This document shows positions 1 to 64,000 of a stretch of DNA of 64,000 bases, piece after piece. Numbering within the stretch: position 1 is the first letter of the stretch; each line of letters opens with the position of its first letter. Below the pieces are notes generated by a model. That model did no database searches. It saw nothing but the letters and a program-made list of their open reading frames with translations, and was not told the origin of the DNA. Source of the DNA: an uncultured Ignavibacteriales bacterium (GTDB lineage: Bacteria > Bacteroidota > Ignavibacteria > Tepidaquicellales > OLB5); contig CAYWTS010000007.1 in assembly GCA_964461265.1 (NCBI GenBank), forward strand, positions 10,906 through 74,905, given 5' to 3'. The position numbers and the translations under genes are program-made.

Positions 1-941
1 GGGAGACAGGCAAAACTCGTGATATTACAGGTGGTTTGCCGAGGGTTACTGAATTATTTGAAGCCAGAAGCCCGAATTCACCTTCCATAGTTTCTGAAAT
101 TGACGGATTTGTGGAAATCGGCGCTCTGAAACGCGGTTCACGTGAAGTAAAAGTAATTAGCGAAGATAAAAGCGTAGAGAAAAAATACCTTATTCCCGTT
201 GGCAAGCATATACTTGTAAGAGACGGTGATTTTATAAAAGCCGGTGAAGCACTCTCGAGCGGTGCTGTTGATCCGCATGACATTCTAAGGATAAAAGGTG
301 TTGCAGATGTTCAGGCTTACCTTGTTAACGAGATACAGGAAGTTTACAGAATGCAGGGTGTGAAAATAAATGATAAGCATATCGAAGTTATTGTACGGCA
401 GATGCTCCAGAAGGTGAGAATTGTTGACCCTGGTGACACTAATTACCTTGAAGGTGATGTTGTTCACAGGTTCAAATTCTATGATGAGAACGAACAACTG
501 AAAAACAAAGTAGTCATAACCGACCAGGGCGGTTCAACAAAGGCAAGAATGTATGATATAATTGACAAGAAAATAGTTAAAGAACTTAACGCTGAACTCA
601 AAAAGAAAAAGAAGGATTTGATAAAGTTCCGTGAGACTAATCCCGCAATAGCTAACCCAATATTACAGGGTATATCACAGACATCTATCACAACCGACAG
701 CTTTATTTCGGCAGCATCGTTCCAGGAGACTACTAAAGTCTTAACAGATGCTGCTATAGAAGGCAAAGTTGATTACCTGCACGGATTGAAAGAAAATGTT
801 ATAGTAGGCCAGCTCATTCCGGCAGGCACGGGATTAAAACGATACAAAGAACTGCTTGTGCTTAAAAAAGATGAAACTGCTGTAGAGGAAGAAAAGCCGA
901 AGAAGAAAAGAGCTAAGAAAAAAGAAAAAGCAGAAGCGTAA
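1..941 (+). CDS. rpoC: DNA-directed RNA polymerase beta-prime subunit, C-terminal part (5' end lies outside the window)
   Basis: The frame is open from the window edge and reads [22 protein letters not shown]...[16 protein letters not shown]...[14 protein letters not shown]...[17 protein letters not shown]. These are conserved beta-prime C-terminal motifs, followed by a K/E-rich tail and a stop at 939-941. Confidence 0.95.
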
Positions 942-961
942 AGAAAATCATTTATTAGTGA

Positions 962-1001
962 CCCCGACATTAAACAATTTTATATTAAGTCGGGGTTTTT
1001 T
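962..1001 (+). terminator. Rho-independent terminator after rpoC
   Basis: CCCCGAC (962-968) pairs with GTCGGGG (989-995) and is followed by a T run (996-1001). The 20-nt loop is long for a terminator. Confidence 0.65.
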
Positions 1002-1006
1002 ATTTT

Positions 1007-2320
1007 ATGAAAAACATTAAAGAATATTTAGACTACCTTTATAAATTCGAAAGGTTGCGGATGAAGTATGACCTCCGGAATATTAAAAAGATTCTGAAGG
1101 AACTCGGCAATCCTGAAAAAGAATTAAAATGCATACACGTTGCGGGGACAAACGGCAAAGGTGCAGTTGCTTCTTTTACAGCTTCTATTCTTATGGAACA
1201 TGGGTTAAAAACGGGACTTTTCACTTCACCTCATATATTAAAATTTAATGAGAGGATAAGAGTTAACGGGAAACAAATTAATAATGCTTATATTAAAAAC
1301 TTTTTAAGTAATAATTTAAAATTATTTCAAAAAATCCGCCCGTCTTTCTTCGAGGTTTGCACCGCCCTTGCTTTCAGCTATTTCAGGGATAAAAACGTTG
1401 ATGCTGCTGTAATAGAATGCGGGCTTGGCGGAAGGCTTGATTCTACAAATATTATTACACCTCTGGTATCAGTTATCACACAGATAGCTATGGACCATGA
1501 GAAATACCTTGGCAATTCTTTACTTAAAATAGCTAAAGAAAAGCTTGGAATTGTGAAAAAGAATGTCCCTGTTGTTGTGAGTGATAATAACTTGTCACTA
1601 AAAAAATTATTTTACAAATCTATTGATAAATTGATGCTGATATATTTAGAAGATTATTTATCGAACCCCCTCCTAATCTCCCCCCGTCAGGGGGAGATAC
1701 AGTGGGGGTCTTTACTAAAATACAAGAAAACAGACTACATAAACAGTAATTTTCAAATTCGCAATGCACAGGCAGCGTTAACAGCAAGTGAAATATTTCT
1801 TAAAAGAACAAAAAAACACAAACCTGACAGGTTTAAAAAACCTGTCGGGTTTAACGTTACAAAAGCTGTAAAAGGATTAAGAAACTTAATTAAAAACACA
1901 TCTTACCATTGCCGTCTTGAAACAATAAAAAAAGCCGGATATGATTTTATTTTTGACGTTGCACACAATCCTGCTGCCGTTAAAAACACTTATGAAAATC
2001 TGAATGATACAAAAATAGATGCTGTCGTATTCGGGATGATGGAAGATAAGGATTACAGATCTGCGTTGCCTTATATAATGAAGTTGTCTGATACTATTAT
2101 TTTCACCAAACCCTCCTATCACCGCTCGCTTGAACCGGAAATATTATTTAAAGAAGCATTGAAATATAAGAAACCGAAAAAATTATTTATAACTTTAACT
2201 GTTCAAGATGCAATTAAAAAAGTGTATATTATAAAAGGCAGAAAAGTTTTATTTTGCGGGTCGTTTTTTTTGGTATCGGATGCTTTGAAGGTCTTGAAAT
2301 TACAGAAGTATATTAATTAA
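1007..2320 (+). CDS. folC: Folylpolyglutamate synthase / dihydrofolate synthase (Mur-ligase family)
   Basis: HVAGTNGKGAV nucleotide-binding motif, FTSPHILKFNERI, ECGLGGRLDSTN and ITQIAMDH, in the FolC-typical order and length. The gene carries two palindromic insertions (see findings). Confidence 0.85.
   Translation: MKNIKEYLDYLYKFERLRMKYDLRNIKKILKELGNPEKELKCIHVAGTNGKGAVASFTASILMEHGLKTGLFTSPHILKFNERIRVNGKQINNAYIKNFLSNNLKLFQKIRPSFFEVCTALAFSYFRDKNVDAAVIECGLGGRLDSTNIITPLVSVITQIAMDHEKYLGNSLLKIAKEKLGIVKKNVPVVVSDNNLSLKKLFYKSIDKLMLIYLEDYLSNPLLISPRQGEIQWGSLLKYKKTDYINSNFQIRNAQAALTASEIFLKRTKKHKPDRFKKPVGFNVTKAVKGLRNLIKNTSYHCRLETIKKAGYDFIFDVAHNPAAVKNTYENLNDTKIDAVVFGMMEDKDYRSALPYIMKLSDTIIFTKPSYHRSLEPEILFKEALKYKKPKKLFITLTVQDAIKKVYIIKGRKVLFCGSFFLVSDALKVLKLQKYIN
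1665..1709. repeat. GC-rich palindromic element inside folC (45 bp, in frame)
   Basis: ATCTCCCCC (1676-1685) gtca GGGGGAGAT (1690-1698) is a perfect 9-bp stem. Outer arms are ACCCCC (1665-1670) and GGGGGT (1704-1709). It shares ordered blocks with the element at 10653-10714. Confidence 0.55.
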
Positions 2321-2426
2321 TTTTAAACATGCTGCCTGAGGCAGGTGAGCTTTTGTATACTGACAAGGGGCAGAATCCACTTATTATAATATATTTTCAC
2401 CATTTACCATTCACTATTCACCTACA

Positions 2427-2885
2427 TTATTTCCCCTTTTTATAATCCTTCAGTAATTTTTTAATTTCTTCCGAAAATTTACGCTCAAATATTATCATAA
2501 TTGCAAATTGTTTTGGTGTGAGCATACTGCGTAAATCAGATGTAAAGTTTTCTTTCATTTCATTCATCTGTTTCTCAAGACTAATAAGCTGGTCGACTAA
2601 AGTATCAAGCCCTTCACCGCTTCCCAGGTTTTGTGTTATATCGATGTAAACATTAATTCTTTTTTTGTTAACTTCCCTTAATTCTTTTACATAATCCATA
2701 TATTTATCCTTAAAAGTAACGGCGGTGATGGTATCGAGCTCAAGTTTTTTAACAAGCTTATCGAGCTTAATCTTCTGTATCTTTTCCCTGAAATCATTAT
2801 CCTTATCTTGAGCACACAAGCAGTTTGCAAAACCTGCAATACCTGCAATAATAAAAATTAGTAATATTACTTTCCTGTTGAACAT
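2427..2885 (-). CDS. Periplasmic helical protein, Spy/CpxP-like stress protein candidate
   Basis: Signal peptide, then a K/E-rich helical sequence. It is the last gene of the ECF sigma / anti-sigma operon, 8 nt after the anti-sigma stop. The family assignment is weak. Confidence 0.4.
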   Translation of the reverse strand: MFNRKVILLIFIIAGIAGFANCLCAQDKDNDFREKIQKIKLDKLVKKLELDTITAVTFKDKYMDYVKELREVNKKRINVYIDITQNLGSGEGLDTLVDQLISLEKQMNEMKENFTSDLRSMLTPKQFAIMIIFERKFSEEIKKLLKDYKKGK

Positions 2886-2893
2886 TTTATTAA

Positions 2894-3640
2894 TTATATA
2901 TCTGTCTTAATTAATTTTTCAAGCATTAAATCCTGTTCAAGGGTACTTAGCTTATCGAGTTCACTTTCAATTTCTTCGTCAAAGCTTCCCGCTCCTCCGA
3001 ACAGTATGCTTTCACTGACCTCATCAGATGCAAACTCTTCGGTAATATCCTTAATCAAAGCTTTGTTTTTAACCTGAGTCACGACATAATTTTCAACTTT
3101 TTCTTCGACTAGTTGTTCTTTTACAACACCGGGCTTCTTCAGATTTGTTTTTGCAGACTTCAGAATATCTTTTTTAACAGGTTGTTGTTCTTTAGCAGTA
3201 ATTTTTTCCTTCGTTTCTGGAATTTCCTCTTTCTTCTGTTCGGTCTGCTGAATCGTATCTTGTTTTTCTTTCTTAGTCATCTGCTGTTCAGCCGGTTTAA
3301 ATAACATATAAATAATTACAATCAGAATAACCGCCGAAACAGGAACAAGCACTTTCCACCATTTAGTAAAAGTATTACGGGCTGATTCTGCTTCTTCTTT
3401 CTCCTCTATACGCTGATGTATACGCGGTAAAAGATTTATCCAGTAACCGGGTGAAGGTTCGGTATATTTAATTTTATCTATGGCTGTGAAAGCTAAGCTT
3501 ACTTCATCATAAAAATCACGAAGCTCCGATGAGCTGTTTAAATACTGCTCAACGTATTTCTTTTCTTCATCTCCAAGCAATCCCGAAACATAGTCGGGTA
3601 TCAGGAGCTTAATTTTTTCTATTTCTTTTTTCGAAGACAC
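2894..3640 (-). CDS. Anti-sigma factor (single-pass membrane protein)
   Basis: It lies 4 nt downstream of the ECF sigma gene. The N-terminal IPDYVSGLLGDEEKKYVEQYL...FYDEV resembles anti-sigma N-domains. There is one TM helix (WWKVLVPVSAVILIVIIYMLF) and a K/E/Q-rich C-terminal region. Confidence 0.55.
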   Translation of the reverse strand: MSSKKEIEKIKLLIPDYVSGLLGDEEKKYVEQYLNSSSELRDFYDEVSLAFTAIDKIKYTEPSPGYWINLLPRIHQRIEEKEEAESARNTFTKWWKVLVPVSAVILIVIIYMLFKPAEQQMTKKEKQDTIQQTEQKKEEIPETKEKITAKEQQPVKKDILKSAKTNLKKPGVVKEQLVEEKVENYVVTQVKNKALIKDITEEFASDEVSESILFGGAGSFDEEIESELDKLSTLEQDLMLEKLIKTDI

Positions 3641-3644
3641 TTTA

Positions 3645-4208
3645 TTACATTTTCCTTTTTACGTATTCCCCTATCTTTTTAACCGCATGGAAGTAATTCG
3701 ATTTTGCCCCGCCAACCGAAAGCTTCATTATTTTTGCTATATCTTCGTATGGCAGCTCATCGTAATATCTGAAGTTAAACACTGCTTTTTGCTGTGGAGG
3801 CAAAGTATTTATCGCCTCGAAAACAAGCTTCCGTTTTCTGTCTTCATCCAGCTGTTCATCCGCCTTGCTGCTTTCATATTCAATTGGTTCCAGAACTGTT
3901 TCCATACTGACTGTAGTTTTGACCTTTGCTTTATTCAGATGGTTTAATGAATAATTCACTGCTATTCTGTACAACCACGTGAATAAATTTGCTTCTTCCC
4001 TAAAATCTTTCAAAGCGGTATATATTTTAATGAACACTTCCTGTGTAATATCATCGGCATCGTCATGAGTATTAACCATTTTTCTTATTACCCAGTAAAC
4101 CTGCTGCTGGTATCGTTTTACAATCTCATTGTAACCGCGTATATCGCCGTCTTTATACGCTGCTATAAGTTCTTCATCGCTAGATTTACTTCCAATAATA
4201 TCAGTCAT
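3645..4208 (-). CDS. ECF-type RNA polymerase sigma-70 family factor
   Basis: 187 aa. Region 2 (DADDITQEVFIKIY...WLYRIAVNYSLN) and region 4 (LPPQQKAVFNFRYYDELPYEDIAKIMKLSVGGAKSNYFHAVKKI) are both recognisable. Confidence 0.85.
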   Translation of the reverse strand: MTDIIGSKSSDEELIAAYKDGDIRGYNEIVKRYQQQVYWVIRKMVNTHDDADDITQEVFIKIYTALKDFREEANLFTWLYRIAVNYSLNHLNKAKVKTTVSMETVLEPIEYESSKADEQLDEDRKRKLVFEAINTLPPQQKAVFNFRYYDELPYEDIAKIMKLSVGGAKSNYFHAVKKIGEYVKRKM

Positions 4209-4503
4209 TCAGGGCTAATGGTTAAACCTTTAAAAACAGGTTTAATTTATTTGCTAATATAATAAATAATGTCGATTAAATTACTGTGCTTATTGAATTT
4301 ACTTATTTTCAGCATGCTCAGTATAGCCCTTTACATACTGTTTGACAAAAATTTATCTATAAAGTTTAATTAAAATTTACAATTCTTTAAAATACCATTA
4401 ATAAAGTACTCACTTTATCAGATAGATTAGATTTAGCATTGCTCAGAATTTGCTGAAACAAATCTCTATGGTAAACATCTGTACGTATGTTAACTGTGAA
4501 TTA

Positions 4504-4528
4504 TTAATTGTTAATTGTTAATTGTTAA
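4504..4528. repeat. Heptamer tandem repeat (TTAATTG) x3.5
   Basis: Read directly: ttaattg ttaattg ttaattg ttaa, 30-55 nt upstream of the lytic transglycosylase start. Confidence 0.85.
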
Positions 4529-4558
4529 AATATATGCTAAAATTGAATGGTATAAATT

Positions 4559-5563
4559 GTGCTAAATGCATCTGAAAAAATAAAAAAATTTTTAACATCA
4601 CCTGGGAATTTAGCAATAATAGGTTCTATCATATTACTTGTTATTGTATTTATTTACCTGTTCGCAAACAGGGACATGACAAGATACAATAACACACAGG
4701 ATTCTCGGAATCCCGAAAACGTAATCTCCCCTATTTCTAAGGAAACCAAAACACAAACGGCAGATAAAGATTATTTTAAGCGTCTCAGTATCAGGCAGTT
4801 AGTACAGGTTATCGATTTAATTTACAACTGGCAATCGCTTCTGGATATATTTACCTTTAATCCTCAGGTAACAAATCCAAAATTCCGGATATCACAACCC
4901 GGGCTTGAGAATCTCTCTGATGTAATTAAAAATCCGAAAGTGTTTTACCCTGGCTCATCAGCCTCATTATTAGAAGAGTACGGAAAACTGATAAAAGATG
5001 AATGCAAATATTATAAGCTCGACTGGCGACTGATACTGGCTATGATAAAACAGGAATCAGCTTTTACCCCTGATGCAGTCTCACATGCCGGTGCATACGG
5101 ATTCATGCAGATTATGCCGGGAACAGGCTCTCTGCTTGAAGATGTTCTGCAAATCGAAGAACACCGTTCACCCGAAAATAATCTCCGTGCAGGCATATAT
5201 TATTATGCCTCGCTGGTTGGTCGTTACCACCAGGCTGGCGATACTAACAAATATAAATTTGCACTTGCAGCTTATAACTGCGGAACAGGTCACGTGGAAG
5301 ACGCGATGACTATTGCTTACTACTACAACAAGAATTATTTTGACTGGGATGTTGTTAGCGAATATCTTACACAGCTATCGCCGCAATACGATACACTCCA
5401 TCAGAAAATTTGGGGTTCAAAACCACCATCGGGTTTATTTTCTAACTGGAAAGAACCATTGCAATACGTTGCTAATATATCCTACTACTGGCAGCAGTAT
5501 AAGCTGATTTATCCCGAACCGGAAGATAAACCTAAGAAGAAGAGCAAAAAGAAATCTAAATGA
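4559..5563 (+). CDS. Lytic murein transglycosylase (SLT domain), membrane-anchored
   Basis: N-terminal TM helix. SLT catalytic motif MIKQESAFTPDAVSHAGAYGFMQIMPGT followed by AAYNCG. K-rich tail. Confidence 0.8.
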   Translation: MLNASEKIKKFLTSPGNLAIIGSIILLVIVFIYLFANRDMTRYNNTQDSRNPENVISPISKETKTQTADKDYFKRLSIRQLVQVIDLIYNWQSLLDIFTFNPQVTNPKFRISQPGLENLSDVIKNPKVFYPGSSASLLEEYGKLIKDECKYYKLDWRLILAMIKQESAFTPDAVSHAGAYGFMQIMPGTGSLLEDVLQIEEHRSPENNLRAGIYYYASLVGRYHQAGDTNKYKFALAAYNCGTGHVEDAMTIAYYYNKNYFDWDVVSEYLTQLSPQYDTLHQKIWGSKPPSGLFSNWKEPLQYVANISYYWQQYKLIYPEPEDKPKKKSKKKSK

Positions 5564-6390
5564 GAATTACGCTAATATGTAAAATTGTTTGCCTGTTTAC
5601 AGTTATAAGCAATTTTGCATTCTCACAATCACAGAAATTGCAATTAGATCCTTCCCGCAGTAATGAAATTAAATTACTTCATTTTATTAACTCAAACCGA
5701 ACTGAATCTACAGATGACATGTTTAGAATCTCAGACAGGTCTATGCTTCCCGTATCGTTAATGTTTCCAATGTCACTGTTTATTTACGGAAAAGGTACAA
5801 AAAAATATTACGATGAAAACTCAGGGTATCTTATGGGTGCATCTATGATACTTAATAATGCTGTAACATTGGGTATAAAATATTGCGTTAAGCGTGAAAG
5901 ACCGTATCTGAAATATCACGGTGTTTATTATGACAGTTCATCACTACATGACCAGTATTCATTTCCATCAGGGCATACGGGTAATTCTTTTACAGTTGCG
6001 ACAATGACGGTGTTACGATACCCTAACTATCCCTATGTTTATATACCAATTTATCTTTGGGGAATTATTATAGGCTACGGCAGGTCATATTGGGGTATGC
6101 ACTACCCTTCTGATGTTTTAGCAGGTGCTGTGATAGGTACTTTATCGTCCGTAGCTGTTTATTCTTTAAGAAGTGAATTAATAAAAGCAAAGAATAGAGC
6201 TTTTGGAGAGAAGTCGAATCCTGATGAAGGTTCAATAAAAGGCGGAACGTTAACACTCTTTGCCGGTGCCTTTATAATATCAACATTATTCGATAACCTA
6301 ATAGTCAACAAACCTTACCATATAAGCGTTTCCTTTGTTCCTGAAAACAAATTCGGGATGTTGCGGTGTAATGTAAGGTTAAATTTATAA
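5560..6390 (+). CDS. PAP2-family phosphatase (membrane)
   Basis: The three PAP2 motifs are present: KRERPY, PSGHTG and SYWGMHYPSDVLAG. The start overlaps the upstream stop by 4 nt. Confidence 0.8.
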   Translation: MRITLICKIVCLFTVISNFAFSQSQKLQLDPSRSNEIKLLHFINSNRTESTDDMFRISDRSMLPVSLMFPMSLFIYGKGTKKYYDENSGYLMGASMILNNAVTLGIKYCVKRERPYLKYHGVYYDSSSLHDQYSFPSGHTGNSFTVATMTVLRYPNYPYVYIPIYLWGIIIGYGRSYWGMHYPSDVLAGAVIGTLSSVAVYSLRSELIKAKNRAFGEKSNPDEGSIKGGTLTLFAGAFIISTLFDNLIVNKPYHISVSFVPENKFGMLRCNVRLNL

Positions 6391-6461
6391 GCAAAAGATG
6401 TATGTCTTCGCCAGACTTATAGCTTGTTACTTTTTTACTTGTAACTAGCAACTTATAACTC

Positions 6462-7271
6462 TTACTTTATCTTAGCATCCAACGGACCGTTCAATCCCGA
6501 ATAACTCACCAATTCTGCAACAATAGCACCTATAACAATATTCAGCTTTACTTTTACCGGGACTTTCCGTTCATCATCGGTAATATATAAATAAATATCT
6601 GAGGTTTTAGTGGTAAATCCTTCTTTCAGCATTGGTCTCACAACAAAGCATCGGAACTCACCTGCTTCCACATCCACATCTTCCCTGCCTTCAAACCTGA
6701 CCTCAAGATTCCACCACTTATCATTATGGAAGGTTGGGATAAGTATTTTATCGCCTTCTTTTTTATCTTTCCAGTTAAGCGTTCTCGCATAGTAAAACGA
6801 CGAAATCAGGTCTTGCACATAAAATGTAGTTTTGTAATTTTTATCTTCAACAAAATTAATTTTGGTATAGACCTTTAAGCTTTCCTGTATAAATGTTTCC
6901 TCGAAATCCCTTTTATAGTTACTTTCGCGAATGTGCTGTTCAAAACGCCATGGAAAAATACCTTTTTCATCTATGTATGATTTATAGCTGTCACGCACTT
7001 TATACACATGCTCAAAAGCAGAGCGTGAGTTAACGTCAAGATTTACCTCATAAGTATTCCTGCCGTTATAAACAAACGGTGCCGGTGATACGTATAAAAA
7101 AGCTTCGGCAGCTGTAATAAATCCGTAACTTATTTCATAATCCAGCTTTTCTCCGTATGTGAACGCTGAATTTGAATGCACTCTGAATTCTTTAAGTACA
7201 GAATCTTTCTGAGCATACGAAATGTTAAAAATTGTAAATAATACTGTTATAAAGATTATTATCTTTTTCAT
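6462..7271 (-). CDS. Secreted DUF3108-like protein
   Basis: Signal peptide. GEKLDYEISYGFITAAEA...YEVNL...VRD...FPWRF pattern as I recall it from DUF3108 proteins. Not verified by search. Confidence 0.45.
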   Translation of the reverse strand: MKKIIIFITVLFTIFNISYAQKDSVLKEFRVHSNSAFTYGEKLDYEISYGFITAAEAFLYVSPAPFVYNGRNTYEVNLDVNSRSAFEHVYKVRDSYKSYIDEKGIFPWRFEQHIRESNYKRDFEETFIQESLKVYTKINFVEDKNYKTTFYVQDLISSFYYARTLNWKDKKEGDKILIPTFHNDKWWNLEVRFEGREDVDVEAGEFRCFVVRPMLKEGFTTKTSDIYLYITDDERKVPVKVKLNIVIGAIVAELVSYSGLNGPLDAKIK

Positions 7272-7518
7272 ATTGATTTTTCTTCAGGTTTTCTTAATAA
7301 TTTTTATCAAATATTTATAATAGCACACCAATAACACAGATTAAAAGATAATCACTGATTTTTCAAGTTAAATATTTTCAAATGCCGTTTTCTGCCATTT
7401 ACAAACTTTATAAAACCAACCAATAATTTGATAAGTCATTTTTATGTAAAAATAATCTTCAGTATTTAACTCTGTGCTCATCCTTTAATTCTCTGTAAAA
7501 TCTGTGTGTTGTTAACAA

Positions 7519-8229
7519 TTATTTTTCTTCGGGTTTTATTAATAATTTTTTGTCGAATTTTTTATTGAATTCGTATTTCGACACTGTAATGATACCCTGT
7601 GCCTGATTAGTTTTAAACGGTAAATATATTCCTGAGGTTCCGGCTTCCTTAATATCATAATATGATGTAGTACTGTTGGAATCGACCAGCTTTAACCTGT
7701 AATATGTTTTTTTATCGAAATAAACGTTATACAAAACAGAGTCCTTTCTAAGAAACTCAACAACGTAGCAGTCTTTACCGTCTGCAGTATCCTCAGGCAG
7801 CAGCTTATATGAAATATCATACTTTTCTTTTTCAAGGTAATACTTCCACAATGCACCTCCCATGCTCCTTTCAGCCCTGGCAATTTCTTCTTCGGTAAGG
7901 TCTTTAACCTGTCCCATTAAACTCATCCACCCTGTCTTCTTATTAAAATCTACAATCTGTGTTAATCCAAGCATCTCGCTTTCAATCTTCATAAACAAAT
8001 AATCCGAGCTTAAATAAAGCGTAATGGGAAAATCCATACCCATAGCGTTAACACTGCCGGTCATATTTATCGATTTGATTTTCTTCATATTATCAACACC
8101 GCCATTTGCGGTGATGTAATTATCGATAACATCCTGGGCAGTTGTAACAGGTTTAAAATCCTGTGAAAATAAAGTTGTTAAAGATAAGAGTAAAAAAGAA
8201 ATGAATAATATTGAATATTTTTTAAGCAT
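7519..8229 (-). CDS. Secreted hypothetical protein (possibly LolA-like fold)
   Basis: Signal peptide (LLLSLTTLFSQ) and beta-rich composition. Overlaps the upstream GT9 stop by 8 nt, so the two are probably co-translated. I recognise no diagnostic motif. Confidence 0.4.
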   Translation of the reverse strand: MLKKYSILFISFLLLSLTTLFSQDFKPVTTAQDVIDNYITANGGVDNMKKIKSINMTGSVNAMGMDFPITLYLSSDYLFMKIESEMLGLTQIVDFNKKTGWMSLMGQVKDLTEEEIARAERSMGGALWKYYLEKEKYDISYKLLPEDTADGKDCYVVEFLRKDSVLYNVYFDKKTYYRLKLVDSNSTTSYYDIKEAGTSGIYLPFKTNQAQGIITVSKYEFNKKFDKKLLIKPEEK

Positions 8230-9163
8230 TTTTGTTTTCTATTAAGTTTATAATATTTTCTGAAACCTGCTCCGGTGAGGGAACACGTTTATCACTTTCA
8301 GACAGAGTGAAAATTATTTTCTTAGCTGTTCTAGGACCCCAGCGTTTTTCGTTTTCTGTTTGGCGCGGGGAGTAAAATCCTATACAAAAAATCCCTAATG
8401 CTGCTGCTATGTGAATTGGACCTGTAGAATTGCACACGAGCACTTTTGATAATTTTATTAATGCAGCGAACTCCTTTAAATCCAGGTCAGAAATGATAAA
8501 TACATTATTTTTGCTTTTAATATTTTCTGTAATATGATTAAGCTCCGTTTCATCTTCTTTTGTGCCTGTAATGACTATCTGATAACCTGTATCATTTTCC
8601 AACAACAGCAAATTTAATAAATCTGTAAAATTATTGTTATCCCAAACCAATGCAGAGCCTTTTGTGGAAGGATGTATTATTATTAGCATTTTTGCTGTAT
8701 CTAATCGCATGCTTATGAGTTTTTCCTTTATTTTTTTAATATCAGCATCGCTAACATACAATACCGGGTCGATAACCTTTTCATTTCGTATACCGATTGA
8801 ACTCAGTAAATTGAGATTATATTCAAGCTCGTGTTTTACGGAGTGTCTTCTGTGTTCATAATGCCTGAAATTAAACAGGAACGAATACCATCGGTACCCC
8901 GTGCCCAGCCTGTATCTGATACCTGACAAAAAGAGAGCAAAAGCAATACTGAATAGGGGCCTGACCGCAACAGCAAAGTCGTATTTACCTTTATTACATA
9001 TACTGTAAATCTCTTTTATACTTTCCTTTTCAATAGTAAGGAGGTTGTTTATATTTGGATAATTCTCGATTAATAATTTCACCCGGCTGTTTACAAGAAA
9101 ATCGATTTTTGCATCGGGAAAATTATTGTGCAGAATTTCAATTAAAGGCAGAGTAAGAATCAT
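8222..9163 (-). CDS. Glycosyltransferase family 9 (heptosyltransferase-like). The true start is probably upstream of 9163.
   Basis: GT9-like N-terminal motif, mid-protein ...IIIHPSTKGSALVWD..., and C-terminal NSTGPIHIAAALG. The conserved ILLIRTDHIGD motif continues upstream of the first ATG (see finding). Confidence 0.75.
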   Translation of the reverse strand: MILTLPLIEILHNNFPDAKIDFLVNSRVKLLIENYPNINNLLTIEKESIKEIYSICNKGKYDFAVAVRPLFSIAFALFLSGIRYRLGTGYRWYSFLFNFRHYEHRRHSVKHELEYNLNLLSSIGIRNEKVIDPVLYVSDADIKKIKEKLISMRLDTAKMLIIIHPSTKGSALVWDNNNFTDLLNLLLLENDTGYQIVITGTKEDETELNHITENIKSKNNVFIISDLDLKEFAALIKLSKVLVCNSTGPIHIAAALGIFCIGFYSPRQTENEKRWGPRTAKKIIFTLSESDKRVPSPEQVSENIINLIENKNA

Positions 9164-9370
9164 ATCACCGATATGATCGGTTCGGATAAGAAGAATATGC
9201 TTTATGTTCTTAAGATGAATGATATGATTTAAACAAGTTATTATTTCTGTAGCTGGCTTCAGCCTGCGTAATAAATATCCTAAGCGTTAAGGTTGCTGCA
9301 GGTTTATGTGTCATTTTCTCAATAATATAATATCACCTTTACATTTTCAATTTGAAAATTAGTTGTGTAT

Positions 9371-10636
9371 ATGAAAAATTTTTTATTAATAGTAAGTATT
9401 TTCATACTATTTTACAATTTCACCTGTGAACAGCTTCCCCGTTCGGCGGGCAATAATAAAGATACAGGTATCATAAAGGATTCAATTAAACAAATAAATT
9501 CTATGGATTCCGTTCAAACCGAAATAAATGCGTTCAAGCTTCATTATGATGCAATCGTAATTGATACGCACAATGATATTCTTATGCCGGTATTTCTTAA
9601 GGGTGCCGTTATTACAAAAGATAACTTATCTACACAATCGGATATTGTAAAATGGCAAAAGGGCGGAGTAGATGCACAGGTTTTTTCTATCTATGTGCCT
9701 GAGAGATTTAAATCGGACCATTTCGGCTATGCAATGAAGATGATAGATTTTGTTGAAAAAATGACAGATACATATCCCGAACTAATGGTACTGTGTTATA
9801 ATTATGACGATCTTCTGAAAAATCTGGAGAGGGGTATATTCTGCATACTGATGGGTGCCGAAGGCGGTTCAATTATTGAAGGCTCAATAGATAATCTCAT
9901 TACTCTTTATAATCGCGGTGTAAGATATCTTGGACTAACATGGAATACAAGCAATCAGATTGGAACATCAGCAAGGGATGAAAGCCAAAGGGGCAGAAAA
10001 GGAGGATTAACCGAATTCGGAAAGGAAGTTGTTATTACAATGGATTCTCTCGGAATGATGATCGACGTATCACACCTCGGTGAAACAGCTTTCTGGAATG
10101 TAACTGAGCTAAGTAAAAATCCTGTTATAGCATCTCACTCATCGGTATACAGCTTATGCCCTCATTATAGGAATCTTACAGATGAACAAATTAAAGCTAT
10201 TGCAAAATCAGGAGGATACATCGGTGTAAATTTCCATTGCGAATTTATTGCTCCTTCAGCAAACAAAAGCCAGGTTAATGCAATACATAATAAATACAAA
10301 AACGCCCTTAAACAAATTTCCGAAGTTTATGCAGATGACCTGATTAAGTTCAATGAAGAACGTTACAACTATTTAACAGAAAACAAATCGGATAACGGAA
10401 CGTCTATCGATATACTGATAGACCATATTGATTACATCGTAAAACTTGTGGGAGTTGACTATGTTGGTTTTGGTTCCGATTTCGATGGCGGGGTTTACAC
10501 ACCAAACGAGATGTATGATGCAACCTGTTACCCGGTAATCACCAAAAAGCTTGTTGAGAGAGGATATAAAGATGAAGATATTCGTAAAATACTGGGAGGA
10601 AATTTCCTGAGGGTGTTTAAACAAGTTTGTAAGTGA
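9371..10636 (+). CDS. Membrane dipeptidase, peptidase family M19
   Basis: VIDTHNDIL, YLGLTWN, IDVSHL, ASHSS and GFGSDFDG motifs. The ORF is open from GTG 9365. ATG 9371 gives an MKNFLL signal-like N-terminus. Confidence 0.85.
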   Translation: MKNFLLIVSIFILFYNFTCEQLPRSAGNNKDTGIIKDSIKQINSMDSVQTEINAFKLHYDAIVIDTHNDILMPVFLKGAVITKDNLSTQSDIVKWQKGGVDAQVFSIYVPERFKSDHFGYAMKMIDFVEKMTDTYPELMVLCYNYDDLLKNLERGIFCILMGAEGGSIIEGSIDNLITLYNRGVRYLGLTWNTSNQIGTSARDESQRGRKGGLTEFGKEVVITMDSLGMMIDVSHLGETAFWNVTELSKNPVIASHSSVYSLCPHYRNLTDEQIKAIAKSGGYIGVNFHCEFIAPSANKSQVNAIHNKYKNALKQISEVYADDLIKFNEERYNYLTENKSDNGTSIDILIDHIDYIVKLVGVDYVGFGSDFDGGVYTPNEMYDATCYPVITKKLVERGYKDEDIRKILGGNFLRVFKQVCK

Positions 10637-10652
10637 AAACATATTTCTCAAG

Positions 10653-10714
10653 CCCTAACCACTTCTCCATAATGGGAGGCGGAATCCCGCTTCAACGGGA
10701 AGGGGTGGGGGTTA
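10653..10714. repeat. GC-rich palindromic element, related to 1665-1709
   Basis: Ordered shared blocks CCTAAyC, TCTCC, GGGAG and GTGGGGGT. Inner hairpin TCCCG (10685-10689) / CGGGA (10696-10700). The outer arm TAACCAC pairs with GTGGGGGTTA with a bulge. It ends 6 nt before the dnaG ATG. Confidence 0.5.
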
Positions 10715-10720
10715 AAATCA

Positions 10721-12565
10721 ATGCCTAAAATCACACAAAAAATAATAGATGAAATACTTGCTGCAACCGATATAGTTGACCTTATATCGCAGTACACCCC
10801 TTTGCGGAAGGCAGGGAAAAACTTCATGGGACGCTGCCCGTTCCACCAGGAAAAGACACCCTCTTTCAGCGTATCTCAGGAAAATGGCGTGTATCATTGC
10901 TTTGGATGCGGCAAAGGCGGGAATGTATTCACTTTTCTCAGAGATATCGAGAACCTCTCATACTACGAAGCTTTAAAATTTCTTGCCGAACGTTCACATA
11001 TAAAAATCGAGTTTGATGATGAGCCCTATGATAAAGACAGGACTATAATAGATACTCTTCACGAAATAAACAAAAAGGCAGCCCGGTTTTTTTACGATAA
11101 CCTGATGAGCCGTGAAGGCGAGTATGCAAGGGAATACCTGAACACAAGAGGAATTAAGGAAGAAACTATAACTAAATTCGGACTTGGTTACTCACCCCGC
11201 GGAGGCGAAATATTATTCAAAACACTCAGTGAGGAATTTAAAAAAGAGGATATTATTTCTTCGGGACTTGTTATTGAACTTGCAATGAATGAAGTGCGTG
11301 ACCGTTTCCGCGGACGTTTGATGTTCCCTATTATAAACGAAGCATCGAAAGTTGTGGGTTTTGGCGGAAGAAAGCTATTTGATGAAGGATATGAAGAAGC
11401 TAAATATATCAATTCATCGGAATCAAAAGTCTATAATAAAAGCCGTGTTCTGTACGGTCTGAACTTCGCACGCAATAAAATCAAGGAAGCCGGCTTTGCA
11501 ATGCTTGTAGAAGGGTATATGGATTTAATACAGCTTTATCAGAGCGGAGTGCAAAACGTGGTTGCTTCTAGCGGAACGTCATTAACAACACTCCAGGTAA
11601 GGATACTTTCCCGCTACACAAATGAGATTGTTGTTGTATATGATTCCGATAATGCAGGTCAGGCTGCGGCTCGCAGGGCAATTGAACTGATATTTGAGAA
11701 TAATTTAATTGTGACGCTTGCTGTTCTGCCAAGAGGCGAAGACCCTGACTCATATATTAAAAATTACGGGTTAGAAAATTTTATTAATCTGATTGAAAAA
11801 AGACAATCCATAATTGATTTTATTGCTGATAAATATAAGCTTGAAAACCGCCTTGCAACTCCTGAAGGTAAAACAGAATTCGTGAAGGAAATCATATCGT
11901 TGATTTCTAGGTTAAGAGATGAAATAAAACGTGAATTCTACATCAAAGATATTTCCGAACGGTTTGGGATATATGAATCTACAATACGAAAAGAGTTATA
12001 CAATTATCAGCGGCTGAAAAATAAAGGGTTAACGCGTGAATATCCTGTAAAGACCTCAGCAGATACAGCAGCGGGTGAACCGCATCCCATTGAAAACCGT
12101 GTTGTTGTCTCAAATCTTGAACTGATGCTGATAAGACTGATTGTTGACGGTGATAAAAAAACACGCGGTTACTTGATGGATAATATAGGAATAGATTACC
12201 TGCAAAGTCCGGTTGTGATGAAGATTGTAAATTATCTTTTTATGAACATAGAAAACGAATCTAAGCTTAAACAGAGCAGTTTGTTTAATGCATTTGATGA
12301 TGATGTTTCAAAAGATATACTCGGCAAAGCATTTTTAGATGAATCATATGTAATGCTTGATGAAAGCAAAGGTGATTTTGAACGTAAGGCAAAGTTTGTT
12401 GTTACAAAGCTGCATATATCGGCTCTTGAAAATCAAATAAATGAGCTGAATCGGAAAATTAAATCAGTCCACACTGACTCCCCTGAAATCCTGAAGCTGC
12501 AAAATGACCTACAGCAGCTTGTAAGCGAACGAGTGAAGCTGGAAAAGAGCTTGAAAGGGATATAA
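10721..12565 (+). CDS. dnaG: DNA primase
   Basis: Zinc-ribbon motif CPFHQEKTPSFSVSQENGVYHCFGCGKGGNVFTF. RNA-polymerase core (RGRLMFPI). TOPRIM (LVEGYMDLI...VVVYDSDNAGQAA). Confidence 0.92.
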   Translation: MPKITQKIIDEILAATDIVDLISQYTPLRKAGKNFMGRCPFHQEKTPSFSVSQENGVYHCFGCGKGGNVFTFLRDIENLSYYEALKFLAERSHIKIEFDDEPYDKDRTIIDTLHEINKKAARFFYDNLMSREGEYAREYLNTRGIKEETITKFGLGYSPRGGEILFKTLSEEFKKEDIISSGLVIELAMNEVRDRFRGRLMFPIINEASKVVGFGGRKLFDEGYEEAKYINSSESKVYNKSRVLYGLNFARNKIKEAGFAMLVEGYMDLIQLYQSGVQNVVASSGTSLTTLQVRILSRYTNEIVVVYDSDNAGQAAARRAIELIFENNLIVTLAVLPRGEDPDSYIKNYGLENFINLIEKRQSIIDFIADKYKLENRLATPEGKTEFVKEIISLISRLRDEIKREFYIKDISERFGIYESTIRKELYNYQRLKNKGLTREYPVKTSADTAAGEPHPIENRVVVSNLELMLIRLIVDGDKKTRGYLMDNIGIDYLQSPVVMKIVNYLFMNIENESKLKQSSLFNAFDDDVSKDILGKAFLDESYVMLDESKGDFERKAKFVVTKLHISALENQINELNRKIKSVHTDSPEILKLQNDLQQLVSERVKLEKSLKGI

Positions 12566-12653
12566 GATTTCGCAATATATTTAGATATTAAATAGGTTTT
12601 AATTCATTTAAACCTGAATATTTACGGATAAAGTTTTATCAATGTCTTATGTT

Positions 12654-12785
12654 AAAAAAAAGGCTGTCTCAAAAGTGTTTTTGTATCCGCATCCTTTATG
12701 GCTGCATTGCATTTTTCTTGCATTACGCAACTATGAAAGTTGCGGTTACAGTTTTTCGCAAGAAAATTGCCTTTTGAGACAGCCC
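12654..12785. other. Nested inverted-repeat structure (candidate small RNA or complex terminator)
   Basis: A perfect 14-bp outer stem (12662-12675 with 12771-12784), a 12/13 inner stem (12709-12721 with 12758-12770) and a 6-bp apical hairpin (12726-12731 with 12739-12744). An A8 run lies at 12654-12661, which is a U run on the minus strand after the outer stem. Confidence 0.4.
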
Positions 12786-12875
12786 CTCGAATAGTATCTT
12801 TACTATTTACTTATTGAATATCAACCTTTGACAATGGTAATAACATTGACATTGGCAATTAACCATTGCCCGAAC

Positions 12876-13643
12876 CTACTTCTTCTCCAGTAATTTCATA
12901 AACACAGAAATCACATCCACCGGAAGCGGGAAGACGATTGTTGAATTTTTCTCGGTCGCTATTTCCGTTAGTGTCTGCAGATACCTTAGCTGTAATGAAA
13001 TTGGCTCTTTATTAATAACCGCTGCTGCATCGGAAAGCTTTTGTGCTGCCTGGAACTCGCCATCGGCATGGATAACCTTTGCCCGGCGTTCACGCTCGGC
13101 TTCAGCCTGGCGTGCCATTGCACGCTGCATTTCTATTGGCAGGTCAATCTGTTTCACTTCCACCATCGAAACTTTAACACCCCATGGTTCGGTGTGTTCG
13201 TCAATTATTTGCTGTAATTTCTGATTAATTATAGTCCGCTCGCTTAGCAGCTCATCAAGCTCCGATTGTCCCAGAACACTCCGGAGTGTGGTTTGTGATA
13301 TCTGTGATGTTGCAAAAAGAAAATCCTGGACATCTATTACTGCTCTTTCGGGCTGTATCACTCGGAAATACACTACTGCATTTACCTTTATCGAAATATT
13401 ATCTTTAGTTACAATATCCTGAGTAGGGACATCAAGCACCAATGTTCTTAAGCTTACCTTAACCATTTTATCAATAATAGGTATTAAGATAATCAAGCCC
13501 GGACCCTTGGTAGCTGAATACCTGCCCAGTCGGAATATTACTCCCCTTTCATACTCCCTTAAAACTTTTATCATGCTGAAAAGCAGTATCAAAAAGAATA
13601 TGAAGGCAAAAAATAAAAGTGTTAATAATACGGCAACTTCCAT
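12876..13643 (-). CDS. SPFH/band-7 (stomatin/prohibitin-like) membrane protein
   Basis: N-terminal TM helix, [13 protein letters not shown]...GPGL, and an A/E/R-rich coiled-coil ([15 protein letters not shown]). It follows the NfeD gene, which is the classic pairing. Confidence 0.85.
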
Positions 13644-13765
13644 GTTACTCTCCTTATTGATTTGTTAAATGTAAAAATAAATTTATATTTTCAGGCAAAA
13701 GCCGTTATTAATTCCGCTTTATTCCACGAGCTAAAGCTCATGGCAAAATCATATCAATTATTTTA

Positions 13766-15076
13766 CTATAATTGTCTAACCTTCAATGTTAAATTCTCAA
13801 CCGATATAACTTTAACTCTGGAACCCGGTTCAATATCTTCGGTTACCCCCTCATCTGCAACAGCATTCCAGAATTCACCTTGTAGTTTAACCAGACCTGC
13901 TGCATTCCTGGAGATCGTTTTTGATACCTCAGCAATTTCACCGACCAATGCTTCCTTCCCTGAGGTAATTTTACGTTTATGCGCTCTTACAACAAGGTAG
14001 ATCAGAATAATGAAAAGTGCTGAGATTATAATAACGGTTGTATATATTACACTCATAGATATTTTTACCATTTCCAGACCTGAGTCTACATTAATAAGCA
14101 TAATGGAACCCAGGAATAACGAAATTATACCGCCTACGGTAAGCATACCGTAGCTGGTGACTTTTATTTCAAGGATGAACAAGATAATGCCTAAAATTAT
14201 AAGGATTAACCCAGCGTAATTTATAGGCAATGTATGTAAACCATAAAGTCCGAGAACAATACATATAACCCCCACAACGCCCGGCAGTATTGCTCCGGGG
14301 TGATAGAACTCAAGTATTATACCCCATATACCAATCATTAACAAAATGTAAGCAATGTTCGGGTCGCTTATTATACCAAGCAGCTTTAGTACCCACGACA
14401 TTTCGTAATTAACTATACCGGCGTCTGAAGTATGCAGGGTTTTCTTACCAGCAGCTGTTTCCACTTCGCGTCCGTCTATTTTTTTCAGAAGGTCGGTTTT
14501 GTTTTCTGCAATCAGGTCAATAACATTTTTCTCAAGCGCCTCATTTTCTGAAATCGAAACACTCATTCTTACAGCATCCTCCCCCCACTCGATATTCCTG
14601 TGACGCTTCTCACTGATTGAACGTATAAACGCAGCGGCGTCATTAGTAGCTTTCTCACTCATCACCGAATCCATTTGTCCCTCACCTCCCACAGGATGTG
14701 CTGCACCTATATTTGTTCCCGGAGCCATAGCTGCAATATTTGCTGCCATAGTAACGAACACTCCAGCCGAGCCTGCCTGTGAACCGCTTGGAGATACATA
14801 AACAATTACCGGTATTGAAGATGAAAGCAGGTCGCTTACAATATATCTTGTTGATTTCAGAAGTCCGCCGGGAGTGTTAAGTTCTATAATTACACACTCA
14901 GCATTATTCTCCACTGCTTCTTTAATTCCTCTGTGGATATAATCAGCAGAAGCGGGATTAATAGCTCCGTCAATTTTCAAAACATAAACAATAGGTGATG
15001 ATTCAAACAAGTGTAGTTCACTCATGAAAGGTGTAAAAAATAAAAATACAAAAAGGAATGAATATATTTTTTTCAT
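13766..15076 (-). CDS. NfeD-family membrane-bound serine protease (ClpP-class)
   Basis: Signal peptide from ATG 15076 (the ORF is open to 15112). ClpP-like domain (IELNTPGGL...GSQAGSAGVF), a central block of TM helices, and a C-terminal NfeD OB-like domain (GEFWNAVADE...VKVISVENLTLKV). Confidence 0.85.
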   Translation of the reverse strand: MKKIYSFLFVFLFFTPFMSELHLFESSPIVYVLKIDGAINPASADYIHRGIKEAVENNAECVIIELNTPGGLLKSTRYIVSDLLSSSIPVIVYVSPSGSQAGSAGVFVTMAANIAAMAPGTNIGAAHPVGGEGQMDSVMSEKATNDAAAFIRSISEKRHRNIEWGEDAVRMSVSISENEALEKNVIDLIAENKTDLLKKIDGREVETAAGKKTLHTSDAGIVNYEMSWVLKLLGIISDPNIAYILLMIGIWGIILEFYHPGAILPGVVGVICIVLGLYGLHTLPINYAGLILIILGIILFILEIKVTSYGMLTVGGIISLFLGSIMLINVDSGLEMVKISMSVIYTTVIIISALFIILIYLVVRAHKRKITSGKEALVGEIAEVSKTISRNAAGLVKLQGEFWNAVADEGVTEDIEPGSRVKVISVENLTLKVRQL

Positions 15077-15349
15077 GGAAACTCTTGTTTTAAAGTAATT
15101 CAAAATAATCAAAAAAAACTATGATTAACACACCTGCTACAGTCCTAACTAATAAGGATTACTATTAATGAGACATTTTTATATTTTCCTTCTCATAGAG
15201 GTTTGTAAAACCTGACCCGCCTGCGGAACGGACAGAAAGGATTTTTGGCGAAGCCCTTCCTTTAGGAAAAATCTGTCAGCTTTATTTAGAACGCCAATAA
15301 AAAATTATGCAGTATTTGAACCTTTTTAACATTTCATTTGTTCAGACTA

Positions 15350-15380
15350 TTGTAAAATTAAGGTTAGTTACTTATATTTG
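15350..15380 (+). promoter_or_regulatory. Candidate Bacteroidetes-type promoter (TTG N20 TATATTTG) upstream of rho
   Basis: TATATTTG at 15373-15380 fits the TAnnTTTG -7 box. TTG at 15350-15352 lies 20 nt upstream. This would give a leader of about 175 nt. It is a motif match only. Confidence 0.25.
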
Positions 15381-15562
15381 TCTAGTTCTGTCCCAATTGA
15401 GCGGGCAGGAAAGTTAGAATAACTCGCTATTTCTACCCTAAAATTAATCATATTTTCAATATTTAACAAAAATTATTAATTACTTACCATAATTTAAACT
15501 CACGAACCTCATTAAAAGCCTTTTTTTATAAATAACCGGCTTGAACATGAAAGGATCAAAAA

Positions 15563-16831
15563 ATGGAAAATCAAATTAAAATCATGGATATTGCCGAACT
15601 GAAATCTAAGAAAATTGTTGAACTTTACGAAATTGCTAAAACAATGGGTCTCTCGGGTTACAGTGACCTGAGAAAACAGGAACTGATATACAAGCTGCTT
15701 GAAACACAGAAGGAAAAAGACGGCATCTCGTACAGTAAAGGCGTTCTGGACGTGCTGCCGGATGGTTACGGATTTCTGAGATCGGCTGAGTATAACTACC
15801 TCTCCTCACCCGATGACGTTTACGTATCACCCTCACAGATAAAAAAGTTTGCCTTAAGAACAGGTGATACGGTCAACGGACAGGTAAGACCCCCAAAAGA
15901 AGGCGAAAGATTTTTTGCACTTTTAAGGGTAGAACAGGTTAACTTTGTTGACCCTGAAAAAATCAGGGAAAGAACGCTGTTCGATAACCTGACGCCCCTG
16001 TATGCAAACGAACGGATGAACCTTGAAACCACACCCGGTGAATATGCAACCAGAATAATGAACATGTTCACCCCGATTGGCAAGGGTAACCGCTGTATGA
16101 TAGTATCTCCTCCTAAAGCAGGAAAAACTATACTCCTTCAGCAGATTGCCAACGCGGTTTCAAGAAATCACCCTGAAGTAGAGCTGATTGTACTTCTGAT
16201 TGACGAGAGGCCTGAAGAAGTGACCGATATGGAGCGTTCGGTAAAAGCTGAAGTAATAAGCTCCACATTCGATGAACCGCCCGAGAGACATGTTCAGGTT
16301 TCTGATATCGTGCTTGAAAAAGCAAAACGCCTTACCGAAGCCAAGAAAGACGTAGTAATACTATTAGACAGCATTACAAGGCTCGCCAGGGCTCATAATA
16401 CAGTTGTTCCGCACAGCGGAAAGATTTTATCCGGCGGTGTAGATGCCAATGCACTGCACCGTCCCAAACGTTTCTTTGGTGCAGCAAGGAACATCGAAGA
16501 AGGCGGAAGCCTTACCATTATTGCCACGGCACTGGTTGAAACCGGCAGCCGTATGGACGAAGTTATCTTCGAAGAATTCAAAGGCACCGGCAATATGGAA
16601 ATTGTCCTTGACCGCAAGCTCGCCGACAGGCGAATATTCCCCGCTATCGACCTGAATAAATCGGGGACAAGAAAAGAAGAATTACTGCTCGATGATGAAG
16701 AGCTGAATAAGATATGGCTCTTAAGAAAAATTTTAAGCGATTTTACACCTATCGAAGCAATGGAATTCCTTCTTGAAAAAATGAGAGGGACTAAGAATAA
16801 TAAAGAGTTTCTAAAATCTATGAATTCTTAG
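15563..16831 (+). CDS. rho: Transcription termination factor Rho
   Basis: N-terminal Rho_N ([18 protein letters not shown]). RNA-binding domain ([14 protein letters not shown]). Walker [30 protein letters not shown] and [17 protein letters not shown]. Confidence 0.96.
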
Positions 16832-16913
16832 TCACTTTAGCGCAGGTCAGCTGTACCCGGCTTTCTAATCCAATGGTACAGCAAAGATATACGTATTTTA
16901 AAAACAAGACCTA

Positions 16914-18509
16914 ATGAAAAAAGAAATACTAATTTCCTCTACGGCAAACGAAAACCGCATTGCCATAACCGAAGATGGCAGGCTTGCCGAATTTTTTATC
17001 GAAACACCTGATAATGAACGTATTATCGGTGATATTTACCTTGGCAGGATAGCCAAAGTAATACCCGGTATTAAGGCTGCATTTATTGACCTAGGATTTA
17101 AACAGGATGCATTCCTCCATTTTTCGGATGTCAGCGAATATTCGGATGATTTCAGAACACTTCTGGGAGATAAAGATTCCGAGATAGATGAAGATGAAGA
17201 TGAAGACGAGAATCACCTGCCCCCGGGCAGCACACAAAACTACTATTCCCAGGAACGAAAAGATCCCCTTTCAAATCTTGAAAAAGACAAAAGTATTGTT
17301 GTTCAGATTACTAAAGAACCTGTCGGGAATAAAGGCGTAAGGGTAACATCAAAAGTTGCAATCCCCGGCAGGTATGTAGTTTTCCTTCCCTTCGAACACA
17401 GGATAAACGCATCGAAGCAGATACTGAATATACGTGAAAAACGAAGGTTAAAAAGCATAGTCCGCAAATTCCGGCTGGAAGCCGGATTGGAATTCGGAGC
17501 TATTATAAGAACGGTAGCAGAGGAAGAAGATGAAAGAGCTATTAAAGACGACCTTAACGATGTAACAAGAAAGTGGCAAAAGATTGAAAATAACATCAAG
17601 AACGTTAAGCCCCCTGCAATCCTTTACAAAGACCTCTCGATGACAACCAGCGTAATCAGAGACCATCTCAGGGAAGATGTAATACGGGTTGTATGCGACT
17701 CCAAAAAGGTCATTAAAGAAATTACCGGTTACCTTGAAGATGCTTCCCCATCGATGATTAATAAAGTATCTTATTACGATGACACGAAACCACTATTTGA
17801 TGTATATGGAATAGAAAAAGAAATACGTTCCACCCTTAATAAGAAAATTCCGTTAAAAAGCGGGGGCTATATTTTCATAGAACATACCGAAGCAATGGTT
17901 GTGATAGATGTAAACAGCGGCAAGTATGCAAGAAGCAAAGACCAGGAGCTGAACTCACTCAAAACCAACCTTGAAGCCTCGAGGGAAATTGTGAGGCAGG
18001 TAAGGCTCAGAGACCTCGGAGGTATTATTGTAATCGATTTCATCGATGTTTACGACGACAAAAATAAGAAGAAAGTATATGATGAATTAAGAAAAGAATT
18101 CAAGAAAGACAAGGCAAAGGTAACCGTTCTACCAATGTCCGATTTCGGACTAATACAGATTACAAGGCAGCGTGTTAGGCAGAGTTTATTATACACGTTA
18201 TCCGAAACGTGTCCGTTATGCGGCGGAACGGGATTGCTGGAATCAACCGAAAACGTCCTAACACGCATAGAACGTTGGATAAACCGTTATAAATCGCATG
18301 GCAGCTTTGCGGCAGGCAGGCTGCTGCTGAAGGTTAATCCGTTTATGTATCAGTTCCTCAAGAAGGGGTTTGTCAATAAAATTACCCGATTACGAATTAA
18401 ATTCTTTGTCCGCCTAAAATTAGTAGAAGATGCTTCGCTCCAGCCCCAGGAATTCCGCTTCATTTCCTCAAAAACAGACGAAGACATAACCAAACAGTTC
18501 TCAGAGTAA
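16914..18509 (+). CDS. rng: Ribonuclease E/G family endoribonuclease (RNase G-like)
   Basis: S1 domain (GDIYLGRIAKVIPGIKAAFIDLG...AFLHFSD). Catalytic core (VIDVNSGKY, GGIIVIDFID). Zn-link CPLCGGTG. Confidence 0.85.
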   Translation: MKKEILISSTANENRIAITEDGRLAEFFIETPDNERIIGDIYLGRIAKVIPGIKAAFIDLGFKQDAFLHFSDVSEYSDDFRTLLGDKDSEIDEDEDEDENHLPPGSTQNYYSQERKDPLSNLEKDKSIVVQITKEPVGNKGVRVTSKVAIPGRYVVFLPFEHRINASKQILNIREKRRLKSIVRKFRLEAGLEFGAIIRTVAEEEDERAIKDDLNDVTRKWQKIENNIKNVKPPAILYKDLSMTTSVIRDHLREDVIRVVCDSKKVIKEITGYLEDASPSMINKVSYYDDTKPLFDVYGIEKEIRSTLNKKIPLKSGGYIFIEHTEAMVVIDVNSGKYARSKDQELNSLKTNLEASREIVRQVRLRDLGGIIVIDFIDVYDDKNKKKVYDELRKEFKKDKAKVTVLPMSDFGLIQITRQRVRQSLLYTLSETCPLCGGTGLLESTENVLTRIERWINRYKSHGSFAAGRLLLKVNPFMYQFLKKGFVNKITRLRIKFFVRLKLVEDASLQPQEFRFISSKTDEDITKQFSE

Positions 18510-18510
18510 T

Positions 18511-20121
18511 TTGCGTTACAAAACCGACATACTTGTTATAGGAAGCGGTATAGCCGGGCTCTCGTTTGCGCTGAAAGCTTCGAAATATGCACGTGTACTT
18601 ATTATCACAAAAAAAGAAAAAGCAGAATCAAATACTAACTATGCACAGGGCGGCATTGCTTCGGTTGTAAGCCCGCAAGACAGCTATGAATCACACATCA
18701 GTGATACATTGAGCTGCGGCGCAGGTTTGTGCCATATTAAGGCTGTTGAGCAAATTGTAACCCACGGTCCAAGACTCATTAATGAACTTATACAGCTTGG
18801 TGTTGAATTCTCTACTCATAAAGGCTCGCTTGACCTTGGCAAAGAAGGCGGACATACTAACAGAAGAATTGTCCATGCCAAAGACCTGACAGGTAAAGTA
18901 ATAGAAACAGCCTTACTGCATAACGTTGCAAATAATAAAAATATAACAATCCTTGAGCATCATACAGCTGTTGAATTAATTACTGAACATCATTTAACCG
19001 GACATAAAACAGGAAATATTAATTGTTACGGTGCTTATATATTCGATGAACAGAAGAACCTTATTCATATAGTTCATTCCAAACTCACGGTAATATGTTC
19101 AGGCGGAATCGGACAGGTTTATATGCATACAACCAACCCCTCGATAGCAACTGGCGACGGCATAGCTATGGCTTACCGCAGCGGTTCGGTTATTGCGAAT
19201 ATGGAATTTATTCAGTTTCACCCCACCAGCTTATTTGAACACGGATGGGAAAGACAATCTCACGCATTCCTTATATCTGAATCTATAAGAGGTGCAGGTG
19301 CCGAACTGAGAACAAAAGACGGCAGAAAGTTCATGCATAAATATGATAAACGTTCTTCGCTGGCTCCCAGGGATATCGTTGCGCGAGCCATTGACTCTGA
19401 AATGAAAAAAAGGGGTGATGAATATGTTTACCTTGACTGCAAACGGATAAGTAAAAAAATTTTAACATCAAGTTTCCCCAATATTTATAATAAATGCAAA
19501 GAAATAGGGCTGAATCTTCCTAAAGATTACATCCCTGTTGTTCCTTCAGCCCATTACATATGCGGCGGTATAGTCACAGACCTGCAGGGCAGAACCACCA
19601 TCGGGAATTTATACGCTCTGGGCGAATCGGCGATGACCGGAGTTCACGGCGCAAACCGGCTTGCTTCCAATTCTTTACTGGAGGCACTGGTATTTTCCGA
19701 TTATGCATCCAAAGACTGCCAGCTGAATCTTAAAGGGAAAAAACTTACCAGCATATCAACGAAAGAAATCCCCGACTGGGATGATAGCGGAACAGTAAAT
19801 GCAGAGGAATGGGTAATAATTTCACAAAGCAGAAACGAAATCCGCGAAATTATGTCAAAATATGTGGGAATAGTAAGGTCTAATTACAGGTTAAAGCTTG
19901 CACTAAAAAGAATAATTAACATCAGGTCTGAAATAAAAGATTTTTATCGCAGAACAAGGATCAACCGTGAACTGCTTGAATTACGTAATATTGCATTGAA
20001 TTCATATCTTGTAATAAGATGCGCACTTAAACGTAAAGAATCACGTGGGCTGCATTATAATACCGATTATCCGAAAATGAACAAAAATTTTGAGCATGAT
20101 ACACTGATAACCAATAAATAA
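18511..20121 (+). CDS. nadB: L-aspartate oxidase
   Basis: FAD motif VIGSGIAGL, plus YAQGGIA, HPT, GANRLASNSLLE and ESRGLHY. TTG start 1 nt after the rng stop. Confidence 0.9.
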   Translation: MRYKTDILVIGSGIAGLSFALKASKYARVLIITKKEKAESNTNYAQGGIASVVSPQDSYESHISDTLSCGAGLCHIKAVEQIVTHGPRLINELIQLGVEFSTHKGSLDLGKEGGHTNRRIVHAKDLTGKVIETALLHNVANNKNITILEHHTAVELITEHHLTGHKTGNINCYGAYIFDEQKNLIHIVHSKLTVICSGGIGQVYMHTTNPSIATGDGIAMAYRSGSVIANMEFIQFHPTSLFEHGWERQSHAFLISESIRGAGAELRTKDGRKFMHKYDKRSSLAPRDIVARAIDSEMKKRGDEYVYLDCKRISKKILTSSFPNIYNKCKEIGLNLPKDYIPVVPSAHYICGGIVTDLQGRTTIGNLYALGESAMTGVHGANRLASNSLLEALVFSDYASKDCQLNLKGKKLTSISTKEIPDWDDSGTVNAEEWVIISQSRNEIREIMSKYVGIVRSNYRLKLALKRIINIRSEIKDFYRRTRINRELLELRNIALNSYLVIRCALKRKESRGLHYNTDYPKMNKNFEHDTLITNK

Positions 20122-20215
20122 AAAATTTCCATGCTTGGTGTATTTATAGAACACACATCTTAATACATACATAGGAATCAGCCTTTTAAGTATCAGGAAT
20201 AAAAATATAATATAA

Positions 20216-22660
20216 ATGAGCAAACCACCTGTAATTTTGACAACCCAATTAAATTATAAGCATAAGCTTGGGCTTTTGCTCACTGCTTTAAGCACATTGC
20301 TTCTGGAATTTGCTTTGATCCGTGTATTATCGGTTTCGCTCTGGTATCACTTTGCGTTTATGATAATAAGCATAGCCCTGCTGGGACTTGGAATAAGCGG
20401 TGTAGCTATTACTATTTCCAGCAGGATAAAAAACTCCGATACAAACGTTTTTATTACTCTGGTTTCGGTACTTTACAGCTTATCTATTCTACTGAGTTTT
20501 TATATTATAAACAAAATTCCATTTGACCCGTTTAGCCTTTTAATCCATCCCCTGCAATGGGCTTACCTGCCTTTATATTATATTGTGATTACATTGCCAT
20601 TTTTCTTTTCGGGATTAATAATCGGCAAGCTTTTTATAACATTTAAAAAAGATATTAGACGGCTGTATTTTTTCGACCTGTTTGGTGCAGGGCTAAGCTG
20701 TTTTGTTTTTATTGCTGTTCTTCCTGAATTCGGAGGCACGGGCGGCGTTATAACAGCATCGCTTATTGCAGCATTAAGTGCCATTATTTTTTCGTTCATT
20801 AAGAATAAGTTTAGCATGATTGCTGTGATATCCGGGTTATCGTTAATTATTGTGAACGGACTGTTTTACACCGATCCCGAAGGATACCTTCCTATCAGAT
20901 TTTCGGATAACAAAATTTACGGTACATTTATGACCGAAAATCCGGAATTAAGACTAATGACAAAATGGAATTCGTTCTCGCGTGTAGATGTATATAAAGA
21001 TGAAGACCCGCCAGTTGACGAGTATCCGGTTTATACTGCAATAATAGATGCAGGCAATTCAACTACTAATATCCCGTTTGTACCTGAAGTGAAAGATTCA
21101 CTTCCTCCTCCGCTTGACGCTTCAAACCTTGCAATGATTCTGAAAAAAGATACAGCCAGCGTTTTTGTTATCGGTTCCGGAGGAGGAGGTGAAATACTTT
21201 CGGCTTTGGCTCATAATGCCAAAACTGTTACAGCGGTGGAAATCAACGGTATATTAAACGACCTGATTGAAAAAGATTATTCAGCTTACTGGACAAAAGG
21301 CATAGCAAAAAATAAAAAAGTAAATATTATTACCGATGATGCCAGAAATTACATCCGCCGCAAACGCATAAAATGGGATGTAATAATAAGTGCTCATACA
21401 ATCTCAGCATCTGCAACCAATAGCGGTGCAATGTCGCTTGTAGAAAACTACATCATGACCGAAGAAGCTGTTATCGATTACCTTCAGCACTTAAAAACAG
21501 ACGGGGTTCTTTACATCACACGCCCCGAACCGCAGATACCGCGTTTGATAACTACGATTCGTACGGCACACGCAACAATGGGAGGACTGAATCTTAAAAA
21601 CCAGTTCTTCGTATTTAAGCGACCTGCCGATGAGCTTGAACAGGATGTCAGTTACCTTTCTGGTGTTTTATATAAAAAAGACGGCTTCAGCGAGTATGAC
21701 ATCCAAATATTGAAAACACAGGCAAACATACTCGGACTTTTAACCGAATACGACCCCGTTTCAAAACAGGAAGGTATATATAAGGATTTAATTGAAAGCG
21801 ATAATTTACAGGGAACTATTAAAAAATACCCCCAACAACTACATCCGGCAACCGATGATAAACCTTATTTTGAACATTTAACAAAATTTACTGATGTAAA
21901 TTTAACCACCTTCAAAGAATCGTTCTCACAGGATGAACGGGCAATTATTACTTTGGTTCAGAAACCTGCTGCTGAATCAGCTTTGATAGTAATTCTTGTA
22001 CAGGCAGCAATAATATCTGGATTACTTTTATTATTACCAATATTTATTAAATTCCGGAAGAATGAAAAGCTGATTAAAATTAAAAAATGGAAATATTTTA
22101 TTTATTTTGCTTTACTTGGACTTGGCTATATAATGATAGAAATCTGCCTGGTCCAAAAGTTCACTTTATTTCTCGGGCAGCCTGTTTATACTTTGCTGAC
22201 GGTTATTTCGACACTCCTGATATTTTCAGGAATAGGAAGCATACTATCCGATAAACTAGTTAAGCTGCTTAAGGGCAGGTATATCATTATTTTTATACTC
22301 ATAACACTTCTAACAGCTATTATAGGATTATTTAATACTGCGATTTTTAATCTCTTCGTTAGGGCAGATATTATCTGGAGAGTAATAATATCGGTAATAA
22401 TAATTGCACCGCTTGCATTTCTTATGGGAATTCCCTTTCCCTATGGTTTCACCAAAGTTCCTGTACCCGAAAGTGCAAAAGGAGAGAAGAATACCATGCT
22501 CACAGCTTACAGCTGGGGTATAAACTGTTTCTTCTCGGTTATAGGTTCTATATTGGTAGTAATTTTCTCGATGAGCTTAGGATTTAGGTTTGTGTTTATA
22601 CTTTCTGCATTAATATATACAGGTGCAATGTTTACGGTGAGGCGGTTTGAAACCAAGTAA
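20216..22660 (+). CDS. Polytopic membrane protein with central spermidine-synthase-like (SAM-fold) domain
   Basis: About 7 N-terminal and 6 C-terminal TM helices flank VFVIGSGGGGEIL...AVEING...ITDDARNYI...WDVIIS, which has the order of SpeE-like motifs. Confidence 0.6.
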   Translation: MSKPPVILTTQLNYKHKLGLLLTALSTLLLEFALIRVLSVSLWYHFAFMIISIALLGLGISGVAITISSRIKNSDTNVFITLVSVLYSLSILLSFYIINKIPFDPFSLLIHPLQWAYLPLYYIVITLPFFFSGLIIGKLFITFKKDIRRLYFFDLFGAGLSCFVFIAVLPEFGGTGGVITASLIAALSAIIFSFIKNKFSMIAVISGLSLIIVNGLFYTDPEGYLPIRFSDNKIYGTFMTENPELRLMTKWNSFSRVDVYKDEDPPVDEYPVYTAIIDAGNSTTNIPFVPEVKDSLPPPLDASNLAMILKKDTASVFVIGSGGGGEILSALAHNAKTVTAVEINGILNDLIEKDYSAYWTKGIAKNKKVNIITDDARNYIRRKRIKWDVIISAHTISASATNSGAMSLVENYIMTEEAVIDYLQHLKTDGVLYITRPEPQIPRLITTIRTAHATMGGLNLKNQFFVFKRPADELEQDVSYLSGVLYKKDGFSEYDIQILKTQANILGLLTEYDPVSKQEGIYKDLIESDNLQGTIKKYPQQLHPATDDKPYFEHLTKFTDVNLTTFKESFSQDERAIITLVQKPAAESALIVILVQAAIISGLLLLLPIFIKFRKNEKLIKIKKWKYFIYFALLGLGYIMIEICLVQKFTLFLGQPVYTLLTVISTLLIFSGIGSILSDKLVKLLKGRYIIIFILITLLTAIIGLFNTAIFNLFVRADIIWRVIISVIIIAPLAFLMGIPFPYGFTKVPVPESAKGEKNTMLTAYSWGINCFFSVIGSILVVIFSMSLGFRFVFILSALIYTGAMFTVRRFETK

Positions 22661-22798
22661 TATGTCATTTGATTTTATGTTCTAAATACTATTGTAAACT
22701 TTAAGTAGGGGTTTGATTCAACCAACCACACCTTTATATTTAATAAAGCGGATCTTTTAAAACTCGCTTTTATTTATTAAAAGTTTAAATTATTCTGT

Positions 22799-23206
22799 TT
22801 AAAAATAATCTTTAACCTCCAATTCTTTCCATTTAATATAATCTTGGATTACGTTCTGTGATGAAATCATAACCTGGAAAGCCACTTCAGCGTCATCAAA
22901 ATAACCAAGGGGATAAGAAGTGTCAGGGATATAATCACCGGGTGATAAAAAATATTTAAGTGCCAGAACAACAGAAGATATAGTTTCGGCATCGAAATTC
23001 CTGTATGTCCTGTTTGCGTGGTCTTCAAGCATTAAGCTGAAAAGCTTAACCTGGTTATGGAGCTTTGGAAACACATTCTTATCGATAATATCAAGCTTAC
23101 TGTTTATTTCAGTCTTACGGTTAATAAGCAATTCTACATCTTCATTTCTGACTTTTCTGGCAGTTTCCTTTATTTCTTTTTTAGTTGGTATTTTTTGTTC
23201 GTTCAT
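22799..23206 (-). CDS. Hypothetical soluble protein (weak DUF1232-like motif)
   Basis: 135 aa with a coding-like composition. YIPDTSYPLGYFDDAEVA resembles the DUF1232 IPD..P..G..DD motif, but no TM helix is present. Confidence 0.35.
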   Translation of the reverse strand: MNEQKIPTKKEIKETARKVRNEDVELLINRKTEINSKLDIIDKNVFPKLHNQVKLFSLMLEDHANRTYRNFDAETISSVVLALKYFLSPGDYIPDTSYPLGYFDDAEVAFQVMISSQNVIQDYIKWKELEVKDYF

Positions 23207-23340
23207 ATTTTGGTTTATTAATTTTTGTATGTTATGCGGAATTCCCGTTGGTCAATCCCCGCAGTTACTTAATGAACTCCAGCAGTAGCTAAGGTTTTAG
23301 CGTGCAGGTATTAAACTTCATCCCCTGTAAACCCGATACT

Positions 23341-24654
23341 CTAAACTCTTTTTATATTTGCTCCAATACCCCTGAACTTTTCTTCTATATTTTCATAGCC
23401 GCGGTCTATATGTTCAATGCCAGTAATACAGCTTTCTCCCTTTGCCAGCAAAGCTGCAATAAGATAAGAAAAACCTGCCCTGATATCAGGGACACAAATT
23501 TTTGCCGGCATAAGCTCCGTAATACCCCTCACTACAGCACTGTGCTTGTAATTAGTATTAACAAAACGGCAAGCAGTGCTGCCAAGGCATTGTGCATAAA
23601 GCTCGATATCGGCACCCATTTTCTTCAGTTCGTTAACATAACCGAAGCGGTTCTCATAAACAGTTTCGTGTACAATTGAAACACCTTTTGCCTGAGTAAG
23701 AAGTAAAGTGAACGGCGGCTGCCAGTCGGTCATAAATCCCGGATGAACGTCGGTTTCAACAGGGATTGATTTCAATGGTTTTTCGTAAAAGAAACGGATA
23801 CCTTTATCCAATATTTCATAATCTGCACCTATTAAGCGGATCGAGTTCAGAAATGTAATCATATCATCCTGACGGGCACCTATTAAAGTGACTTCACCTT
23901 TAGATGCAATTGCAGCACAGGCGAATGATGCAGCTTCAAGCCTGTCGGGAATAACATTATGAACAGCTCCGTTAAGCTCCTTTACACCAGTGATTATTAT
24001 TGTGCGGTTAGTATGGATATCTATAATAGCACCCATTTTCTGAAGAAATTTTATCAGGTCGATAATCTCCGGTTCGATTGCTGCATTGTGTATAAATGTT
24101 TTTCCTTCTGCTAAACAGGAGGATATAATTATATTTTCAGTTGCACCTACCGAAGGATATTCCAGGTTAATATTAGCACCGTAGAGCCTGTTAGCTTTAA
24201 GCAAAAAGAAATTTTTATATTCCCTGATTTCAGCACCCAGTTTTCTTAAGGCATCGAGGTGGAAGTTTATTGGCCTTGTTCCAATACGGTCACCGCCGAG
24301 TTTGGGAATTTTAGCCTCGCCCGTACGGTTTAAAAGCGGACCTGTGGTAAGAATACCGATACGGTTAATTAAACCTAATTCAACAGAGAAAGTTGTGCTG
24401 CTGAAATTCCTTGTCTGAACTATGACTTCGTTTTTATCCCATTTCGAGAATTTTGCACCAAGTGCTTCACATATTTTGCGTGTAATTAAAAGCTCGCCAA
24501 TACCGGCCGGGCAGTTTGTAATTTTACATTGTGCATCTGTAAGAAGTGATGATATAAGAAGTTTGGAAGCAGAATTTTTTGCACCGCTTATCCTAATTTG
24601 ACCGTAAAGGGGTTTCCCCCCCTTAACAATAAATCTTGTTTTCTTTTTTATCAT
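23341..24654 (-). CDS. murA: UDP-N-acetylglucosamine 1-carboxyvinyltransferase
   Basis: IRISGAKNSA N-terminus, GGDRIGTRPI, active-site-loop region, and GIEHIDRGYENIEEKFRGIGANI at the C-terminus. Confidence 0.92.
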   Translation of the reverse strand: MIKKKTRFIVKGGKPLYGQIRISGAKNSASKLLISSLLTDAQCKITNCPAGIGELLITRKICEALGAKFSKWDKNEVIVQTRNFSSTTFSVELGLINRIGILTTGPLLNRTGEAKIPKLGGDRIGTRPINFHLDALRKLGAEIREYKNFFLLKANRLYGANINLEYPSVGATENIIISSCLAEGKTFIHNAAIEPEIIDLIKFLQKMGAIIDIHTNRTIIITGVKELNGAVHNVIPDRLEAASFACAAIASKGEVTLIGARQDDMITFLNSIRLIGADYEILDKGIRFFYEKPLKSIPVETDVHPGFMTDWQPPFTLLLTQAKGVSIVHETVYENRFGYVNELKKMGADIELYAQCLGSTACRFVNTNYKHSAVVRGITELMPAKICVPDIRAGFSYLIAALLAKGESCITGIEHIDRGYENIEEKFRGIGANIKRV

Positions 24655-24727
24655 TATTTTGTTTCAACCAGTCTGTGTACAAGCAGTAAGCTGAACAGAT
24701 TCCCTCTTGAGCGGGAATGACAGCAAA

Positions 24728-25678
24728 TTACCCTTCCCAGTATCCCATTGCACTGTACTTTTTAATACGCAAGTCGAGGAATTTATCAGGGTTGATTTTT
24801 TCAAGCGATATCAGTTCTTCAAGTAAAACTTCTTTCAAAATCCTGGCTGCTTCTTGGTGGCTGCGGTGTGCACCGCCTTCCGGTTCGGGCACAATCCTGT
24901 CAATAATGCCGTGTTTCAACAAATCCGGGGCTGTAAGCTGAAGTGCTTCTGCAGCCTGTTCTTTATAATCCCAGCTGCGGAAAAGAATACTTGAACATGA
25001 CTCAGGTGATATCACCGAATACCAGCAGTACTGCAGCATAAGTGTTCTGTCACCCACCCCGATTCCGAAAGCACCTCCAGAAGCACCTTCTCCAATTATA
25101 CATACAATAATAGGTGTTTTCAACCTCGACATTTCCTGGATATTGCGTGCAATTGCTTCAGCCTGCCCGCGTTCTTCGGCATCAATACCCGGATTAGCCC
25201 CTGGTGTATCTATGAGTGTAATAACAGGTCTTCCGAATTTCTCAGCAAGTTTCATCAGTCTTAAAGCTTTGCGGTAACCGTCCGGGTTCATCATACCGAA
25301 ATTGCGGTAAATATTAGATTTGGTGTCTCTGCCCTTTTGCTGACCGATTATCATAACCGGTTTATTATCGAGCATGGCGAATCCGCCAACTACAGCTTTA
25401 TCATCCTTATAATTCCTGTCGCCGTGCAGTTCATGAAAATGCTCAGTCATTAAGTAAATGTAATCGAGGCTGTAAGGTCTATCGGGGTGTCGTGCTATTT
25501 GCACAATCTGCCATCTGGTTAAATTCTGGTAAACCTGCAACCGCAGTTCGTTAACTTTTTTCTCGAGTTTATTAATTTCCACCGAAATGTCAAACTCACC
25601 TGAGAATTTACGCATTTCATCGATTTTTTGCTCAAGCTCAATAATCGGTTTTTCAAATTCAAGTATAAAACCCTTCAT
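24728..25678 (-). CDS. accA: Acetyl-CoA carboxylase carboxyltransferase alpha subunit
   Basis: [44 protein letters not shown] and IGEGASGGA motifs. Confidence 0.92.
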
Positions 25679-27678
25679 AACTTATTTATTTTCTTTCTAA
25701 ATATGAATAGTGATAAAGTCTTTAATAATATTTCAAGATCAAACCAAAAAGACTGGTTCTTAGCGTAATAATAATTGAAGTATTCGATATCATCACTGCT
25801 TAATTCTCTGTAATAATTAATTTGAACAAGTCCTGTTAAACCGTGCTTACCAAGATATTGTTTGCCTGCAGAAGTAGTATCCCAGGTTGCCCTTCCAACA
25901 AAACTGTACTTCCCATTAATTACCTGCGGGATAAGTAAAAGTTTCTTATGAAATTTATGGCTGCTTTCTCTACTGTTTGCAAGTTTTGAATATAAAAATG
26001 CTGCCGGGAAAAGAGAAACTAAACAAATCAGCCCGAATATTAAATCAAAACATCTTTTAACAAATATATTAATTTTCTTGTTGATATTATATTCAATCTG
26101 CATAAGATAGATATTCCCTATCCTATCAAGCTGTGATTTACCAAGAATAAGATCGCTATCGCCTGATAAAATTTTATAATTCAAATTAAAATTTTTCAGA
26201 TTCCACATAGTATCAATCACCTGCTGGTTGGTAAGCACATTCTTTGCAAAAATAATCTCCTTAACTTTATATGCTTTAACAACATCTCCGATATTGTTCA
26301 AATTACCGATATATTCATCCGAATGTTTCGGATTTGCACTGATATATCCTATAAAATAATGATAAGAATCGGGGCGGTGTTTATGCTTAGTTAAGAACTT
26401 TTCAGTATCGGTGTTTTTACCTACAACTAGGGTATTATAAGCTTTATAGATTAAATTTTTCTGTGATGAATATTCTTTAATTTTTACAATAAGACGCCAC
26501 AATCCCAGTAATGCGAATATATAAGCAGCTGACCTTAAAACCACAACCCTTGAAAAAGCATATTCTTTAAAATAATACGTAAAAGCGGAGTTCACAAAAA
26601 AGCCTATAAGTATTGCACTGAAAGGTTTCATGAGTGAAAAACGGTTGGTTTGCTTGTAGCTCCCTACAAATGTTAGTGCCGTTAACCAAATAATTGTATA
26701 GACAATAATTGGAACAGTGTATGCTTCGAGAGGAAAGTATTCAAATCTTAAATAAATTGAAGCCAGCTGCGCTACAATAATAAGGATGAGATCCAGTATT
26801 GCAGGATAGGTATTTGCAATAAATCGCTTAAGGTAAGAGAAAAAGGAGCGGTAACTTATGCTGATTCGAATCAGAAAGTTTAATATCCATGAGCTTTGTT
26901 TCAGATTCTTTTCAGCAAATATTTTCATCGCACCGTAAAAGTTATTAACATAGGAAACGCTGCTTTTGCGGGTACTTTCTCCTTTATAATGGATTATGCT
27001 TGTACCGCTGTAGTAATAATTTTTATAACCGGCATTCTTAATCCTGAAACACAAGTCTATATCTTCACCGTACATAAAATAATCTTCATCGAAACCTCCG
27101 ACCTGTTCAAAGATACGCCTGCTTATAAACATAAAAGCACCGACAATTGCATCTACTTCATAAGTTTCGTTTTCATCGAGGTAGGTAAGATTATACCTGG
27201 CAAATTTTCTGCTTTTAGGAAATAACCTGCTTAATCCGATCATTCTATAAATTGCGACCGATGCAGACGGAAAACTTCTGCGGCAAGCCAGGTCAAGTTT
27301 TCCATTCGGTAAAACAAGCTTGCAGGTTAGTGCTCCTGCTAAAGGATTCTGTTTATAATAATCCAGGCATTTTGTTAATGTATCTTCCTGTAAAATTGTA
27401 TCGGGATTCAAAATTAACAGATAGTCACCGCTTGCCTGACGAACCCCGATATTATTTGCCTTCGCAAATCCGAAATTGGACTCATTTTCAATTATCTTTA
27501 AATTTTCGAGATGCGGAAATTTCTTCTGTATGAATTCAACACTGCCGTCAAATGAATTATTATCTACAACTATTATTTCTGTATTAACTTTTTTCGAAGC
27601 ATCTAAGATAGATGTAATGCAGTTAGCAAGATGCTCTTTTACGTTAAAGTTTACGATTATAATAGAAAGCTCCGGCAT
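25675..27678 (-). CDS. Fusion protein: GT2 glycosyltransferase + polytopic membrane region + degenerate WbaP-like phosphoglycosyl-transferase domain
   Basis: The N-terminus has IIIVNFN...[10 protein letters not shown]...LNPD...ED(I)D, which is GT2. The middle has about 5 TM helices and a Rossmann-like TLVVGKN segment. The C-terminus aligns to the PGT at 29515-30891 but lacks about 50 aa, including KFRSM and the DE of DE(I/L)PQL. Confidence 0.7.
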
Positions 27679-27684
27679 CAGATG

Positions 27685-28404
27685 CTAAATTTTATTAAAT
27701 AATGACATAAATCTAAGTTTCCAAACCATAAACATTGCTTCGTGTACTATTTTTTTTGACATTTTAGATACACCTTCGCGGCGGTCAATAAAAACAATTG
27801 GGATCTCGGTTAGTTTAAAACCTTTCTTCCATAACCTGTATTTCATTTCAATCTGGAAAGAATATCCGTTCGATTTAACCGAATCAAGGTCAATTTGCTT
27901 TAATGCTTCGACCCTGTAACACATAAAGCCCGCTGTAACATCTTTTACCGGTAAAAAAGTAATAAGCCTTGTATAATAACTGGCAAAAATACTTATTATC
28001 AGTCTGTTTAAAGGCCAGTTAACAACTGCAATGCCTTTAATATACCTTGAACCGATTACAAGATCGTAATTTTTAATTTTTTCTAAGAATTCAGGAATTG
28101 TATTCGGATCGTGTGAAAAATCCGCATCCATCTCGAAAACAAAATCGTAAACATTTTGGATAGCGTATTTAAATCCAGTTATATATGCCGTTCCTAGTCC
28201 CATTTTCTTTTCTCTGTCGATAACATAAACGTTTTGTTTTCCCAAATCTTTAACCAGCTTTGACGTACCGTCGGAGGAATTATCATCTACAACAAGTATA
28301 TCAAGTTTTACATCCTTAATATTTAATGAATCGATTGCTTCAACAAGCTTGACGATATTATCAGCTTCATTAAAAGTAGGAATTATGATTAATGCCTTTT
28401 GCAT
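27685..28404 (-). CDS. Polyprenol-phosphate sugar synthase (Dpm1/GtrB-like GT2)
   Basis: IIPTFNEADNI...VVDDNSSDGT...GLGTAY...MDADFSHDP...GSRY, 239 aa, soluble type. Confidence 0.8.
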   Translation of the reverse strand: MQKALIIIPTFNEADNIVKLVEAIDSLNIKDVKLDILVVDDNSSDGTSKLVKDLGKQNVYVIDREKKMGLGTAYITGFKYAIQNVYDFVFEMDADFSHDPNTIPEFLEKIKNYDLVIGSRYIKGIAVVNWPLNRLIISIFASYYTRLITFLPVKDVTAGFMCYRVEALKQIDLDSVKSNGYSFQIEMKYRLWKKGFKLTEIPIVFIDRREGVSKMSKKIVHEAMFMVWKLRFMSLFNKI

Positions 28405-29513
28405 CAGACAGATTTTAAGAATTTAATTACAAAAGATGAAATATATTCTACTTGTTCAATGCTTAACTCACTGTGCATAGGCAGTGAAATAACCTCTTTG
28501 CAAAGTTTTTCGGAAACCGGAAAATCTCCTTCCTTGTAATCGTATCTGTAAGCTTTTTGGAGATGCAATGGAACAGGGTAATAAATCATTGACGGAATAT
28601 CGTTATCTTTCAGGAATGAATGTAATTTATCCCTGTCTTTTATCTTTATCGTATACTGATGGTAAATGTGCCTGTTATACGGTAATACAAAGGGAATTTG
28701 CACATGAGAGCTAAGCAATAAGTTATATTCAGATGCTGCTCTAATTCTTGCTTTATTATATTTCTCGAGATATTTTAATTTCACATTAAGTATTGCAGCT
28801 TGAACAGAATCGAGTCTGCTGTTAATACCCGGAATTTCATGGTAGTATCTTTCACGCGAGCCATGAGAAGCAATCATTCTCATTTTATCAGCAAGCCCGT
28901 TATCGTTAGTTGTAACCATACCCGCATCACCGTAAGCACCCAGGTTTTTGCTGGGGAAAAAACTCAAAGCCCCGATATGCCCGATATTAGCAACTTTATT
29001 CCCTTTATATTCAGCCCCTATAGCCTGAGCAGCATCCTCGATAACAACAAGATTATAAGAATTTGCAAGATTCATTATCCTGTCCATTTCAGCGGATTGA
29101 CCGTAAAGATGAACAGGAATTATTGCTTTTGTTTTCCGGGTTATCTTTTCTTCTATCTTATTAACATCAATATTAAATGTATCTTCATTAACATCAACGT
29201 AGATTGGTTTAGCACCAAGAATAGCAATGGTTTCGGTGGTAGCTACAAAAGTAAAGGGTGTGGTTATGATTTCATCCCCCGGTTTAATATTTACAGCCAT
29301 CATGGCAATTTGCAGAGCCTCGGTACCTGATGCACATCCGATTGCGTGTTTGCATCCTAAATAGGCAGAAATATTTTTCTCAAATTCACGTACAATTTGC
29401 CCCTGTATAAACTGTGTGGAATCGAGGACACTTTGAATGGCTGCGTTTATTTCAGATTTAATCTCCATATACTGAGTCTTTAAATCAACCATTTTTATAT
29501 CGAAACTTTTCAA
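28404..29513 (-). CDS. DegT/DnrJ/EryC1/StrS-family sugar aminotransferase
   Basis: GTEALQIA, TPFTFVAT, EDAAQAIGA and SFFPSKNLG (PLP lysine) motifs. Confidence 0.85.
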   Translation of the reverse strand: MKSFDIKMVDLKTQYMEIKSEINAAIQSVLDSTQFIQGQIVREFEKNISAYLGCKHAIGCASGTEALQIAMMAVNIKPGDEIITTPFTFVATTETIAILGAKPIYVDVNEDTFNIDVNKIEEKITRKTKAIIPVHLYGQSAEMDRIMNLANSYNLVVIEDAAQAIGAEYKGNKVANIGHIGALSFFPSKNLGAYGDAGMVTTNDNGLADKMRMIASHGSRERYYHEIPGINSRLDSVQAAILNVKLKYLEKYNKARIRAASEYNLLLSSHVQIPFVLPYNRHIYHQYTIKIKDRDKLHSFLKDNDIPSMIYYPVPLHLQKAYRYDYKEGDFPVSEKLCKEVISLPMHSELSIEQVEYISSFVIKFLKSV

Positions 29514-29514
29514 A

Positions 29515-30891
29515 TTAATGCCCTTTCATGAAAATTATCACAATTAATGTATTTGCCATTATCTTAAAATCAAGCCGTAACGACATATTCTCGATATAAT
29601 AGAAATCATAATTCAGCTTCACTTTCACATCATCAAGAGACGAATCATATTTATGTTTAACCTGAGCCCATCCCGTAATACCGGGTTTAATACTAAGTCT
29701 TTTATAATAATACGGGAATTCTTTTTTAAACAGTTCCACAAAATGAGGTCTTTCAGGTCTCGGACCTACTAAACTCATCTCGTTCTTTAAGACATTCCAT
29801 AATTGCGGTATTTCATCAAAATAAACTTTTCTCATTATCCTCCCAACTTTAGTAATTCTATGATCACGCTCACCCGCCCATTCAGGCCCGTACTCTTCTG
29901 CATTAACAATCATCGATCTGAATTTATACATTGTAAACAGTTTGCTGTTTTTCCCTATCCTTTCCTGTTTATAAAATATCGGACCTTTTGAAGTCAATTT
30001 AATTAACAAAATCATAATAATAATAAATGGCAAAGCACATACTAAAACCAGTACCGAAATAATCACATCTATTACTCTCTTCAAGATCCTCGAGGTATAA
30101 GGCAATATTTCAGGCATTACTTCAATAAGCGGGACGCCATAAATCTGATTTGTCTTTACCAGACCGCTAACTATTTCATAGGTATCCGGCATTATTTTCA
30201 GGTTTACCTTACCCTGTGGTGAATATTTAATTATATCGAATAACTTATCTTTCTCCTTAGATTCCAGTGCTACAAGAATCTCGGTGATACCAAATTTTTC
30301 AATTATCACAGGTAATTCTCTAAGTTCTCCTAAAACATTTTTTTCAGTGCTCTTTTTTAAAGAAACAAATCCCTTAATATTATAACCAAGCTGTTTATAT
30401 CTTCCTATCAGCGAGTTCAGATCCATCGCTCTGGGACCGGTTCCCACTATCAGCGTATTCCTTACTCCTATTCCTTTTTCAAGCAGAGTTATTTGAAAAC
30501 TACGTATTATTATTCTGCCTGCACTTACACACAATATCATCAATCCCCAGTAAATCAGAATTAATAATCTAGATATTACGTGAGCACCGTTGATAAAATC
30601 GTCTATAAAAATAACAAAAAACAACAGAATACACCCTAAGCTGACAGATTTTACAATCGATGAAAACTCATCGAACCGAGACCTGACAAACCATACCTGA
30701 TACATACCCAAAAACGAGAAAATAATAATCCAGTACACATAAATTATTACAAGAGGCAAGATGAAGGATGGTGATGTTGTAAATATTATCCACCCCGACT
30801 CAACGCGAATGTAATAATACAATCCCCACGCAAGATTAATAAAAATAAAATCAGAAATAATAAGCAAAAATATTTCTTTAGACTTGGACAA
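29515..30891 (-). CDS. Polyprenyl-phosphate phosphoglycosyl transferase (WbaP/EPS initiating sugar transferase)
   Basis: Four N-terminal TM helices and a Rossmann-like TLIVGTG domain. The full catalytic domain is present: KRVIDVIIS...KGPIFYKQERIG...YKFRSM...DEIPQLWNVLKNEMSLVGPRP...KPGITGWAQV. Confidence 0.88.
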   Translation of the reverse strand: MSKSKEIFLLIISDFIFINLAWGLYYYIRVESGWIIFTTSPSFILPLVIIYVYWIIIFSFLGMYQVWFVRSRFDEFSSIVKSVSLGCILLFFVIFIDDFINGAHVISRLLILIYWGLMILCVSAGRIIIRSFQITLLEKGIGVRNTLIVGTGPRAMDLNSLIGRYKQLGYNIKGFVSLKKSTEKNVLGELRELPVIIEKFGITEILVALESKEKDKLFDIIKYSPQGKVNLKIMPDTYEIVSGLVKTNQIYGVPLIEVMPEILPYTSRILKRVIDVIISVLVLVCALPFIIIMILLIKLTSKGPIFYKQERIGKNSKLFTMYKFRSMIVNAEEYGPEWAGERDHRITKVGRIMRKVYFDEIPQLWNVLKNEMSLVGPRPERPHFVELFKKEFPYYYKRLSIKPGITGWAQVKHKYDSSLDDVKVKLNYDFYYIENMSLRLDFKIMANTLIVIIFMKGH

Positions 30892-31054
30892 TGATAAAAA
30901 TTCAAGAAATTATTAACTCCCAAATCAATAAATTAAGACAGTCCTTATACAATACTATTTTTACTGTGTGATAATAAGAGGTAATGTTCAACTATATTTT
31001 TAATTTAATATTAAAAAAACAAATAAGATTAAATGTAAAAAATGAAATAATTAC

Positions 31055-31840
31055 CTAAATTTTAGGTTTCAACAAATATTTATGTTTGTAAAAGTAATAA
31101 ATCAACCCTTTAATATGTTCGAAAGTAGTTTTGGTAAACATATTTCTTGACATACGCTGATAATGATGTTTTGCTGAAACAAAAGGGTAATAAACAATTT
31201 TATATCCTTTTTGCCAAATCCTTAAACAATAATCGATATCTTCTGGACCTGCAAAATATTTTTCGTCAAGTGTACCTACAATATCTATTAATTCTCTTTT
31301 AAAGACCCAAAAGGCAGCAACAGCATAATCTATTTCTTTTATTGTATTATGATCCCAATCTGCCAGCAGCTGGGTACGGTATATTTTCATATTTTTTACA
31401 AAATGAAGAAAATCCAACCTCCTGAGAATGGGTGTATAGATTTTAATAAAATGCTTGCAACTGTTTTGTATGCATCCGTCATTTAATATCAACTTCGGTG
31501 AAATAAGCCCCGTCTTTTCATCAGACTTAAGGTAATCAATAAGCTTTTTGAAAGTATCATATTCCAGTAATTCTATATCAGAATCCACAAATGCTATAAA
31601 CTCACCCTTAGCTACTTTCAAACCTTTATTACGTTGTGTTATTCCAAGATTCGTTTTATTTCTAATGATAATCACATCTTTAAATTCCTTATACAGCATC
31701 TCAATTGTATTATCGGTAGAGCCATTATCAACAATAATAATTTCAAAATCTACATTATTTGTGTACTTATATATTGAGTTCAGGCAATCCCTCAGATAAT
31801 CCTTGGTATTCCATGTCATAATAATAATAGATAAAGTCAT
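31055..31840 (-). CDS. Glycosyltransferase family 2
   Basis: LSIIIMTWN...[11 protein letters not shown]...VDSDIE...PEDIDYCLR motifs. Confidence 0.78.
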
Positions 31841-32003
31841 GTCGTAATATTTTGCTATAATTTAAAAGTTAACAAGAATTATAACTAATATTTATTAACT
31901 TCAAAGGCACATTGTATTAAAATAATTATAATAAATTCCATAATCTTTAAATAATTTCAAATTATTTATATTTTACAAAAAATTTATTAAGTGTGGAATC
32001 AAA

Positions 32004-33218
32004 CTAATTTTTTGAGAGGATAAGCTTATTTAACAAATTATAAAATAACTCAGCCTTAGATTCCCATGTATGGAATTTAGATAATTCAAGTATTTTTACC
32101 TTTAGATTCAAAATTTCATGTTTTGGAAGTTCGGCTAATGTTCTGACAAATTCATTAAACTGGTATTTATCCTGTGCTATTTTTGCAATATCGGAATATT
32201 TCGCTTTCAAATCACCCATATTAGTAGCTACAACAGGAATTCCTGCCCCCATAAATTCATAAAATTTATTCGGGTTCACACTGAGCATAAATTCATTTAC
32301 TTTAAAGGGAATAATTCCAATATCTATATAGAAAAAATATCTAAATAAATCGTAGTAAGGTATTCTGCCAGTAATGCAAATATTTGAGTATTTTGTTGTG
32401 ATATTCGTAAACTGTGCTGCGGCGTTTTTATTCACTTCTCCTATAAAAATAAATGTATAATTGGGGTTTGACTTTATTAAATACTCAAGCATATCAAAAT
32501 CCATCCAGTTACGAATATTGCCCACATATCCGATAACAGGTTTTTTGAGCTTCTCCATAAGTTCATTCTTTACAACATCATTAAATGAAAAATTCTTTTC
32601 AATAAAACCGTTTTCAACCAGATATGTATTAACATTAGCTTGCTTATTCCTTTCAAACAATACATTTGATGTTGTTATGACAAAATCACATTTCTGCGAA
32701 AGCAACTTTTCCCTTTTCCGGTTGCCAAGCACTTTAATTTTATTCATGCTTGATGTAACACAGTGATCATCGCAACAATCATACACCGCGCCTTTTTCAC
32801 CCGTGTTACCTATAAGAAAATTAAGTTCAGGACGGTGAAGAACCAGGATCGTAGATTTTATCTCTTTGTCAATTTTTTTTAAACATTTCTTTATTTGTCT
32901 TCTGACTAATATACTATTAATAACTGATAAAGGTTTGAATCTGGTTGACAGTAGTATATGTTCAAATGTAAATGCAGGGACCACAAAAAGATTATCCAGA
33001 ACTTTCCTGAATTTATACTTTCTTTTTATCCATTTTATGAACCTTTCAGGATAAACAAATAAATTAAAAACTGAGAATATTGTCGGCTCCAGGCCAAGAA
33101 TGTAACCATCGTGCTTCTTAATTTCTGATGCAATAGTTTTTATGAATTGTTCGCGATGGTAATTTTCCCAAGGGGTAGAAAGAGTATATATCAGACAAAA
33201 TTTTGGATTAGAAGCCAT
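32004..33218 (-). CDS. GT-B fold glycosyltransferase (TuaH-like), paralog of 34439-35626
   Basis: VIGYVGNIRNWMDFDMLEYLI...FIFIG...IPFK...NPNKFYEFMGAGIPVVAT. The family name is from memory only. Confidence 0.55.
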   Translation of the reverse strand: MASNPKFCLIYTLSTPWENYHREQFIKTIASEIKKHDGYILGLEPTIFSVFNLFVYPERFIKWIKRKYKFRKVLDNLFVVPAFTFEHILLSTRFKPLSVINSILVRRQIKKCLKKIDKEIKSTILVLHRPELNFLIGNTGEKGAVYDCCDDHCVTSSMNKIKVLGNRKREKLLSQKCDFVITTSNVLFERNKQANVNTYLVENGFIEKNFSFNDVVKNELMEKLKKPVIGYVGNIRNWMDFDMLEYLIKSNPNYTFIFIGEVNKNAAAQFTNITTKYSNICITGRIPYYDLFRYFFYIDIGIIPFKVNEFMLSVNPNKFYEFMGAGIPVVATNMGDLKAKYSDIAKIAQDKYQFNEFVRTLAELPKHEILNLKVKILELSKFHTWESKAELFYNLLNKLILSKN

Positions 33219-33240
33219 TTATCATTAATTCCTTAATGGA

Positions 33241-34395
33241 TTAAACCCCAGTATTTATGAGCTCAAGATAATATTTCTCCATATCCTTACAAGTTCGTTC
33301 TTCTTTAAAATCATTCTTAACCCTTTGCAATCCCGATTCCCCCATCTTATTTATCAGAGAATTATCTGTTATTAACTTTATCATTGATGAGCTGAGTTTT
33401 TCAACGAAAGAATTTTCAATTAAAAAACCTGTCTTTTCATGGATAATAATTTCTTTAATTCCTGAAACATTTTTAGATGTAAGTGCAATAACTGGTTTTT
33501 TCAATGCCATCGCTTCCTGAACCACGTATGATATACCTTCCCATAATGAAGTTTGAACCATAACATCGAAAGTATTTATGTAATCGTATATATTTTCTTT
33601 ATATCCGATGAATTGAAAGTTGTTACCTAAGCCAAGTGATTCTTTGAGATTATATAATTCATTATATAGGCTCCCATCTCCGATAATACAGAACTTTACA
33701 TTTTCAAATTGCTTATTCACTATAGCAGCTGCCTTTATAAACATATCAAAACCCTTCTGGCGTTCTAACCTGCCTACTGCACCTATTAGCAATTCCTGAT
33801 TATTCACCAGTGAAGAACGAATGTTGAAATTACAGACTTTATTCTGTATTTCTTCTACATTAACACCATTATATGTTAACCTGATTTTTTCCGGATTATA
33901 ACCGAAATATTTAATCATAGTATCCCTTTCATATTCTCCTACTGCTATAGTTAATTCAAACCTTCGGGATTTCAATTTTTGAAATGATTTAGTGAGAAAG
34001 GAAAGATTTTTTAATTCAGGTTCAGCCCAAAACACGCCATGCCGTGTATGTACTAATTTTGACCTCGTAAATATTCCTGCAAGAAAGCCACCGTATGAAT
34101 TCAAATGTGTGTGGATAATTTCAAATTTTTCTTTTCTGAATAAATTAATTAATTTCCGCACGCCGGAAGATTCAAGCATTCCAGCCAGCTTATTTTTTTT
34201 ATTAGGCATTCTGCCCGCGATAACATTTTTAACCCCATATTTGTCTAAAATCGCATTGAAATTGCCAGATACCGGAGTAGCAACCCAATGTTCAAATATA
34301 TCCCTGTTTGCATATTTCACTATTGAAAGAATATGCCTTTCAGTCCCATATAATTCGCCATTTGGTGATATATGTAAAACTTTTATTTTACTCAA
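33241..34395 (-). CDS. Glycosyltransferase family 4 (GT-B)
   Basis: VLHISP...GTERH N-terminus, VGRLERQKGFD, TSLWEGISYVVQEAMALKKPVIA and the E-x7-E region. Confidence 0.8.
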   Translation of the reverse strand: MSKIKVLHISPNGELYGTERHILSIVKYANRDIFEHWVATPVSGNFNAILDKYGVKNVIAGRMPNKKNKLAGMLESSGVRKLINLFRKEKFEIIHTHLNSYGGFLAGIFTRSKLVHTRHGVFWAEPELKNLSFLTKSFQKLKSRRFELTIAVGEYERDTMIKYFGYNPEKIRLTYNGVNVEEIQNKVCNFNIRSSLVNNQELLIGAVGRLERQKGFDMFIKAAAIVNKQFENVKFCIIGDGSLYNELYNLKESLGLGNNFQFIGYKENIYDYINTFDVMVQTSLWEGISYVVQEAMALKKPVIALTSKNVSGIKEIIIHEKTGFLIENSFVEKLSSSMIKLITDNSLINKMGESGLQRVKNDFKEERTCKDMEKYYLELINTGV

Positions 34396-34438
34396 TATAG
34401 GTATCTGTTAAGTTATATTAAAAATATATTGAAAATTA

Positions 34439-35626
34439 TTATTTATTTATATTAAGTTTTTCTTTTAATATTCTGTAAAAAATATCTGCTCTGTTATTCC
34501 ATGTGTTTTGTTTGGCTAATTCAATATATTGATTCTTGAATTGTGAAAACCTGCCATTTACCGCATCTTGACAATTTTTCAGAAACTCTTCTTTTGAATT
34601 CGAGTAACCTATTATGTTCGAAAATCCGGATAACTCATTTAATGCTGTAGTTATGACCGGAATTCCATAAGCCATATACTCGTAAAATTTGTTCGGGAAC
34701 ACCGAATCCATAAAAACATTGTTCCTGAATGGTATAATTCCTGCTTTAAACTTCTTCAGATAATGATACAGCAGGTTTTGCTCTTTAAATTTAATCCATA
34801 TAAAATTCTTATATTTCATCAAAACCTTAATATTTCTAGCTGCATTTTTATAAAGCGGTCCAATGAAAACAAAATAACAATCGTCCAAATTTTCTAGCAG
34901 ATACTCAATTAATTCAAAATCTAACCAGCAGCGTATTCCCCCCAGATAACCAATAACCGGTTTACTTACATTATCGATTTCCGTTTTATAATTAACATTA
35001 ATTTCTTTCGTCAGAATCTCAAAATTGTTGCCATTTGGAATGTGAAAAACGTTTTTATTATACTGTATAGCGTAATTGAACATGGTTTTCGATGTTGAAA
35101 ACACCAAATCGGACTTTATAATTAAGTCAATATTCACGTTGTAATCCGGATAAATAACTATTTCTTTGCAGGCATCGTAACTAACGTTATCCTGTATATA
35201 ATATATAACATAATCTTGCTTAAAAATCTGTGAAAGTGGATAAAGTTTAGGTGTATAAACCCAGAGTACTATTTTTCTGTTTTGATAATTTTTTTTAATA
35301 AAACTTTTTAACTGATGTTTAATGAGAAAATTATCTAAAAAAGATAAAATTTTCCTCGTAAGCCAGTAAGATATGTGAAACGGGATAACCGGTGTAAATA
35401 AGGTTATATTTTCATTTACTTTTTTACTCTTATAGTATCCCTTCAAAAATTTCCTGAAACGTGTTCTGAAATTCAGAAGTAAGTCGGGTATAAAAAACAG
35501 CGGTTTTTGTACTACTAGCCATTGGGATGATTGCTTAGTTTTGATGCTTAATTCATATATTAAGTGTTTCCCAGCATCAATCTCCCATTCATCCATAATG
35601 AATATTACATTAACAAATTTATCCAT
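34439..35626 (-). CDS. GT-B fold glycosyltransferase (TuaH-like), paralog of 32004-33218
   Basis: VIGYLGGIRCWLDFELIEYLL...FVFIGP...IPFR...FPNKFYEYMAYGIPVITT. Confidence 0.55.
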   Translation of the reverse strand: MDKFVNVIFIMDEWEIDAGKHLIYELSIKTKQSSQWLVVQKPLFFIPDLLLNFRTRFRKFLKGYYKSKKVNENITLFTPVIPFHISYWLTRKILSFLDNFLIKHQLKSFIKKNYQNRKIVLWVYTPKLYPLSQIFKQDYVIYYIQDNVSYDACKEIVIYPDYNVNIDLIIKSDLVFSTSKTMFNYAIQYNKNVFHIPNGNNFEILTKEINVNYKTEIDNVSKPVIGYLGGIRCWLDFELIEYLLENLDDCYFVFIGPLYKNAARNIKVLMKYKNFIWIKFKEQNLLYHYLKKFKAGIIPFRNNVFMDSVFPNKFYEYMAYGIPVITTALNELSGFSNIIGYSNSKEEFLKNCQDAVNGRFSQFKNQYIELAKQNTWNNRADIFYRILKEKLNINK

Positions 35627-36428
35627 CGTTCAGAGTAAACAACTTTTTGGCTATAAGATACATCTTTCTTAGAAACATAAAAAAAGAATACGACAGCTTA
35701 TTTAGATTTTTCTCTATAAAATACTTCTCGGATTCATCGAAATGCTTCGATGTACGTGTTAAAACGGAGCTATTATGGAAAGCTACTATATACGGATAAT
35801 ATAAAATTTTGTGACCAAGCTTGCATACTCTCAGGCATAAATCCTCTTCTTCTTTATATAAAAAAAAGTGCTCATCAAAGCCGTTTACTTTTTCGAAGAT
35901 GTCTCTTTCAATAAGAAAGAAAGCACCCGAAACCCAGGCAGCCTCAATCGGTTTATCCCGTTTTACCCAATAACTCCTGCCTATTTTGCGTCTCAACCTT
36001 GCTCTTAACGCAAGCAATTCTCCATGGTCATAAAAACCGTCTTTGTCTAAGTCGTTGATTAATTTAATTCCCAGAACTTTAATTTTCTGATTATCGTTCA
36101 TATATTTAAGGGAATTTAAAATTGTATCTTTCTGTATGAACCTGATATCAGGATTCAATAACAATATATACTTTGAGTCGAATTTCTGTGCTAACAGATT
36201 ATGGGCTGCTCCGAAACCAAGGTTTTTCTCCGAATAAAAGAACTGGACACCCTTATCTTTGTATTGTATCTCCAAATCACTCAAATCATCATCCGAATGA
36301 TTGTCGAGAATAACGATTTTGACAGTATAGTTCAGCCCTTCAATATCCTTTATTAATCCTTTAAGACATTGAGCCAAAAAGGTCTTAGTATTATAATTGA
36401 CAATCTGTATAATAATATGATACTTCAC
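35619..36428 (-). CDS. Glycosyltransferase family 2
   Basis: IVNYN...ILDNHSDD...GFGAAHN...LNPD...EEDLCLR. Confidence 0.75.
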   Translation of the reverse strand: MKYHIIIQIVNYNTKTFLAQCLKGLIKDIEGLNYTVKIVILDNHSDDDLSDLEIQYKDKGVQFFYSEKNLGFGAAHNLLAQKFDSKYILLLNPDIRFIQKDTILNSLKYMNDNQKIKVLGIKLINDLDKDGFYDHGELLALRARLRRKIGRSYWVKRDKPIEAAWVSGAFFLIERDIFEKVNGFDEHFFLYKEEEDLCLRVCKLGHKILYYPYIVAFHNSSVLTRTSKHFDESEKYFIEKNLNKLSYSFFMFLRKMYLIAKKLFTLNDG

Positions 36429-37624
36429 AACAATTTATTATTTATGATCTTCAGAAATATTTCTTCGGTTCTATGCATAGCAATTTTTAAATTGAATTTA
36501 TCCTTAAAAGTGTGGTAAGCTTCAGATGCCAGTGAATTATAAAAAGATGTGTCAGAGATTAATTTTGCCATAGATGCAGCTAAGTTATTTTTTTTAAAAT
36601 CAATTAAAATACCGTTAACATTGTTTAAAATTATTTCAGGTATACCACCTACTTTAGTTGAAATTACAGGTTTTTTGAATCTGAATGCTTCTAACAGCGA
36701 AATCGGCATACCTTCGGTGACCGAAGTTATAATCAGTGAATCCGATAATTTCAGAATATTCAGTAATGAAGATTTAGGGAGTTCCCCTAAAAAAAAACAA
36801 TATTTCTCAGATGAAGAAGATTGAAGCTTTGCATGTAACTTTTTGAAATACTTCTCAGATGGATTATATGGACCGACAAAAAAAATATATGGCATCTGGC
36901 AGTTTGATTTTTTAAGTTCAGCTAATGCTTCAACAATTAAATTTTGATTTTTCCTTTCTTGTATTGGTCCTATGTTTATGAACTTAAAAAAATTTTTGCT
37001 GCTTAAAATATCATAATGCTCATCAGATAGTAATCCCTTTAAATCAGAAATATTACTTACATTATTTTCCTCAACAGCCGGATAAACGCAATCTATTTTA
37101 GTTGTACTTGTAGATATTTCTATATCTTTTTTCTTAGTGTTGGAATTAGCTATAAAATAACAATTACACCATTTGAGTATTTTATATATAAAATGTCTCA
37201 GAAAAATAGGGTTGATATCTTCTCTTACAAATACTACAACTTTGTAACCTAGAAAACGCAAAACAATGGCAGGCCATAATAAAACAATGGCATTTATGAT
37301 GCATAAATCATAATTCTTATTTCTTGAAAATTTAAGGATTTGAAAAAATTGTATAAAGAATTTCAATAAATATCTCACATACGCTGTGAATTTATCATTT
37401 ACTACAGGTATATAACCCCATTGATAAACCGCCCATTTATCGCAATAACTACTGTATTTTAATTTGTTTTCTCCTTCTGGAAATAAGGCGTGAATTTCAT
37501 ATTTGAATTTTAAATTGGTAAAATATTTCAGCAGCCTTTCGAATTCCTCTTCACCTCCGCCAGTCATAGCAGAACTATGTGTGATAAAAAGCAGTTTTTT
37601 CCTATTTATCTTTGATATAGTCAC
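36425..37624 (-). CDS. Glycosyltransferase family 4 (GT-B)
   Basis: ITHSSAMTGGGEEEFERL N-terminus and ITSVTEGMPISLLEAFRFKKPVISTKVGGIPEII at the C-terminus. Confidence 0.75.
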   Translation of the reverse strand: MTISKINRKKLLFITHSSAMTGGGEEEFERLLKYFTNLKFKYEIHALFPEGENKLKYSSYCDKWAVYQWGYIPVVNDKFTAYVRYLLKFFIQFFQILKFSRNKNYDLCIINAIVLLWPAIVLRFLGYKVVVFVREDINPIFLRHFIYKILKWCNCYFIANSNTKKKDIEISTSTTKIDCVYPAVEENNVSNISDLKGLLSDEHYDILSSKNFFKFINIGPIQERKNQNLIVEALAELKKSNCQMPYIFFVGPYNPSEKYFKKLHAKLQSSSSEKYCFFLGELPKSSLLNILKLSDSLIITSVTEGMPISLLEAFRFKKPVISTKVGGIPEIILNNVNGILIDFKKNNLAASMAKLISDTSFYNSLASEAYHTFKDKFNLKIAMHRTEEIFLKIINNKLL

Positions 37625-37652
37625 AGCTCTGATTTTAAAGTGCTTCTGAAAA

Positions 37653-38573
37653 TCAAATGAATAAATTATTAATAAAATTTTTAATTTTTCTTTTTAAAAA
37701 ATAATTAAAAACAAACGGATTTAACAAAGAAACTGTAAATTTAAAAAACTGGAGAATAAAATCCTTATATAAGGGAATATTAATCAGGATTTTACACAAT
37801 TCTTTTCTTTGGATAGCCTCACCTATTTTTGCATTTAATTTGATTTCTTTATCGGGAGATGATTTATACGCAGAAATTATTTTAATTACTGCGTGTAATA
37901 ATCCTTTATAAATGTATTTTTCATCGAAAGATGAAGTATTAGAATGCCTGCGAAAAAATATTAATGCTTCATTTAAATAAAAAATACTGCAATATGTTGA
38001 TAATTTCAGCCATAATTCATAATCTTCAGCTGAGTTTGTGGAGTCTTTTTCAATAAACCGGTTGTATAATAATTCCTTTTTAAGAATTACCGAGGAGGTT
38101 ATTATGCAGTTTCCTAATAAAAGGTACTTTGTTTCAAGCAGCTTATCTTTTAATTCCCAAAGGTTCTTGAGTGGTTGTATTATTTCACCGTCAATATTAA
38201 TAATAGATGCATTTGAACAAACGAAGTCATACTTATCCAAGAGAGGAATTTGTTTTTCGAGTTTACCTGGAAGCCATATATCATCGTCATCACAAAAAGC
38301 TATATACCTTCCTTTTGATAACGAAATGCCAATATTTCTTAATTTCCCAAGATTGGCAAGACGGGCTGCTTTATAATAAACAATCCTTTTATCATTAAAT
38401 AATTTTACAGTATTTTCAGTCTCATCATCCGAACCATCATCAACAATTATTATTTCTAAGTTGTTATATTTTTGATTTAGTATTGAAGTAATAGTTGCTT
38501 TTAATAACTGAGCCCTGTTATGGGTCGGAACCACAACTGATACAAGCTCAATATTCTGGAAATTATTTTCCAT
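37653..38573 (-). CDS. Glycosyltransferase family 2
   Basis: VSVVVPTHNRA...IIVDDGSDDET...FCDDDDIW...AEDYELWLK. Confidence 0.8.
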   Translation of the reverse strand: MENNFQNIELVSVVVPTHNRAQLLKATITSILNQKYNNLEIIIVDDGSDDETENTVKLFNDKRIVYYKAARLANLGKLRNIGISLSKGRYIAFCDDDDIWLPGKLEKQIPLLDKYDFVCSNASIINIDGEIIQPLKNLWELKDKLLETKYLLLGNCIITSSVILKKELLYNRFIEKDSTNSAEDYELWLKLSTYCSIFYLNEALIFFRRHSNTSSFDEKYIYKGLLHAVIKIISAYKSSPDKEIKLNAKIGEAIQRKELCKILINIPLYKDFILQFFKFTVSLLNPFVFNYFLKRKIKNFINNLFI

Positions 38574-38583
38574 ACTTAATTAT

Positions 38584-39900
38584 TTATCGTGCTGACTTTA
38601 AAACATTATTAGAAATTAAAGAATATAATTCTTTTATCTCACTTTTTGTAATGGCAAATTTCATCCAGATAAACAATAAAGGCGCAATAATAAAATAACC
38701 GATAACAGTATCAATCTGAGATGTTATCATAATAGTAAAAAGAAATAACACAGAAAATAAAAGAGATATCTTATTATTTATATTTATTCTGAAATTATTT
38801 AATTTACGTAAATAATAATAGCTTATGATGCATACTATAAAATTACTTAAAGAATAAGCTAACACAGGGCTAAATAGCGACAAACCGTAATTAAGCAATA
38901 TAAAGAAAATAACAAAGTAAAGTATATGGTATAATAAAGCTATAATGGACCATAATAATATTTTTGAAGCTGGAATTAACCATGCACCGAAAACCCAAGT
39001 TAAAGCTTTGAAAAAATCACCAAGAAAATTATAAAAAAATAAATCCTTTGAGGACATAAAATTTTTAGAAAAAAACAAAACAATCAAAACTTCCCTGAAA
39101 ACAAAAGTCACCGCTATTACCGGAACGATAAAACTAATAGTAAACCTCAAAAAATTATTGACTTCATTATTCATAAGCTGCGTATCCTTCATCTCTGATA
39201 AAACGGGTATTGCGTATGTGGTCATAGTAATAAAAAACAGACTGATATAATTATTAGATATTGATGCGACACTCTGGTAGATACCATTTAAATCAGTGCC
39301 AAGATATTTGACTATAAAAGTACGGATTGAGAGTAAAGAAAATTGTTCTGCTGCACCGGTTATAAGATAGGCAATGCCAATGATGAAAATTAATTTTATT
39401 TCAGGCGATTTCTTTAAAATTCCTTTTAAGCTAAACCTAATATATTTCTGTTTTAGCATAACAAAAAAATATATAAGGAATGATAACAATGCATTTAAAA
39501 GAAAGGCGATCACTGCCCCTTCAATTCTTTTATATAAGACCAGAATCGCTGTTGTTATTACTGAAACAAAAGATATTGAAATGGATATTTTTACTGAAGT
39601 ATTGAATTTCTTGATGCCTTTTAAAAAAGCATCAAGAATTGAAACCCATAGCACAAATGGAAATGAAAAAGCAATTAAGATTATATAATGTCTATACTCG
39701 ATATTATCGAAAATCAAAATTGAAATAAAATCCGAGAAAAATATCGTTGAAACAGTAAAAATCAAACTTATAAAAAATACTATTATCAGGGATTTATTAA
39801 ATACAGCATAAATCCGTTCCCACTCATTATCTTTTTCCCAAACAGAAAAATACTTCATTAATCCTAACGGAAGTCCAATTACGCTGATAAATGTCACCAA
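38584..39900 (-). CDS. Wzx-type polysaccharide flippase (MOP superfamily). The N-terminus probably extends to about 40047.
   Basis: At least 12 TM helices with flippase-like spacing. A further 60 in-frame sense codons upstream encode a typical first Wzx TM segment but contain no ATG, GTG or TTG (see finding). Confidence 0.7.
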   Translation of the reverse strand: MVTFISVIGLPLGLMKYFSVWEKDNEWERIYAVFNKSLIIVFFISLIFTVSTIFFSDFISILIFDNIEYRHYIILIAFSFPFVLWVSILDAFLKGIKKFNTSVKISISISFVSVITTAILVLYKRIEGAVIAFLLNALLSFLIYFFVMLKQKYIRFSLKGILKKSPEIKLIFIIGIAYLITGAAEQFSLLSIRTFIVKYLGTDLNGIYQSVASISNNYISLFFITMTTYAIPVLSEMKDTQLMNNEVNNFLRFTISFIVPVIAVTFVFREVLIVLFFSKNFMSSKDLFFYNFLGDFFKALTWVFGAWLIPASKILLWSIIALLYHILYFVIFFILLNYGLSLFSPVLAYSLSNFIVCIISYYYLRKLNNFRININNKISLLFSVLFLFTIMITSQIDTVIGYFIIAPLLFIWMKFAITKSEIKELYSLISNNVLKSAR

Positions 39901-40042
39901 ATTGCTAAAATTAAAAACCTGAGATAATAATCCAACACCAAATGTACCTAATAATACAGCATATATCTTGGTTCTTACAAGACCACTGACAACATTAGCA
40001 ATTGTTGAAACCGATAATTTAAATATTGTTATTATTAATTTT

Positions 40043-40900
40043 TTAATTGCGAATTTCTCCGATATTGCTATTAAATCTTCTCAAAAAGTTATCAATATCT
40101 TTGAGTGCTATTAAATCTTCACACTCTGTTGATTTATACCCGGTACTTAATTGCTCTAGTCTATCATTTATCAGTTTATATATATGAAATCCTGAATTTA
40201 TAAGTACTCTAAATAGATCTTCCGTACAATAATTAAACTTGCTAAAATGGTTTTCCCATGATTCAAAAAATACACAATCTGTTCTTTTAAGAATATTTTT
40301 AGCACCCCTGAATACGAATATTTCGTATCCTTCTACATCAACCTTCAGCAAATTAATTTTTTCAACTAATTCATTAAATAATGTGTCCATAGTAGTTTGT
40401 TCCACTTTCAAACCCCCAGAAGGCAAAATGGCATTAATTGTGTCGTCATACTTAATGTCTGTTAAATATGTATTTGTAACACTATCGCCGATTGCATATT
40501 TATAAAGTTTCACGTTTTGAAAACCGTTAAACTTCACATTTTTATACAAATACTTAAATATTTTGGGCATTGGTTCCACAGCGAACACACTACCATTGTT
40601 TCCTATAATCGAAGCAGCTTTCAGGGCAAACAACCCGATATTAGCTCCAATATCAATATATATGTCCCCTTTCTTTAAATATCGGGATAAAAATTCTTCC
40701 TCTTCATACTTGTAATAAATACGCCTATCAAAACATGTTCTTGATAGCCAAGTTGGATAAAATTTTATTTTATAATTGTTCCTTTTTATTATTATCAATT
40801 GAGATATCCTTAATCTCATCAATATCCTTGAAAAAATAAACCTAACAGGTTTTTCACTCTTAATAATTTTTACAATAATTTCTTTAACTCTGCTGAACAT
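40043..40900 (-). CDS. FkbM-family methyltransferase
   Basis: IDIGANIGLFAL, VFAVEP and INLLKVDVEGYE motifs. Confidence 0.75.
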   Translation of the reverse strand: MFSRVKEIIVKIIKSEKPVRFIFSRILMRLRISQLIIIKRNNYKIKFYPTWLSRTCFDRRIYYKYEEEEFLSRYLKKGDIYIDIGANIGLFALKAASIIGNNGSVFAVEPMPKIFKYLYKNVKFNGFQNVKLYKYAIGDSVTNTYLTDIKYDDTINAILPSGGLKVEQTTMDTLFNELVEKINLLKVDVEGYEIFVFRGAKNILKRTDCVFFESWENHFSKFNYCTEDLFRVLINSGFHIYKLINDRLEQLSTGYKSTECEDLIALKDIDNFLRRFNSNIGEIRN

Positions 40901-40924
40901 CAGTAAATTTAGAGATTAATGGAA

Positions 40925-41920
40925 TTATTCATCTTTATTCCTATCCCCATAAAACACACTTAACAATAGTAACCAAACCAATAAAATCAAATACTTTACG
41001 AACGATTTAGTTGGATATTTCTTTATATATTTAAAATATAAAAACCAATATTTTAACGCCTTTTTATAATCTTTATTGCTGAGAGATAGTTTAGTTAATT
41101 CATTATATAGGAACATTAAACCTTCCTTTGCAGCACTATTTGTAATGCTATCGCGGTCCTTTAAATAAACAGATCTAATTAATATTGATCTTTCAAGATT
41201 ATTTCGCCTTTCATTGTACGAAACCATTGAAAGATTATCCGAATGGATCCTGTATTTAACTAAATTACGATTAATAAACTTAATTTTATTTTTTTTAGAT
41301 ACTTCCAGCCATAATAAGTAGTCCTCGCCACGATATCCTAGATTTTCTTCAAAATAGCCTGATGTTTTTAGTGTTTCTTTTTTTATGACTACACTCGAAG
41401 TAATTACATAATTCATCGCTAACAATATGGGAAGGCTTAGGTCAATATCTTGCTGCAATCCTGTAAATGCTACGCTGGCATAATCCCTTTTTGATTTTTT
41501 AAACAAAAGATTGCCATAGTGTGAAGTTAGCGAATCAAATACAATATTATCTTCTACTATTCTTTCCGCGTTTGAGCATACCATATCGTAAGCAGGGAAA
41601 AAATACAGCTGTGTTTCAAGTTTTTCGGGATACCAAACATCGTCAGCATCAATAAATGCTATTAACTCACCAGCAACAGATTTAACAGCATCGTTTCTTA
41701 ATTTTCCCGGATTGCCTGTATGTAATCTTTTAATTAACCTGAAATTAGGCAGATTAGTATATTTATAAAGACATGAAATAGTTGAGTCACTTGATCCATC
41801 GTCTACAACTAATATTTCAAAATTCGTATAAGTTTGCTGTAACACGGAATCAATCGCTTGATTAATATATTTTTCACCGTTATAAACAACACAAATTACC
41901 GTAATCATTAATTGACTCAA
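40925..41920 (-). CDS. Glycosyltransferase family 2 with C-terminal membrane segment
   Basis: ITVICVVYNGEKYI...LVVDDGSSDST...IDADDVW...GEDYLLWLE. Confidence 0.8.
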   Translation of the reverse strand: MSQLMITVICVVYNGEKYINQAIDSVLQQTYTNFEILVVDDGSSDSTISCLYKYTNLPNFRLIKRLHTGNPGKLRNDAVKSVAGELIAFIDADDVWYPEKLETQLYFFPAYDMVCSNAERIVEDNIVFDSLTSHYGNLLFKKSKRDYASVAFTGLQQDIDLSLPILLAMNYVITSSVVIKKETLKTSGYFEENLGYRGEDYLLWLEVSKKNKIKFINRNLVKYRIHSDNLSMVSYNERRNNLERSILIRSVYLKDRDSITNSAAKEGLMFLYNELTKLSLSNKDYKKALKYWFLYFKYIKKYPTKSFVKYLILLVWLLLLSVFYGDRNKDE

Positions 41921-41949
41921 TAAAAATAAATAATTTTAACTTAGTATTT

Positions 41950-43152
41950 TCATTCAATGTTAAGCGTAAGATTACTACGTAAAATATGATAAAGCATTCC
42001 TGAAAAAATCATTAAAAACGCTAAATAAAAAAACACAGTTGCAACTAATCCGGAATCAAACAAACCCATTGCAAGCAAGCCAACTATTGCGGATAACAAA
42101 TATCCATAAAACAATTTTACTTTTAAGTGACGCGTTTTAATTGAAGCTTTAACAGTTTTGTATATGAGTCGAATAATATAAAGTATTAGGACTAAAGTAA
42201 AAAGAATACCAAACATCATTACAAGCCTTAAATAAGTATTATGCGGATCTGAAATGCCCTCTTCCGTAACACCGTAAATCACCATGTATTTTTCATAAAC
42301 AGCCATATTAGTATACGCACCATATCCCCATAACAACCTGTTCATGTCCTCGGTAATCATATAATATGCAGGTATCAACAAATAGAACCTACTAAAAAAA
42401 GAAATACTGCCTTTAGCCTTGAAAAAATATGGCACAAATAAAACTAATATTGCAAATAATAATGGATAAATTAAAATAACTTTTTTCCTGTAATAATAAG
42501 TTATTAATATTCCGGAACCTAATATTGTACCTATATAACCCCCTCTACTATAAGAAAGCAGCTGAGCAATAATTTGGATTAATAAAATAAAAAGATAAAA
42601 TGCTTTTTGTGAAAAATCAAAAATATTTTTATAATTAAGATAATAATATAATGTACTTAGAATTGATACAGTGTAAAGATAAGTTATATAATTAGGGTGG
42701 TTAACAATAGAATGAGTAGTAAAACTGTATTTAACTATCGGGGAAAGCCCGAGGAAAAGAATAGTTAAACCGATAACTGATAAAATAAAACCGGTGAATG
42801 ATACAAGTTTTACAAAGCTGAAAAAAAACGATATTTTCGTTAGAAATATTTTCGGTACACAAGAGAAATACAAATAAACGTAACAGAAAAAGGTAGATAA
42901 ATATACAATATTAAAGACACTGTTAATTTCCTGAATATTAAAAAAAACAACGGATATTAATAATAGAACAAATAACGATAGAAAATAAAGATTGTCGGTT
43001 TGTATAATTTGAGTATCCAGAATATTTTTCGCAAGCCTGAAATCAAAATTTACAAGGACTAAAAACAATGTTGAAAATAAAATAATATAAATTGCAAAGT
43101 TTTGGATAAGAAAACTACCGGGAAGCCACGTATTAATATAAAGCACTAACAA
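41950..43152 (-). CDS. O-antigen polymerase / ligase-like (Wzy_C domain) membrane protein
   Basis: About 10 TM helices. SYSRGGYIGTILG motif and a periplasmic loop with DPHNTYL, as in Wzy/WaaL-type proteins. Confidence 0.55.
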   Translation of the reverse strand: MLVLYINTWLPGSFLIQNFAIYIILFSTLFLVLVNFDFRLAKNILDTQIIQTDNLYFLSLFVLLLISVVFFNIQEINSVFNIVYLSTFFCYVYLYFSCVPKIFLTKISFFFSFVKLVSFTGFILSVIGLTILFLGLSPIVKYSFTTHSIVNHPNYITYLYTVSILSTLYYYLNYKNIFDFSQKAFYLFILLIQIIAQLLSYSRGGYIGTILGSGILITYYYRKKVILIYPLLFAILVLFVPYFFKAKGSISFFSRFYLLIPAYYMITEDMNRLLWGYGAYTNMAVYEKYMVIYGVTEEGISDPHNTYLRLVMMFGILFTLVLILYIIRLIYKTVKASIKTRHLKVKLFYGYLLSAIVGLLAMGLFDSGLVATVFFYLAFLMIFSGMLYHILRSNLTLNIE

Positions 43153-43249
43153 AATAATACTTAACGCAGCATAATATACTTTGATTGACGGGGTTTTTTT
43201 AGCTAATGTATTAATAAAAAATATTTTTTTAAATAATTATAAATATTTG

Positions 43250-44425
43250 TTAAATTGGATTTTTAGTTGATAGTTTATAATCTTTCCATTTCTTTCTTAA
43301 AATAAAATAAATATTTGAAAATATAAAACCAAAGAAAGTAAATACAATAACCATCGTAAGTCTTTTAGGTTTAGATTTCCTGTCGGCTAAAACCGGTTTA
43401 TCTAAGATTAATATTGTTGGTGTTTCTCTTTTTTCTTCAATTTTAGCTTGTTCGTATACTGGAAGCAGAAAGATTAAGATTTTTGTTTGTATTTCAACTT
43501 CTCTCTGCAATCTTAAAAAACTTATTGCAATTTGCGGAGAATTACCGAGACTAAGCATATCAGACAGATCAGTTGAAGTCTGGATTTCAGTTATTTTATT
43601 TTTTAAGGAATTTATTTTAGCTTCTTGTGTTTTCACTTCCGATTGATCTGAACTTAATATTTTCTTTAATATATCGAGCTTCACTTCTTCAGCCTTTAAC
43701 TCCGATTCAAGTGTAAATACAGACTGTGCAGCAGCTTTGATTTGCAGGTCAGGAGCCACTCCATATTTTAATTGAAAAGATTTTAAAGAATCTTCTGCTT
43801 TTGATAAATCTTCCTTCGCCTGATAATATCTTCTTTCGATGAATTCTCTGTTATTTTTCGCATTTAAGACGTTCATTTCAATATTAATTTTATCTAACTG
43901 CATTAATAGAAATTCTACCATTTCTTTTGCTAGATTTTTATCTTTGTCATAAACACCTATATATAAAGTTCCGGATATTCTTTCCTGTTTAATCACAAGT
44001 TTGTTTTCCTTAAAGTCTTTTATTGCATCTTCCATATATTTATGATCATCTCTTTCAATTAATCCAAATTTTTGAATCAATGGTTCTAAACATCTCCTGC
44101 TGTTTATTATTTCCTCATAATAAGCGAGTTCTCTTGCTGATTTAACACCGCTTAAACCTAAACCCTCAAGACCGCCAATATCTGGTAAAGATTCCTCAAT
44201 GCTGCTTAATAAGCCACTACTCTTTCCGCTGCTTTTTATGGTCGCACTTGACAAGTAAATCAAATCGAATACAAAGAAATACAGTATTATAGAAGTTACA
44301 CAAATAATTCCCGTCGCTATTAAAATTTTATTCTTATTTTTAAGAAAGATCTGTATTATATCTAAAAGTGTTAAACCGCTTTGTGAGGTTACCACTACTG
44401 ATTGTTTATCCTGATTTGTGTTCAA
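43250..44425 (-). CDS. Polysaccharide chain-length determinant (Wzz/GumC-like, no kinase domain)
   Basis: N-terminal TM after LTLLDIIQIFLKNK, a long coiled-coil periplasmic region, and a C-terminal TM (LTMVIVFTFFGFIFSNIYFIL). No Walker motifs. Confidence 0.6.
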   Translation of the reverse strand: MNTNQDKQSVVVTSQSGLTLLDIIQIFLKNKNKILIATGIICVTSIILYFFVFDLIYLSSATIKSSGKSSGLLSSIEESLPDIGGLEGLGLSGVKSARELAYYEEIINSRRCLEPLIQKFGLIERDDHKYMEDAIKDFKENKLVIKQERISGTLYIGVYDKDKNLAKEMVEFLLMQLDKINIEMNVLNAKNNREFIERRYYQAKEDLSKAEDSLKSFQLKYGVAPDLQIKAAAQSVFTLESELKAEEVKLDILKKILSSDQSEVKTQEAKINSLKNKITEIQTSTDLSDMLSLGNSPQIAISFLRLQREVEIQTKILIFLLPVYEQAKIEEKRETPTILILDKPVLADRKSKPKRLTMVIVFTFFGFIFSNIYFILRKKWKDYKLSTKNPI

Positions 44426-44439
44426 TATAGTGCTCTATT

Positions 44440-46140
44440 TTATTTCTGTGTTTGTAAAATTAAAATTACAAGTGTTACCACACTCGATACTACTGTTGCT
44501 ATTTTTGCTATTAAATCGACATCATATGCAAAATCCCTTTTAATCATTTTGGGAACGTAAATAAAATCATTCGATTCAATTTTTGCTTCTTCTGGGTCAA
44601 GCCATTCACGCGTTTTAAATTTAATCACTCTCGTTTCACTCTCATCAGCACGCTCCGAATAACCTCCGCATGCGTTAACATAGTACTCATAACCTGCACC
44701 TTCCTTGTAAGGTACAAAACCTGGCTTATTAACCTGACCATATACATAAACCTGCATTCTGTTATCAGCTATATATATTATATCTCCGTTTCTCAGAACT
44801 ATATCCTGACTTTTTTCCCCTTCATTAAATAGCTTGACAAAATCCACGTTTACTCTGCCGATTTTATATTTCGTATCAGCTTCAAATTGTTCACGTTCAT
44901 CTTTATTTGAAATAATGTCATTCAGTCTTTGAGTAAATAAATTTTCTATTGTATCTCTTCCCTTCACAGTCATGAATAATGTATCAACTCTTCTGTATAT
45001 CTCACTTGTTGGTAAATATGCCTGAGGACTAAACCAACCAGCTTCTTTTATAATATCTGATAATTTTGTTGAATTTAGAGTAATTGGATAATAACCGGGT
45101 CTAGTTACCTCACCAAGTACAGATACCCTGAAATCCCGTCTTTGTTCTGCATACGCCATTACCATAATTCTGTCATTTGGCTGCAATTTCATAAACTTAC
45201 TTTCCTCATACTTTACATAGAAACTTGTCATTTTGTTTGCACTCATATCGGAACGTGAAATTAAAATACTGTCAAGCAAAGCTACGCTGGTTACTCCCCT
45301 TACAAGCTGTATTGCAGTTTCAAGATCATCTCCTTCTATATATTCGAACACTCCGGGAAACTGCACCGCTCCGAATACAGATATAAATCTCCCTTCCCAG
45401 TCATATTTTGGAATGTTAATAATATCTCCCTCGCGTAAATAGGGATTAAAATTTTCATCTTGTGTTGCAAAGTACTTATGCAGGTCAATTCTCATAGTCT
45501 CGCCATTTTTCCTTTTTAAGGTTATATTTCGAAGACTGAATAAACTTCGCTCACTTGGTGAGGTCCCTGATTTCATCAATGAAAGACTATCTGTAAAAAT
45601 ATATGATATAATAGCACTAGCCCTTAAAACAGCAGAAGTTGGATAAGTCCCCTGTCCCACACCTGTTACAGTAACGTAAAATCTTCTGGGTGAAACCAAA
45701 GTCAAACTTATTTCAGCTGATATGTATCTTTTCTTAACTCTTTCAATAACTTTTTTCTTCGTTTCAGTAAGCGTTAATCTGTTTACATCTATTTCTCCTA
45801 TGGAAGGTACTATTAATGAACCTTCAGGGGAAACCGAAAGTGGAATCGGCTGATTAAGGATTCCCCATATTCCCAGTGAAAAAATATCATTAGGACCAAC
45901 GATATATTTGTCGGAATCCACAGCACCTTCCATAAGCTGATCGTTATAAAGTGTCAATGTTGAAGCAGAAGGTTCAATTTGCTGCAAAATATCATACCCT
46001 GATAAATCCATCCTTGGAGCTGTTAAATCAAAAGATTTAGTGATTGCTGATTTGTCAAAGGTTTTTTCTGTAGTCTTTTGGGCGAATAATTGTAAACATG
46101 AGAAAAGAACTACTAATAATAATATTTTATTTATTCGCAT
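44440..46140 (-). CDS. Polysaccharide export protein (Wza-like, Poly_export + repeated SLBB domains)
   Basis: Signal peptide. YIVGPNDIFSLGIWG export motif. Repeated L..GD.I.IP motifs (REGDIINIP, RNGDIIYIA, SNDFIYVP). C-terminal TM helix. Confidence 0.65.
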   Translation of the reverse strand: MRINKILLLVVLFSCLQLFAQKTTEKTFDKSAITKSFDLTAPRMDLSGYDILQQIEPSASTLTLYNDQLMEGAVDSDKYIVGPNDIFSLGIWGILNQPIPLSVSPEGSLIVPSIGEIDVNRLTLTETKKKVIERVKKRYISAEISLTLVSPRRFYVTVTGVGQGTYPTSAVLRASAIISYIFTDSLSLMKSGTSPSERSLFSLRNITLKRKNGETMRIDLHKYFATQDENFNPYLREGDIINIPKYDWEGRFISVFGAVQFPGVFEYIEGDDLETAIQLVRGVTSVALLDSILISRSDMSANKMTSFYVKYEESKFMKLQPNDRIMVMAYAEQRRDFRVSVLGEVTRPGYYPITLNSTKLSDIIKEAGWFSPQAYLPTSEIYRRVDTLFMTVKGRDTIENLFTQRLNDIISNKDEREQFEADTKYKIGRVNVDFVKLFNEGEKSQDIVLRNGDIIYIADNRMQVYVYGQVNKPGFVPYKEGAGYEYYVNACGGYSERADESETRVIKFKTREWLDPEEAKIESNDFIYVPKMIKRDFAYDVDLIAKIATVVSSVVTLVILILQTQK

Positions 46141-47538
46141 TTAATTAAGTTTTAACTTTTTAAGTATATCTTCTAAAATATCATCTGTTTTATTCCTGTT
46201 CAATGTTTCAGTATATAGTCTAAGTAAAGGTTCTGTACCTGATGGACGTACAAGGAGCCAGCCGTTGTTAAAATACATTTTAACACCATCCATCAAATCT
46301 TTATGTAAAATTTTCATATCCGCTATCTCGGTTAATTTCTTAGCCATTTGAATTGAAACATCTTTTATCTCATTATTTATTAATTGTTTATCAATTCTTT
46401 TATAATAATGCTTACCGTATTTTTCCTCTATATCGGTAATTAATTCACTTAATCTTCTCTGCTTTACCGCCAGCATTTCACAGAACAACATTCCGTTAAA
46501 GATGCCGTCTCGTTCAGGCAAATGTATTTTTAAACCGATTCCACCGCTTTCTTCAGCCCCGATTAGTATATCATTCTTAATCATTAACTCTGAAATATAC
46601 TTAAAACCTATAGGGACAGTATATAAAACCAAACCGTAATCTTCGCATATTTTTCTGATTAATTCACTTGATGAAAACCCTCTTACAACTCCGCCTGTCA
46701 GGTTTTTATTTTCAAGCAAATAAATCAAAAGCAATGCAAATGTCATCTGGGCATCAACAAACTCCCCTTGTTCATCTATTAATGCAATTCTATCGGCATC
46801 TCCATCGGTTGCAATTCCTATATCATAATTACCCGATTTCATTGTATCTGAAATCAGTGATAAATTCTTCATTACCGGTTCAGGGCTCGAACCTCCGAAA
46901 GAAGGATTAATTTCACTCCTTAATGCTGTTATTTTAATCAAACTATCCATCATGCCCTGTCCCGAACCGTACATCGCATCAAAAAGAATTCTTAATCCCG
47001 AAGAATTAATTTTAACTGTATCAATTTTTAATTTCAGAGTATCAACGTAATAATCCCTGCCCTTGATATACTCTATCATACCTTGTTTTAGCAGATATTC
47101 AAAAGTTTTTTCACCGAATTCGAAATCACCGTTTTTATTCAAGATATTTTCAATTAACAATAACGAACTAGTTCCCATCGAACCGCCGAATTCATCTTTC
47201 AGTTTAAAGCCATTATATTTAGCCGGGTTATGGGAAGAAGTTATCATAACACCGTAAGCGAGATTTTTATCTCTTGTTAACAGCGAAACGGTGGGTGTTG
47301 TAACGAATGAATCGGTTAAAAACACTTTTATTCCGTGATTGGCAAAAACTTCTGCTGAAGCTTCAGCAAATTCCTTTGAAAGGAATCTTGTATCATAACC
47401 TATAACAATCCCGTTTTTAAGCTTTGGATGTTCATTAAAAGCTATGGCAGTTGCTTTAGAAATTTTACGTAAATTTTCAAATGTATATTCATCCGCAATT
47501 ATGGCTCTCCAGCCATCTGTACCAAATTTTATACTCAT
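46141..47538 (-). CDS. Phosphoglucomutase / phosphomannomutase family protein
   Basis: FGTDGWR, active-site TSSHNPAKYNGFK, metal site GIATDGDADR, GAEESGG and RPSGTEP. Confidence 0.88.
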   Translation of the reverse strand: MSIKFGTDGWRAIIADEYTFENLRKISKATAIAFNEHPKLKNGIVIGYDTRFLSKEFAEASAEVFANHGIKVFLTDSFVTTPTVSLLTRDKNLAYGVMITSSHNPAKYNGFKLKDEFGGSMGTSSLLLIENILNKNGDFEFGEKTFEYLLKQGMIEYIKGRDYYVDTLKLKIDTVKINSSGLRILFDAMYGSGQGMMDSLIKITALRSEINPSFGGSSPEPVMKNLSLISDTMKSGNYDIGIATDGDADRIALIDEQGEFVDAQMTFALLLIYLLENKNLTGGVVRGFSSSELIRKICEDYGLVLYTVPIGFKYISELMIKNDILIGAEESGGIGLKIHLPERDGIFNGMLFCEMLAVKQRRLSELITDIEEKYGKHYYKRIDKQLINNEIKDVSIQMAKKLTEIADMKILHKDLMDGVKMYFNNGWLLVRPSGTEPLLRLYTETLNRNKTDDILEDILKKLKLN

Positions 47539-47588
47539 TTATAAATTATTTCCAGATATGTTCGCTCTGATGTTCCTTAAGAATTAAT

Positions 47589-48002
47589 TTAAACTTTTTC
47601 TTTACGATGTTCATCAACCCACTTTTTTACATAGTTAACCGTAACATGTGTGGGTGTACCGGGTGTGAATAATTCACCTACACCCATAGAGGTTAATTTT
47701 TCGATGTCTTTATCGGGAATAATTCCGCCTCCAAAAAGTAAAACATCATTTAAACCCTTAGACTTCATCAGCTCAAGTATACGCGGGAAAATTGTCATGT
47801 GTGCTCCGCTAAGTATACTTATCCCAATAGCATCTACATCTTCCTGCAGAGCTGCTTCCACTATCATTTCAGGAGTTTGCCTTAAACCCGTATAGATAAC
47901 CTCAATTCCGGCATCCCGAAATGCCGCAGCAATTACTTTTGCACCCCTATCGTGGCCATCAAGGCCGGCTTTTGCTATTAAAATGCGTATTTTTCTTTCC
48001 AT
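47589..48002 (-). CDS. Cobalamin-binding subunit/domain of methylmalonyl-CoA mutase type
   Basis: 137 aa. [20 protein letters not shown] carries the DxHxxG B12 motif, followed by [12 protein letters not shown] and LLFGGGIIP. Confidence 0.8.
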
Positions 48003-48014
48003 TTGATTAAAGAT

Positions 48015-48995
48015 TTAATTTTCAAGAACAATTTCACCAATTTTTTTGTGCGAAACTCTTTGATATATTAAAACTGAAATAATTCCTACTAAAACTGCAA
48101 ACCATAATGTGGCAACGCGTGTAATAATAGTAGCAGCGATTGCTACATTCTCTGATATTGTTTTAGATAATTTAACAAGCAAAAAAGGCATACTTGCATC
48201 AGTTACACCAAGCCCGCCCGGTAACATAGTTACAGCACCTGCAATTGTTGCAAATCCGTATATAAATGTTGCTACAAAAATATTAATATGTGTTAAGTTT
48301 TCAATTCCAAAACTATGGATAATAATAAAAAATTCAAAACATTCGAAGAACCATGAAAATATACTTAAAACAACGGCATAAACCAGTGGTTTGAACCGAA
48401 CTAACTGATAAATAGAATCATACGCTGTATGTATTCTGTGTGAAAATTTACTGAAAAACTTAAAACTTTCAAAAAAGGAAATAACAAAATAAGAAACCTT
48501 TTTCGAACTTATTACTAAAATAGTTAAGATAAAAAATACACCGACTATAAAAATCAAATATGCCCCTGTTTCAAAAATTACCGCACCAGCAATACTTAAC
48601 ATAATCAAAGATAAAAAATCTGTAATACGTTCAGCAATTACTATAGGAGCACTTTTACTCACAGGGGTAGAGTTTTGTTCTTTTAGAAGATAAGATTTAA
48701 ATACTTCACCAAGTTTGCCGGGTGTAACTGCCATAGTAAATGAAGAAAGGAAAATTAATAAATTCGTACGTCTTGAAGGCGCTACCCCCAGCAGCTTAGT
48801 ATAATACTCCCACTTAAAATAACGGAAAATGTAATTACAGAAAGAAAGAACAAGTGCAATTGGAAAGACCCACCAGAAAAACATCCCAAATGCAGCAAGA
48901 AGTTCATCAAATTTTGCGTAAATGCTTAAAGCAAGATAAACCAATGCGCCAAAAACAATCGAATATATTATTTTTTTCTTATACTTCTGAAACAA
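48015..48995 (-). CDS. UPF0104 / lysyl-PG-synthase-TM-like (flippase-like) membrane protein
   Basis: About 8 TM helices. TPGKLGE and LPGGLGVTD motifs, as I recall for PF03706-type proteins. Confidence 0.55.
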   Translation of the reverse strand: MFQKYKKKIIYSIVFGALVYLALSIYAKFDELLAAFGMFFWWVFPIALVLSFCNYIFRYFKWEYYTKLLGVAPSRRTNLLIFLSSFTMAVTPGKLGEVFKSYLLKEQNSTPVSKSAPIVIAERITDFLSLIMLSIAGAVIFETGAYLIFIVGVFFILTILVISSKKVSYFVISFFESFKFFSKFSHRIHTAYDSIYQLVRFKPLVYAVVLSIFSWFFECFEFFIIIHSFGIENLTHINIFVATFIYGFATIAGAVTMLPGGLGVTDASMPFLLVKLSKTISENVAIAATIITRVATLWFAVLVGIISVLIYQRVSHKKIGEIVLEN

Positions 48996-48996
48996 A

Positions 48997-49599
48997 TTAT
49001 GTCTTTCCTTTTAACTCCAGAAATTTCCTTAAACCCAGATATGTTCTCATAACCGGAAGCCCGACTACATTGAAATAATCACCGGTGATTTTCTCCACGA
49101 AGGTTGATCCAAAGTCATCCTGTATGCCATATGCACCTGCTTTATCGAATGGTGAACCTGTGGCAACATAATAATTTATTTCATAACGTTTTAAATGCCT
49201 GAACTTAACCTTTGTTACTTCATAATCTATAAAAATTTGTTTTGTGTATGTATTAACAATTGCTATACCTGTATAAACTGAATGAGTGTTACCGCTCAAT
49301 ATTGAAAGCATTTTCCTCGCTTCAGTTTTTGAAGACGGTTTACCTATGACCCTGCCATCAAATACAACTATGGTATCTGCTCCTATTATAATCCCATTAT
49401 TTCGCGTAGCCGATTCAAGTGCTTTATCGAGTGCAAGCTGCCGGACAAATTTACTATAGTTTGTTAAATGTGCAGGGATAACTTCTAAAACTTTGGAAGG
49501 TTTTACAGTAAAATATACATCAAAATTTTTCAGCAGCAGACGAAGAAGATACCTCCTTCGTGGAGACAATGATGCAAGTATCACTTTTGGTTTGTTCAA
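48997..49599 (-). CDS. maf: Maf-family nucleoside-triphosphate pyrophosphatase
   Basis: ILASLSPRRRYLL, GADTIVVFDG...GKP, and AGAYGIQD. Confidence 0.85.
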   Translation of the reverse strand: MNKPKVILASLSPRRRYLLRLLLKNFDVYFTVKPSKVLEVIPAHLTNYSKFVRQLALDKALESATRNNGIIIGADTIVVFDGRVIGKPSSKTEARKMLSILSGNTHSVYTGIAIVNTYTKQIFIDYEVTKVKFRHLKRYEINYYVATGSPFDKAGAYGIQDDFGSTFVEKITGDYFNVVGLPVMRTYLGLRKFLELKGKT

Positions 49600-49600
49600 A

Positions 49601-51181
49601 TCAGTTTTGTCCCTTGTTTAATTTGTAAAACGAAAAATTATCAATTCTTGTATTAAATATATAATTTCTTTTAATAAAATTATCAAATTCGCTGAAATGA
49701 TTTAAAATCAACCAGGAATCCTCAGGATAACCTGAAATATAGTATAAAGCATCATTATGTGCTATTAAAATAAGTTCAGGTAAATTAAGCTCAATTTCTT
49801 CCATGAATTCATTTCTGAATACCTCGTTATTACTTTTCCAGAACAGCGGATAATTGTAAATAAATCTGGAAGAGGAATGCCTGCCTGATAAATAATAAAC
49901 CAGAGGGTCAAATCCCCAAATATAAATCTTATCGGTCTGATATGTATTTGCTGTTACGTAATCTATCGCTTTAAAAGTATTAGAAATTAAAAATGCAGAA
50001 TCGGTAGTAATTCCTTTATCAATGTATGCTTGATTCAGGCTTTTACTGCCTGTAACTACCTGAACCAAATCGTAATAATTGTTTTTATAGCTCTTACCGG
50101 CAAAAATGATATACAGGCAGGAAAGTAATATTATAACCGGGTATGTAATTATATTTTTATAATTCTCTGTTATTATTCTGATCTTATTAAAAGATACAGC
50201 AGAAATAATTATAAGAGGAGGAATTATTACAAGAAAATGGTATAAAAAGAATTTCCATTGAATAATAAGATTAATAATTGCTGAGAATAACCATATGTAA
50301 AGTGCACCCTCGAAAAATCTAAGGTCATTTTTCGTAATCAGATATATTAACAGACCGACTGACATAATAATAAGGGGTGAATAAACCGAACCGAAGAACA
50401 ACCTCAATAAATTTGCAAGAATAAAATCTAATGAACTTGTTTCAAATCCTATTCGGGCATACAAGGGAATCTGCACGAACATAACATCAGTCATGTAACC
50501 CAATGAACCGGAAACTGTATAAATTGCAAATGTAACAATTAAAATCAGGCACACACCGCAAGAATACTGTAGCATTCGTTTATATTTTGTTAAAGAGTTT
50601 CGTTTGTCAATATAAAATAAATATAAAATAAAGGGTAAAAATAATATAAAAGTATATTTATACAATAGCACTATACCAAATAACATCCCTGAAAAAAATA
50701 CAAATGATTTAACTGTTTTATATTGAGAAAACAATAATAGTAGTATGCTTAGTGTAAAGGGAAGATTTAAAAATCCGTCAGCTTGCAATGTATGCCAATA
50801 ATCATACCGGAAATATAAAAAAGGATATAAAAGTGTGAACATTACAGATAAAATGTTATTTCCGGTTAATCTACTTAAGATTAAAAAAATAAAAATTGCA
50901 GTTATTGCTTGCCAGAGAATATCAAAAATCCTTATACTTAGCATTGATTTTCCGAAAAAAAGCTCTGCAAAAGCAAATGTATAATGTACACCGGGCGGTT
51001 TCAGATCAAAAACGTATTTATAATTGATTTTACCTTCTAGTAGCATTTTACCTGCATATGCATATATACCCTGATCCCGTCCGAAAGGATAAATCAATGA
51101 AATACTGCCAATGACAAAGGTCACAAGCAGAATAATAACAATTATTAAAAGGAGTTTATTTCCCCCTGATTTACCTGGCAA
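49601..51181 (-). CDS. GT-C fold glycosyltransferase (ArnT/PMT-like, GT39/83 type)
   Basis: The first periplasmic loop FGRDQGIYAYAGKMLLEG carries a DxD-like acidic motif. At least 11 TM helices and a C-terminal soluble domain. Confidence 0.6.
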   Translation of the reverse strand: MPGKSGGNKLLLIIVIILLVTFVIGSISLIYPFGRDQGIYAYAGKMLLEGKINYKYVFDLKPPGVHYTFAFAELFFGKSMLSIRIFDILWQAITAIFIFLILSRLTGNNILSVMFTLLYPFLYFRYDYWHTLQADGFLNLPFTLSILLLLFSQYKTVKSFVFFSGMLFGIVLLYKYTFILFLPFILYLFYIDKRNSLTKYKRMLQYSCGVCLILIVTFAIYTVSGSLGYMTDVMFVQIPLYARIGFETSSLDFILANLLRLFFGSVYSPLIIMSVGLLIYLITKNDLRFFEGALYIWLFSAIINLIIQWKFFLYHFLVIIPPLIIISAVSFNKIRIITENYKNIITYPVIILLSCLYIIFAGKSYKNNYYDLVQVVTGSKSLNQAYIDKGITTDSAFLISNTFKAIDYVTANTYQTDKIYIWGFDPLVYYLSGRHSSSRFIYNYPLFWKSNNEVFRNEFMEEIELNLPELILIAHNDALYYISGYPEDSWLILNHFSEFDNFIKRNYIFNTRIDNFSFYKLNKGQN

Positions 51182-51307
51182 ATTATTAATGGTGAAAATT
51201 CAATAATTCCGGATATTTACTAAAAAAAAGTGTAGTAATTTGTAGCTGATTTATTCGATAGAAGCTATATAATATTTGAGGTAATCATTTAAACAAATCT
51301 ATTGATT

Positions 51308-53023
51308 TTATAACAAATTTGAAACTCTATTTTTTAAATCCTCTATAGGTATAGTAAATCTTTCCCCTGAACGTCTGATTTTAACTTCTATTACATTATT
51401 TTTTATATTTTTTTCACTTATTATCAAATGAAGGGGTATTCCTATCAGGTCGGCATCTTTAAATTTAAAACCCGGCGTTAATCCTTCCCTGTCATCAAAT
51501 AGAATTTCGAAATCGTAATTCTTTAAATCCTTATATATTGTTTCAGCATGTTTCTTAACTTCAGTATTTTCGGAATTAATACATATCATGTGAATCTGAA
51601 AAGGGGATATTTCTCCGCCCCAAATGATACCATTCTCATCATGGTTTTGTTCAATATATGCTGCAGCAATTCTTTCGATACCTATGCCATAGCTCCCCAT
51701 AATAATCAGCTGCTCTTTACCGTTCTGGTCAAGATATTTTGCGTTAAGTGATTCAGCGTATTTTGTTCCAAGCTTGAATATATGACCAAGCTCTATAGCT
51801 TTTGTAATCCTTATCCTCGATTTTCTGTCGAGGGTATATTCACCTTCCTTCACCAGACGCAGATCTTTGTATTCGATGTTCGGTACATCCCTTAGGAAAT
51901 CGATATTTTTAACATGGTAATCATTTTCATTGGCTCCGCTTATAAGTTCGTCGGCATCTTTCAATCTTAAATCTGCAGCCATTCTGACTCTAGGGTCTTT
52001 AAAACCGATTGGTCCGATGGAACCTGCATCCGCTCCCGCTATTTCCATTAGCTCATCCGGATGTGCAGGACGAATGCCCTGCCCATATAGTGCTGCTAAT
52101 TTAGACTCGTTCACTTCATCATCACCACATACAAATATTAATAAATATTCATCTTTATTATTATTACCCCCAGGTATAACATAAACACGGGATTTTGCAA
52201 GGTGTGATTTATCATTAGAGCCCAGAAAATCCGCTAACTCATCAATAGTCTTAATATTTGGAGTTGAAAATCTTTCATACGGTTTATTGCTGTCTTTTCT
52301 TTTAACCGGTTCTGCATAAGTAACAGCCACTTCAAGATTTGAAGCATAGCTGTTATCATCACTCAGTACAACACTGTCTTCTCCGGCAGGTGTCTCAATC
52401 ATAAATTCCTCCGACTCACTACCACCCATTGCGCCGCTGAATGCCGACACAGTAAAGAAGTTCAGTCCGCATCTTTTAAATATATTACGATATGCTATAT
52501 CGTGCAATTTATATGATTTATCCAAACCTTCCCATGTGGCATCGAATGAGTAAGAATCCTTCATCGTAAATTGCCTTACCCGTAAAACACCGCCCCTGGG
52601 TCTTGGTTCATTTCTGAATTTGGTCTGTATCTGGTACCAGATTTTGGGGAAATCTTTATAGGAAACAAGATTTGGTTTTGCTATAGAGGTAAAGACCTCC
52701 TCGTGTGTAGGGGCAAGCACTAACTCGCGATTTTTAATTCGGAAAATATCATCACCGTAATCTTCAAGCCTTCCTGTTTGATGCCATAATTCATTTGGCG
52801 ATAATGCAGGGAGAAAAAATTCGTTTCCTCCTATTGCATTCATTTCTTCCCTTACAATTTGTTCGATCTTTCTAAAAATCCTCAAACCCAACGGTAAGTA
52901 AGAATAAACCCCGGCAGTAAGCTGTTTTATCATCCCAGACCGTATCATAAGAATATGTGACGGAATTACGGCATCCGAAGGAACTTCTTTTAAAGTAGGA
53001 ATAAAAAATTTACTAAACCTCAT
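51308..53023 (-). CDS. proS: Prolyl-tRNA synthetase (bacterial type with editing insertion)
   Basis: MRFSKFFIPTLKE...GVYSYLPLG, class II motifs (FRNEPRPRGGVLRVRQFTMKD, GSYGIGIERI), an INS domain and a C-terminal anticodon-binding domain. Confidence 0.92.
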   Translation of the reverse strand: MRFSKFFIPTLKEVPSDAVIPSHILMIRSGMIKQLTAGVYSYLPLGLRIFRKIEQIVREEMNAIGGNEFFLPALSPNELWHQTGRLEDYGDDIFRIKNRELVLAPTHEEVFTSIAKPNLVSYKDFPKIWYQIQTKFRNEPRPRGGVLRVRQFTMKDSYSFDATWEGLDKSYKLHDIAYRNIFKRCGLNFFTVSAFSGAMGGSESEEFMIETPAGEDSVVLSDDNSYASNLEVAVTYAEPVKRKDSNKPYERFSTPNIKTIDELADFLGSNDKSHLAKSRVYVIPGGNNNKDEYLLIFVCGDDEVNESKLAALYGQGIRPAHPDELMEIAGADAGSIGPIGFKDPRVRMAADLRLKDADELISGANENDYHVKNIDFLRDVPNIEYKDLRLVKEGEYTLDRKSRIRITKAIELGHIFKLGTKYAESLNAKYLDQNGKEQLIIMGSYGIGIERIAAAYIEQNHDENGIIWGGEISPFQIHMICINSENTEVKKHAETIYKDLKNYDFEILFDDREGLTPGFKFKDADLIGIPLHLIISEKNIKNNVIEVKIRRSGERFTIPIEDLKNRVSNLL

Positions 53024-53297
53024 ATTTTACCATATCTGTAAATATACTTGTGAAAAACAAGCAAATATACCTTTATTTAGAAACCTTTTCAATGAATAAC
53101 TCTAAAAATCATAGATTAATAAAAAATACCTACGTAAAATAGACTAGCTATTGAACTTAATTAGCTATGAAATATGGTAGAAGATTAAAGAAAAATTTTT
53201 TTATACCATATGTAGGGTATTGAAAAGCTAACTGTTATACAGTATAATCGTAGTAGATATAGTTAACTGAATTCTTAAATATTAATTTTTTACAGCT

Positions 53298-53693
53298 ATG
53301 AAAACATTCAATTTCACACTTTTATTACTTTTTACTTTCATTATAGCACTTCTAGCGAATACACATATTTTTGCACAGAAAAACGTTATAATGGCGTCGA
53401 ATATTTCACCATTTACATGGGAAGTTCCTGCGGAATTTAAAGTGTATCAAAATTTCCCAAATCCATGCTATAAATCAACTACAATAAAATTCGATATTGC
53501 TTCACAGTCCGACGCAAAACTCACAATTTATGATTTCTATGATAATGAGGTCAAATGTTTTATTTACAATAATATAAAACCAGGAACATACCAAATTATT
53601 ATTGATGCTTCTGGTTTTTCTAATGGTGAGTATAGGTATGTATTTACTTCGGGTGAATATACACAAAGTTATCAAATGACAGTATTAAAATAG
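53298..53693 (+). CDS. Small secreted protein consisting almost only of a T9SS-type C-terminal sorting domain
   Basis: Signal peptide, then KVYQNFPNPCYKSTTIKFDI...LTIYD...G.Y...DASGFSNGEYRYVF, which is the type-A Por secretion CTD pattern. Confidence 0.6.
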   Translation: MKTFNFTLLLLFTFIIALLANTHIFAQKNVIMASNISPFTWEVPAEFKVYQNFPNPCYKSTTIKFDIASQSDAKLTIYDFYDNEVKCFIYNNIKPGTYQIIIDASGFSNGEYRYVFTSGEYTQSYQMTVLK

Positions 53694-53715
53694 CTAAGAA
53701 TATTTTTATTCAAAG

Positions 53716-53757
53716 AGTGAGTCTGTAATATATAATATTTATAGACTCACTTTTTTT
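53716..53757 (+). terminator. Rho-independent terminator
   Basis: AGTGAGTCT (53716-53724) pairs with AGACTCACT (53743-53751) and is followed by a T7 run. Confidence 0.75.
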
Positions 53758-53980
53758 ATTACGTTTCTTTTTGTGTGTATATTACAAAGCACCACTTTTA
53801 TCAAAAAAAAATATTCACTGTATATTAAAATAACTTCTGAAAAACCATTCGCAAACCTTATTTCCACTACCGTTTCATACCAGAGAAAATGTTACTTCAA
53901 ATAGTTCTAGATCACTTTATTGTTAACTGATATTCCCCTCCTTTATAAAAATAATAAAATTTGCTAATTTTGCAAATAAT

Positions 53981-54466
53981 ATGAATGAAATTGTTTCTAA
54001 ACTCAGGGAAAGATTAAGTGTAACAAACGGTTATAATTTCGTAACGCATTCAGAAATCCAAGAATACCCTTCGATAGAAATTCCCAAAGAAAGACTGCTT
54101 GAAATCTCAAAAATCCTTAAGGAGGAACTTGGTTTTATTCTGCTTATTGATATAGTTGGTGTTGACCGCTTCACAAAAGATTACAGGTTTGAATGTATTT
54201 ACAATCTATGGAATGAAACTGAAAAGCAAAGACTTTTTATCAGGGTAAAACTTGACTCTGCAAAACCAGAAGTGGAATCAGTAACCCCTCTCTGGCCGGG
54301 TGCAAACTGGATGGAAAGAGAAGCTTTTGATATGTTCGGAATAAATTTTCTTAACCATCCCGATTTGCGAAGAATTTACATGATACAAGATTATAAATAT
54401 TATCCTTTAAGAAAAGATTATCCTTTAATGGGAATTCCGGGAGCCTCGGAACTGCCAAAGAAATAA
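53981..54466 (+). CDS. nuoC: NADH-quinone oxidoreductase subunit C
   Basis: FECIYNLW...LFIRVKL...W.GANWMEREAFDMFGI.F..HPDLRRI motifs. Confidence 0.87.
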   Translation: MNEIVSKLRERLSVTNGYNFVTHSEIQEYPSIEIPKERLLEISKILKEELGFILLIDIVGVDRFTKDYRFECIYNLWNETEKQRLFIRVKLDSAKPEVESVTPLWPGANWMEREAFDMFGINFLNHPDLRRIYMIQDYKYYPLRKDYPLMGIPGASELPKK

Positions 54467-55749
54467 TGGACAAAAACATAATAGATACTATATTAGAAGT
54501 GAATAAAACTCATGGCAGGTTTAATGAGATACTCAAAGCACTTGAAACTGAGGACGTAAGAGCTTATTTCGATGAAGCATTAGACAACCAGTTAGTGCTT
54601 AATATGGGTCCGTCACATCCTGCTACACACGGAGTGCTCAGAGTTGTGATAAGCCTTGACGGTGAAATGGTTGTAAAAGCTGTCCCAGATATAGGCTACC
54701 TGCACAGGGGTTATGAAAAGCTTGCAGAAAACATGACATTTCATGAATTCATTCCCCACACCGACAGGCTCGATTATCTTTCTACGGTTGCTAATAACGT
54801 CGGATATATCCTGGCAGTGGAAAAACTCTTAGAAATAGAAACTACTCCTCGGACAAAATATATCAGAACAATCTGCTGCGAGCTTGCAAGAATTTCTTCC
54901 CATCTTGTTTGGATGGGAAGTATGGCAATGGATGTTGGAGCATTAACAGTTTTTTTATGGACATTCAGAGAAAGGGAAAAAATACTTGATATACTCGATT
55001 TAATTACAGGAGCCAGGTTTACTACAAGTTTCACGCGTATCGGAAGCGTATGGAAAGATATCGATGACGAAGTAATTAAACGTACCAGGATTTTTCTGGA
55101 AGAATTTCCCGCTAACTTAAAAGAAAGCCAGGACCTCATAGAACGAAACCGGATCTTTATTAACCGCTGTGAAGGTGTCGGGTATATATCAAGAGAAGAC
55201 GCACTTGCCATTGGACTTACAGGTCCGAACCTTCGGGCTTGCGGAGTTGCAAGAGATTTACGAAAAGATGAACCCTATCTTATATACCCAGAACTCGATT
55301 TCGATGTTCCAACACTTCCTGAAGGTGACAGCCTTGCAAGGTATTACGTTCGTATCCGTGAATTCTACGAGTCGGTAAAAATATTAAATCAATGCCTAGA
55401 TAAGCTCCCCGATGGTCCTATTGATGCTCACGATACCCGTAATGTATTACCTAAGAAAGAAAAGATATATACTAAAATGGAAGAGTTAATAGACGATTTT
55501 ATGCTTGTTAACTTTGGTAATATCCCTGAAAAAGGCGCTGAATCTTATTTTGGATTCGAATCTTCCAAGGGCGAACTTGGTTTTTACTTTATAAGCAACG
55601 GTACAGGTTATCCCTACAGATTAAAAATACGTTCCCCTTCATTTGTTAATTTGCAGTCACTGCCCATTTTAACCAAAGGATGCCTGATATCGGATGTTGT
55701 TGCTATTATCGGCAGCATAGATCCGGTTATGGGTGAGGCAGATAAATAA
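54466..55749 (+). CDS. nuoD: NADH-quinone oxidoreductase subunit D
   Basis: LNMGPSHPATHGVLR, GYLHRGYEKL, RICCELARISSHL and the C-terminal DPVMGEADK. The start overlaps the nuoC stop (TAATG). Confidence 0.92.
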   Translation: MDKNIIDTILEVNKTHGRFNEILKALETEDVRAYFDEALDNQLVLNMGPSHPATHGVLRVVISLDGEMVVKAVPDIGYLHRGYEKLAENMTFHEFIPHTDRLDYLSTVANNVGYILAVEKLLEIETTPRTKYIRTICCELARISSHLVWMGSMAMDVGALTVFLWTFREREKILDILDLITGARFTTSFTRIGSVWKDIDDEVIKRTRIFLEEFPANLKESQDLIERNRIFINRCEGVGYISREDALAIGLTGPNLRACGVARDLRKDEPYLIYPELDFDVPTLPEGDSLARYYVRIREFYESVKILNQCLDKLPDGPIDAHDTRNVLPKKEKIYTKMEELIDDFMLVNFGNIPEKGAESYFGFESSKGELGFYFISNGTGYPYRLKIRSPSFVNLQSLPILTKGCLISDVVAIIGSIDPVMGEADK

Positions 55750-55765
55750 ATCTATGTTCACTTAA

Positions 55766-56248
55766 TTGATGGAAATAAAGTTTACAGAAGAAAATCTAAG
55801 GAAAATTGACGAAATTAAGTCACATTATCCTACTGCTGATTCAGCATTACTGCCTGTATTATGGCTTGCACAGGAACAGTTCGGATGGATTTCTCTTGAA
55901 GTGATGCAATACATAGGTGACCTGCTTAATATTCCCTATGAGCGTGTTTATGGTGTAGTGAGCTTTTATACGATGTTCAACAAAAAACCTGTCGGTAAAT
56001 ATCACCTGCAGGTCTGCACCAATGTTTCATGCATGCTGCGTGGCGCTTATGAAATACTGGAGCATATTTGTAAAAAGTTAAACATCTTAGTAGGTGAAAC
56101 AACACCTGATAAAAAATTTACAGTTACCGAAGCCGAATGTCTCGGCAGCTGCGGAACGGCACCGATGCTCCAGCTCAATAATTACTTTAAAGAAAACCTG
56201 ACCAAAGATAACATCGACAAATTACTTGAAGAACTTCATAAAAGCTAA
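55766..56248 (+). CDS. nuoE: NADH-quinone oxidoreductase subunit E (2Fe-2S)
   Basis: ALLPVLWLAQEQFGWI, Cys ligands in QVCTNVSCMLRG and CLGSCGTAPM. An ATG at 55769 is the likelier start. Confidence 0.87.
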   Translation: MMEIKFTEENLRKIDEIKSHYPTADSALLPVLWLAQEQFGWISLEVMQYIGDLLNIPYERVYGVVSFYTMFNKKPVGKYHLQVCTNVSCMLRGAYEILEHICKKLNILVGETTPDKKFTVTEAECLGSCGTAPMLQLNNYFKENLTKDNIDKLLEELHKS

Positions 56249-56259
56249 AAAATATTTCG

Positions 56260-57567
56260 TTGCATAAAATTATTTTAAAAGATATTCCTTCACTGCATAA
56301 GCTCGAAGTTTACCGTTCAAACGGAGGCTATGAAGCCCTAAAAAAGGCATTGAAAGAAATGAAACCTGAAGAAGTTACAGAAGAAGTAAAAAAATCAGGT
56401 TTACGCGGAAGGGGCGGTGCATGTTTCCCGACAGGACTGAAATGGTCATTCATGCCTAAGAATTCGGACAAACCAAAATACCTTTGCTGCAACGGAGATG
56501 AATCGGAGCCGGCAAGCTTTAAAGACCGGCAGATATTCGAATTTAATCCGCATGTATTTATTGAAGGTACCCTGCTCTCATGTTATGCAATGGGTATCAA
56601 AACAGCATACGTTTATATCAGAGGAGAATATTTCTACTGGCAGGAACTTCTTCAAAAAGCAATCGATGATGCTTACACAAATAACTTGATAGGCCAAAAT
56701 ATATTAAGAACAAATTTTTCTGCCGACATCTTTATACACCGCGGCGCCGGTGCTTACATCTGCGGAGAGGAAACTGCACTGATGAATTCGATAGAAGGAA
56801 AACGCGGTTACCCGCGTGTCAGGCCCCCCTTTCCTGCACACTACGGCTTATGGGGATGTCCTACCACAATAAACAATATAGAAACTATTTCAAATATACC
56901 GGCAATAATTGAAAATGGGGGTGAGTGGTACAGCAAGATAGGTGAACCGAAACACCCCGGAAATCTTTTGTATGGTGTTAGCGGGCATGTCAACAAACCG
57001 GGAGTTTATGAATTACCTTCCGGAACATTGCTCACCGATATCATATACAAATACGCAGGCGGTGTAACCGGTAACAAAAAAATCAAGATGGTAATCCCCG
57101 GTGGTTCGTCGATGCCGCCTATTCGGGGTGATGAAATCGAAGGATTAAAGATGGATAACGAAAGCCTTAAAACAGTAGGTTCAGCAATAGGAACAGCCGG
57201 AATAGTGGTTATGAATGAAGACACCGATATAGTAAAAGTCCTAAAGAGAATAACGCAATTTTATTACCATGAATCGTGTGGTCAATGCACACCCTGTCGT
57301 GAGGGTTGTGGCTGGATGTTGAAAATCTTAAACAGGATAGACAGCGGAAATGGCAGGTTAGAAGACATCGATTTACTTTCGGAGGTAGCCTGTAACATTG
57401 AAGGTAATACCATATGTGCTTTCGGTGAAGCGGCAGCCTGGCCCGTTAAATACACAATTCAAAAGTTTAGAAATGAATTTAGCGAAAAAATCACTAAAAA
57501 AGACATAAAGCTGCCTGAATTGAATAAAGTACACGCTTTAAAAACAACAACCGCAATAAGTAACTAA
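56260..57567 (+). CDS. nuoF: NADH-quinone oxidoreductase subunit F (FMN, 4Fe-4S)
   Basis: GLRGRGGACFPTGLKW, CNGDESEPASFKDR, GAGAYICGEETAL and ESCGQCTPCREG. Confidence 0.92.
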   Translation: MHKIILKDIPSLHKLEVYRSNGGYEALKKALKEMKPEEVTEEVKKSGLRGRGGACFPTGLKWSFMPKNSDKPKYLCCNGDESEPASFKDRQIFEFNPHVFIEGTLLSCYAMGIKTAYVYIRGEYFYWQELLQKAIDDAYTNNLIGQNILRTNFSADIFIHRGAGAYICGEETALMNSIEGKRGYPRVRPPFPAHYGLWGCPTTINNIETISNIPAIIENGGEWYSKIGEPKHPGNLLYGVSGHVNKPGVYELPSGTLLTDIIYKYAGGVTGNKKIKMVIPGGSSMPPIRGDEIEGLKMDNESLKTVGSAIGTAGIVVMNEDTDIVKVLKRITQFYYHESCGQCTPCREGCGWMLKILNRIDSGNGRLEDIDLLSEVACNIEGNTICAFGEAAAWPVKYTIQKFRNEFSEKITKKDIKLPELNKVHALKTTTAISN

Positions 57568-57763
57568 TTAAGGCAATTAGCCCCTTAGACATATCAAATT
57601 GCTTGTAACCCGCTAACGTCTTTTCGGTATTGTGTTTTTTAAAATAAACCTAAATATTGCAATAGCTTCTGTTAGCAATTAAAAATTAAAACTAAAGTTT
57701 AATAAACCTTCGGGGATTATATTTTCGAAAACGTTAAAATAATTAAAACGGAGAACTTTTAAA

Positions 57764-58990
57764 ATGGATCAAACCGCCTTAAACGTCACACAGGAAAAAC
57801 ATACAAGTGCTTCCTCTCAGTTATTTGGCAGCAACTTCAAAAAGGATAATCTCGAAAAGAGAATTCAGGAGTTAATGCGAGAATCGACTGAATACCATGA
57901 ATTAAAACAATATGTTATCGATAAAGGGGTTAAAAAAATACAGGATGAAGGGCTGCTTGGCCGTTTGAAACCTGCAATACCTTCTATTATCGGTTTAATC
58001 TTATCTTACTTTATTGATGTATCAAAAGTTCCTTTTTTAGGAAAAGTCGCTGAAAATCTTGCAAACTGGGTATTCCCGGGCGGTGTATCCTTAAATAAGG
58101 CAGTAGAACCGGTTTCATTATGGTGGCTTCCTGTAATAACTTACGCAGTCTTTATCCTGTGTTCGGAACTTTCGTATAGGAAACTATTAAAAGAAGTTAG
58201 TACTAAAGGAGTATCACAAGAAATCATTGAAAGAATCACAAACAGATATGCAACCATTGTGGACGGCATAGGTACCGCCTTACCTTTACTCGGTGCTGCT
58301 ATCCTGCTTATCAGTATAAAAGAAGGCCCAATTATATTTCTTGGATTCTCAGTTCCATTCGAAATTAAAGCTATAACTATTCTTGCAATCGCAAAACTCT
58401 TCGAAATAGTTTTTGATTCACAGGGTCTTAAGTTTGCAGAACTCCGCGAAGAACTGAATGACCTGGAAAAAGAATATTTCACCGAACGTGACGATATACA
58501 CCAGAGAGCAATTTTACAGCAGCTCCATGACGGATTTTCAAAAAGAGGCGCGGATTCAATGCCGCTTACCGAAAAGTTCTCGAAGGAAGAAGCACAGGAA
58601 ATTTACAATTCACTTCATAAAGCAGCTGAATTCAGTGAAGCCATTTCGAAAAATGTTGTGATAATGAGGAATGCGATAGTTGAAATGAGCAAAACAAATA
58701 TACACGATTCCGAGCTTCTCAAAGAATTACAAAATACATCACAATCACTTTCAACTGCACTCGCAGCTGCTTCACAAACAGCAGAGTATAGTGAGATTAT
58801 GAAAAGAAATCTTGAGGCAATGAGAAACTTAATTAATGAACTCGATAACATTAAATTCCCTGAAGACAAGATTCTAAAAGAATTACAGGTTACTGCTCAC
58901 ATGCTTACAGAAACTGCAAATTCGCTTAAGGATGCACAGGCAATAAAAGGACTAGATAACCTGGCTTATTTAGCCGGAAAAAGACAATAA
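57764..58990 (+). CDS. Uncharacterised polytopic inner-membrane protein with stator-like TM hairpin and duplicated coiled-coil tail
   Basis: GGAG lies 10 nt upstream of the ATG. Four predicted TM helices (about residues 70-87, 117-138, 163-186, 189-216). GTALPLLGAAIL and PFEIKAITILAIA motifs. C-terminal helical tail with a 52-aa duplication. Confidence 0.6.
   Translation: MDQTALNVTQEKHTSASSQLFGSNFKKDNLEKRIQELMRESTEYHELKQYVIDKGVKKIQDEGLLGRLKPAIPSIIGLILSYFIDVSKVPFLGKVAENLANWVFPGGVSLNKAVEPVSLWWLPVITYAVFILCSELSYRKLLKEVSTKGVSQEIIERITNRYATIVDGIGTALPLLGAAILLISIKEGPIIFLGFSVPFEIKAITILAIAKLFEIVFDSQGLKFAELREELNDLEKEYFTERDDIHQRAILQQLHDGFSKRGADSMPLTEKFSKEEAQEIYNSLHKAAEFSEAISKNVVIMRNAIVEMSKTNIHDSELLKELQNTSQSLSTALAAASQTAEYSEIMKRNLEAMRNLINELDNIKFPEDKILKELQVTAHMLTETANSLKDAQAIKGLDNLAYLAGKRQ
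58625..58936 (+). repeat. Tandem 156-nt (52-aa) intragenic duplication
   Basis: AEFSEAISKNVVIMRNAIVEMSKTNIHDSELLKELQNTSQSLS... aligns with AEYSEIMKRNLEAMRNLINELDNIKFPEDKILKELQVTAHMLT.... I counted 17 of 52 identical residues by hand. Confidence 0.7.
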
Positions 58991-59021
58991 TTTTAAAAAC
59001 TTATTTTAAAAGTTCAGTAAA

Positions 59022-59921
59022 ATGAAAAAACAGCGTGATGTAAAATTCATTATATATCAGTCACTCTACATTTTTGTAGTTTGTGTTGTAGCCATAAAAG
59101 GTGCTAACCTTGACCTTGTTCAGGTTATTGCAGATGACGGGACGCCGAAGGTTTTTCTTTCTCCTGATTCCTTACAAAAATTATATGAAACTATAAAGAA
59201 ATCAGTAATTGTTGATACAAGTATTTTTGTCATAGTTCCGAAAAAATTACTGGAGGAAAATGAGAAGCTAAGATTAATTGTTCAAAATATGCCTAAGATA
59301 GACCTGAGTTTATATACATTAAAATCCGAAATTAAACCTATCGAGGAAGAGAAGCTTAAGGAGGAGGAAAAAATAAATCCTACAGAGCCGACAGAAATAC
59401 GAATCGGGCAAATAAACCTTACACAATATACGGAAAATCCCTTATCAAATCCTTATGATGTCCCGCTCGAAATTGTAGGGATAACAACTATCCCGCCAAA
59501 GAGCACTAAAACTTTTGTAACAGGCGGGCAAAGCTCGGTAGTAATAAAAGTAGGTAACAGTTCCAAAACAGTAGAACTCAAACCTAATAGACAGCCTAAA
59601 ATAAACATGCAAAGGCTCGTCACAATGGGTGAAGAAGCCAGCGTATCGAACATGCAAAGAACGATTTGTTACAGAGTAACCATAGATGACGATTTCCCGG
59701 GACAGCTCGATGTTAAATTTGCAGGACCCATTACATTTAAACAAGCAGGTCCAACCACATTCGATGTTACCTTAAATGCATTCCCCAGTAAGACATCATT
59801 CGATAATTACACAGAAAACAAGGAAGCACCCTATTCGCTGGGTTTTACTGTAACGGTATCTGACAGGATTGCACCTCATAAAATAACTGGTCAAAACAGC
59901 TTTATTTTTGGAGATTGGTAA
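59022..59921 (+). CDS. Uncharacterised bitopic membrane protein (N-in single TM, beta-rich periplasmic domain)
   Basis: MKKQRDVKFIIYQSLYIFVVCVVAI TM anchor, an E/K-rich linker (EEEKLKEEEK), and a beta-strand-like C-terminal 170 aa. Confidence 0.6.
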   Translation: MKKQRDVKFIIYQSLYIFVVCVVAIKGANLDLVQVIADDGTPKVFLSPDSLQKLYETIKKSVIVDTSIFVIVPKKLLEENEKLRLIVQNMPKIDLSLYTLKSEIKPIEEEKLKEEEKINPTEPTEIRIGQINLTQYTENPLSNPYDVPLEIVGITTIPPKSTKTFVTGGQSSVVIKVGNSSKTVELKPNRQPKINMQRLVTMGEEASVSNMQRTICYRVTIDDDFPGQLDVKFAGPITFKQAGPTTFDVTLNAFPSKTSFDNYTENKEAPYSLGFTVTVSDRIAPHKITGQNSFIFGDW

Positions 59922-60002
59922 AATCACTATAATAATTATTGAAATAATAATGTAAAGGTAGTTTATTTGGTTCAGATGATTTTTAAAACAAATATTAAAA
60001 AA

Positions 60003-61268
60003 ATGAAAAATACTAAAAAAGCCATTTCTTTACTTCTGCTTTTGTTCACATTTGCATTAATATTCAATGCAAATAAGGTACTCGCTCAGCAAGAGGACCC
60101 GGAGAATCCGAGAACTTGGACTTATTTCAGGATTACTGCCAGTGCTGAAGATGACAGCATCTTTATAAAAATCCAGGACGATGTACTTATCGATCCAAAG
60201 ATGGATCGTTATACGATTGTCGTTAATATTAGTGATCCAAATACTCAAAACCAATATGTGGTATTCGGTGATGAGCTGGATCCCGGAGCCCAAAGGTTTG
60301 CCTGGTCACAGCTATCTAAACAGGTACAGGATGGATTAAAGAACTGGACAGGAACGAATAAAGAAAATTTAAACCAGAAAAAGCTTAATTATGCCAGCGT
60401 ATTCTTAGATGTAATTAAACAAATAAAGATCAAGGAATTCGTTGCACCTCCGAAGAGGGAAAGAATAATCCGTAATACAACGGCATACATTAACCCGTAC
60501 CTTACTTTATTCGGATGGGAACAGCTGGGAATTCCTATAAAAAGATCAATTGGTTTTACTTTTGGAACAGGCAGTAAATATTCCGGACCGTTTGAAAGCG
60601 ACGAAATAGGAATCGGATTCAATATGCTTGGTGTGTCGGTCCAATACGTAACCAGGATTCGTGAATTAAACACACACGACCTCGGTTCCGATAGCACCGA
60701 AAACAAACCGTGGAAACAATATAATGCCATATTTATGCCTCCCAGAGGCTTAAAACTGACTTACACAATTCCTCTGGGTAACTTCCTTGAAGTAGGTGTG
60801 TACAGTGAAATCAAAGAAACAGGTGTGCAACCGGGCGGCGGTCCGCCACTTTACACTTTCAGGAATCAAAAAGATTCTACTATTATGCCCAACAATATAG
60901 TTACAGGTACAAAGCTTATCGGTGAATTCAGGTATCCTTTTAGAATGTTCGGTTCAACAAGAACCCAGTTCTATGTAGGTTACTATATGGATGAGATAAA
61001 TATTGGCTTATTCACAAGAGAAAGCCGCCTAGTAGGTTCGGTGTTCGACTTCAGAGTGAATGCAACATTAAAAAAGATACGTAATTTCCAGCTACTTATA
61101 GAAATCATGGTTTCGAATATTGCGGAAGGTTTTGCCCTCAACTCTTTTGCAGTAGGACCTTCAATCAGGATTTCAAAACTTGATACAGGCAAATTCGGGC
61201 TTTTGTCTGCATTTCTTAATATCAGGTTTAAACTCGGCGATTACTTCGACGAGAGAGAGAAAAAATAA
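60003..61268 (+). CDS. Uncharacterised secreted protein, predicted outer-membrane beta-barrel
   Basis: Signal peptide MKNTKKAISLLLLLFTFALIFNANKVLAQ (the ORF is open from TTG 59967). The C-terminal half has alternating hydrophobic strands (GIGFNMLGVSVQYV, LKLTYTIPL, FYVGYYMDEINIGLF, VFDFRVNATL, LLSAFLNIRFKL). Confidence 0.5.
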   Translation: MKNTKKAISLLLLLFTFALIFNANKVLAQQEDPENPRTWTYFRITASAEDDSIFIKIQDDVLIDPKMDRYTIVVNISDPNTQNQYVVFGDELDPGAQRFAWSQLSKQVQDGLKNWTGTNKENLNQKKLNYASVFLDVIKQIKIKEFVAPPKRERIIRNTTAYINPYLTLFGWEQLGIPIKRSIGFTFGTGSKYSGPFESDEIGIGFNMLGVSVQYVTRIRELNTHDLGSDSTENKPWKQYNAIFMPPRGLKLTYTIPLGNFLEVGVYSEIKETGVQPGGGPPLYTFRNQKDSTIMPNNIVTGTKLIGEFRYPFRMFGSTRTQFYVGYYMDEINIGLFTRESRLVGSVFDFRVNATLKKIRNFQLLIEIMVSNIAEGFALNSFAVGPSIRISKLDTGKFGLLSAFLNIRFKLGDYFDEREKK

Positions 61269-61307
61269 TTTTAATTTTCTTAATAAATGGATAGTTAATA
61301 AATTAAT

Positions 61308-61342
61308 AAATCCTGCAATTAGTGATAATTGCAGGATTTTTT
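61308..61342 (+). terminator. Strong Rho-independent terminator closing the three-gene operon
   Basis: AAATCCTGCAATT (61308-61320), loop agtgat, AATTGCAGGATTT (61327-61339). The T run extends to 61342. Confidence 0.85.
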
Positions 61343-61390
61343 ATGCTTCCAAAATTAATATAAAAGAAAGATACTTATAAGAAAAACTAA

Positions 61391-62077
61391 TTGCCAACAG
61401 AAAAAGAATTAGAAGACCTTGTATATATTATATCTCATGATTTAAAGGAACCTTTAAGAATGATTAATTCATATATACAGCTTATCGCGAAAAAATATAT
61501 TACTACGCTAGATGGTGATGCAAAGGATTATTTTAACTACGTAATTGATGGAACAAAACGTTTGCAGATGATGATCGACGACCTTGCTTCATATTCGAAA
61601 ATTCTTAGAAATGACTACAAATATGAAGTTGTCGATTTGAATACCATTGCAAATAAGGTTAAAGAAACTGTTATTAAACTTCATAAAGACGTTAACTTAG
61701 TAATTAATATAGAAAAATTACCAAGTTGCTATTGCTACCCTGATTTATTTGAAATATTATTAATGCATTTAATAAATAATGCTCTAAAATTTAATTCAAA
61801 TACACCCTGTGTAAATATCCGTTGTGTTAAAAAACGTTCAAAACTCACTTTTGAAATCGAAGATAACGGAATTGGAATCGATGGTCAATTTTATAAAGAA
61901 ATATTCAGGGTATTTAGAAAATTACATACAAATAAAGAATATCCCGGTTCAGGAATAGGTCTGGCAATTTGTAAAAAAATCGTTGAAAAACATGGTGGAA
62001 AAATATGGTTTACAAGTTCTAAAACAAAAGGTACAATTTTCTTTTTTACATTAATGAATAATAAACATATTAATTAA
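61391..62077 (+). CDS. Sensor-less histidine kinase (HisKA + HATPase_c only)
   Basis: H-box ISHDLKEPLRMI about 10 residues from the N-terminus. N-box LINNALKF. G-boxes EDNGIGI and GSGIGLAICKKIVEKHGG. No TM or sensor domain. TTG start. Confidence 0.75.
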   Translation: MPTEKELEDLVYIISHDLKEPLRMINSYIQLIAKKYITTLDGDAKDYFNYVIDGTKRLQMMIDDLASYSKILRNDYKYEVVDLNTIANKVKETVIKLHKDVNLVINIEKLPSCYCYPDLFEILLMHLINNALKFNSNTPCVNIRCVKKRSKLTFEIEDNGIGIDGQFYKEIFRVFRKLHTNKEYPGSGIGLAICKKIVEKHGGKIWFTSSKTKGTIFFFTLMNNKHIN

Positions 62078-62235
62078 CTATTTATTAGTAATTTTTAACT
62101 ATTTACGTTAATTGACATTATTACATAAATTAGTATACTAAACTAGGGATTTGTATTAAACCGTTAATTTATTTATCTTTATATATCTTGATTTTAACTA
62201 ATTCATTAATTTAAGTTTAATATTAGTAGTAATTT

Positions 62236-63348
62236 TTGACAGAACCGGCAATCAAATACGCTGACAAACTCAAACTTATCAACATTTTACTTATTGAAGA
62301 TAATCCGGGCGATGCCAGGTTAATTAATGAGTATTTAACCGACTCGAAACACATTAATTTTAACCTGACCGTAGCTGAACGCTTATCTAAAGGAATAGAA
62401 TACATCGAAAATGAATTGATTGATGTAATACTGCTCGATTTAAAACTCCCGGATTGTGAAGGACTAACCACATTCGTTAAAACATCTGAAATTGCACCGA
62501 GTATACCGATAATAGTTTTAACGGGATTAGATGATGAAACAACTGCTGTATCGGCAGTAAAAATGGGAGCACAGGACTATCTTGTGAAAGATAAAGTTGA
62601 AGAAGAAATACTGGAAAGGTCAATAAGATATGCGATTGAAAGAAAACGTGCAGAAGAAGAACATCAAAAGCTGCTTGAACAAAGAATCAGGTCATTAGCT
62701 ATTATAGAAGCTCAGGAAAATGAAAGACGACGCATTTCAAGAGAACTGCACGATGGACTGGGGCAGCTGTTATCTGCGGCTAAGCTAAAGTTTGGTATGC
62801 TGGAACTTTTAAATAACCAGGATAGGGAAAGAGCATTAGAAATTATAAAAGATGTTGATGGAATAATAAGCAAATCAATTATAGAGGCAAGAAGAATAGC
62901 ACACGACCTGCGTCCTACAACTCTTGACGATTTTGGGCTTATACCTGCTCTTAGAATTCTATGTCAGGAGTTTGCTAAGCTTACAGGCATAAAGGCAAAA
63001 TTCCAGGTCTCACAACTTTTAGAAAGAATAGAACCTAAAGTCGAAATAGCTATATACAGGATTATCCAGGAATCATTTAATAATATCAGTAAATATGCTG
63101 AAGCCACCGAAGTTACACTAGACGTATACCGGAAAAATAACCTTGTCTATGTAAATGTAAAAGATAATGGTATAGGATTCGATATGGAAAGCATTAACAA
63201 GCAGAAAAAAGCCGGTAGAGGTTTCGGTCTATTAAACATGAAAGAGCGTGCAGAACTTGTTGGCGGCAGGATAGAAATTAACTCGGAACCGGGCAAAGGT
63301 ACCGAATTACTTTTGGAAATCAATTTAGATTTCTTCCATAATCCGTAA
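62236..63348 (+). CDS. Hybrid receiver-histidine kinase (REC + HisKA_3 + HATPase_c, NarX/DesK type)
   Basis: REC domain: ILLIEDNPGDARL...DVILLDLKLPD...IIVLTG...GAQDYLVK. HisKA_3 H-box RRISRELHDGLGQLLSA. HATPase: ESFNNISKYA, DNGIGF, GFGLLNMKERAELVGG. Confidence 0.82.
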   Translation: MTEPAIKYADKLKLINILLIEDNPGDARLINEYLTDSKHINFNLTVAERLSKGIEYIENELIDVILLDLKLPDCEGLTTFVKTSEIAPSIPIIVLTGLDDETTAVSAVKMGAQDYLVKDKVEEEILERSIRYAIERKRAEEEHQKLLEQRIRSLAIIEAQENERRRISRELHDGLGQLLSAAKLKFGMLELLNNQDRERALEIIKDVDGIISKSIIEARRIAHDLRPTTLDDFGLIPALRILCQEFAKLTGIKAKFQVSQLLERIEPKVEIAIYRIIQESFNNISKYAEATEVTLDVYRKNNLVYVNVKDNGIGFDMESINKQKKAGRGFGLLNMKERAELVGGRIEINSEPGKGTELLLEINLDFFHNP

Positions 63349-63365
63349 AAAAAGTGCTTTAACAC

Positions 63366-64000
63366 ATGAAGAATACAAAAATATTAATTGCTGACGACCA
63401 CGAAGTCGTCAGGGATGGATTGAAAAACATTATTCTGAGCCTTGGTAACATCTCGGTTATAGGTGAGGCAGCAAATGGTGAAGAAGCAATCAAGCTTTAC
63501 GCTGAACTGAAGCCTGATATGGTAATTATGGATATTTCGATGCCTGTTATGAATGGAATAGATGCTACACGCATAATTAAAGAAAAATACCCGGAAGCAA
63601 GAATATTAATTTTAACCATGCACGATAACCAGGAATACCTGAACCAGATTATACGCTGCGGTGCAAAAGGATTTGTTTTGAAAAATACCGACAGGGATGA
63701 ACTTCTTGAGGCTGTAAAAACAGTAGCTTCGGGTGATAATTTCTTCAGTAAAGAAATATCTAAATTAATTATCGATAACTACATTAAGAATGCCAGAGAA
63801 CCTGAGAAAGCAAGTAATTTAAAAGAAATTCCGCTTACTAAAAGAGAGGTCGAAATCCTGAAGCTAATCGCCTCCGGATATTCAAACCAGGAAATTGCTA
63901 ATATGCTTTTTATAAGTTATAATACTGTAGATACACACAGAAAAAATATTATGCACAAGCTTGCTATTAAAAATACAGCAGGACTTGTAAGATATGCAAT
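63366..64000 (+). CDS. NarL/FixJ-family response regulator (REC + LuxR HTH), 3' end outside the window
   Basis: Hand translation from ATG 63366: MKNTKILIADDHEVVRDGL...PDMVIMDISMPVMNG...ILTMH...GAKGFVLK...LTKREVEILKLIASGYSNQEIANMLFISYNTVDTHRKNIMHKL. The frame stays open to the window edge. This ORF is not in the supplied track. Confidence 0.88.
   Translation, partial: MKNTKILIADDHEVVRDGLKNIILSLGNISVIGEAANGEEAIKLYAELKPDMVIMDISMPVMNGIDATRIIKEKYPEARILILTMHDNQEYLNQIIRCGAKGFVLKNTDRDELLEAVKTVASGDNFFSKEISKLIIDNYIKNAREPEKASNLKEIPLTKREVEILKLIASGYSNQEIANMLFISYNTVDTHRKNIMHKLAIKNTAGLVRYA

What the first reader, a model, noticed from the sequence alone, without database searches (positions are those of the whole stretch)
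57568..61342. Orphan three-gene operon with the architecture of an envelope-spanning, ion-driven energy-transducing system
Three co-oriented ORFs that I cannot assign to any named family form a tight unit.
- Boundaries: a 196-nt gap after nuoF, GGAG 10 nt before the first ATG, internal gaps of 31 and 45-81 nt, and the strongest terminator in the window at 61308-61342.
- Gene 1 (408 aa): a soluble N-terminus, four TM helices, and a helical tail of about 170 aa.
- Gene 2 (299 aa): a short basic N-terminus, a single TM, a charged linker and a beta-rich domain.
- Gene 3 (about 420 aa): a signal peptide plus a C-terminal half that reads like an outer-membrane beta-barrel.

The combination of a polytopic IM protein, a bitopic IM protein reaching into the periplasm and an OM component is the logic of the ExbBD-TonB, TolQRA, MotAB and GldLM/PorLM systems. 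None of their usual partners is present here (TonB, OmpA-like PG-binding domain, GldK, GldN). A T9SS-type CTD protein at 53298 suggests the organism has a canonical T9SS elsewhere. This would therefore be a divergent or additional machine, not the standard one.
Basis: partly seen in the sequence, partly recalled or inferred. Interest (0 to 1): 0.82.

Follow-up and report, generated by a model that had tools for sequence, protein, structure and literature searches.

The report
Orphan three-gene envelope-spanning module of Ignavibacteria
Three adjacent genes with no known relatives encode an inner-membrane pair and an outer-membrane barrel that stay together across Ignavibacteria; they look like a new cell-envelope machine, perhaps proton-driven, but the energy coupling is not shown.

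Summary
Three co-oriented ORFs lie between nuoF and a hairpin terminator: g1 57764-58990, g2 59022-59921 and g3 60003-61268.

- **No known family.** None of the three matches Pfam, NCBIfam, PADLOC or PDB sequences.
- **Conserved unit.** Each belongs to a family seen almost only in Ignavibacteria-type genomes. In every one of about 62 species-level loci with enough DNA, the order g1-g2-g3 is kept, down to 35% identity. A paralogous five-gene variant also exists.
- **g1.** A four-helix inner-membrane protein. The last helix pair is nearly invariant and carries a buried Glu200. A repeat-built cytoplasmic tail follows.
- **g2.** A single-pass protein whose membrane helix is its best-conserved part, followed by a stalk and a beta-rich domain.
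- **g3.** The AlphaFold2 model and Foldseek indicate a signal peptide, a periplasmic domain and a generic outer-membrane beta-barrel.

The "ion-driven motor" reading is only partly supported. A calibrated profile test finds no sequence link to MotA/TolQ/ExbB. g2 lacks the membrane Asp of MotB/ExbD/TolR. Foldseek gives only non-significant hits, although 27 of the top 50 are motor A-subunits. The charge layout resembles GldLM more than MotAB.

Best reading: a new trans-envelope system, possibly a GldLM-like proton motor, with a role in envelope maintenance.

The parts
57613..57660 (+). Conserved upstream promoter/operator-like element: CTAACGT-N6-GGTATTGT-N-TTTTT...AAATATTG
   Evidence: The three blocks are invariant in an alignment of 10 close-clade loci, while the rest of the gap does not align. 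There is one copy in the 64-kb window on either strand. The full pattern occurs once in 24 of the 26 close-clade loci, and the shorter patterns once in all 26, always between nuoF and g1. Rfam finds no family.
57750..57753 (+). GGAG ribosome-binding site, 10 nt before the g1 ATG
   Evidence: Read directly from the sequence.
57764..58990 (+). g1: 408-aa inner-membrane protein with four membrane helices. Topology N-in/C-in is inferred from the positive-inside rule.
   Evidence: ORF and hydropathy. AlphaFold2 gives an all-helical model with pLDDT 84-93 over residues 120-240. At least 645 homologue clusters, none with a Pfam domain.
58256..58411 (+). g1 TM3-TM4 hairpin (aa 165-216), the family-defining core 'IVDGIGTALPLLGAAILL..KEGP..FLGFSVPFEIK..LAIAKLF'. 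Glu200 (codon 58361-58363) lies in the membrane.
   Evidence: It is the most conserved part of g1: mean consensus fraction 0.79/0.78 against 0.52 for TM1/TM2. The motif is kept in all full-size distant members. Glu200 is lost only in short degenerate paralogues such as P0387.
58412..58987 (+). g1 cytoplasmic helical tail (aa 217-408). It is built of 'D/E-x-x-L-L-K-E-L-Q-x-T' repeats and ends in the conserved peptide 'LDNLAYLAGKR'.
   Evidence: Long helices in the AlphaFold2 model. Repeat copy number varies between homologues, for example P0086-88 carry about 75 extra aa and P0068 about 30. The C-terminal motif is kept in distant short forms.
59022..59921 (+). [quoted passage not shown]
   Evidence: ORF and a single hydrophobic segment at 7-25. 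415 homologue clusters without Pfam domains. Alignment A2.
59037..59105 (+). g2 membrane helix and flanks (aa 6-28), 'DVKFIIYQSLYIFVVCVVAIKGA'. It contains no Asp or Glu. Lys8 and Tyr16 are conserved at a spacing of i+8.
   Evidence: It is the best conserved segment of g2: 0.89 mean consensus fraction, with 15 of 23 columns at >=95%. The same motif is present in the split and distant variants L085, L086, L089 and L091.
59394..59918 (+). g2 periplasmic C-terminal domain (aa 125-299), beta-rich by sequence
   Evidence: Conserved blocks DDFPGQLDVKF and PYS.GFTV. Probably homologous to the separate secreted protein X of the five-gene variant (hhalign probability 51%, E 1.6e-4, 147 columns). It was not modelled.
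60003..61268 (+). g3: 421-aa outer-membrane protein. Alternative upstream starts are the TTG at 59967 and the ATG at 59976.
   Evidence: ORF. 216 homologue clusters without Pfam domains. AlphaFold2 pLDDT 78.
60003..60086 (+). g3 signal peptide (aa 1-28), with a probable signal peptidase I site after VLA and no lipobox Cys
   Evidence: Hydrophobic segment at 10-28 and helix 2-27 in the model. The rest is read from the sequence.
60087..60380 (+). g3 N-terminal periplasmic alpha/beta domain (aa 29-126)
   Evidence: Model elements E41-47, H52-60, E69-75, E85-88, E97-100, H106-113 and E120-122, followed by a low-confidence linker at 127-161.
60486..61238 (+). g3 C-terminal beta-barrel part (aa 162-412), with 13 modelled long strands (probably 14)
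   Evidence: DSSP strands. Residues alternate hydrophobic and polar in the strands; the segment has 13.9% aromatic residues, 11.2% Gly and no Cys. The top 50 Foldseek hits are nearly all outer-membrane barrels such as FadL, OccK, OmpC/F, FapF, OprB and Wzi, with probability up to 0.84.
61308..61342 (+). Intrinsic terminator: a 14-bp stem, a 4-nt loop and a T run
   Evidence: dG about -15 kcal/mol.

Best explanation
The three genes encode one trans-envelope machine that is specific to Ignavibacteria and their close relatives.

**Shown**
- The three proteins always travel together.
- g1 is a four-helix inner-membrane protein. Its last two helices are nearly invariant and contain a conserved membrane-embedded glutamate.
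- g2 is a single-pass protein. Its membrane helix is conserved on all faces and is its best-kept part.
- g3 is a signal-peptide-bearing outer-membrane beta-barrel with a periplasmic N-terminal domain.

**Inferred**
- The g2 helix sits buried inside a ring of g1 TM3-TM4 hairpins, as the axle helix does in the 5:2 ion-driven motors.
- Protonation and deprotonation of g1 Glu200 drive movement of a g2 dimer relative to g1. Partners would be the conserved polar residues of g2 (Lys8, Tyr12, Gln13, Tyr16).
- The g2 stalk and beta domain carry this movement across the periplasm to the N-terminal domain of g3.
- In charge layout the system resembles GldLM, with the acid on the ring subunit and a base plus a tyrosine on the axle. 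It does not resemble MotAB, ExbBD or TolQR, where the acid sits on the axle.

**Likely role (weak inference from gene neighbourhood)**
- Maintenance or tethering of the outer membrane, comparable in purpose to Tol-Pal.
- Outside this clade the trio lies among housekeeping genes. Its neighbours there include a secreted coiled-coil LysM peptidoglycan-binding protein and a small coiled-coil lipoprotein.
For: **Conserved unit**
- g1-g2-g3 are adjacent, in the same order and strand, in every locus with enough DNA (about 62), at 35-81% g1 identity. The flanking genes change between clades.
- The trio recurs in a different lineage, L091.
- It also recurs as a paralogous five-gene variant that keeps the g1 core, the g2 helix motif and the g3 barrel.

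**Intramembrane complex**
- The g2 membrane helix is its most conserved segment (0.89; 15 of 23 columns at >=95%).
- g1 TM3-TM4 (0.78-0.79) is far more conserved than TM1/TM2 (0.52).
- The motif 'KF[IV][IL]YQ.LY' survives even when the rest of g2 is replaced.

**Buried protonatable residue**
- Glu200 is invariant in the 82 aligned Ignavibacteria homologues. It is kept in all full-size members of the wider family and lost only in short degenerate paralogues.

**Motor-like shape**
- The AlphaFold2 model shows a long TM3-TM4 helical hairpin running into a cytoplasmic helical domain.
- 27 of the top 50 Foldseek PDB hits are PomA, MotA, ExbB or TolQ chains.

**GldLM parallel**
[quoted passage not shown] GldM has an N-terminal membrane helix with Arg9 and Tyr17. 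GldLM has no detectable sequence similarity to other motors (paper 10.1101/2020.05.11.089193).
- g2 has Lys8 and Tyr16 at the same i+8 spacing.

**Outer-membrane partner**
-.

**Housekeeping character**
- g3 is 79-84% identical across the clade in which NuoF is 74-81% identical.

**Envelope neighbours**
- A LysM/coiled-coil protein is present in 47 of 80 loci, next to or near the trio.
- A small coiled-coil lipoprotein also recurs.
Against: - No sequence relation to any motor family.
  - Pfam is negative for 34 members.
  - Exhaustive HMMER finds only the family itself.
  - The calibrated hhalign test against TolQ is not significant, while the MotA control passes.
- All Foldseek hits for g1 have E >= 0.18, TM-scores <= 0.33 and rmsd above 20 A. 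Helical membrane proteins give many weak hits of this kind.
- No GldL/PorL or ZorA chain appears in the 50 hits that were listed.
- g2 has no membrane Asp or Glu.
- Glu200 sits near mid-membrane, while Lys8 is at the cytoplasmic edge. A GldL-Glu49/GldM-Arg9-type salt bridge is therefore not obviously possible.
- Stoichiometry, the g1-g2 contact and the g2-g3 contact were not modelled.
- No peptidoglycan-binding domain, TonB/TolA-like protein or GldK/GldN-like gene is adjacent.
- In the window's own clade the LysM and lipoprotein genes are not nearby.
- Strong conservation of membrane helices fits any obligate membrane heteromer, not only a motor.
Confidence: 0.4

Rival explanations
1. A passive structural bridge or scaffold. 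g1-g2 form a stable inner-membrane anchor and g2 contacts the g3 barrel. The complex fixes the distance between the membranes, or organises peptidoglycan and outer-membrane proteins, without converting ion flow into work.
For: - The strict three-gene synteny and the envelope-spanning set of parts do not need an energy source to be explained.
- No motor-family homology was found.
- g2 lacks a membrane Asp.
- The neighbouring LysM/coiled-coil protein and the Lpp-like lipoprotein are structural tethers by type.
Against: - A passive anchor would not need a nearly invariant helix conserved on all faces, an invariant buried Glu and a Pro in each of TM3 and TM4.
- It would also not need a long, conserved, repeat-built cytoplasmic tail with a conserved end peptide.
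- The preferential weak Foldseek hits to motor A-subunits would be unexplained.
Confidence: 0.25
2. A tripartite transport system. g1 oligomers form an inner-membrane channel or transporter, g2 acts as the periplasmic adaptor (membrane anchor, coiled coil and beta domain, as in membrane-fusion proteins), and g3 is the outer-membrane pore. The cargo is an unknown envelope component or solute.
For: - The logic of inner-membrane protein, anchored adaptor and outer-membrane barrel also describes efflux and export systems.
- In many lineages the g2 stalk is a predicted coiled coil (sequences).
- The closest weak fold matches of g3 are substrate channels such as FadL, OccK and porins.
- A Peripla_BP_6 binding protein lies directly upstream of g1 in several lineages.
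Against: - No HlyD/MFP, ABC, RND, MFS or TolC-type domain is found in any of the three proteins.
- No ATPase gene is conserved next to the trio. PhoH is only an occasional neighbour.
- g1 has only four helices with tiny periplasmic loops.
- The binding-protein gene is absent in most lineages, including the window.
Confidence: 0.15
3. A membrane sensor or signalling protein with two accessory proteins. This follows the JGI label 'methyl-accepting chemotaxis protein' given to g1. The g1 tail would signal to cytoplasmic partners in response to an envelope cue sensed through g2 and g3.
For: - The JGI label.
- The top Foldseek hits include chemoreceptor cytoplasmic domains (9a69, 2ch7; E 0.08-0.5) that match the long helical tail.
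- Histidine-kinase and response-regulator genes follow the trio in the window's clade.
Against: - Pfam MCPsignal is not matched by g1 at E <= 10. It is seen only at E 0.88 in 2 of 34 members.
- The two-component genes are neighbours only in the close clade.
- The conserved part of g1 is the membrane hairpin, not the tail.
Confidence: 0.07

Closest known systems
GldLM / PorLM, the proton-driven motor of type IX secretion and gliding in Bacteroidota
   Same: [quoted passage not shown]
- The axle subunit GldM has a short N-terminus and one membrane helix with a basic residue and a Tyr eight residues later, followed by a periplasm-spanning part.
- GldLM has no sequence similarity to MotAB or ExbBD.
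- g1 and g2 show the same layout: Glu200 in the last helix plus a tail, and Lys8/Tyr16 in the g2 helix.
- The host group is the same (Ignavibacteria are sister to, or inside, Bacteroidota).
   Different: - g1 has four membrane helices, not two.
- g2 is 299 aa against about 510 aa for GldM, and it has no GldM_N or GldM_C match.
- No gldK- or gldN-like genes are adjacent. The third gene is a beta-barrel instead.
- Glu200 lies near mid-membrane rather than at the cytoplasmic end.
- No GldL chain is among the 50 listed Foldseek hits.
MotAB / PomAB, ExbBD and TolQR: 5:2 motors of the MotA_ExbB family (PF01618)
   Same: - A polytopic A-subunit whose last two helices form the conserved inner hairpin, plus a cytoplasmic domain.
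- A bitopic B-subunit encoded immediately downstream.
- Action on an outer-membrane or wall-associated partner.
- These chains make up 27 of the top 50 Foldseek hits of the g1 model.
- hhalign placed g1 'DGIGTALPLLGA' on the ExbB TM2 motif 'ATIGAISPFVGL', although without significance.
   Different: - No Pfam match.
- The calibrated profile comparison is not significant, whereas MotA-TolQ is.
- The B-like subunit has no membrane Asp and no OmpA-like or ExbD-type periplasmic domain.
- No TonB, TolA, TolB or Pal partner is adjacent.
Tol-Pal, the outer-membrane stabilising system
   Same: - A housekeeping genomic context.
- An inner-membrane pair plus an outer-membrane component.
- Association in many genomes with a peptidoglycan-binding (LysM) coiled-coil protein and a small lipoprotein.
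- A published analysis reports that tol-pal loci are not identifiable in Bacteroidetes and expects that other outer-membrane stabilising systems remain to be found (PMC12204202).
   Different: - None of the Tol-Pal protein families is present.
- The outer-membrane part is an integral barrel, not a lipoprotein with an OmpA-like domain.
- The functional link is inferred from gene neighbourhood only.
Generic outer-membrane beta-barrels (FadL, OccK/OprD, general porins, FapF)
   Same: Signal peptide, amphipathic strands, aromatic- and Gly-rich composition, and fold-level matches.
   Different: - No sequence-family match.
- An extra conserved periplasmic domain of about 100 aa with a disordered linker.
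- A conserved 'GD[FY]F[DE]E' extension after the last strand.

Membership tests
MotA/TolQ/ExbB (Pfam PF01618) | Match to the family profile | tested here: not met
   - No PF01618 hit at E <= 10 for g1 or for any of 34 family members.
- An exhaustive HMMER search with the g1 core found 58 proteins, all of the g1 family.
MotA/TolQ/ExbB (Pfam PF01618) | Profile-profile similarity of the last two membrane helices | tested here: not met
   - g1 core against the TolQ core (80 sequences) scores 14.0; 12 of 150 column shuffles reach this.
- The control, MotA core against TolQ core, scores 23.5; 0 of 150 shuffles reach it.
- Full-length hhalign gives probability 0.5%.
MotA/TolQ/ExbB (Pfam PF01618) | Fold of the A-subunit (helical hairpin ring subunit) | tested here: inconclusive
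   27 of the top 50 Foldseek hits are PomA, MotA, ExbB or TolQ chains. All have E 0.18-2.2, probability <= 0.54 and TM-score <= 0.33.
MotA/TolQ/ExbB (Pfam PF01618) | 5:2 assembly around two B-subunit helices | not testable with these tools
   No multimer prediction is available. An attempt to model a fused g2+g3 chain failed at the alignment stage.
MotB/ExbD/TolR | Single N-terminal membrane helix, encoded directly after the A-subunit gene | tested here: met
   g2 has one hydrophobic segment at 7-25. Its gene starts 31 nt after g1.
MotB/ExbD/TolR | Conserved protonatable Asp inside the membrane helix | tested here: not met
   No Asp or Glu between residues 9 and 25 in g2 or in its variants. 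Asp6 lies before Lys8, at the cytoplasmic edge.
MotB/ExbD/TolR | OmpA-like or ExbD-type periplasmic domain | tested here: not met
   No Pfam or NCBIfam hit. hhalign of g2 against TolR gives probability 1%.
GldL/PorL | [quoted passage not shown] | tested here: inconclusive
   g1 has the hairpin, the tail and Glu200. It also has two extra N-terminal helices and no profile match. No GldL sequence was available for a direct comparison.
GldM/PorM | Match to the GldM_N / GldM_C profiles and a four-domain periplasmic rod | tested here: not met
   No Pfam or NCBIfam hit for g2. g2 has only 299 aa.
GldM/PorM | Membrane helix with a conserved basic residue and a Tyr eight residues later (Arg9/Tyr17) | tested here: met
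   g2 Lys8 and Tyr16 are invariant and are kept in distant variants. This is a resemblance, not proof of homology.
T9SS core operon gldKLMN / porKLMN | Adjacent gldK (FGE-sulfatase lipoprotein) and gldN genes | tested here: not met
   The neighbours in 80 loci are nuo genes, guaA, phoH, a Peripla_BP_6 protein, LysM, rsmB, dinG and two-component genes.
Methyl-accepting chemotaxis proteins (the JGI label for g1) | MCPsignal domain (PF00015) | tested here: not met
   Not found for g1 at E <= 10. Found at E 0.88 in 2 of 34 members.
Outer-membrane beta-barrel proteins (generic class) | Signal peptide plus an amphipathic antiparallel strand barrel | tested here: met
   AlphaFold2 pLDDT 78 with 13 long strands. 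Foldseek hits are nearly all outer-membrane barrels. The strands alternate in hydrophobicity. Barrel closure could not be inspected in 3D.
Named barrel families (FadL, OprD, porins, OmpA, PorV, PorP/SprF) | Match to a family profile | tested here: not met
   No Pfam or NCBIfam hit at E <= 10. The PDB profile search was empty.
Anti-phage defence systems (e.g. Zorya ZorAB) | Match to PADLOC models | tested here: not met
   No significant PADLOC hit. The housekeeping synteny argues against a defence island.

The most novel reading that the evidence does not exclude
g1-g2 are a further, sequence-unrelated class of ring-and-axle ion-driven motors, alongside MotAB/ExbBD/TolQR, GldLM and ZorAB. This class comes with its own dedicated outer-membrane barrel. 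It would serve Ignavibacteria either as their functional replacement for Tol-Pal or as the missing motor of their type IX-like secretion.
Probability: 0.3. Interest if true: 0.85.

Novelty: new variant of a known kind. Interest (0 to 1): 0.62.

Why it matters
- Ion-driven membrane motors are rare. Each new class (the flagellar stator, Ton/Tol, GldLM, Zorya) has opened a field. A compact three-gene system with a built-in outer-membrane partner would be an unusually simple model for how energy from the inner membrane is used at the outer membrane.
- If it is not a motor, it is still notable. The unit is as conserved as a respiratory-complex subunit, is present across a whole bacterial lineage, and has no annotated domain in any of its three proteins. 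It is therefore a clear gap in knowledge of the Gram-negative envelope in the Bacteroidota-Ignavibacteria group, where tol-pal loci are reported as not identifiable in Bacteroidetes (PMC12204202).
- It gives concrete residues to mutate (g1 Glu200; g2 Lys8, Tyr12, Gln13, Tyr16). The trio occurs in a MAG assigned to Ignavibacterium album (L063), a species that has been cultured.

Tried and rejected
- **Family searches.** Pfam, NCBIfam and PADLOC on all three proteins gave nothing. PDB sequence and profile searches for g1, g2 and g3 gave nothing meaningful.
- **Simple hhalign.** The g1 core against single E. coli TolQ, ExbB and MotA sequences gave probability <= 0.2%. The g1 family against a TolQ family built from 80 metagenome loci gave 0.5%.
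- **Sensitivity problem and fix.** With that set-up the known TolQ-MotA pair reached only 5%. I therefore replaced it with a column-shuffle calibration, in which g1 still fails and MotA passes.
- **Viral contigs.** A scan for TolQ/ExbB relatives to build the control profile found none.
- **Modelling g2 and g3 as one chain.** The plain-letter fusion gave a mis-aligned MSA, so it was not submitted. g2 therefore has no structural model.
- **Chemoreceptor idea** (the JGI label for g1): rejected, because there is no MCPsignal domain.
- **T9SS operon idea:** no gldK or gldN neighbours were found.
- **Canonical motors nearby.** tblastn with E. coli TolQ/R, ExbB/D and MotA/B, and a regex for the 'GLLGTV.G' signature, found none in the window or in about 1.3 Mb of related loci. 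This says nothing about the rest of the genomes.
- **Upstream clusters 17/18/19/22/52** were suspected to be ExbBD-like. Cluster 17 reads as a peptide-chain release factor, and those checked among the rest look like small membrane proteins. This was judged from the sequences by eye; no family search was run.
- **Riboswitch or sRNA in the 196-nt leader:** Rfam found nothing.
- **Literature.** No paper describing this family was found. A 2025 survey of MotAB homologues does not include it.

Full report
**1. What is in the sequence**

Between nuoF (56260-57567, NuoF equivalog) and a histidine-kinase gene (61391-62077) lie three + strand ORFs:
- g1, 57764-58990, 408 aa
- g2, 59022-59921, 299 aa
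- g3, 59967-61268 from a TTG

Homologues of g3 begin at the position of the ATG at 60003, 'MKNTKK', which gives 421 aa.

The leader is 196 nt, with GGAG 10 nt before the g1 ATG. The g1-g2 gap is 31 nt and the g2-g3 gap is 45 or 81 nt.

A hairpin with a 14-bp stem and a T run lies at 61308-61342. By RNAfold it scores about -15 kcal/mol. That makes it one of the best terminators in the window but not the single strongest.

Upstream are nuoC, nuoD, nuoE and nuoF.

**2. Orphan status**

None of the three proteins has a significant match in Pfam, NCBIfam or PADLOC. PDB chains give nothing either, by single sequence or by family profile.

Each protein nevertheless has a large family:
- at least 645 clusters for g1
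- 415 clusters for g2
- 216 clusters for g3

All clusters that carry a name come from Ignavibacteria-type MAGs, and none has a Pfam domain. JGI labels many g1 homologues 'methyl-accepting chemotaxis protein'. No MCPsignal domain is present, so the label is probably a coiled-coil artefact.

**3. Conserved unit**

A scan of one genome per species returned 80 loci. All are Ignavibacteria, Ignavibacteriota or Kapaibacterium-type, or are loosely labelled 'Bacteroidetes' or 'Chlorobi' MAGs. They include an Ignavibacterium album MAG and the complete genome of Ca. Tepidiaquacella proteinivora.

tblastn shows g1, g2 and g3 adjacent, in the same order and on the same strand, in every locus that extends far enough (about 62). 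This holds from 81% down to 35% g1 identity.

The flanks differ between clades:
- nuoF upstream and two-component genes downstream occur only in the window's clade (L001-L026).
- Elsewhere the trio sits among a BadF-type kinase, guaA, phoH, rsmB, dinG and spoU.

So the three genes move as one module. Within the close clade g3 is 79-84% identical, at least as conserved as NuoF at 74-81%. That is the behaviour of a core housekeeping function.

**4. The wider family and variants**

I searched 1.84 billion representative proteins exhaustively with HMMER, using a profile of the g1 membrane core. Only 58 proteins came back. All share the motif 'IDKYSGIVDGIGTALPLIGAA...VPFEIKS..LA.AKLFE.VFD'. Most also share a C-terminal 'L..L..I.GK' peptide. 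The very large MotA/ExbB family did not appear.

Look-ups of distant members showed three things:
- **A second, five-gene version.** It consists of a short g1 (about 240-265 aa), a 134-141-aa g2 that keeps the membrane motif 'RDVKFIIYQSLYI' followed by a coiled coil, two secreted proteins X and Y, and a g3-like barrel.
  - In some genomes it lies directly behind the three-gene version.
  - X is probably the detached C-terminal domain of g2 (hhalign probability 51%, E 1.6e-4, 147 columns).
- **The plain trio again in a higher-GC lineage (L091).** There the g2 helix reads 'HDVKFIIYQALYLVV' and the stalk is a coiled coil.
- **A decayed 216-aa g1 fragment** lies between nuoE and nuoF in one genome. 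In it Glu200 has become His.

**5. Anatomy of the proteins**

*g1.* Hydropathy gives four membrane segments. The basic loop at 138-165 and the basic N-terminus place both ends in the cytoplasm; this is read from the sequence using the positive-inside rule.

The AlphaFold2 model has mean pLDDT 68.6, with 84-93 over residues 120-240. It is all-helical. A long hairpin (helices 152-187 and 189-259) continues into a cytoplasmic helical domain.

Conservation is concentrated in this hairpin: 0.78-0.79 mean consensus fraction, against 0.52 for TM1/TM2 and 0.31-0.43 for most of the rest. Invariant residues include Pro174, Gly177, Pro198, Glu200 and Lys202.

The tail is built of 'LLKELQ.T' repeats whose number varies between lineages. 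It ends in a conserved peptide.

*g2.* The segment 6-28, 'DVKFIIYQSLYIFVVCVVAIKGA', is the best conserved part of the protein (0.89; 15 of 23 columns at >=95%). It is conserved on all helix faces, which fits a helix buried in protein rather than exposed to lipid. It contains no acidic residue.

The stalk (about 60-124) is the least conserved part (0.37). In many lineages it is coiled-coil-like. The C-terminal 175 aa are well conserved and look beta-rich.

*g3.* The AlphaFold2 model (pLDDT 78) has four parts:
- a signal helix
- an alpha/beta domain at 41-125
- a low-confidence linker at 127-161
- 13 long strands between 175 and 410

The strands alternate hydrophobic and polar residues. The segment has 13.9% aromatic residues, 11.2% Gly and no Cys. 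Nearly all of the top 50 Foldseek hits are outer-membrane barrels (FadL, OccK, OmpC/F, FapF, OprB, Wzi, LptD). Their E-values are 0.04-0.4 and their probabilities reach 0.84. g3 is therefore a generic outer-membrane barrel that belongs to no named family.

**6. Is it a motor?**

*Sequence tests are negative.*
- Pfam PF01618 is not hit by any of 34 family members, even at E <= 10.
- Plain hhalign against E. coli TolQ, ExbB and MotA, and against an 80-sequence TolQ family, gives probabilities <= 0.5%.
- That set-up proved insensitive, because TolQ against MotA reached only 5%. I therefore calibrated it by column shuffling. The g1 hairpin against the TolQ hairpin scores 14.0, and 12 of 150 shuffles reach that score. 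MotA against TolQ scores 23.5, and no shuffle reaches it.
- So g1 is not a detectable member of the MotA/TolQ/ExbB family. g2 also lacks the membrane Asp that defines MotB, ExbD and TolR.

*The structure test is only suggestive.* No Foldseek hit of the g1 model is significant. However, 27 of the top 50 are PomA, MotA, ExbB or TolQ chains from many entries. The remainder are coiled-coil proteins that match the tail.

*The closest parallel is GldLM.* According to the GldLM structure paper:
- GldL has two membrane helices and a long cytoplasmic tail, with invariant Glu49.
- GldM has an N-terminal helix with Arg9 and Tyr17.
- Neither protein has detectable similarity to other motors.

g1 ends in the same kind of hairpin-plus-tail and carries Glu200. 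g2 has Lys8 and Tyr16 at the same spacing.

The differences are:
- two extra helices in g1
- a much shorter g2
- Glu200 near mid-membrane
- no gldK or gldN genes nearby
- no GldL chain among the 50 listed fold hits

I therefore treat 'works like a ring-and-axle proton motor' as the leading but unproven mechanism (confidence about 0.4). 'Is a member of a known motor family' is not supported.

**7. What it may be for**

Outside the window's clade the trio is flanked, in 47 of 80 loci, by a secreted protein with a coiled coil and a LysM peptidoglycan-binding domain (Pfam LysM 21.1 bits). The following also recur nearby:
- a small coiled-coil lipoprotein
- PhoH
- in several lineages, a Peripla_BP_6 protein directly upstream of g1

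None of these genes is in the window, so they are not obligatory neighbours.

A published analysis reports that tol-pal loci are not identifiable in Bacteroidetes. It expects that other outer-membrane stabilising systems remain to be found (PMC12204202). A Tol-Pal-like role in envelope maintenance is thus a reasonable guess.

A role as the motor of a T9SS-like system is a second guess. The small ORF at 53298-53693 has only a sub-threshold T9SS sorting-domain match. Neither idea could be tested, because whole genomes cannot be searched with these tools.

**8. Regulation**

The 196-nt leader contains a conserved element at 57613-57660 (CTAACGT ... GGTATTGT.TTTTT ... AAATATTG).
- The blocks are invariant in ten close-clade loci, while the rest of the gap is not alignable.
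- The element occurs once in the whole window. The full pattern occurs once in 24 of the 26 close-clade loci, and the shorter patterns once in all 26, always in this gap.

It is therefore a locus-specific promoter or operator. It supports the view that the trio is its own transcription unit. Rfam finds no known RNA there.

**9. Verdict**

The 'orphan, conserved, envelope-spanning trio' is solid. The 'ion-driven energy transducer' is plausible and GldLM-like in layout, but it is not demonstrated and is not backed by homology.

The system is new in sequence terms. If the motor reading holds, it is a new variant of the ring-and-axle motor kind with its own outer-membrane partner.

Noticed in passing
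window 57613-57660: A conserved element in the nuoF-g1 leader (CTAACGT / GGTATTGT.TTTTT / AAATATTG). It is unique in the window. The full pattern occurs once in 24 of the 26 close-clade loci, and the shorter patterns once in all 26. It looks like a promoter for a specific sigma factor or an operator, not the general promoter consensus.
   Followed up: partly
L086 7001-11143; L089 6786-9909; L090 298-4432; also L073 and L079: A paralogous five-gene version of the system: a short g1, a 134-141-aa g2 that keeps only the membrane helix and a coiled coil, two secreted proteins X and Y, and a g3-like barrel. In some genomes it lies directly behind the three-gene version. X appears to be the detached C-terminal domain of g2.
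   Followed up: partly
L034 6749-7594 and 13910-14719; L086 11327-12495; L090 4839-6031: Outside the window's clade the trio is accompanied by a secreted coiled-coil + LysM protein (in 47 of 80 loci), a small coiled-coil lipoprotein of about 88 aa, PhoH and, in some lineages, a Peripla_BP_6 protein directly upstream of g1. None of these is in the window.
   Followed up: partly
L093 8001-8651: A degenerate 216-aa g1-like fragment lies between nuoE and nuoF, followed by nuoF and a full-length g1. Its core motif has decayed and Glu200 has become His. It looks like a relic of a partial duplication at the nuo/trio junction.
   Followed up: no
window 58700-58990 (g1 tail); homologues P0086-P0088 and P0068: The g1 cytoplasmic tail is made of repeated 'D/E-x-x-L-L-K-E-L-Q-x-T' helix modules. 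Copy number differs between lineages: about 75 extra aa in P0086-88, about 30 in P0068, and a single module in the short distant forms. The conserved C-terminal peptide is always kept.
   Followed up: partly
window 53298-53693: A 131-aa secreted protein consisting of little more than a signal peptide and a C-terminal region with a sub-threshold match to the T9SS type A sorting domain (TIGR04183, 17.4 bits against a cutoff of 23). A clean terminator follows at about 53751.
   Followed up: partly
window 53981-57567 and 61391-63348: The nuo genes stop after nuoC-D-E-F. No nuoG or later gene follows nuoF. The trio comes next, and then a stand-alone histidine-kinase core (228 aa) and a receiver-histidine-kinase hybrid (370 aa). 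The complex I operon is therefore split in this clade.
   Followed up: no
L091 11440-14130: In a higher-GC lineage the trio (381-297-398 aa) is followed by an 896-aa secreted protein with an N-terminal WD40 beta-propeller. A Cas6b gene and EamA transporter genes lie nearby, which is a different context from that in Ignavibacteria.
   Followed up: no
g1 homologues in public databases: JGI annotates many g1 homologues as 'methyl-accepting chemotaxis protein'. One g2 homologue is labelled 'RND superfamily exporter' and another 'peptidyl-tRNA hydrolase'. None of these labels is supported by a domain match, so they are probably annotation artefacts.
   Followed up: yes

Follow-up and report, generated by a model that had tools for sequence, protein, structure and literature searches.

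The locus described here raises the question of whether a membrane protein that matches no known family is the stator subunit of an ion-driven motor. To our knowledge, few protein families convert an ion flux across the inner membrane into mechanical work, and the discoveries of Ton/Tol, GldLM and Zorya each founded a new field within envelope biology. On sequence evidence, the genes concerned form an uncharacterized three-gene membrane system without recognizable domains, located in a 64-kb stretch of DNA that was analyzed as a whole (the window). An earlier note had read one segment of the first gene as the helical hairpin of 5:2 ion-driven motors, citing likenesses to ExbB/TolQ and GldL. 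That reading is partly supported: a MotA-like topology, a mid-membrane glutamate and fold matches to stator subunits, none of them significant, favor a stator-like design, but sequence and profile comparisons do not support membership of a motor family. A stator-like design is the best working model for the locus; gene 1 itself is not assignable to the MotA/ExbB or the GldL family. If the cassette encodes a motor, it would offer a new compact system for studying the construction of ion-driven motors, could inform the relation between MotA-type and GldL-type stators, and would indicate an energized envelope function in a phylum that has received little study. Otherwise, it is still a strongly conserved Ignavibacteria membrane complex, not described before, for which a family should be defined.

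The membrane hairpin of gene 1

Gene 1 (57764..58990, + strand) encodes a predicted inner-membrane protein of 408 residues, which its open reading frame, hydropathy and AlphaFold2 model mark as a candidate 'A' (stator-ring) subunit. Hydropathy and modeling place the N-terminus in the cytoplasm, followed by four transmembrane (TM) helices and a cytoplasmic helical C-terminal domain of ∼190 residues (residues 213 to 408, 58400..58987, + strand). This domain, defined by alignment, begins with an LFE(x)VFD motif directly after TM4 and appears as long, low-confidence helices in the full-length model. As that model was too uncertain (pLDDT 64), a model of the membrane domain alone (residues 25 to 265) was used instead; it is confident (pLDDT 83.6, pTM 0.72) and shows a MotA-like topology, in which four TM helices lie between an inside N-terminus and a cytoplasmic C-terminus.

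The segment singled out in the earlier note is indeed the TM3-TM4 helical hairpin, as both hydropathy and the AlphaFold2 model indicate. Its peptide, ATIVDGIGTALPLLGAAILLISIKEGPIIFLGFSVPFEIKAITILAIAKLFEIVFDS, spans residues 163 to 219 of gene 1 (58250-58420, + strand); of the coordinates first assigned to it, 58251-58420, the end was right, whereas the start lay one base late and out of frame. TM3 (DGIGTALPLLGAAILLISIKE, residues ∼167 to 187, 58262..58324, + strand) carries D167 at its cytoplasmic end and a G170-x3-P174-x2-G177 motif, which reads GTALPLLG in this protein (residues 170 to 177, 58271..58294, + strand) and is delimited by conservation and the hhalign register. After a tight turn at G188, TM4 (PIIFLGFSVPFEIKAITILAIAKL, residues ∼189 to 212, 58328..58399, + strand) carries P198, E200, K202 and K211. 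The membrane-domain model places E200 and K202 some 11 to 13 residues past the turn, in mid-membrane and level with P174-G177, so that the acidic residue once proposed to lie inside the membrane does so; its codon occupies 58361..58363 (+ strand).

Sequence comparison across 33 diverse members of the family, with identity down to ∼20%, reveals that the hairpin is its most conserved part. The mean column entropy is 1.0 to 1.2 bits, versus 2.2 to 2.3 bits for the first two helices: TM1 (residues 63 to 83, 57950..58012, + strand) is a weakly conserved outer helix at 2.30 bits, and TM2 (residues 121 to 141, 58124..58186, + strand) is weakly conserved except for P123 and F130. In TM3, L182 is retained in all 33 members, P174, G177 and A178 in 32, and D167 and G170 in 30. 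In TM4, F192 and P198 are invariant (33/33), E200 is kept in 32/33, and K202 and K211 in 29/33 each; the sole exception at E200 is a histidine in the degenerate member P0145. Variation in loop length among distant members is confined to G188-F192, and conservation in the protein is lowest in the cytoplasmic domain. The earlier note had taken loss of the PLLG motif or of the glutamate among homologues as evidence against its reading; across these members both are near-invariant, in orthologues and distant paralogues alike.

The three-gene cassette and its distribution

Gene 1 belongs to an obligate syntenic unit. All Ignavibacteria loci whose sequence extends far enough (69/69) carry genes 1, 2 and 3 in this order; the flanking genes vary from locus to locus (nuoF here, phoH elsewhere). 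Membership of a nuo operon is rejected, since this neighborhood is not conserved between loci. A tandem 'short' paralogous cassette repeats the gene 1/gene 2 pair and its TM motifs, and the complete three-gene set is also present in a remote branch. There is no terminator-like site between the three genes; the unit ends at a terminator-like hairpin with a 14-bp stem followed by a T-run (61308..61339, + strand).

Gene 2 (59022..59921, + strand), which directly follows gene 1 in each of these loci, encodes a single-pass protein of 299 residues and is the candidate 'B' (axle) subunit. Its N-terminus is short, basic and cytoplasmic; after a single TM helix come a charged linker and a periplasmic domain of ∼170 residues. 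As in gene 1, conservation centers on the membrane: in orthologue alignments it peaks in residues 6 to 30, within the TM helix and its flanks (RDVKFIIYQSLYIFVVCVVAIKGANLDLVQV, residues 5 to 35, 59034..59126, + strand). Nine residues (D6, K8, F9, Y12, Q13, L15, Y16, K26 and G27) show no variation among 23 diverse orthologues and almost none among 66, and are kept in the remote and paralogous copies. D6 lies at the cytoplasmic membrane boundary, between the basic residues R5 and K8. Gene 3 (59967..61268, + strand), always third in the cassette, encodes a protein of 433 residues with an N-terminal signal peptide predicted to be cleaved after VLA and before QQ, and may be a periplasmic or outer-membrane partner. 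Neither gene 2 nor gene 3 was assigned a Pfam family in scans of both proteins and of 23 members of each family, NCBIfam and PADLOC scans of the two proteins were negative, sequence searches returned no PDB match for either, and the Pfam scan detected no ATPase in the cassette.

The gene 1 family is present in ∼290 species genomes of the ∼185,000 screened. Among the matches listed for its 645 homologues, all names bearing a lineage are Ignavibacteria or Ignavibacteriae, and every examined cassette locus that names a lineage is of Ignavibacteria type; for the distant members, a cluster look-up yielded no taxonomic names. The FCB group unites the Ignavibacteria with the Bacteroidota. When 1.84 billion representative proteins were searched exhaustively with a profile, 64 matched at E ≤ 0.001; these are read as members of the gene 1 family and are far too few for the MotA/ExbB superfamily to be among them. 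Gene 1 itself has no Pfam, NCBIfam or PADLOC family match, and a Pfam scan of 32 diverse family members assigned none, with PF01618 and PF22827 absent even at E ≤ 10. Single-sequence and profile searches of the PDB likewise gave no sequence match for gene 1 even at E ≤ 10. Neither the window nor 84 Ignavibacteria loci contain a MotA/ExbB-like open reading frame.

Comparison with known stator families

Profile-profile comparison, which the earlier note had proposed as a check, was not significant for either the MotA/ExbB or the GldL families with the alignments that could be built here, an outcome that the note had named as counting against its reading. The MotA/ExbB/TolQ reference was a shallow alignment of 20 diverse sequences, drawn from E. 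coli as well as from plasmid and chromid records, with 12 partner sequences obtained likewise; protein searches seeded by TolQ, ExbB and MotA added only close relatives (82 to 100% identity), and tests on such references are weaker than a full HHpred run. Against this reference, hhalign gave gene 1 a probability of 3.9% (P 0.011, 24 columns), whereas a positive control, MotA versus ExbB/TolQ, reached 83% (E 9e-6). The score of 21.1 was attained by 2/150 segment-shuffled controls. A viral-contig scan for MotA/ExbB and a three-sequence template comparison yielded no match.

The earlier note had likened part of the hairpin to the ExbB/TolQ signature APLLGLLGTV, and the signature is accurate: real ExbB and TolQ proteins read SPYIGLFGTVWG, APFVGLFGTVWG and APMLGLLGTVTG. 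The hhalign register pairs G170, P174 and G177 with TolQ G134, P138 and G141; the P138 and G141 columns are invariant among the reference sequences (20/20), and G134 is found in 14/20. The conserved proline at the P174 position corresponds to MotA P173. Of the five invariant residues of the reference, gene 1 lacks three: it has S/T184, a variable residue 205 (L/F/I/V/T) and A208 at the positions of TolQ G148, T178 and G181. P174 and G177 are in register with the invariant Pro and Gly of the penultimate TM helix of these families.

In a Foldseek search with the membrane-domain model, ∼42 of the best 50 PDB matches are PomA, MotA, TolQ or ExbB chains, each aligned over ∼200 to 238 columns, but none is significant (E 0.27 to 1.8, TM-scores 0.2 to 0.3, none at E ≤ 0.001). 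The search with the full-length model shows the same trend toward stator chains, contaminated by long-helix proteins (chemoreceptors, BAR domains).

With MotA/PomA, gene 1 shares four TM helices, an inside N-terminus, a cytoplasmic C-terminus, a conserved hairpin formed by the last two helices, a G-x3-P-x2-G motif in the third helix and a single-pass partner encoded directly downstream. Unlike MotA/PomA, its TM2-TM3 cytoplasmic loop has only ∼25 residues instead of ∼100, and hence no torque-generating interface; it adds the C-terminal helical domain, its last helix lacks the invariant Thr and Gly, and sequence homology is undetectable. With ExbB/TolQ, which give the best profile-profile score obtained for gene 1, though a weak one, it shares an APxxGxxG-like motif in the preceding helix and a mid-membrane glutamate in the last helix; the TolQ E173 column is Glu in 11/20 references, and ExbB E176 occupies a similar place. 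Unlike gene 1, ExbB/TolQ proteins have three TM helices and an outside N-terminus. The cassette also resembles Ton/Tol systems in that it lacks an ATPase and includes a third gene, whose product would be an envelope-spanning or outer partner. Gene 2 shows no profile similarity to ExbD, TolR, MotB or GldM by hhalign, and neither it nor gene 3 resembles ExbD/TolR or TonB/TolA in hhalign, sequence or Pfam searches. The Asp of MotB, ExbD and TolR is embedded within the TM helix; in gene 2 it sits at the membrane boundary, and the OmpA-type peptidoglycan-binding domain of MotB/PomB is absent.

The GldL first-helix motif given in the earlier note is accurate (real GldL reads YGMGAAVVIVGALFKITHFEIGP), and hhalign reproduces the line-up made by eye, but only at chance level: the score of 15.4 (probability 0.3%) compares with 13.8 ± 3.0 for segment-shuffled controls, and 36/150 of these score as high. 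A GldL-seeded protein search gave only close relatives (89 to 97% identity), and a metagenome scan for GldL retrieved nothing below 80% identity to the Flavobacterium protein. Gene 1 matches neither PF22827 nor the NCBIfam PorL/GldL families, whereas true GldL proteins do match PF22827; gene 2 compared with GldM by hhalign gives 0.2 to 0.6%, and no GldM, GldN or other Pfam family is matched by gene 2, gene 3 or the orthologues of either. A literature search for work tying Ignavibacteria to GldL, PorL or PorM found no such paper. As a control, GldL itself reaches only 0.2 to 1.2% against MotA/ExbB by hhalign.

GldLM is accepted as a 5:2 motor and shows no obvious homology to MotAB in sequence (PMC9389320), and GldL E49 is an invariant Glu in the second helix of its hairpin (PMC8986121). 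In organization, the cassette resembles this system in several respects: like GldL, gene 1 has a conserved hairpin with a near-invariant second-helix Glu and a cytoplasmic domain after it; like GldM, gene 2 has a periplasmic domain; the host lineages are related; and both systems are undetectable from MotAB by sequence. By eye only, the K8...Y16 spacing of gene 2 equals that of R9...Y17 in GldM (bioRxiv 10.1101/2020.05.11.089193). Unlike gene 1, GldL has two TM helices with an N-terminal hairpin, and GldM is longer than gene 2 (513 versus 299 residues).

ZorA-ZorB of Zorya systems also pairs a membrane hairpin protein bearing a long cytoplasmic helical tail with a single-pass partner. This assignment is rejected, as there is no PADLOC ZorA/ZorB match, ZorC/ZorD-like genes are missing, and the locus is a chromosomal one conserved across the class, not a defense island.

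A stator-like working model and its alternatives

The reading given most weight, at a rough probability of 45%, is that the products of genes 1 and 2 make up a stator-like A/B complex, new and orphan in sequence, through which ion flow is coupled to a partner in the outer envelope. On the plan of MotAB, ExbBD and GldLM, the two proteins would be the subunits of an inner-membrane transducer driven by ion-motive force. Copies of gene 1, five by analogy, would assemble as a ring with the TM3-TM4 hairpin as its inner wall, surrounding the near-invariant TM helices of a gene 2 dimer. Protons or Na+ would travel along the interface, with E200 and K202 of gene 1, in mid-membrane, and Y12, Q13 and Y16 of gene 2 as candidate pathway residues, and D167, K211 and D218 of gene 1 and D6 and K8 of gene 2 as candidates at the cytoplasmic face. 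Ion passage would drive relative movement, perhaps rotation, of the gene 1 and gene 2 subunits, which the periplasmic domain of gene 2 may relay to the secreted gene 3 protein, putatively at the outer envelope.

Several observations argue for such a design: the strict synteny, a gene 1/gene 2 pairing that has survived duplication and divergence, conserved charged or polar residues inside the membrane (E200/K202/K211 and Y12/Q13/Y16), the MotA-like topology, the fold matches, and a G-P-G motif slightly above chance. The TM-centered conservation of both genes matches the inner-ring and axle organization of solved 5:2 motors, compared by organization only. With no ATPase in the cassette and a terminator after gene 3, there is no other energy source there, and GldLM provides the precedent of a motor remote from MotAB in sequence. 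Against it stand the missing sequence or profile link to stator families, the non-significant fold matches, the absent MotA/ExbB/TolQ residues and the boundary position of D6. A bolder form of this model, held more tentatively, is that the cassette is a previously unrecognized family of ring-and-axle (5:2-type) motors in Ignavibacteria-type genomes, standing beside MotAB/PomAB, ExbBD/TolQR, GldLM and ZorAB and energizing an outer-envelope process through gene 3. Such a family would combine a MotA-like four-helix topology with a GldL-like hairpin Glu and cytoplasmic tail.

The best-surviving alternative, although unlikely, is that genes 1 and 2 form a static complex in the membrane, which acts as a scaffold or as a receptor-like signaling assembly. 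Gene 1 would then be a four-TM dimer carrying a cytoplasmic coiled coil, and the conserved hairpin and Glu/Lys pair would serve helix packing or recognition of a ligand or partner without ion flow. The long helical C-terminal domain, the chemoreceptor and BAR-domain proteins among the weak matches of the full-length model, the lack of significant homology to motor families, two histidine-kinase genes closely downstream in the window and the JGI label of homologues ('methyl-accepting chemotaxis protein') would all fit. However, these kinases are not conserved as neighbors at other loci, and within gene 1 conservation is highest in the buried TM hairpin and lowest in the cytoplasmic domain. A near-invariant mid-membrane Glu/Lys together with a partner helix bearing Tyr, Gln and Tyr would be unusual for a passive anchor, and the membrane-domain fold matches are almost purely stator subunits. 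The chemoreceptor identity implied by the JGI name is rejected for want of a signaling domain: Pfam returns no MCPsignal, HAMP or other such match for gene 1, even at E ≤ 10.

It is less probable again that gene 1 is a non-motor channel or transporter, one that conducts ions or small solutes or forms the inner-membrane portion of an export route; gene 2 would then be a periplasmic adaptor and gene 3 an outer-membrane exit. The mid-membrane charged residues of gene 1 and the inner-membrane, periplasm-spanning and secreted layout, reminiscent of tripartite export systems, are compatible with this idea, as are weak sub-threshold matches to the TM helices of mechanosensitive channels and PTS-IIC. 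Those matches are isolated (1 to 2 of 32 members, E > 0.02), however, ATPase, RND, MFS and membrane-fusion-protein domains are absent, four TM helices with one conserved hairpin make a small transporter, and the fold matches favor stator subunits.

Most improbable, and formally a sub-case of the stator model, is a very divergent type IX secretion or gliding motor core (gene 1 as PorL/GldL, gene 2 as PorM/GldM, gene 3 as PorN/K): the FCB-group hosts, at least one of them with a Por_Secre_tail (type IX C-terminal sorting domain) protein near the cassette, the order of L-like, M-like and secreted proteins, the cytoplasmic domain after the hairpin, the eight-residue K8/Y16 spacing and a best local hhalign alignment pairing E200 with GldL E49, LFE(x)VFD with AFEPVED and GP with GP are outweighed by a GldL alignment no better than shuffled sequence, four TM helices instead of two, the short gene 2, the absence of GldL from the top 50 fold matches and the lack of PF22827/GldL, GldM, GldN or PorK-type Pfam matches in genes 1 to 3.

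In the stator-like model, the extended cytoplasmic domain at the C-terminus of gene 1, together with its conserved tail, may form a regulatory or partner-binding module. This tail, KDxxAxKxLDNLxYLAGKR in the family alignment, lies at 58928-58984 (+ strand) and is also present in the short paralogues.

The membrane domain of gene 1

Gene 1 (57764-58990, + strand) is a 408-residue open reading frame, and the peptide in which an earlier note saw ion-driven stator motifs forms its residues 163-219, coded on the + strand by 58250-58420. The peptide is real, although the start assigned to it, 58251, was one base out of frame. Hydropathy analysis reveals four hydrophobic segments. The AlphaFold2 model of the whole protein is mediocre (pLDDT 64), whereas an alignment of 38 sequences, distant members among them, gave a confident model of residues 25-265 (pLDDT 83.6, pTM 0.72). 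This second model comprises a cytoplasmic helix (residues 26-61), TM1 (63-83), a short periplasmic helix (90-103), TM2 (121-147), TM3 (152-187), a turn at G188, and TM4, which runs on into a long cytoplasmic helix (189-264). By the positive-inside rule, the N-terminus, rich in K and R, is cytoplasmic, as are the linker between TM2 and TM3 and the C-terminal domain.

Hydropathy and the confident model thus both recover the proposed TM3-TM4 hairpin, its helices meeting at G188. From the modeled helix boundaries, E200 and K202 are predicted to lie ∼11-13 residues below the periplasmic turn, mid-membrane and level with P174-G177 of TM3, in agreement with the intramembrane glutamate read from the sequence. 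In distant members, the sole length variation of the hairpin region is an insertion between G188 and F192, which fits a periplasmic loop at the turn.

The hairpin is also the conserved core of the protein. Among 33 members with identities down to ∼20%, column entropy is 1.0-1.2 bits in TM3/TM4, against 2.2-2.3 bits in TM1/TM2 and 2.4 bits in the cytoplasmic domain. Near-invariant positions are D167, G170, P174, L175, G177, A178, A179 and L182 on the TM3 side, and F192, P198, F199, E200 (32/33), K202, L207, K211 and D218 in and after TM4; the glutamate and the PLLG motif singled out from the single sequence are therefore conserved across the family.

The cytoplasmic C-terminal domain (58400-58987) is modular: some orthologues (homologues P0086, P0088 and P0068) carry an internal duplication of a NNIKLPEExxLKELQxTxxxLxETxNxxKDxxAxKxLDNL unit, and the extreme tail, KDxxxxKxLxxLxxxxGK, is kept even in short paralogues. 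Many homologues are labelled 'methyl-accepting chemotaxis protein' by JGI; because neither an MCP signalling domain nor a HAMP domain was detectable, this name appears to derive from coiled-coil composition.

Partner genes, genomic setting and spread

Gene 2 (59022-59921, + strand) encodes 299 residues with a single N-terminal TM helix, which together with its flanks is by far the best-conserved part of the protein. The consensus of this region is (R/K)-D-V-K-F-I-I-Y-Q-x-L-Y-I-F-V...K-G-A-N-L-D-L, and D6, K8, F9, Y12, Q13, L15, Y16, K26 and G27 are invariant in 23/23 diverse orthologues. At the start of the periplasmic domain, residues 123-192 (59388-59597) match transferrin-binding protein B at a borderline level in a profile search (PDB entries 3pqu and 4o3w, E 2.4e-4, 70 residues), which may reflect a common beta-rich handle-like fold or chance. 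Gene 3 (59967-61268, + strand) encodes 433 residues with a signal peptide. The cleavage predicted in its first part (59967-60110), VLA followed by QQEDP, would leave an N-terminal Gln, the 'Q-rule' pattern of Bacteroidetes signal peptidase I substrates (PMC5837995).

The genes are separated by 31 nt (genes 1 and 2) and 45 nt (genes 2 and 3), and every one of the 69 loci with sufficient sequence keeps their order. Upstream lie nuoC, nuoD, nuoE and nuoF, contiguous at 53981-57567; this cluster ends at nuoF, no nuoG comes next, and the cassette begins after a 196-bp gap in which no terminator-like site was detected. A terminator-like hairpin (61308-61339; perfect 14-bp stem, then a T-run; readable on both strands) begins 40 nt past the gene 3 stop codon. 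Two histidine-kinase genes follow (61391-63348), encoding a 228-aa soluble HisKA + HATPase core and a 370-aa receiver-HisKA_3-HATPase hybrid; elsewhere, such genes are not conserved next to the cassette. Flanks vary in other Ignavibacteria, with phoH upstream and rsmB downstream.

In some Ignavibacteria genomes, the long cassette is followed immediately downstream by a shorter paralogous one (locus L061:5354-8016; also L063, L070 and L182:6786-9565). The short cassette encodes gene 1' (227-264 aa) and gene 2' (135-141 aa) as well as two ∼250-260-aa secreted proteins, and retains the TM motifs GTALPLIGAA, VPFEIK and RDAKFLIFQSLYI..YKG. A remote branch (L181:5860-11446) has the full triad: gene 1'' (392 aa, with a ∼110-aa periplasmic insert between TM1 and TM2), then homologues of genes 2 and 3. 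Its upstream neighbour encodes a 698-aa secreted protein matching the OmpA (PF00691) peptidoglycan-binding family. The TM motifs of both partners persist in the short cassettes and the remote branch.

A word-indexed search returned 645 gene 1 homologues; wherever a listed name bears a lineage, it is Ignavibacteria or Ignavibacteriae. When the membrane-domain profile was searched exhaustively against 1.84 billion representative proteins, only 64 reached E <= 0.001, a number far too low to include the large MotA/ExbB superfamily; the gene 1 family is small and closed. A species-level collection, with a single genome for each species, contains 290 genomes that encode a relative. The 80 best are MAGs of Ignavibacteria type (Ignavibacteria, Ignavibacteriota, Kapaibacterium); several of these were deposited as Bacteroidetes/Bacteroidota or Chlorobi and one as plain 'bacterium'.

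Comparison with known stator subunits

Pfam, NCBIfam and PADLOC gave no family match for genes 1-3 or their relatives, and single-sequence and profile searches matched no stator chain in the PDB. The ring-type (A) reference set held 20 sequences (E. coli TolQ, ExbB and MotA, 14 plasmid/chromid sequences and three TolQ orthologues), and the partner set 12, including E. coli TolR, ExbD and MotB. In hhalign, the positive control MotA versus ExbB/TolQ reached 83% (E 9e-6), whereas the gene 1 family against the A set reached 3.9% with shallow alignments (P 0.011, score 21.1; shuffles 12.9 +/- 2.5, 2/150 reaching 21.1). Over 24 columns, IGTALPLLG of gene 1 aligns on VGSISPYIG of TolQ, pairing G170, P174 and G177 with G134, P138 and G141 (kept in 14/20, 20/20 and 20/20 reference sequences, respectively). 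The suggested ExbB/TolQ resemblance is thus reproduced in the Gly/Pro/Gly register, but of the reference-invariant TolQ residues P138, G141, G148, T178 and G181, gene 1 keeps only the equivalents of the first two.

The membrane-domain model has no Foldseek match at E <= 0.001. Among its 50 best matches, ∼42 are PomA, MotA, TolQ or ExbB chains (∼200-238 columns aligned, E 0.27-1.8, TM-scores 0.2-0.3), and GldL is absent.

Metagenomic gld loci supplied 59 GldL and 45 GldM sequences. Against the GldL set, the gene 1 family reached 0.3% (score 15.4; shuffles 13.8 +/- 3.0). The best alignment reproduces the register drawn by eye in the earlier note and also pairs E200/E49, LFE-VFD/AFEPVED and GP/GP, but it is at chance, with 36/150 shuffles reaching its score. 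GldL versus MotA/ExbB itself gives 0.2-1.2%, so alignments this shallow fail to connect even proteins whose place in the structural class is accepted. Gene 2 gave no hhalign signal against ExbD, TolR, MotB or GldM.

Candidate function and novelty

Membership of gene 1 in the MotA/ExbB/TolQ or GldL family is not supported, whereas a parallel in design between the cassette and these systems is supported by the evidence. Gene 1 is A-like in its two innermost, highly conserved helices, with Gly, Pro, small residues and buried Glu and Lys; gene 2 resembles an axle-type (B) partner in being obligately adjacent and single-pass, with a periplasmic domain and a helix that bears polar Tyr, Gln and Tyr and is conserved far more strongly than an anchor would require. 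A third, secreted component and the lack of an ATPase complete the parallel. The most likely mechanism, at a probability of roughly 0.45, is a stator-like complex driven by ion-motive force: the conserved complex would conduct ions, act as ring and axle, and do work on the gene 3 protein.

A static scaffold or receptor-like complex is an unlikely alternative. A non-motor channel or export route appears less probable still. A divergent type IX secretion motor, a specific sub-case of the stator-like design, is improbable. The gene 2 K8...Y16 spacing resembles GldM R9...Y17 only by eye (bioRxiv 10.1101/2020.05.11.089193).

No curated family covers the three proteins, and the literature searched held no paper connecting Ignavibacteria with GldL, PorL or PorM. 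Published in 2025, a phylogenomic study of MotAB homologues begins with sequence-detectable relatives and leaves Ignavibacteria unmentioned (PMC12505986). The cassette is therefore an undescribed family. Its probable kind, an A/B ion-driven transducer, is already known.
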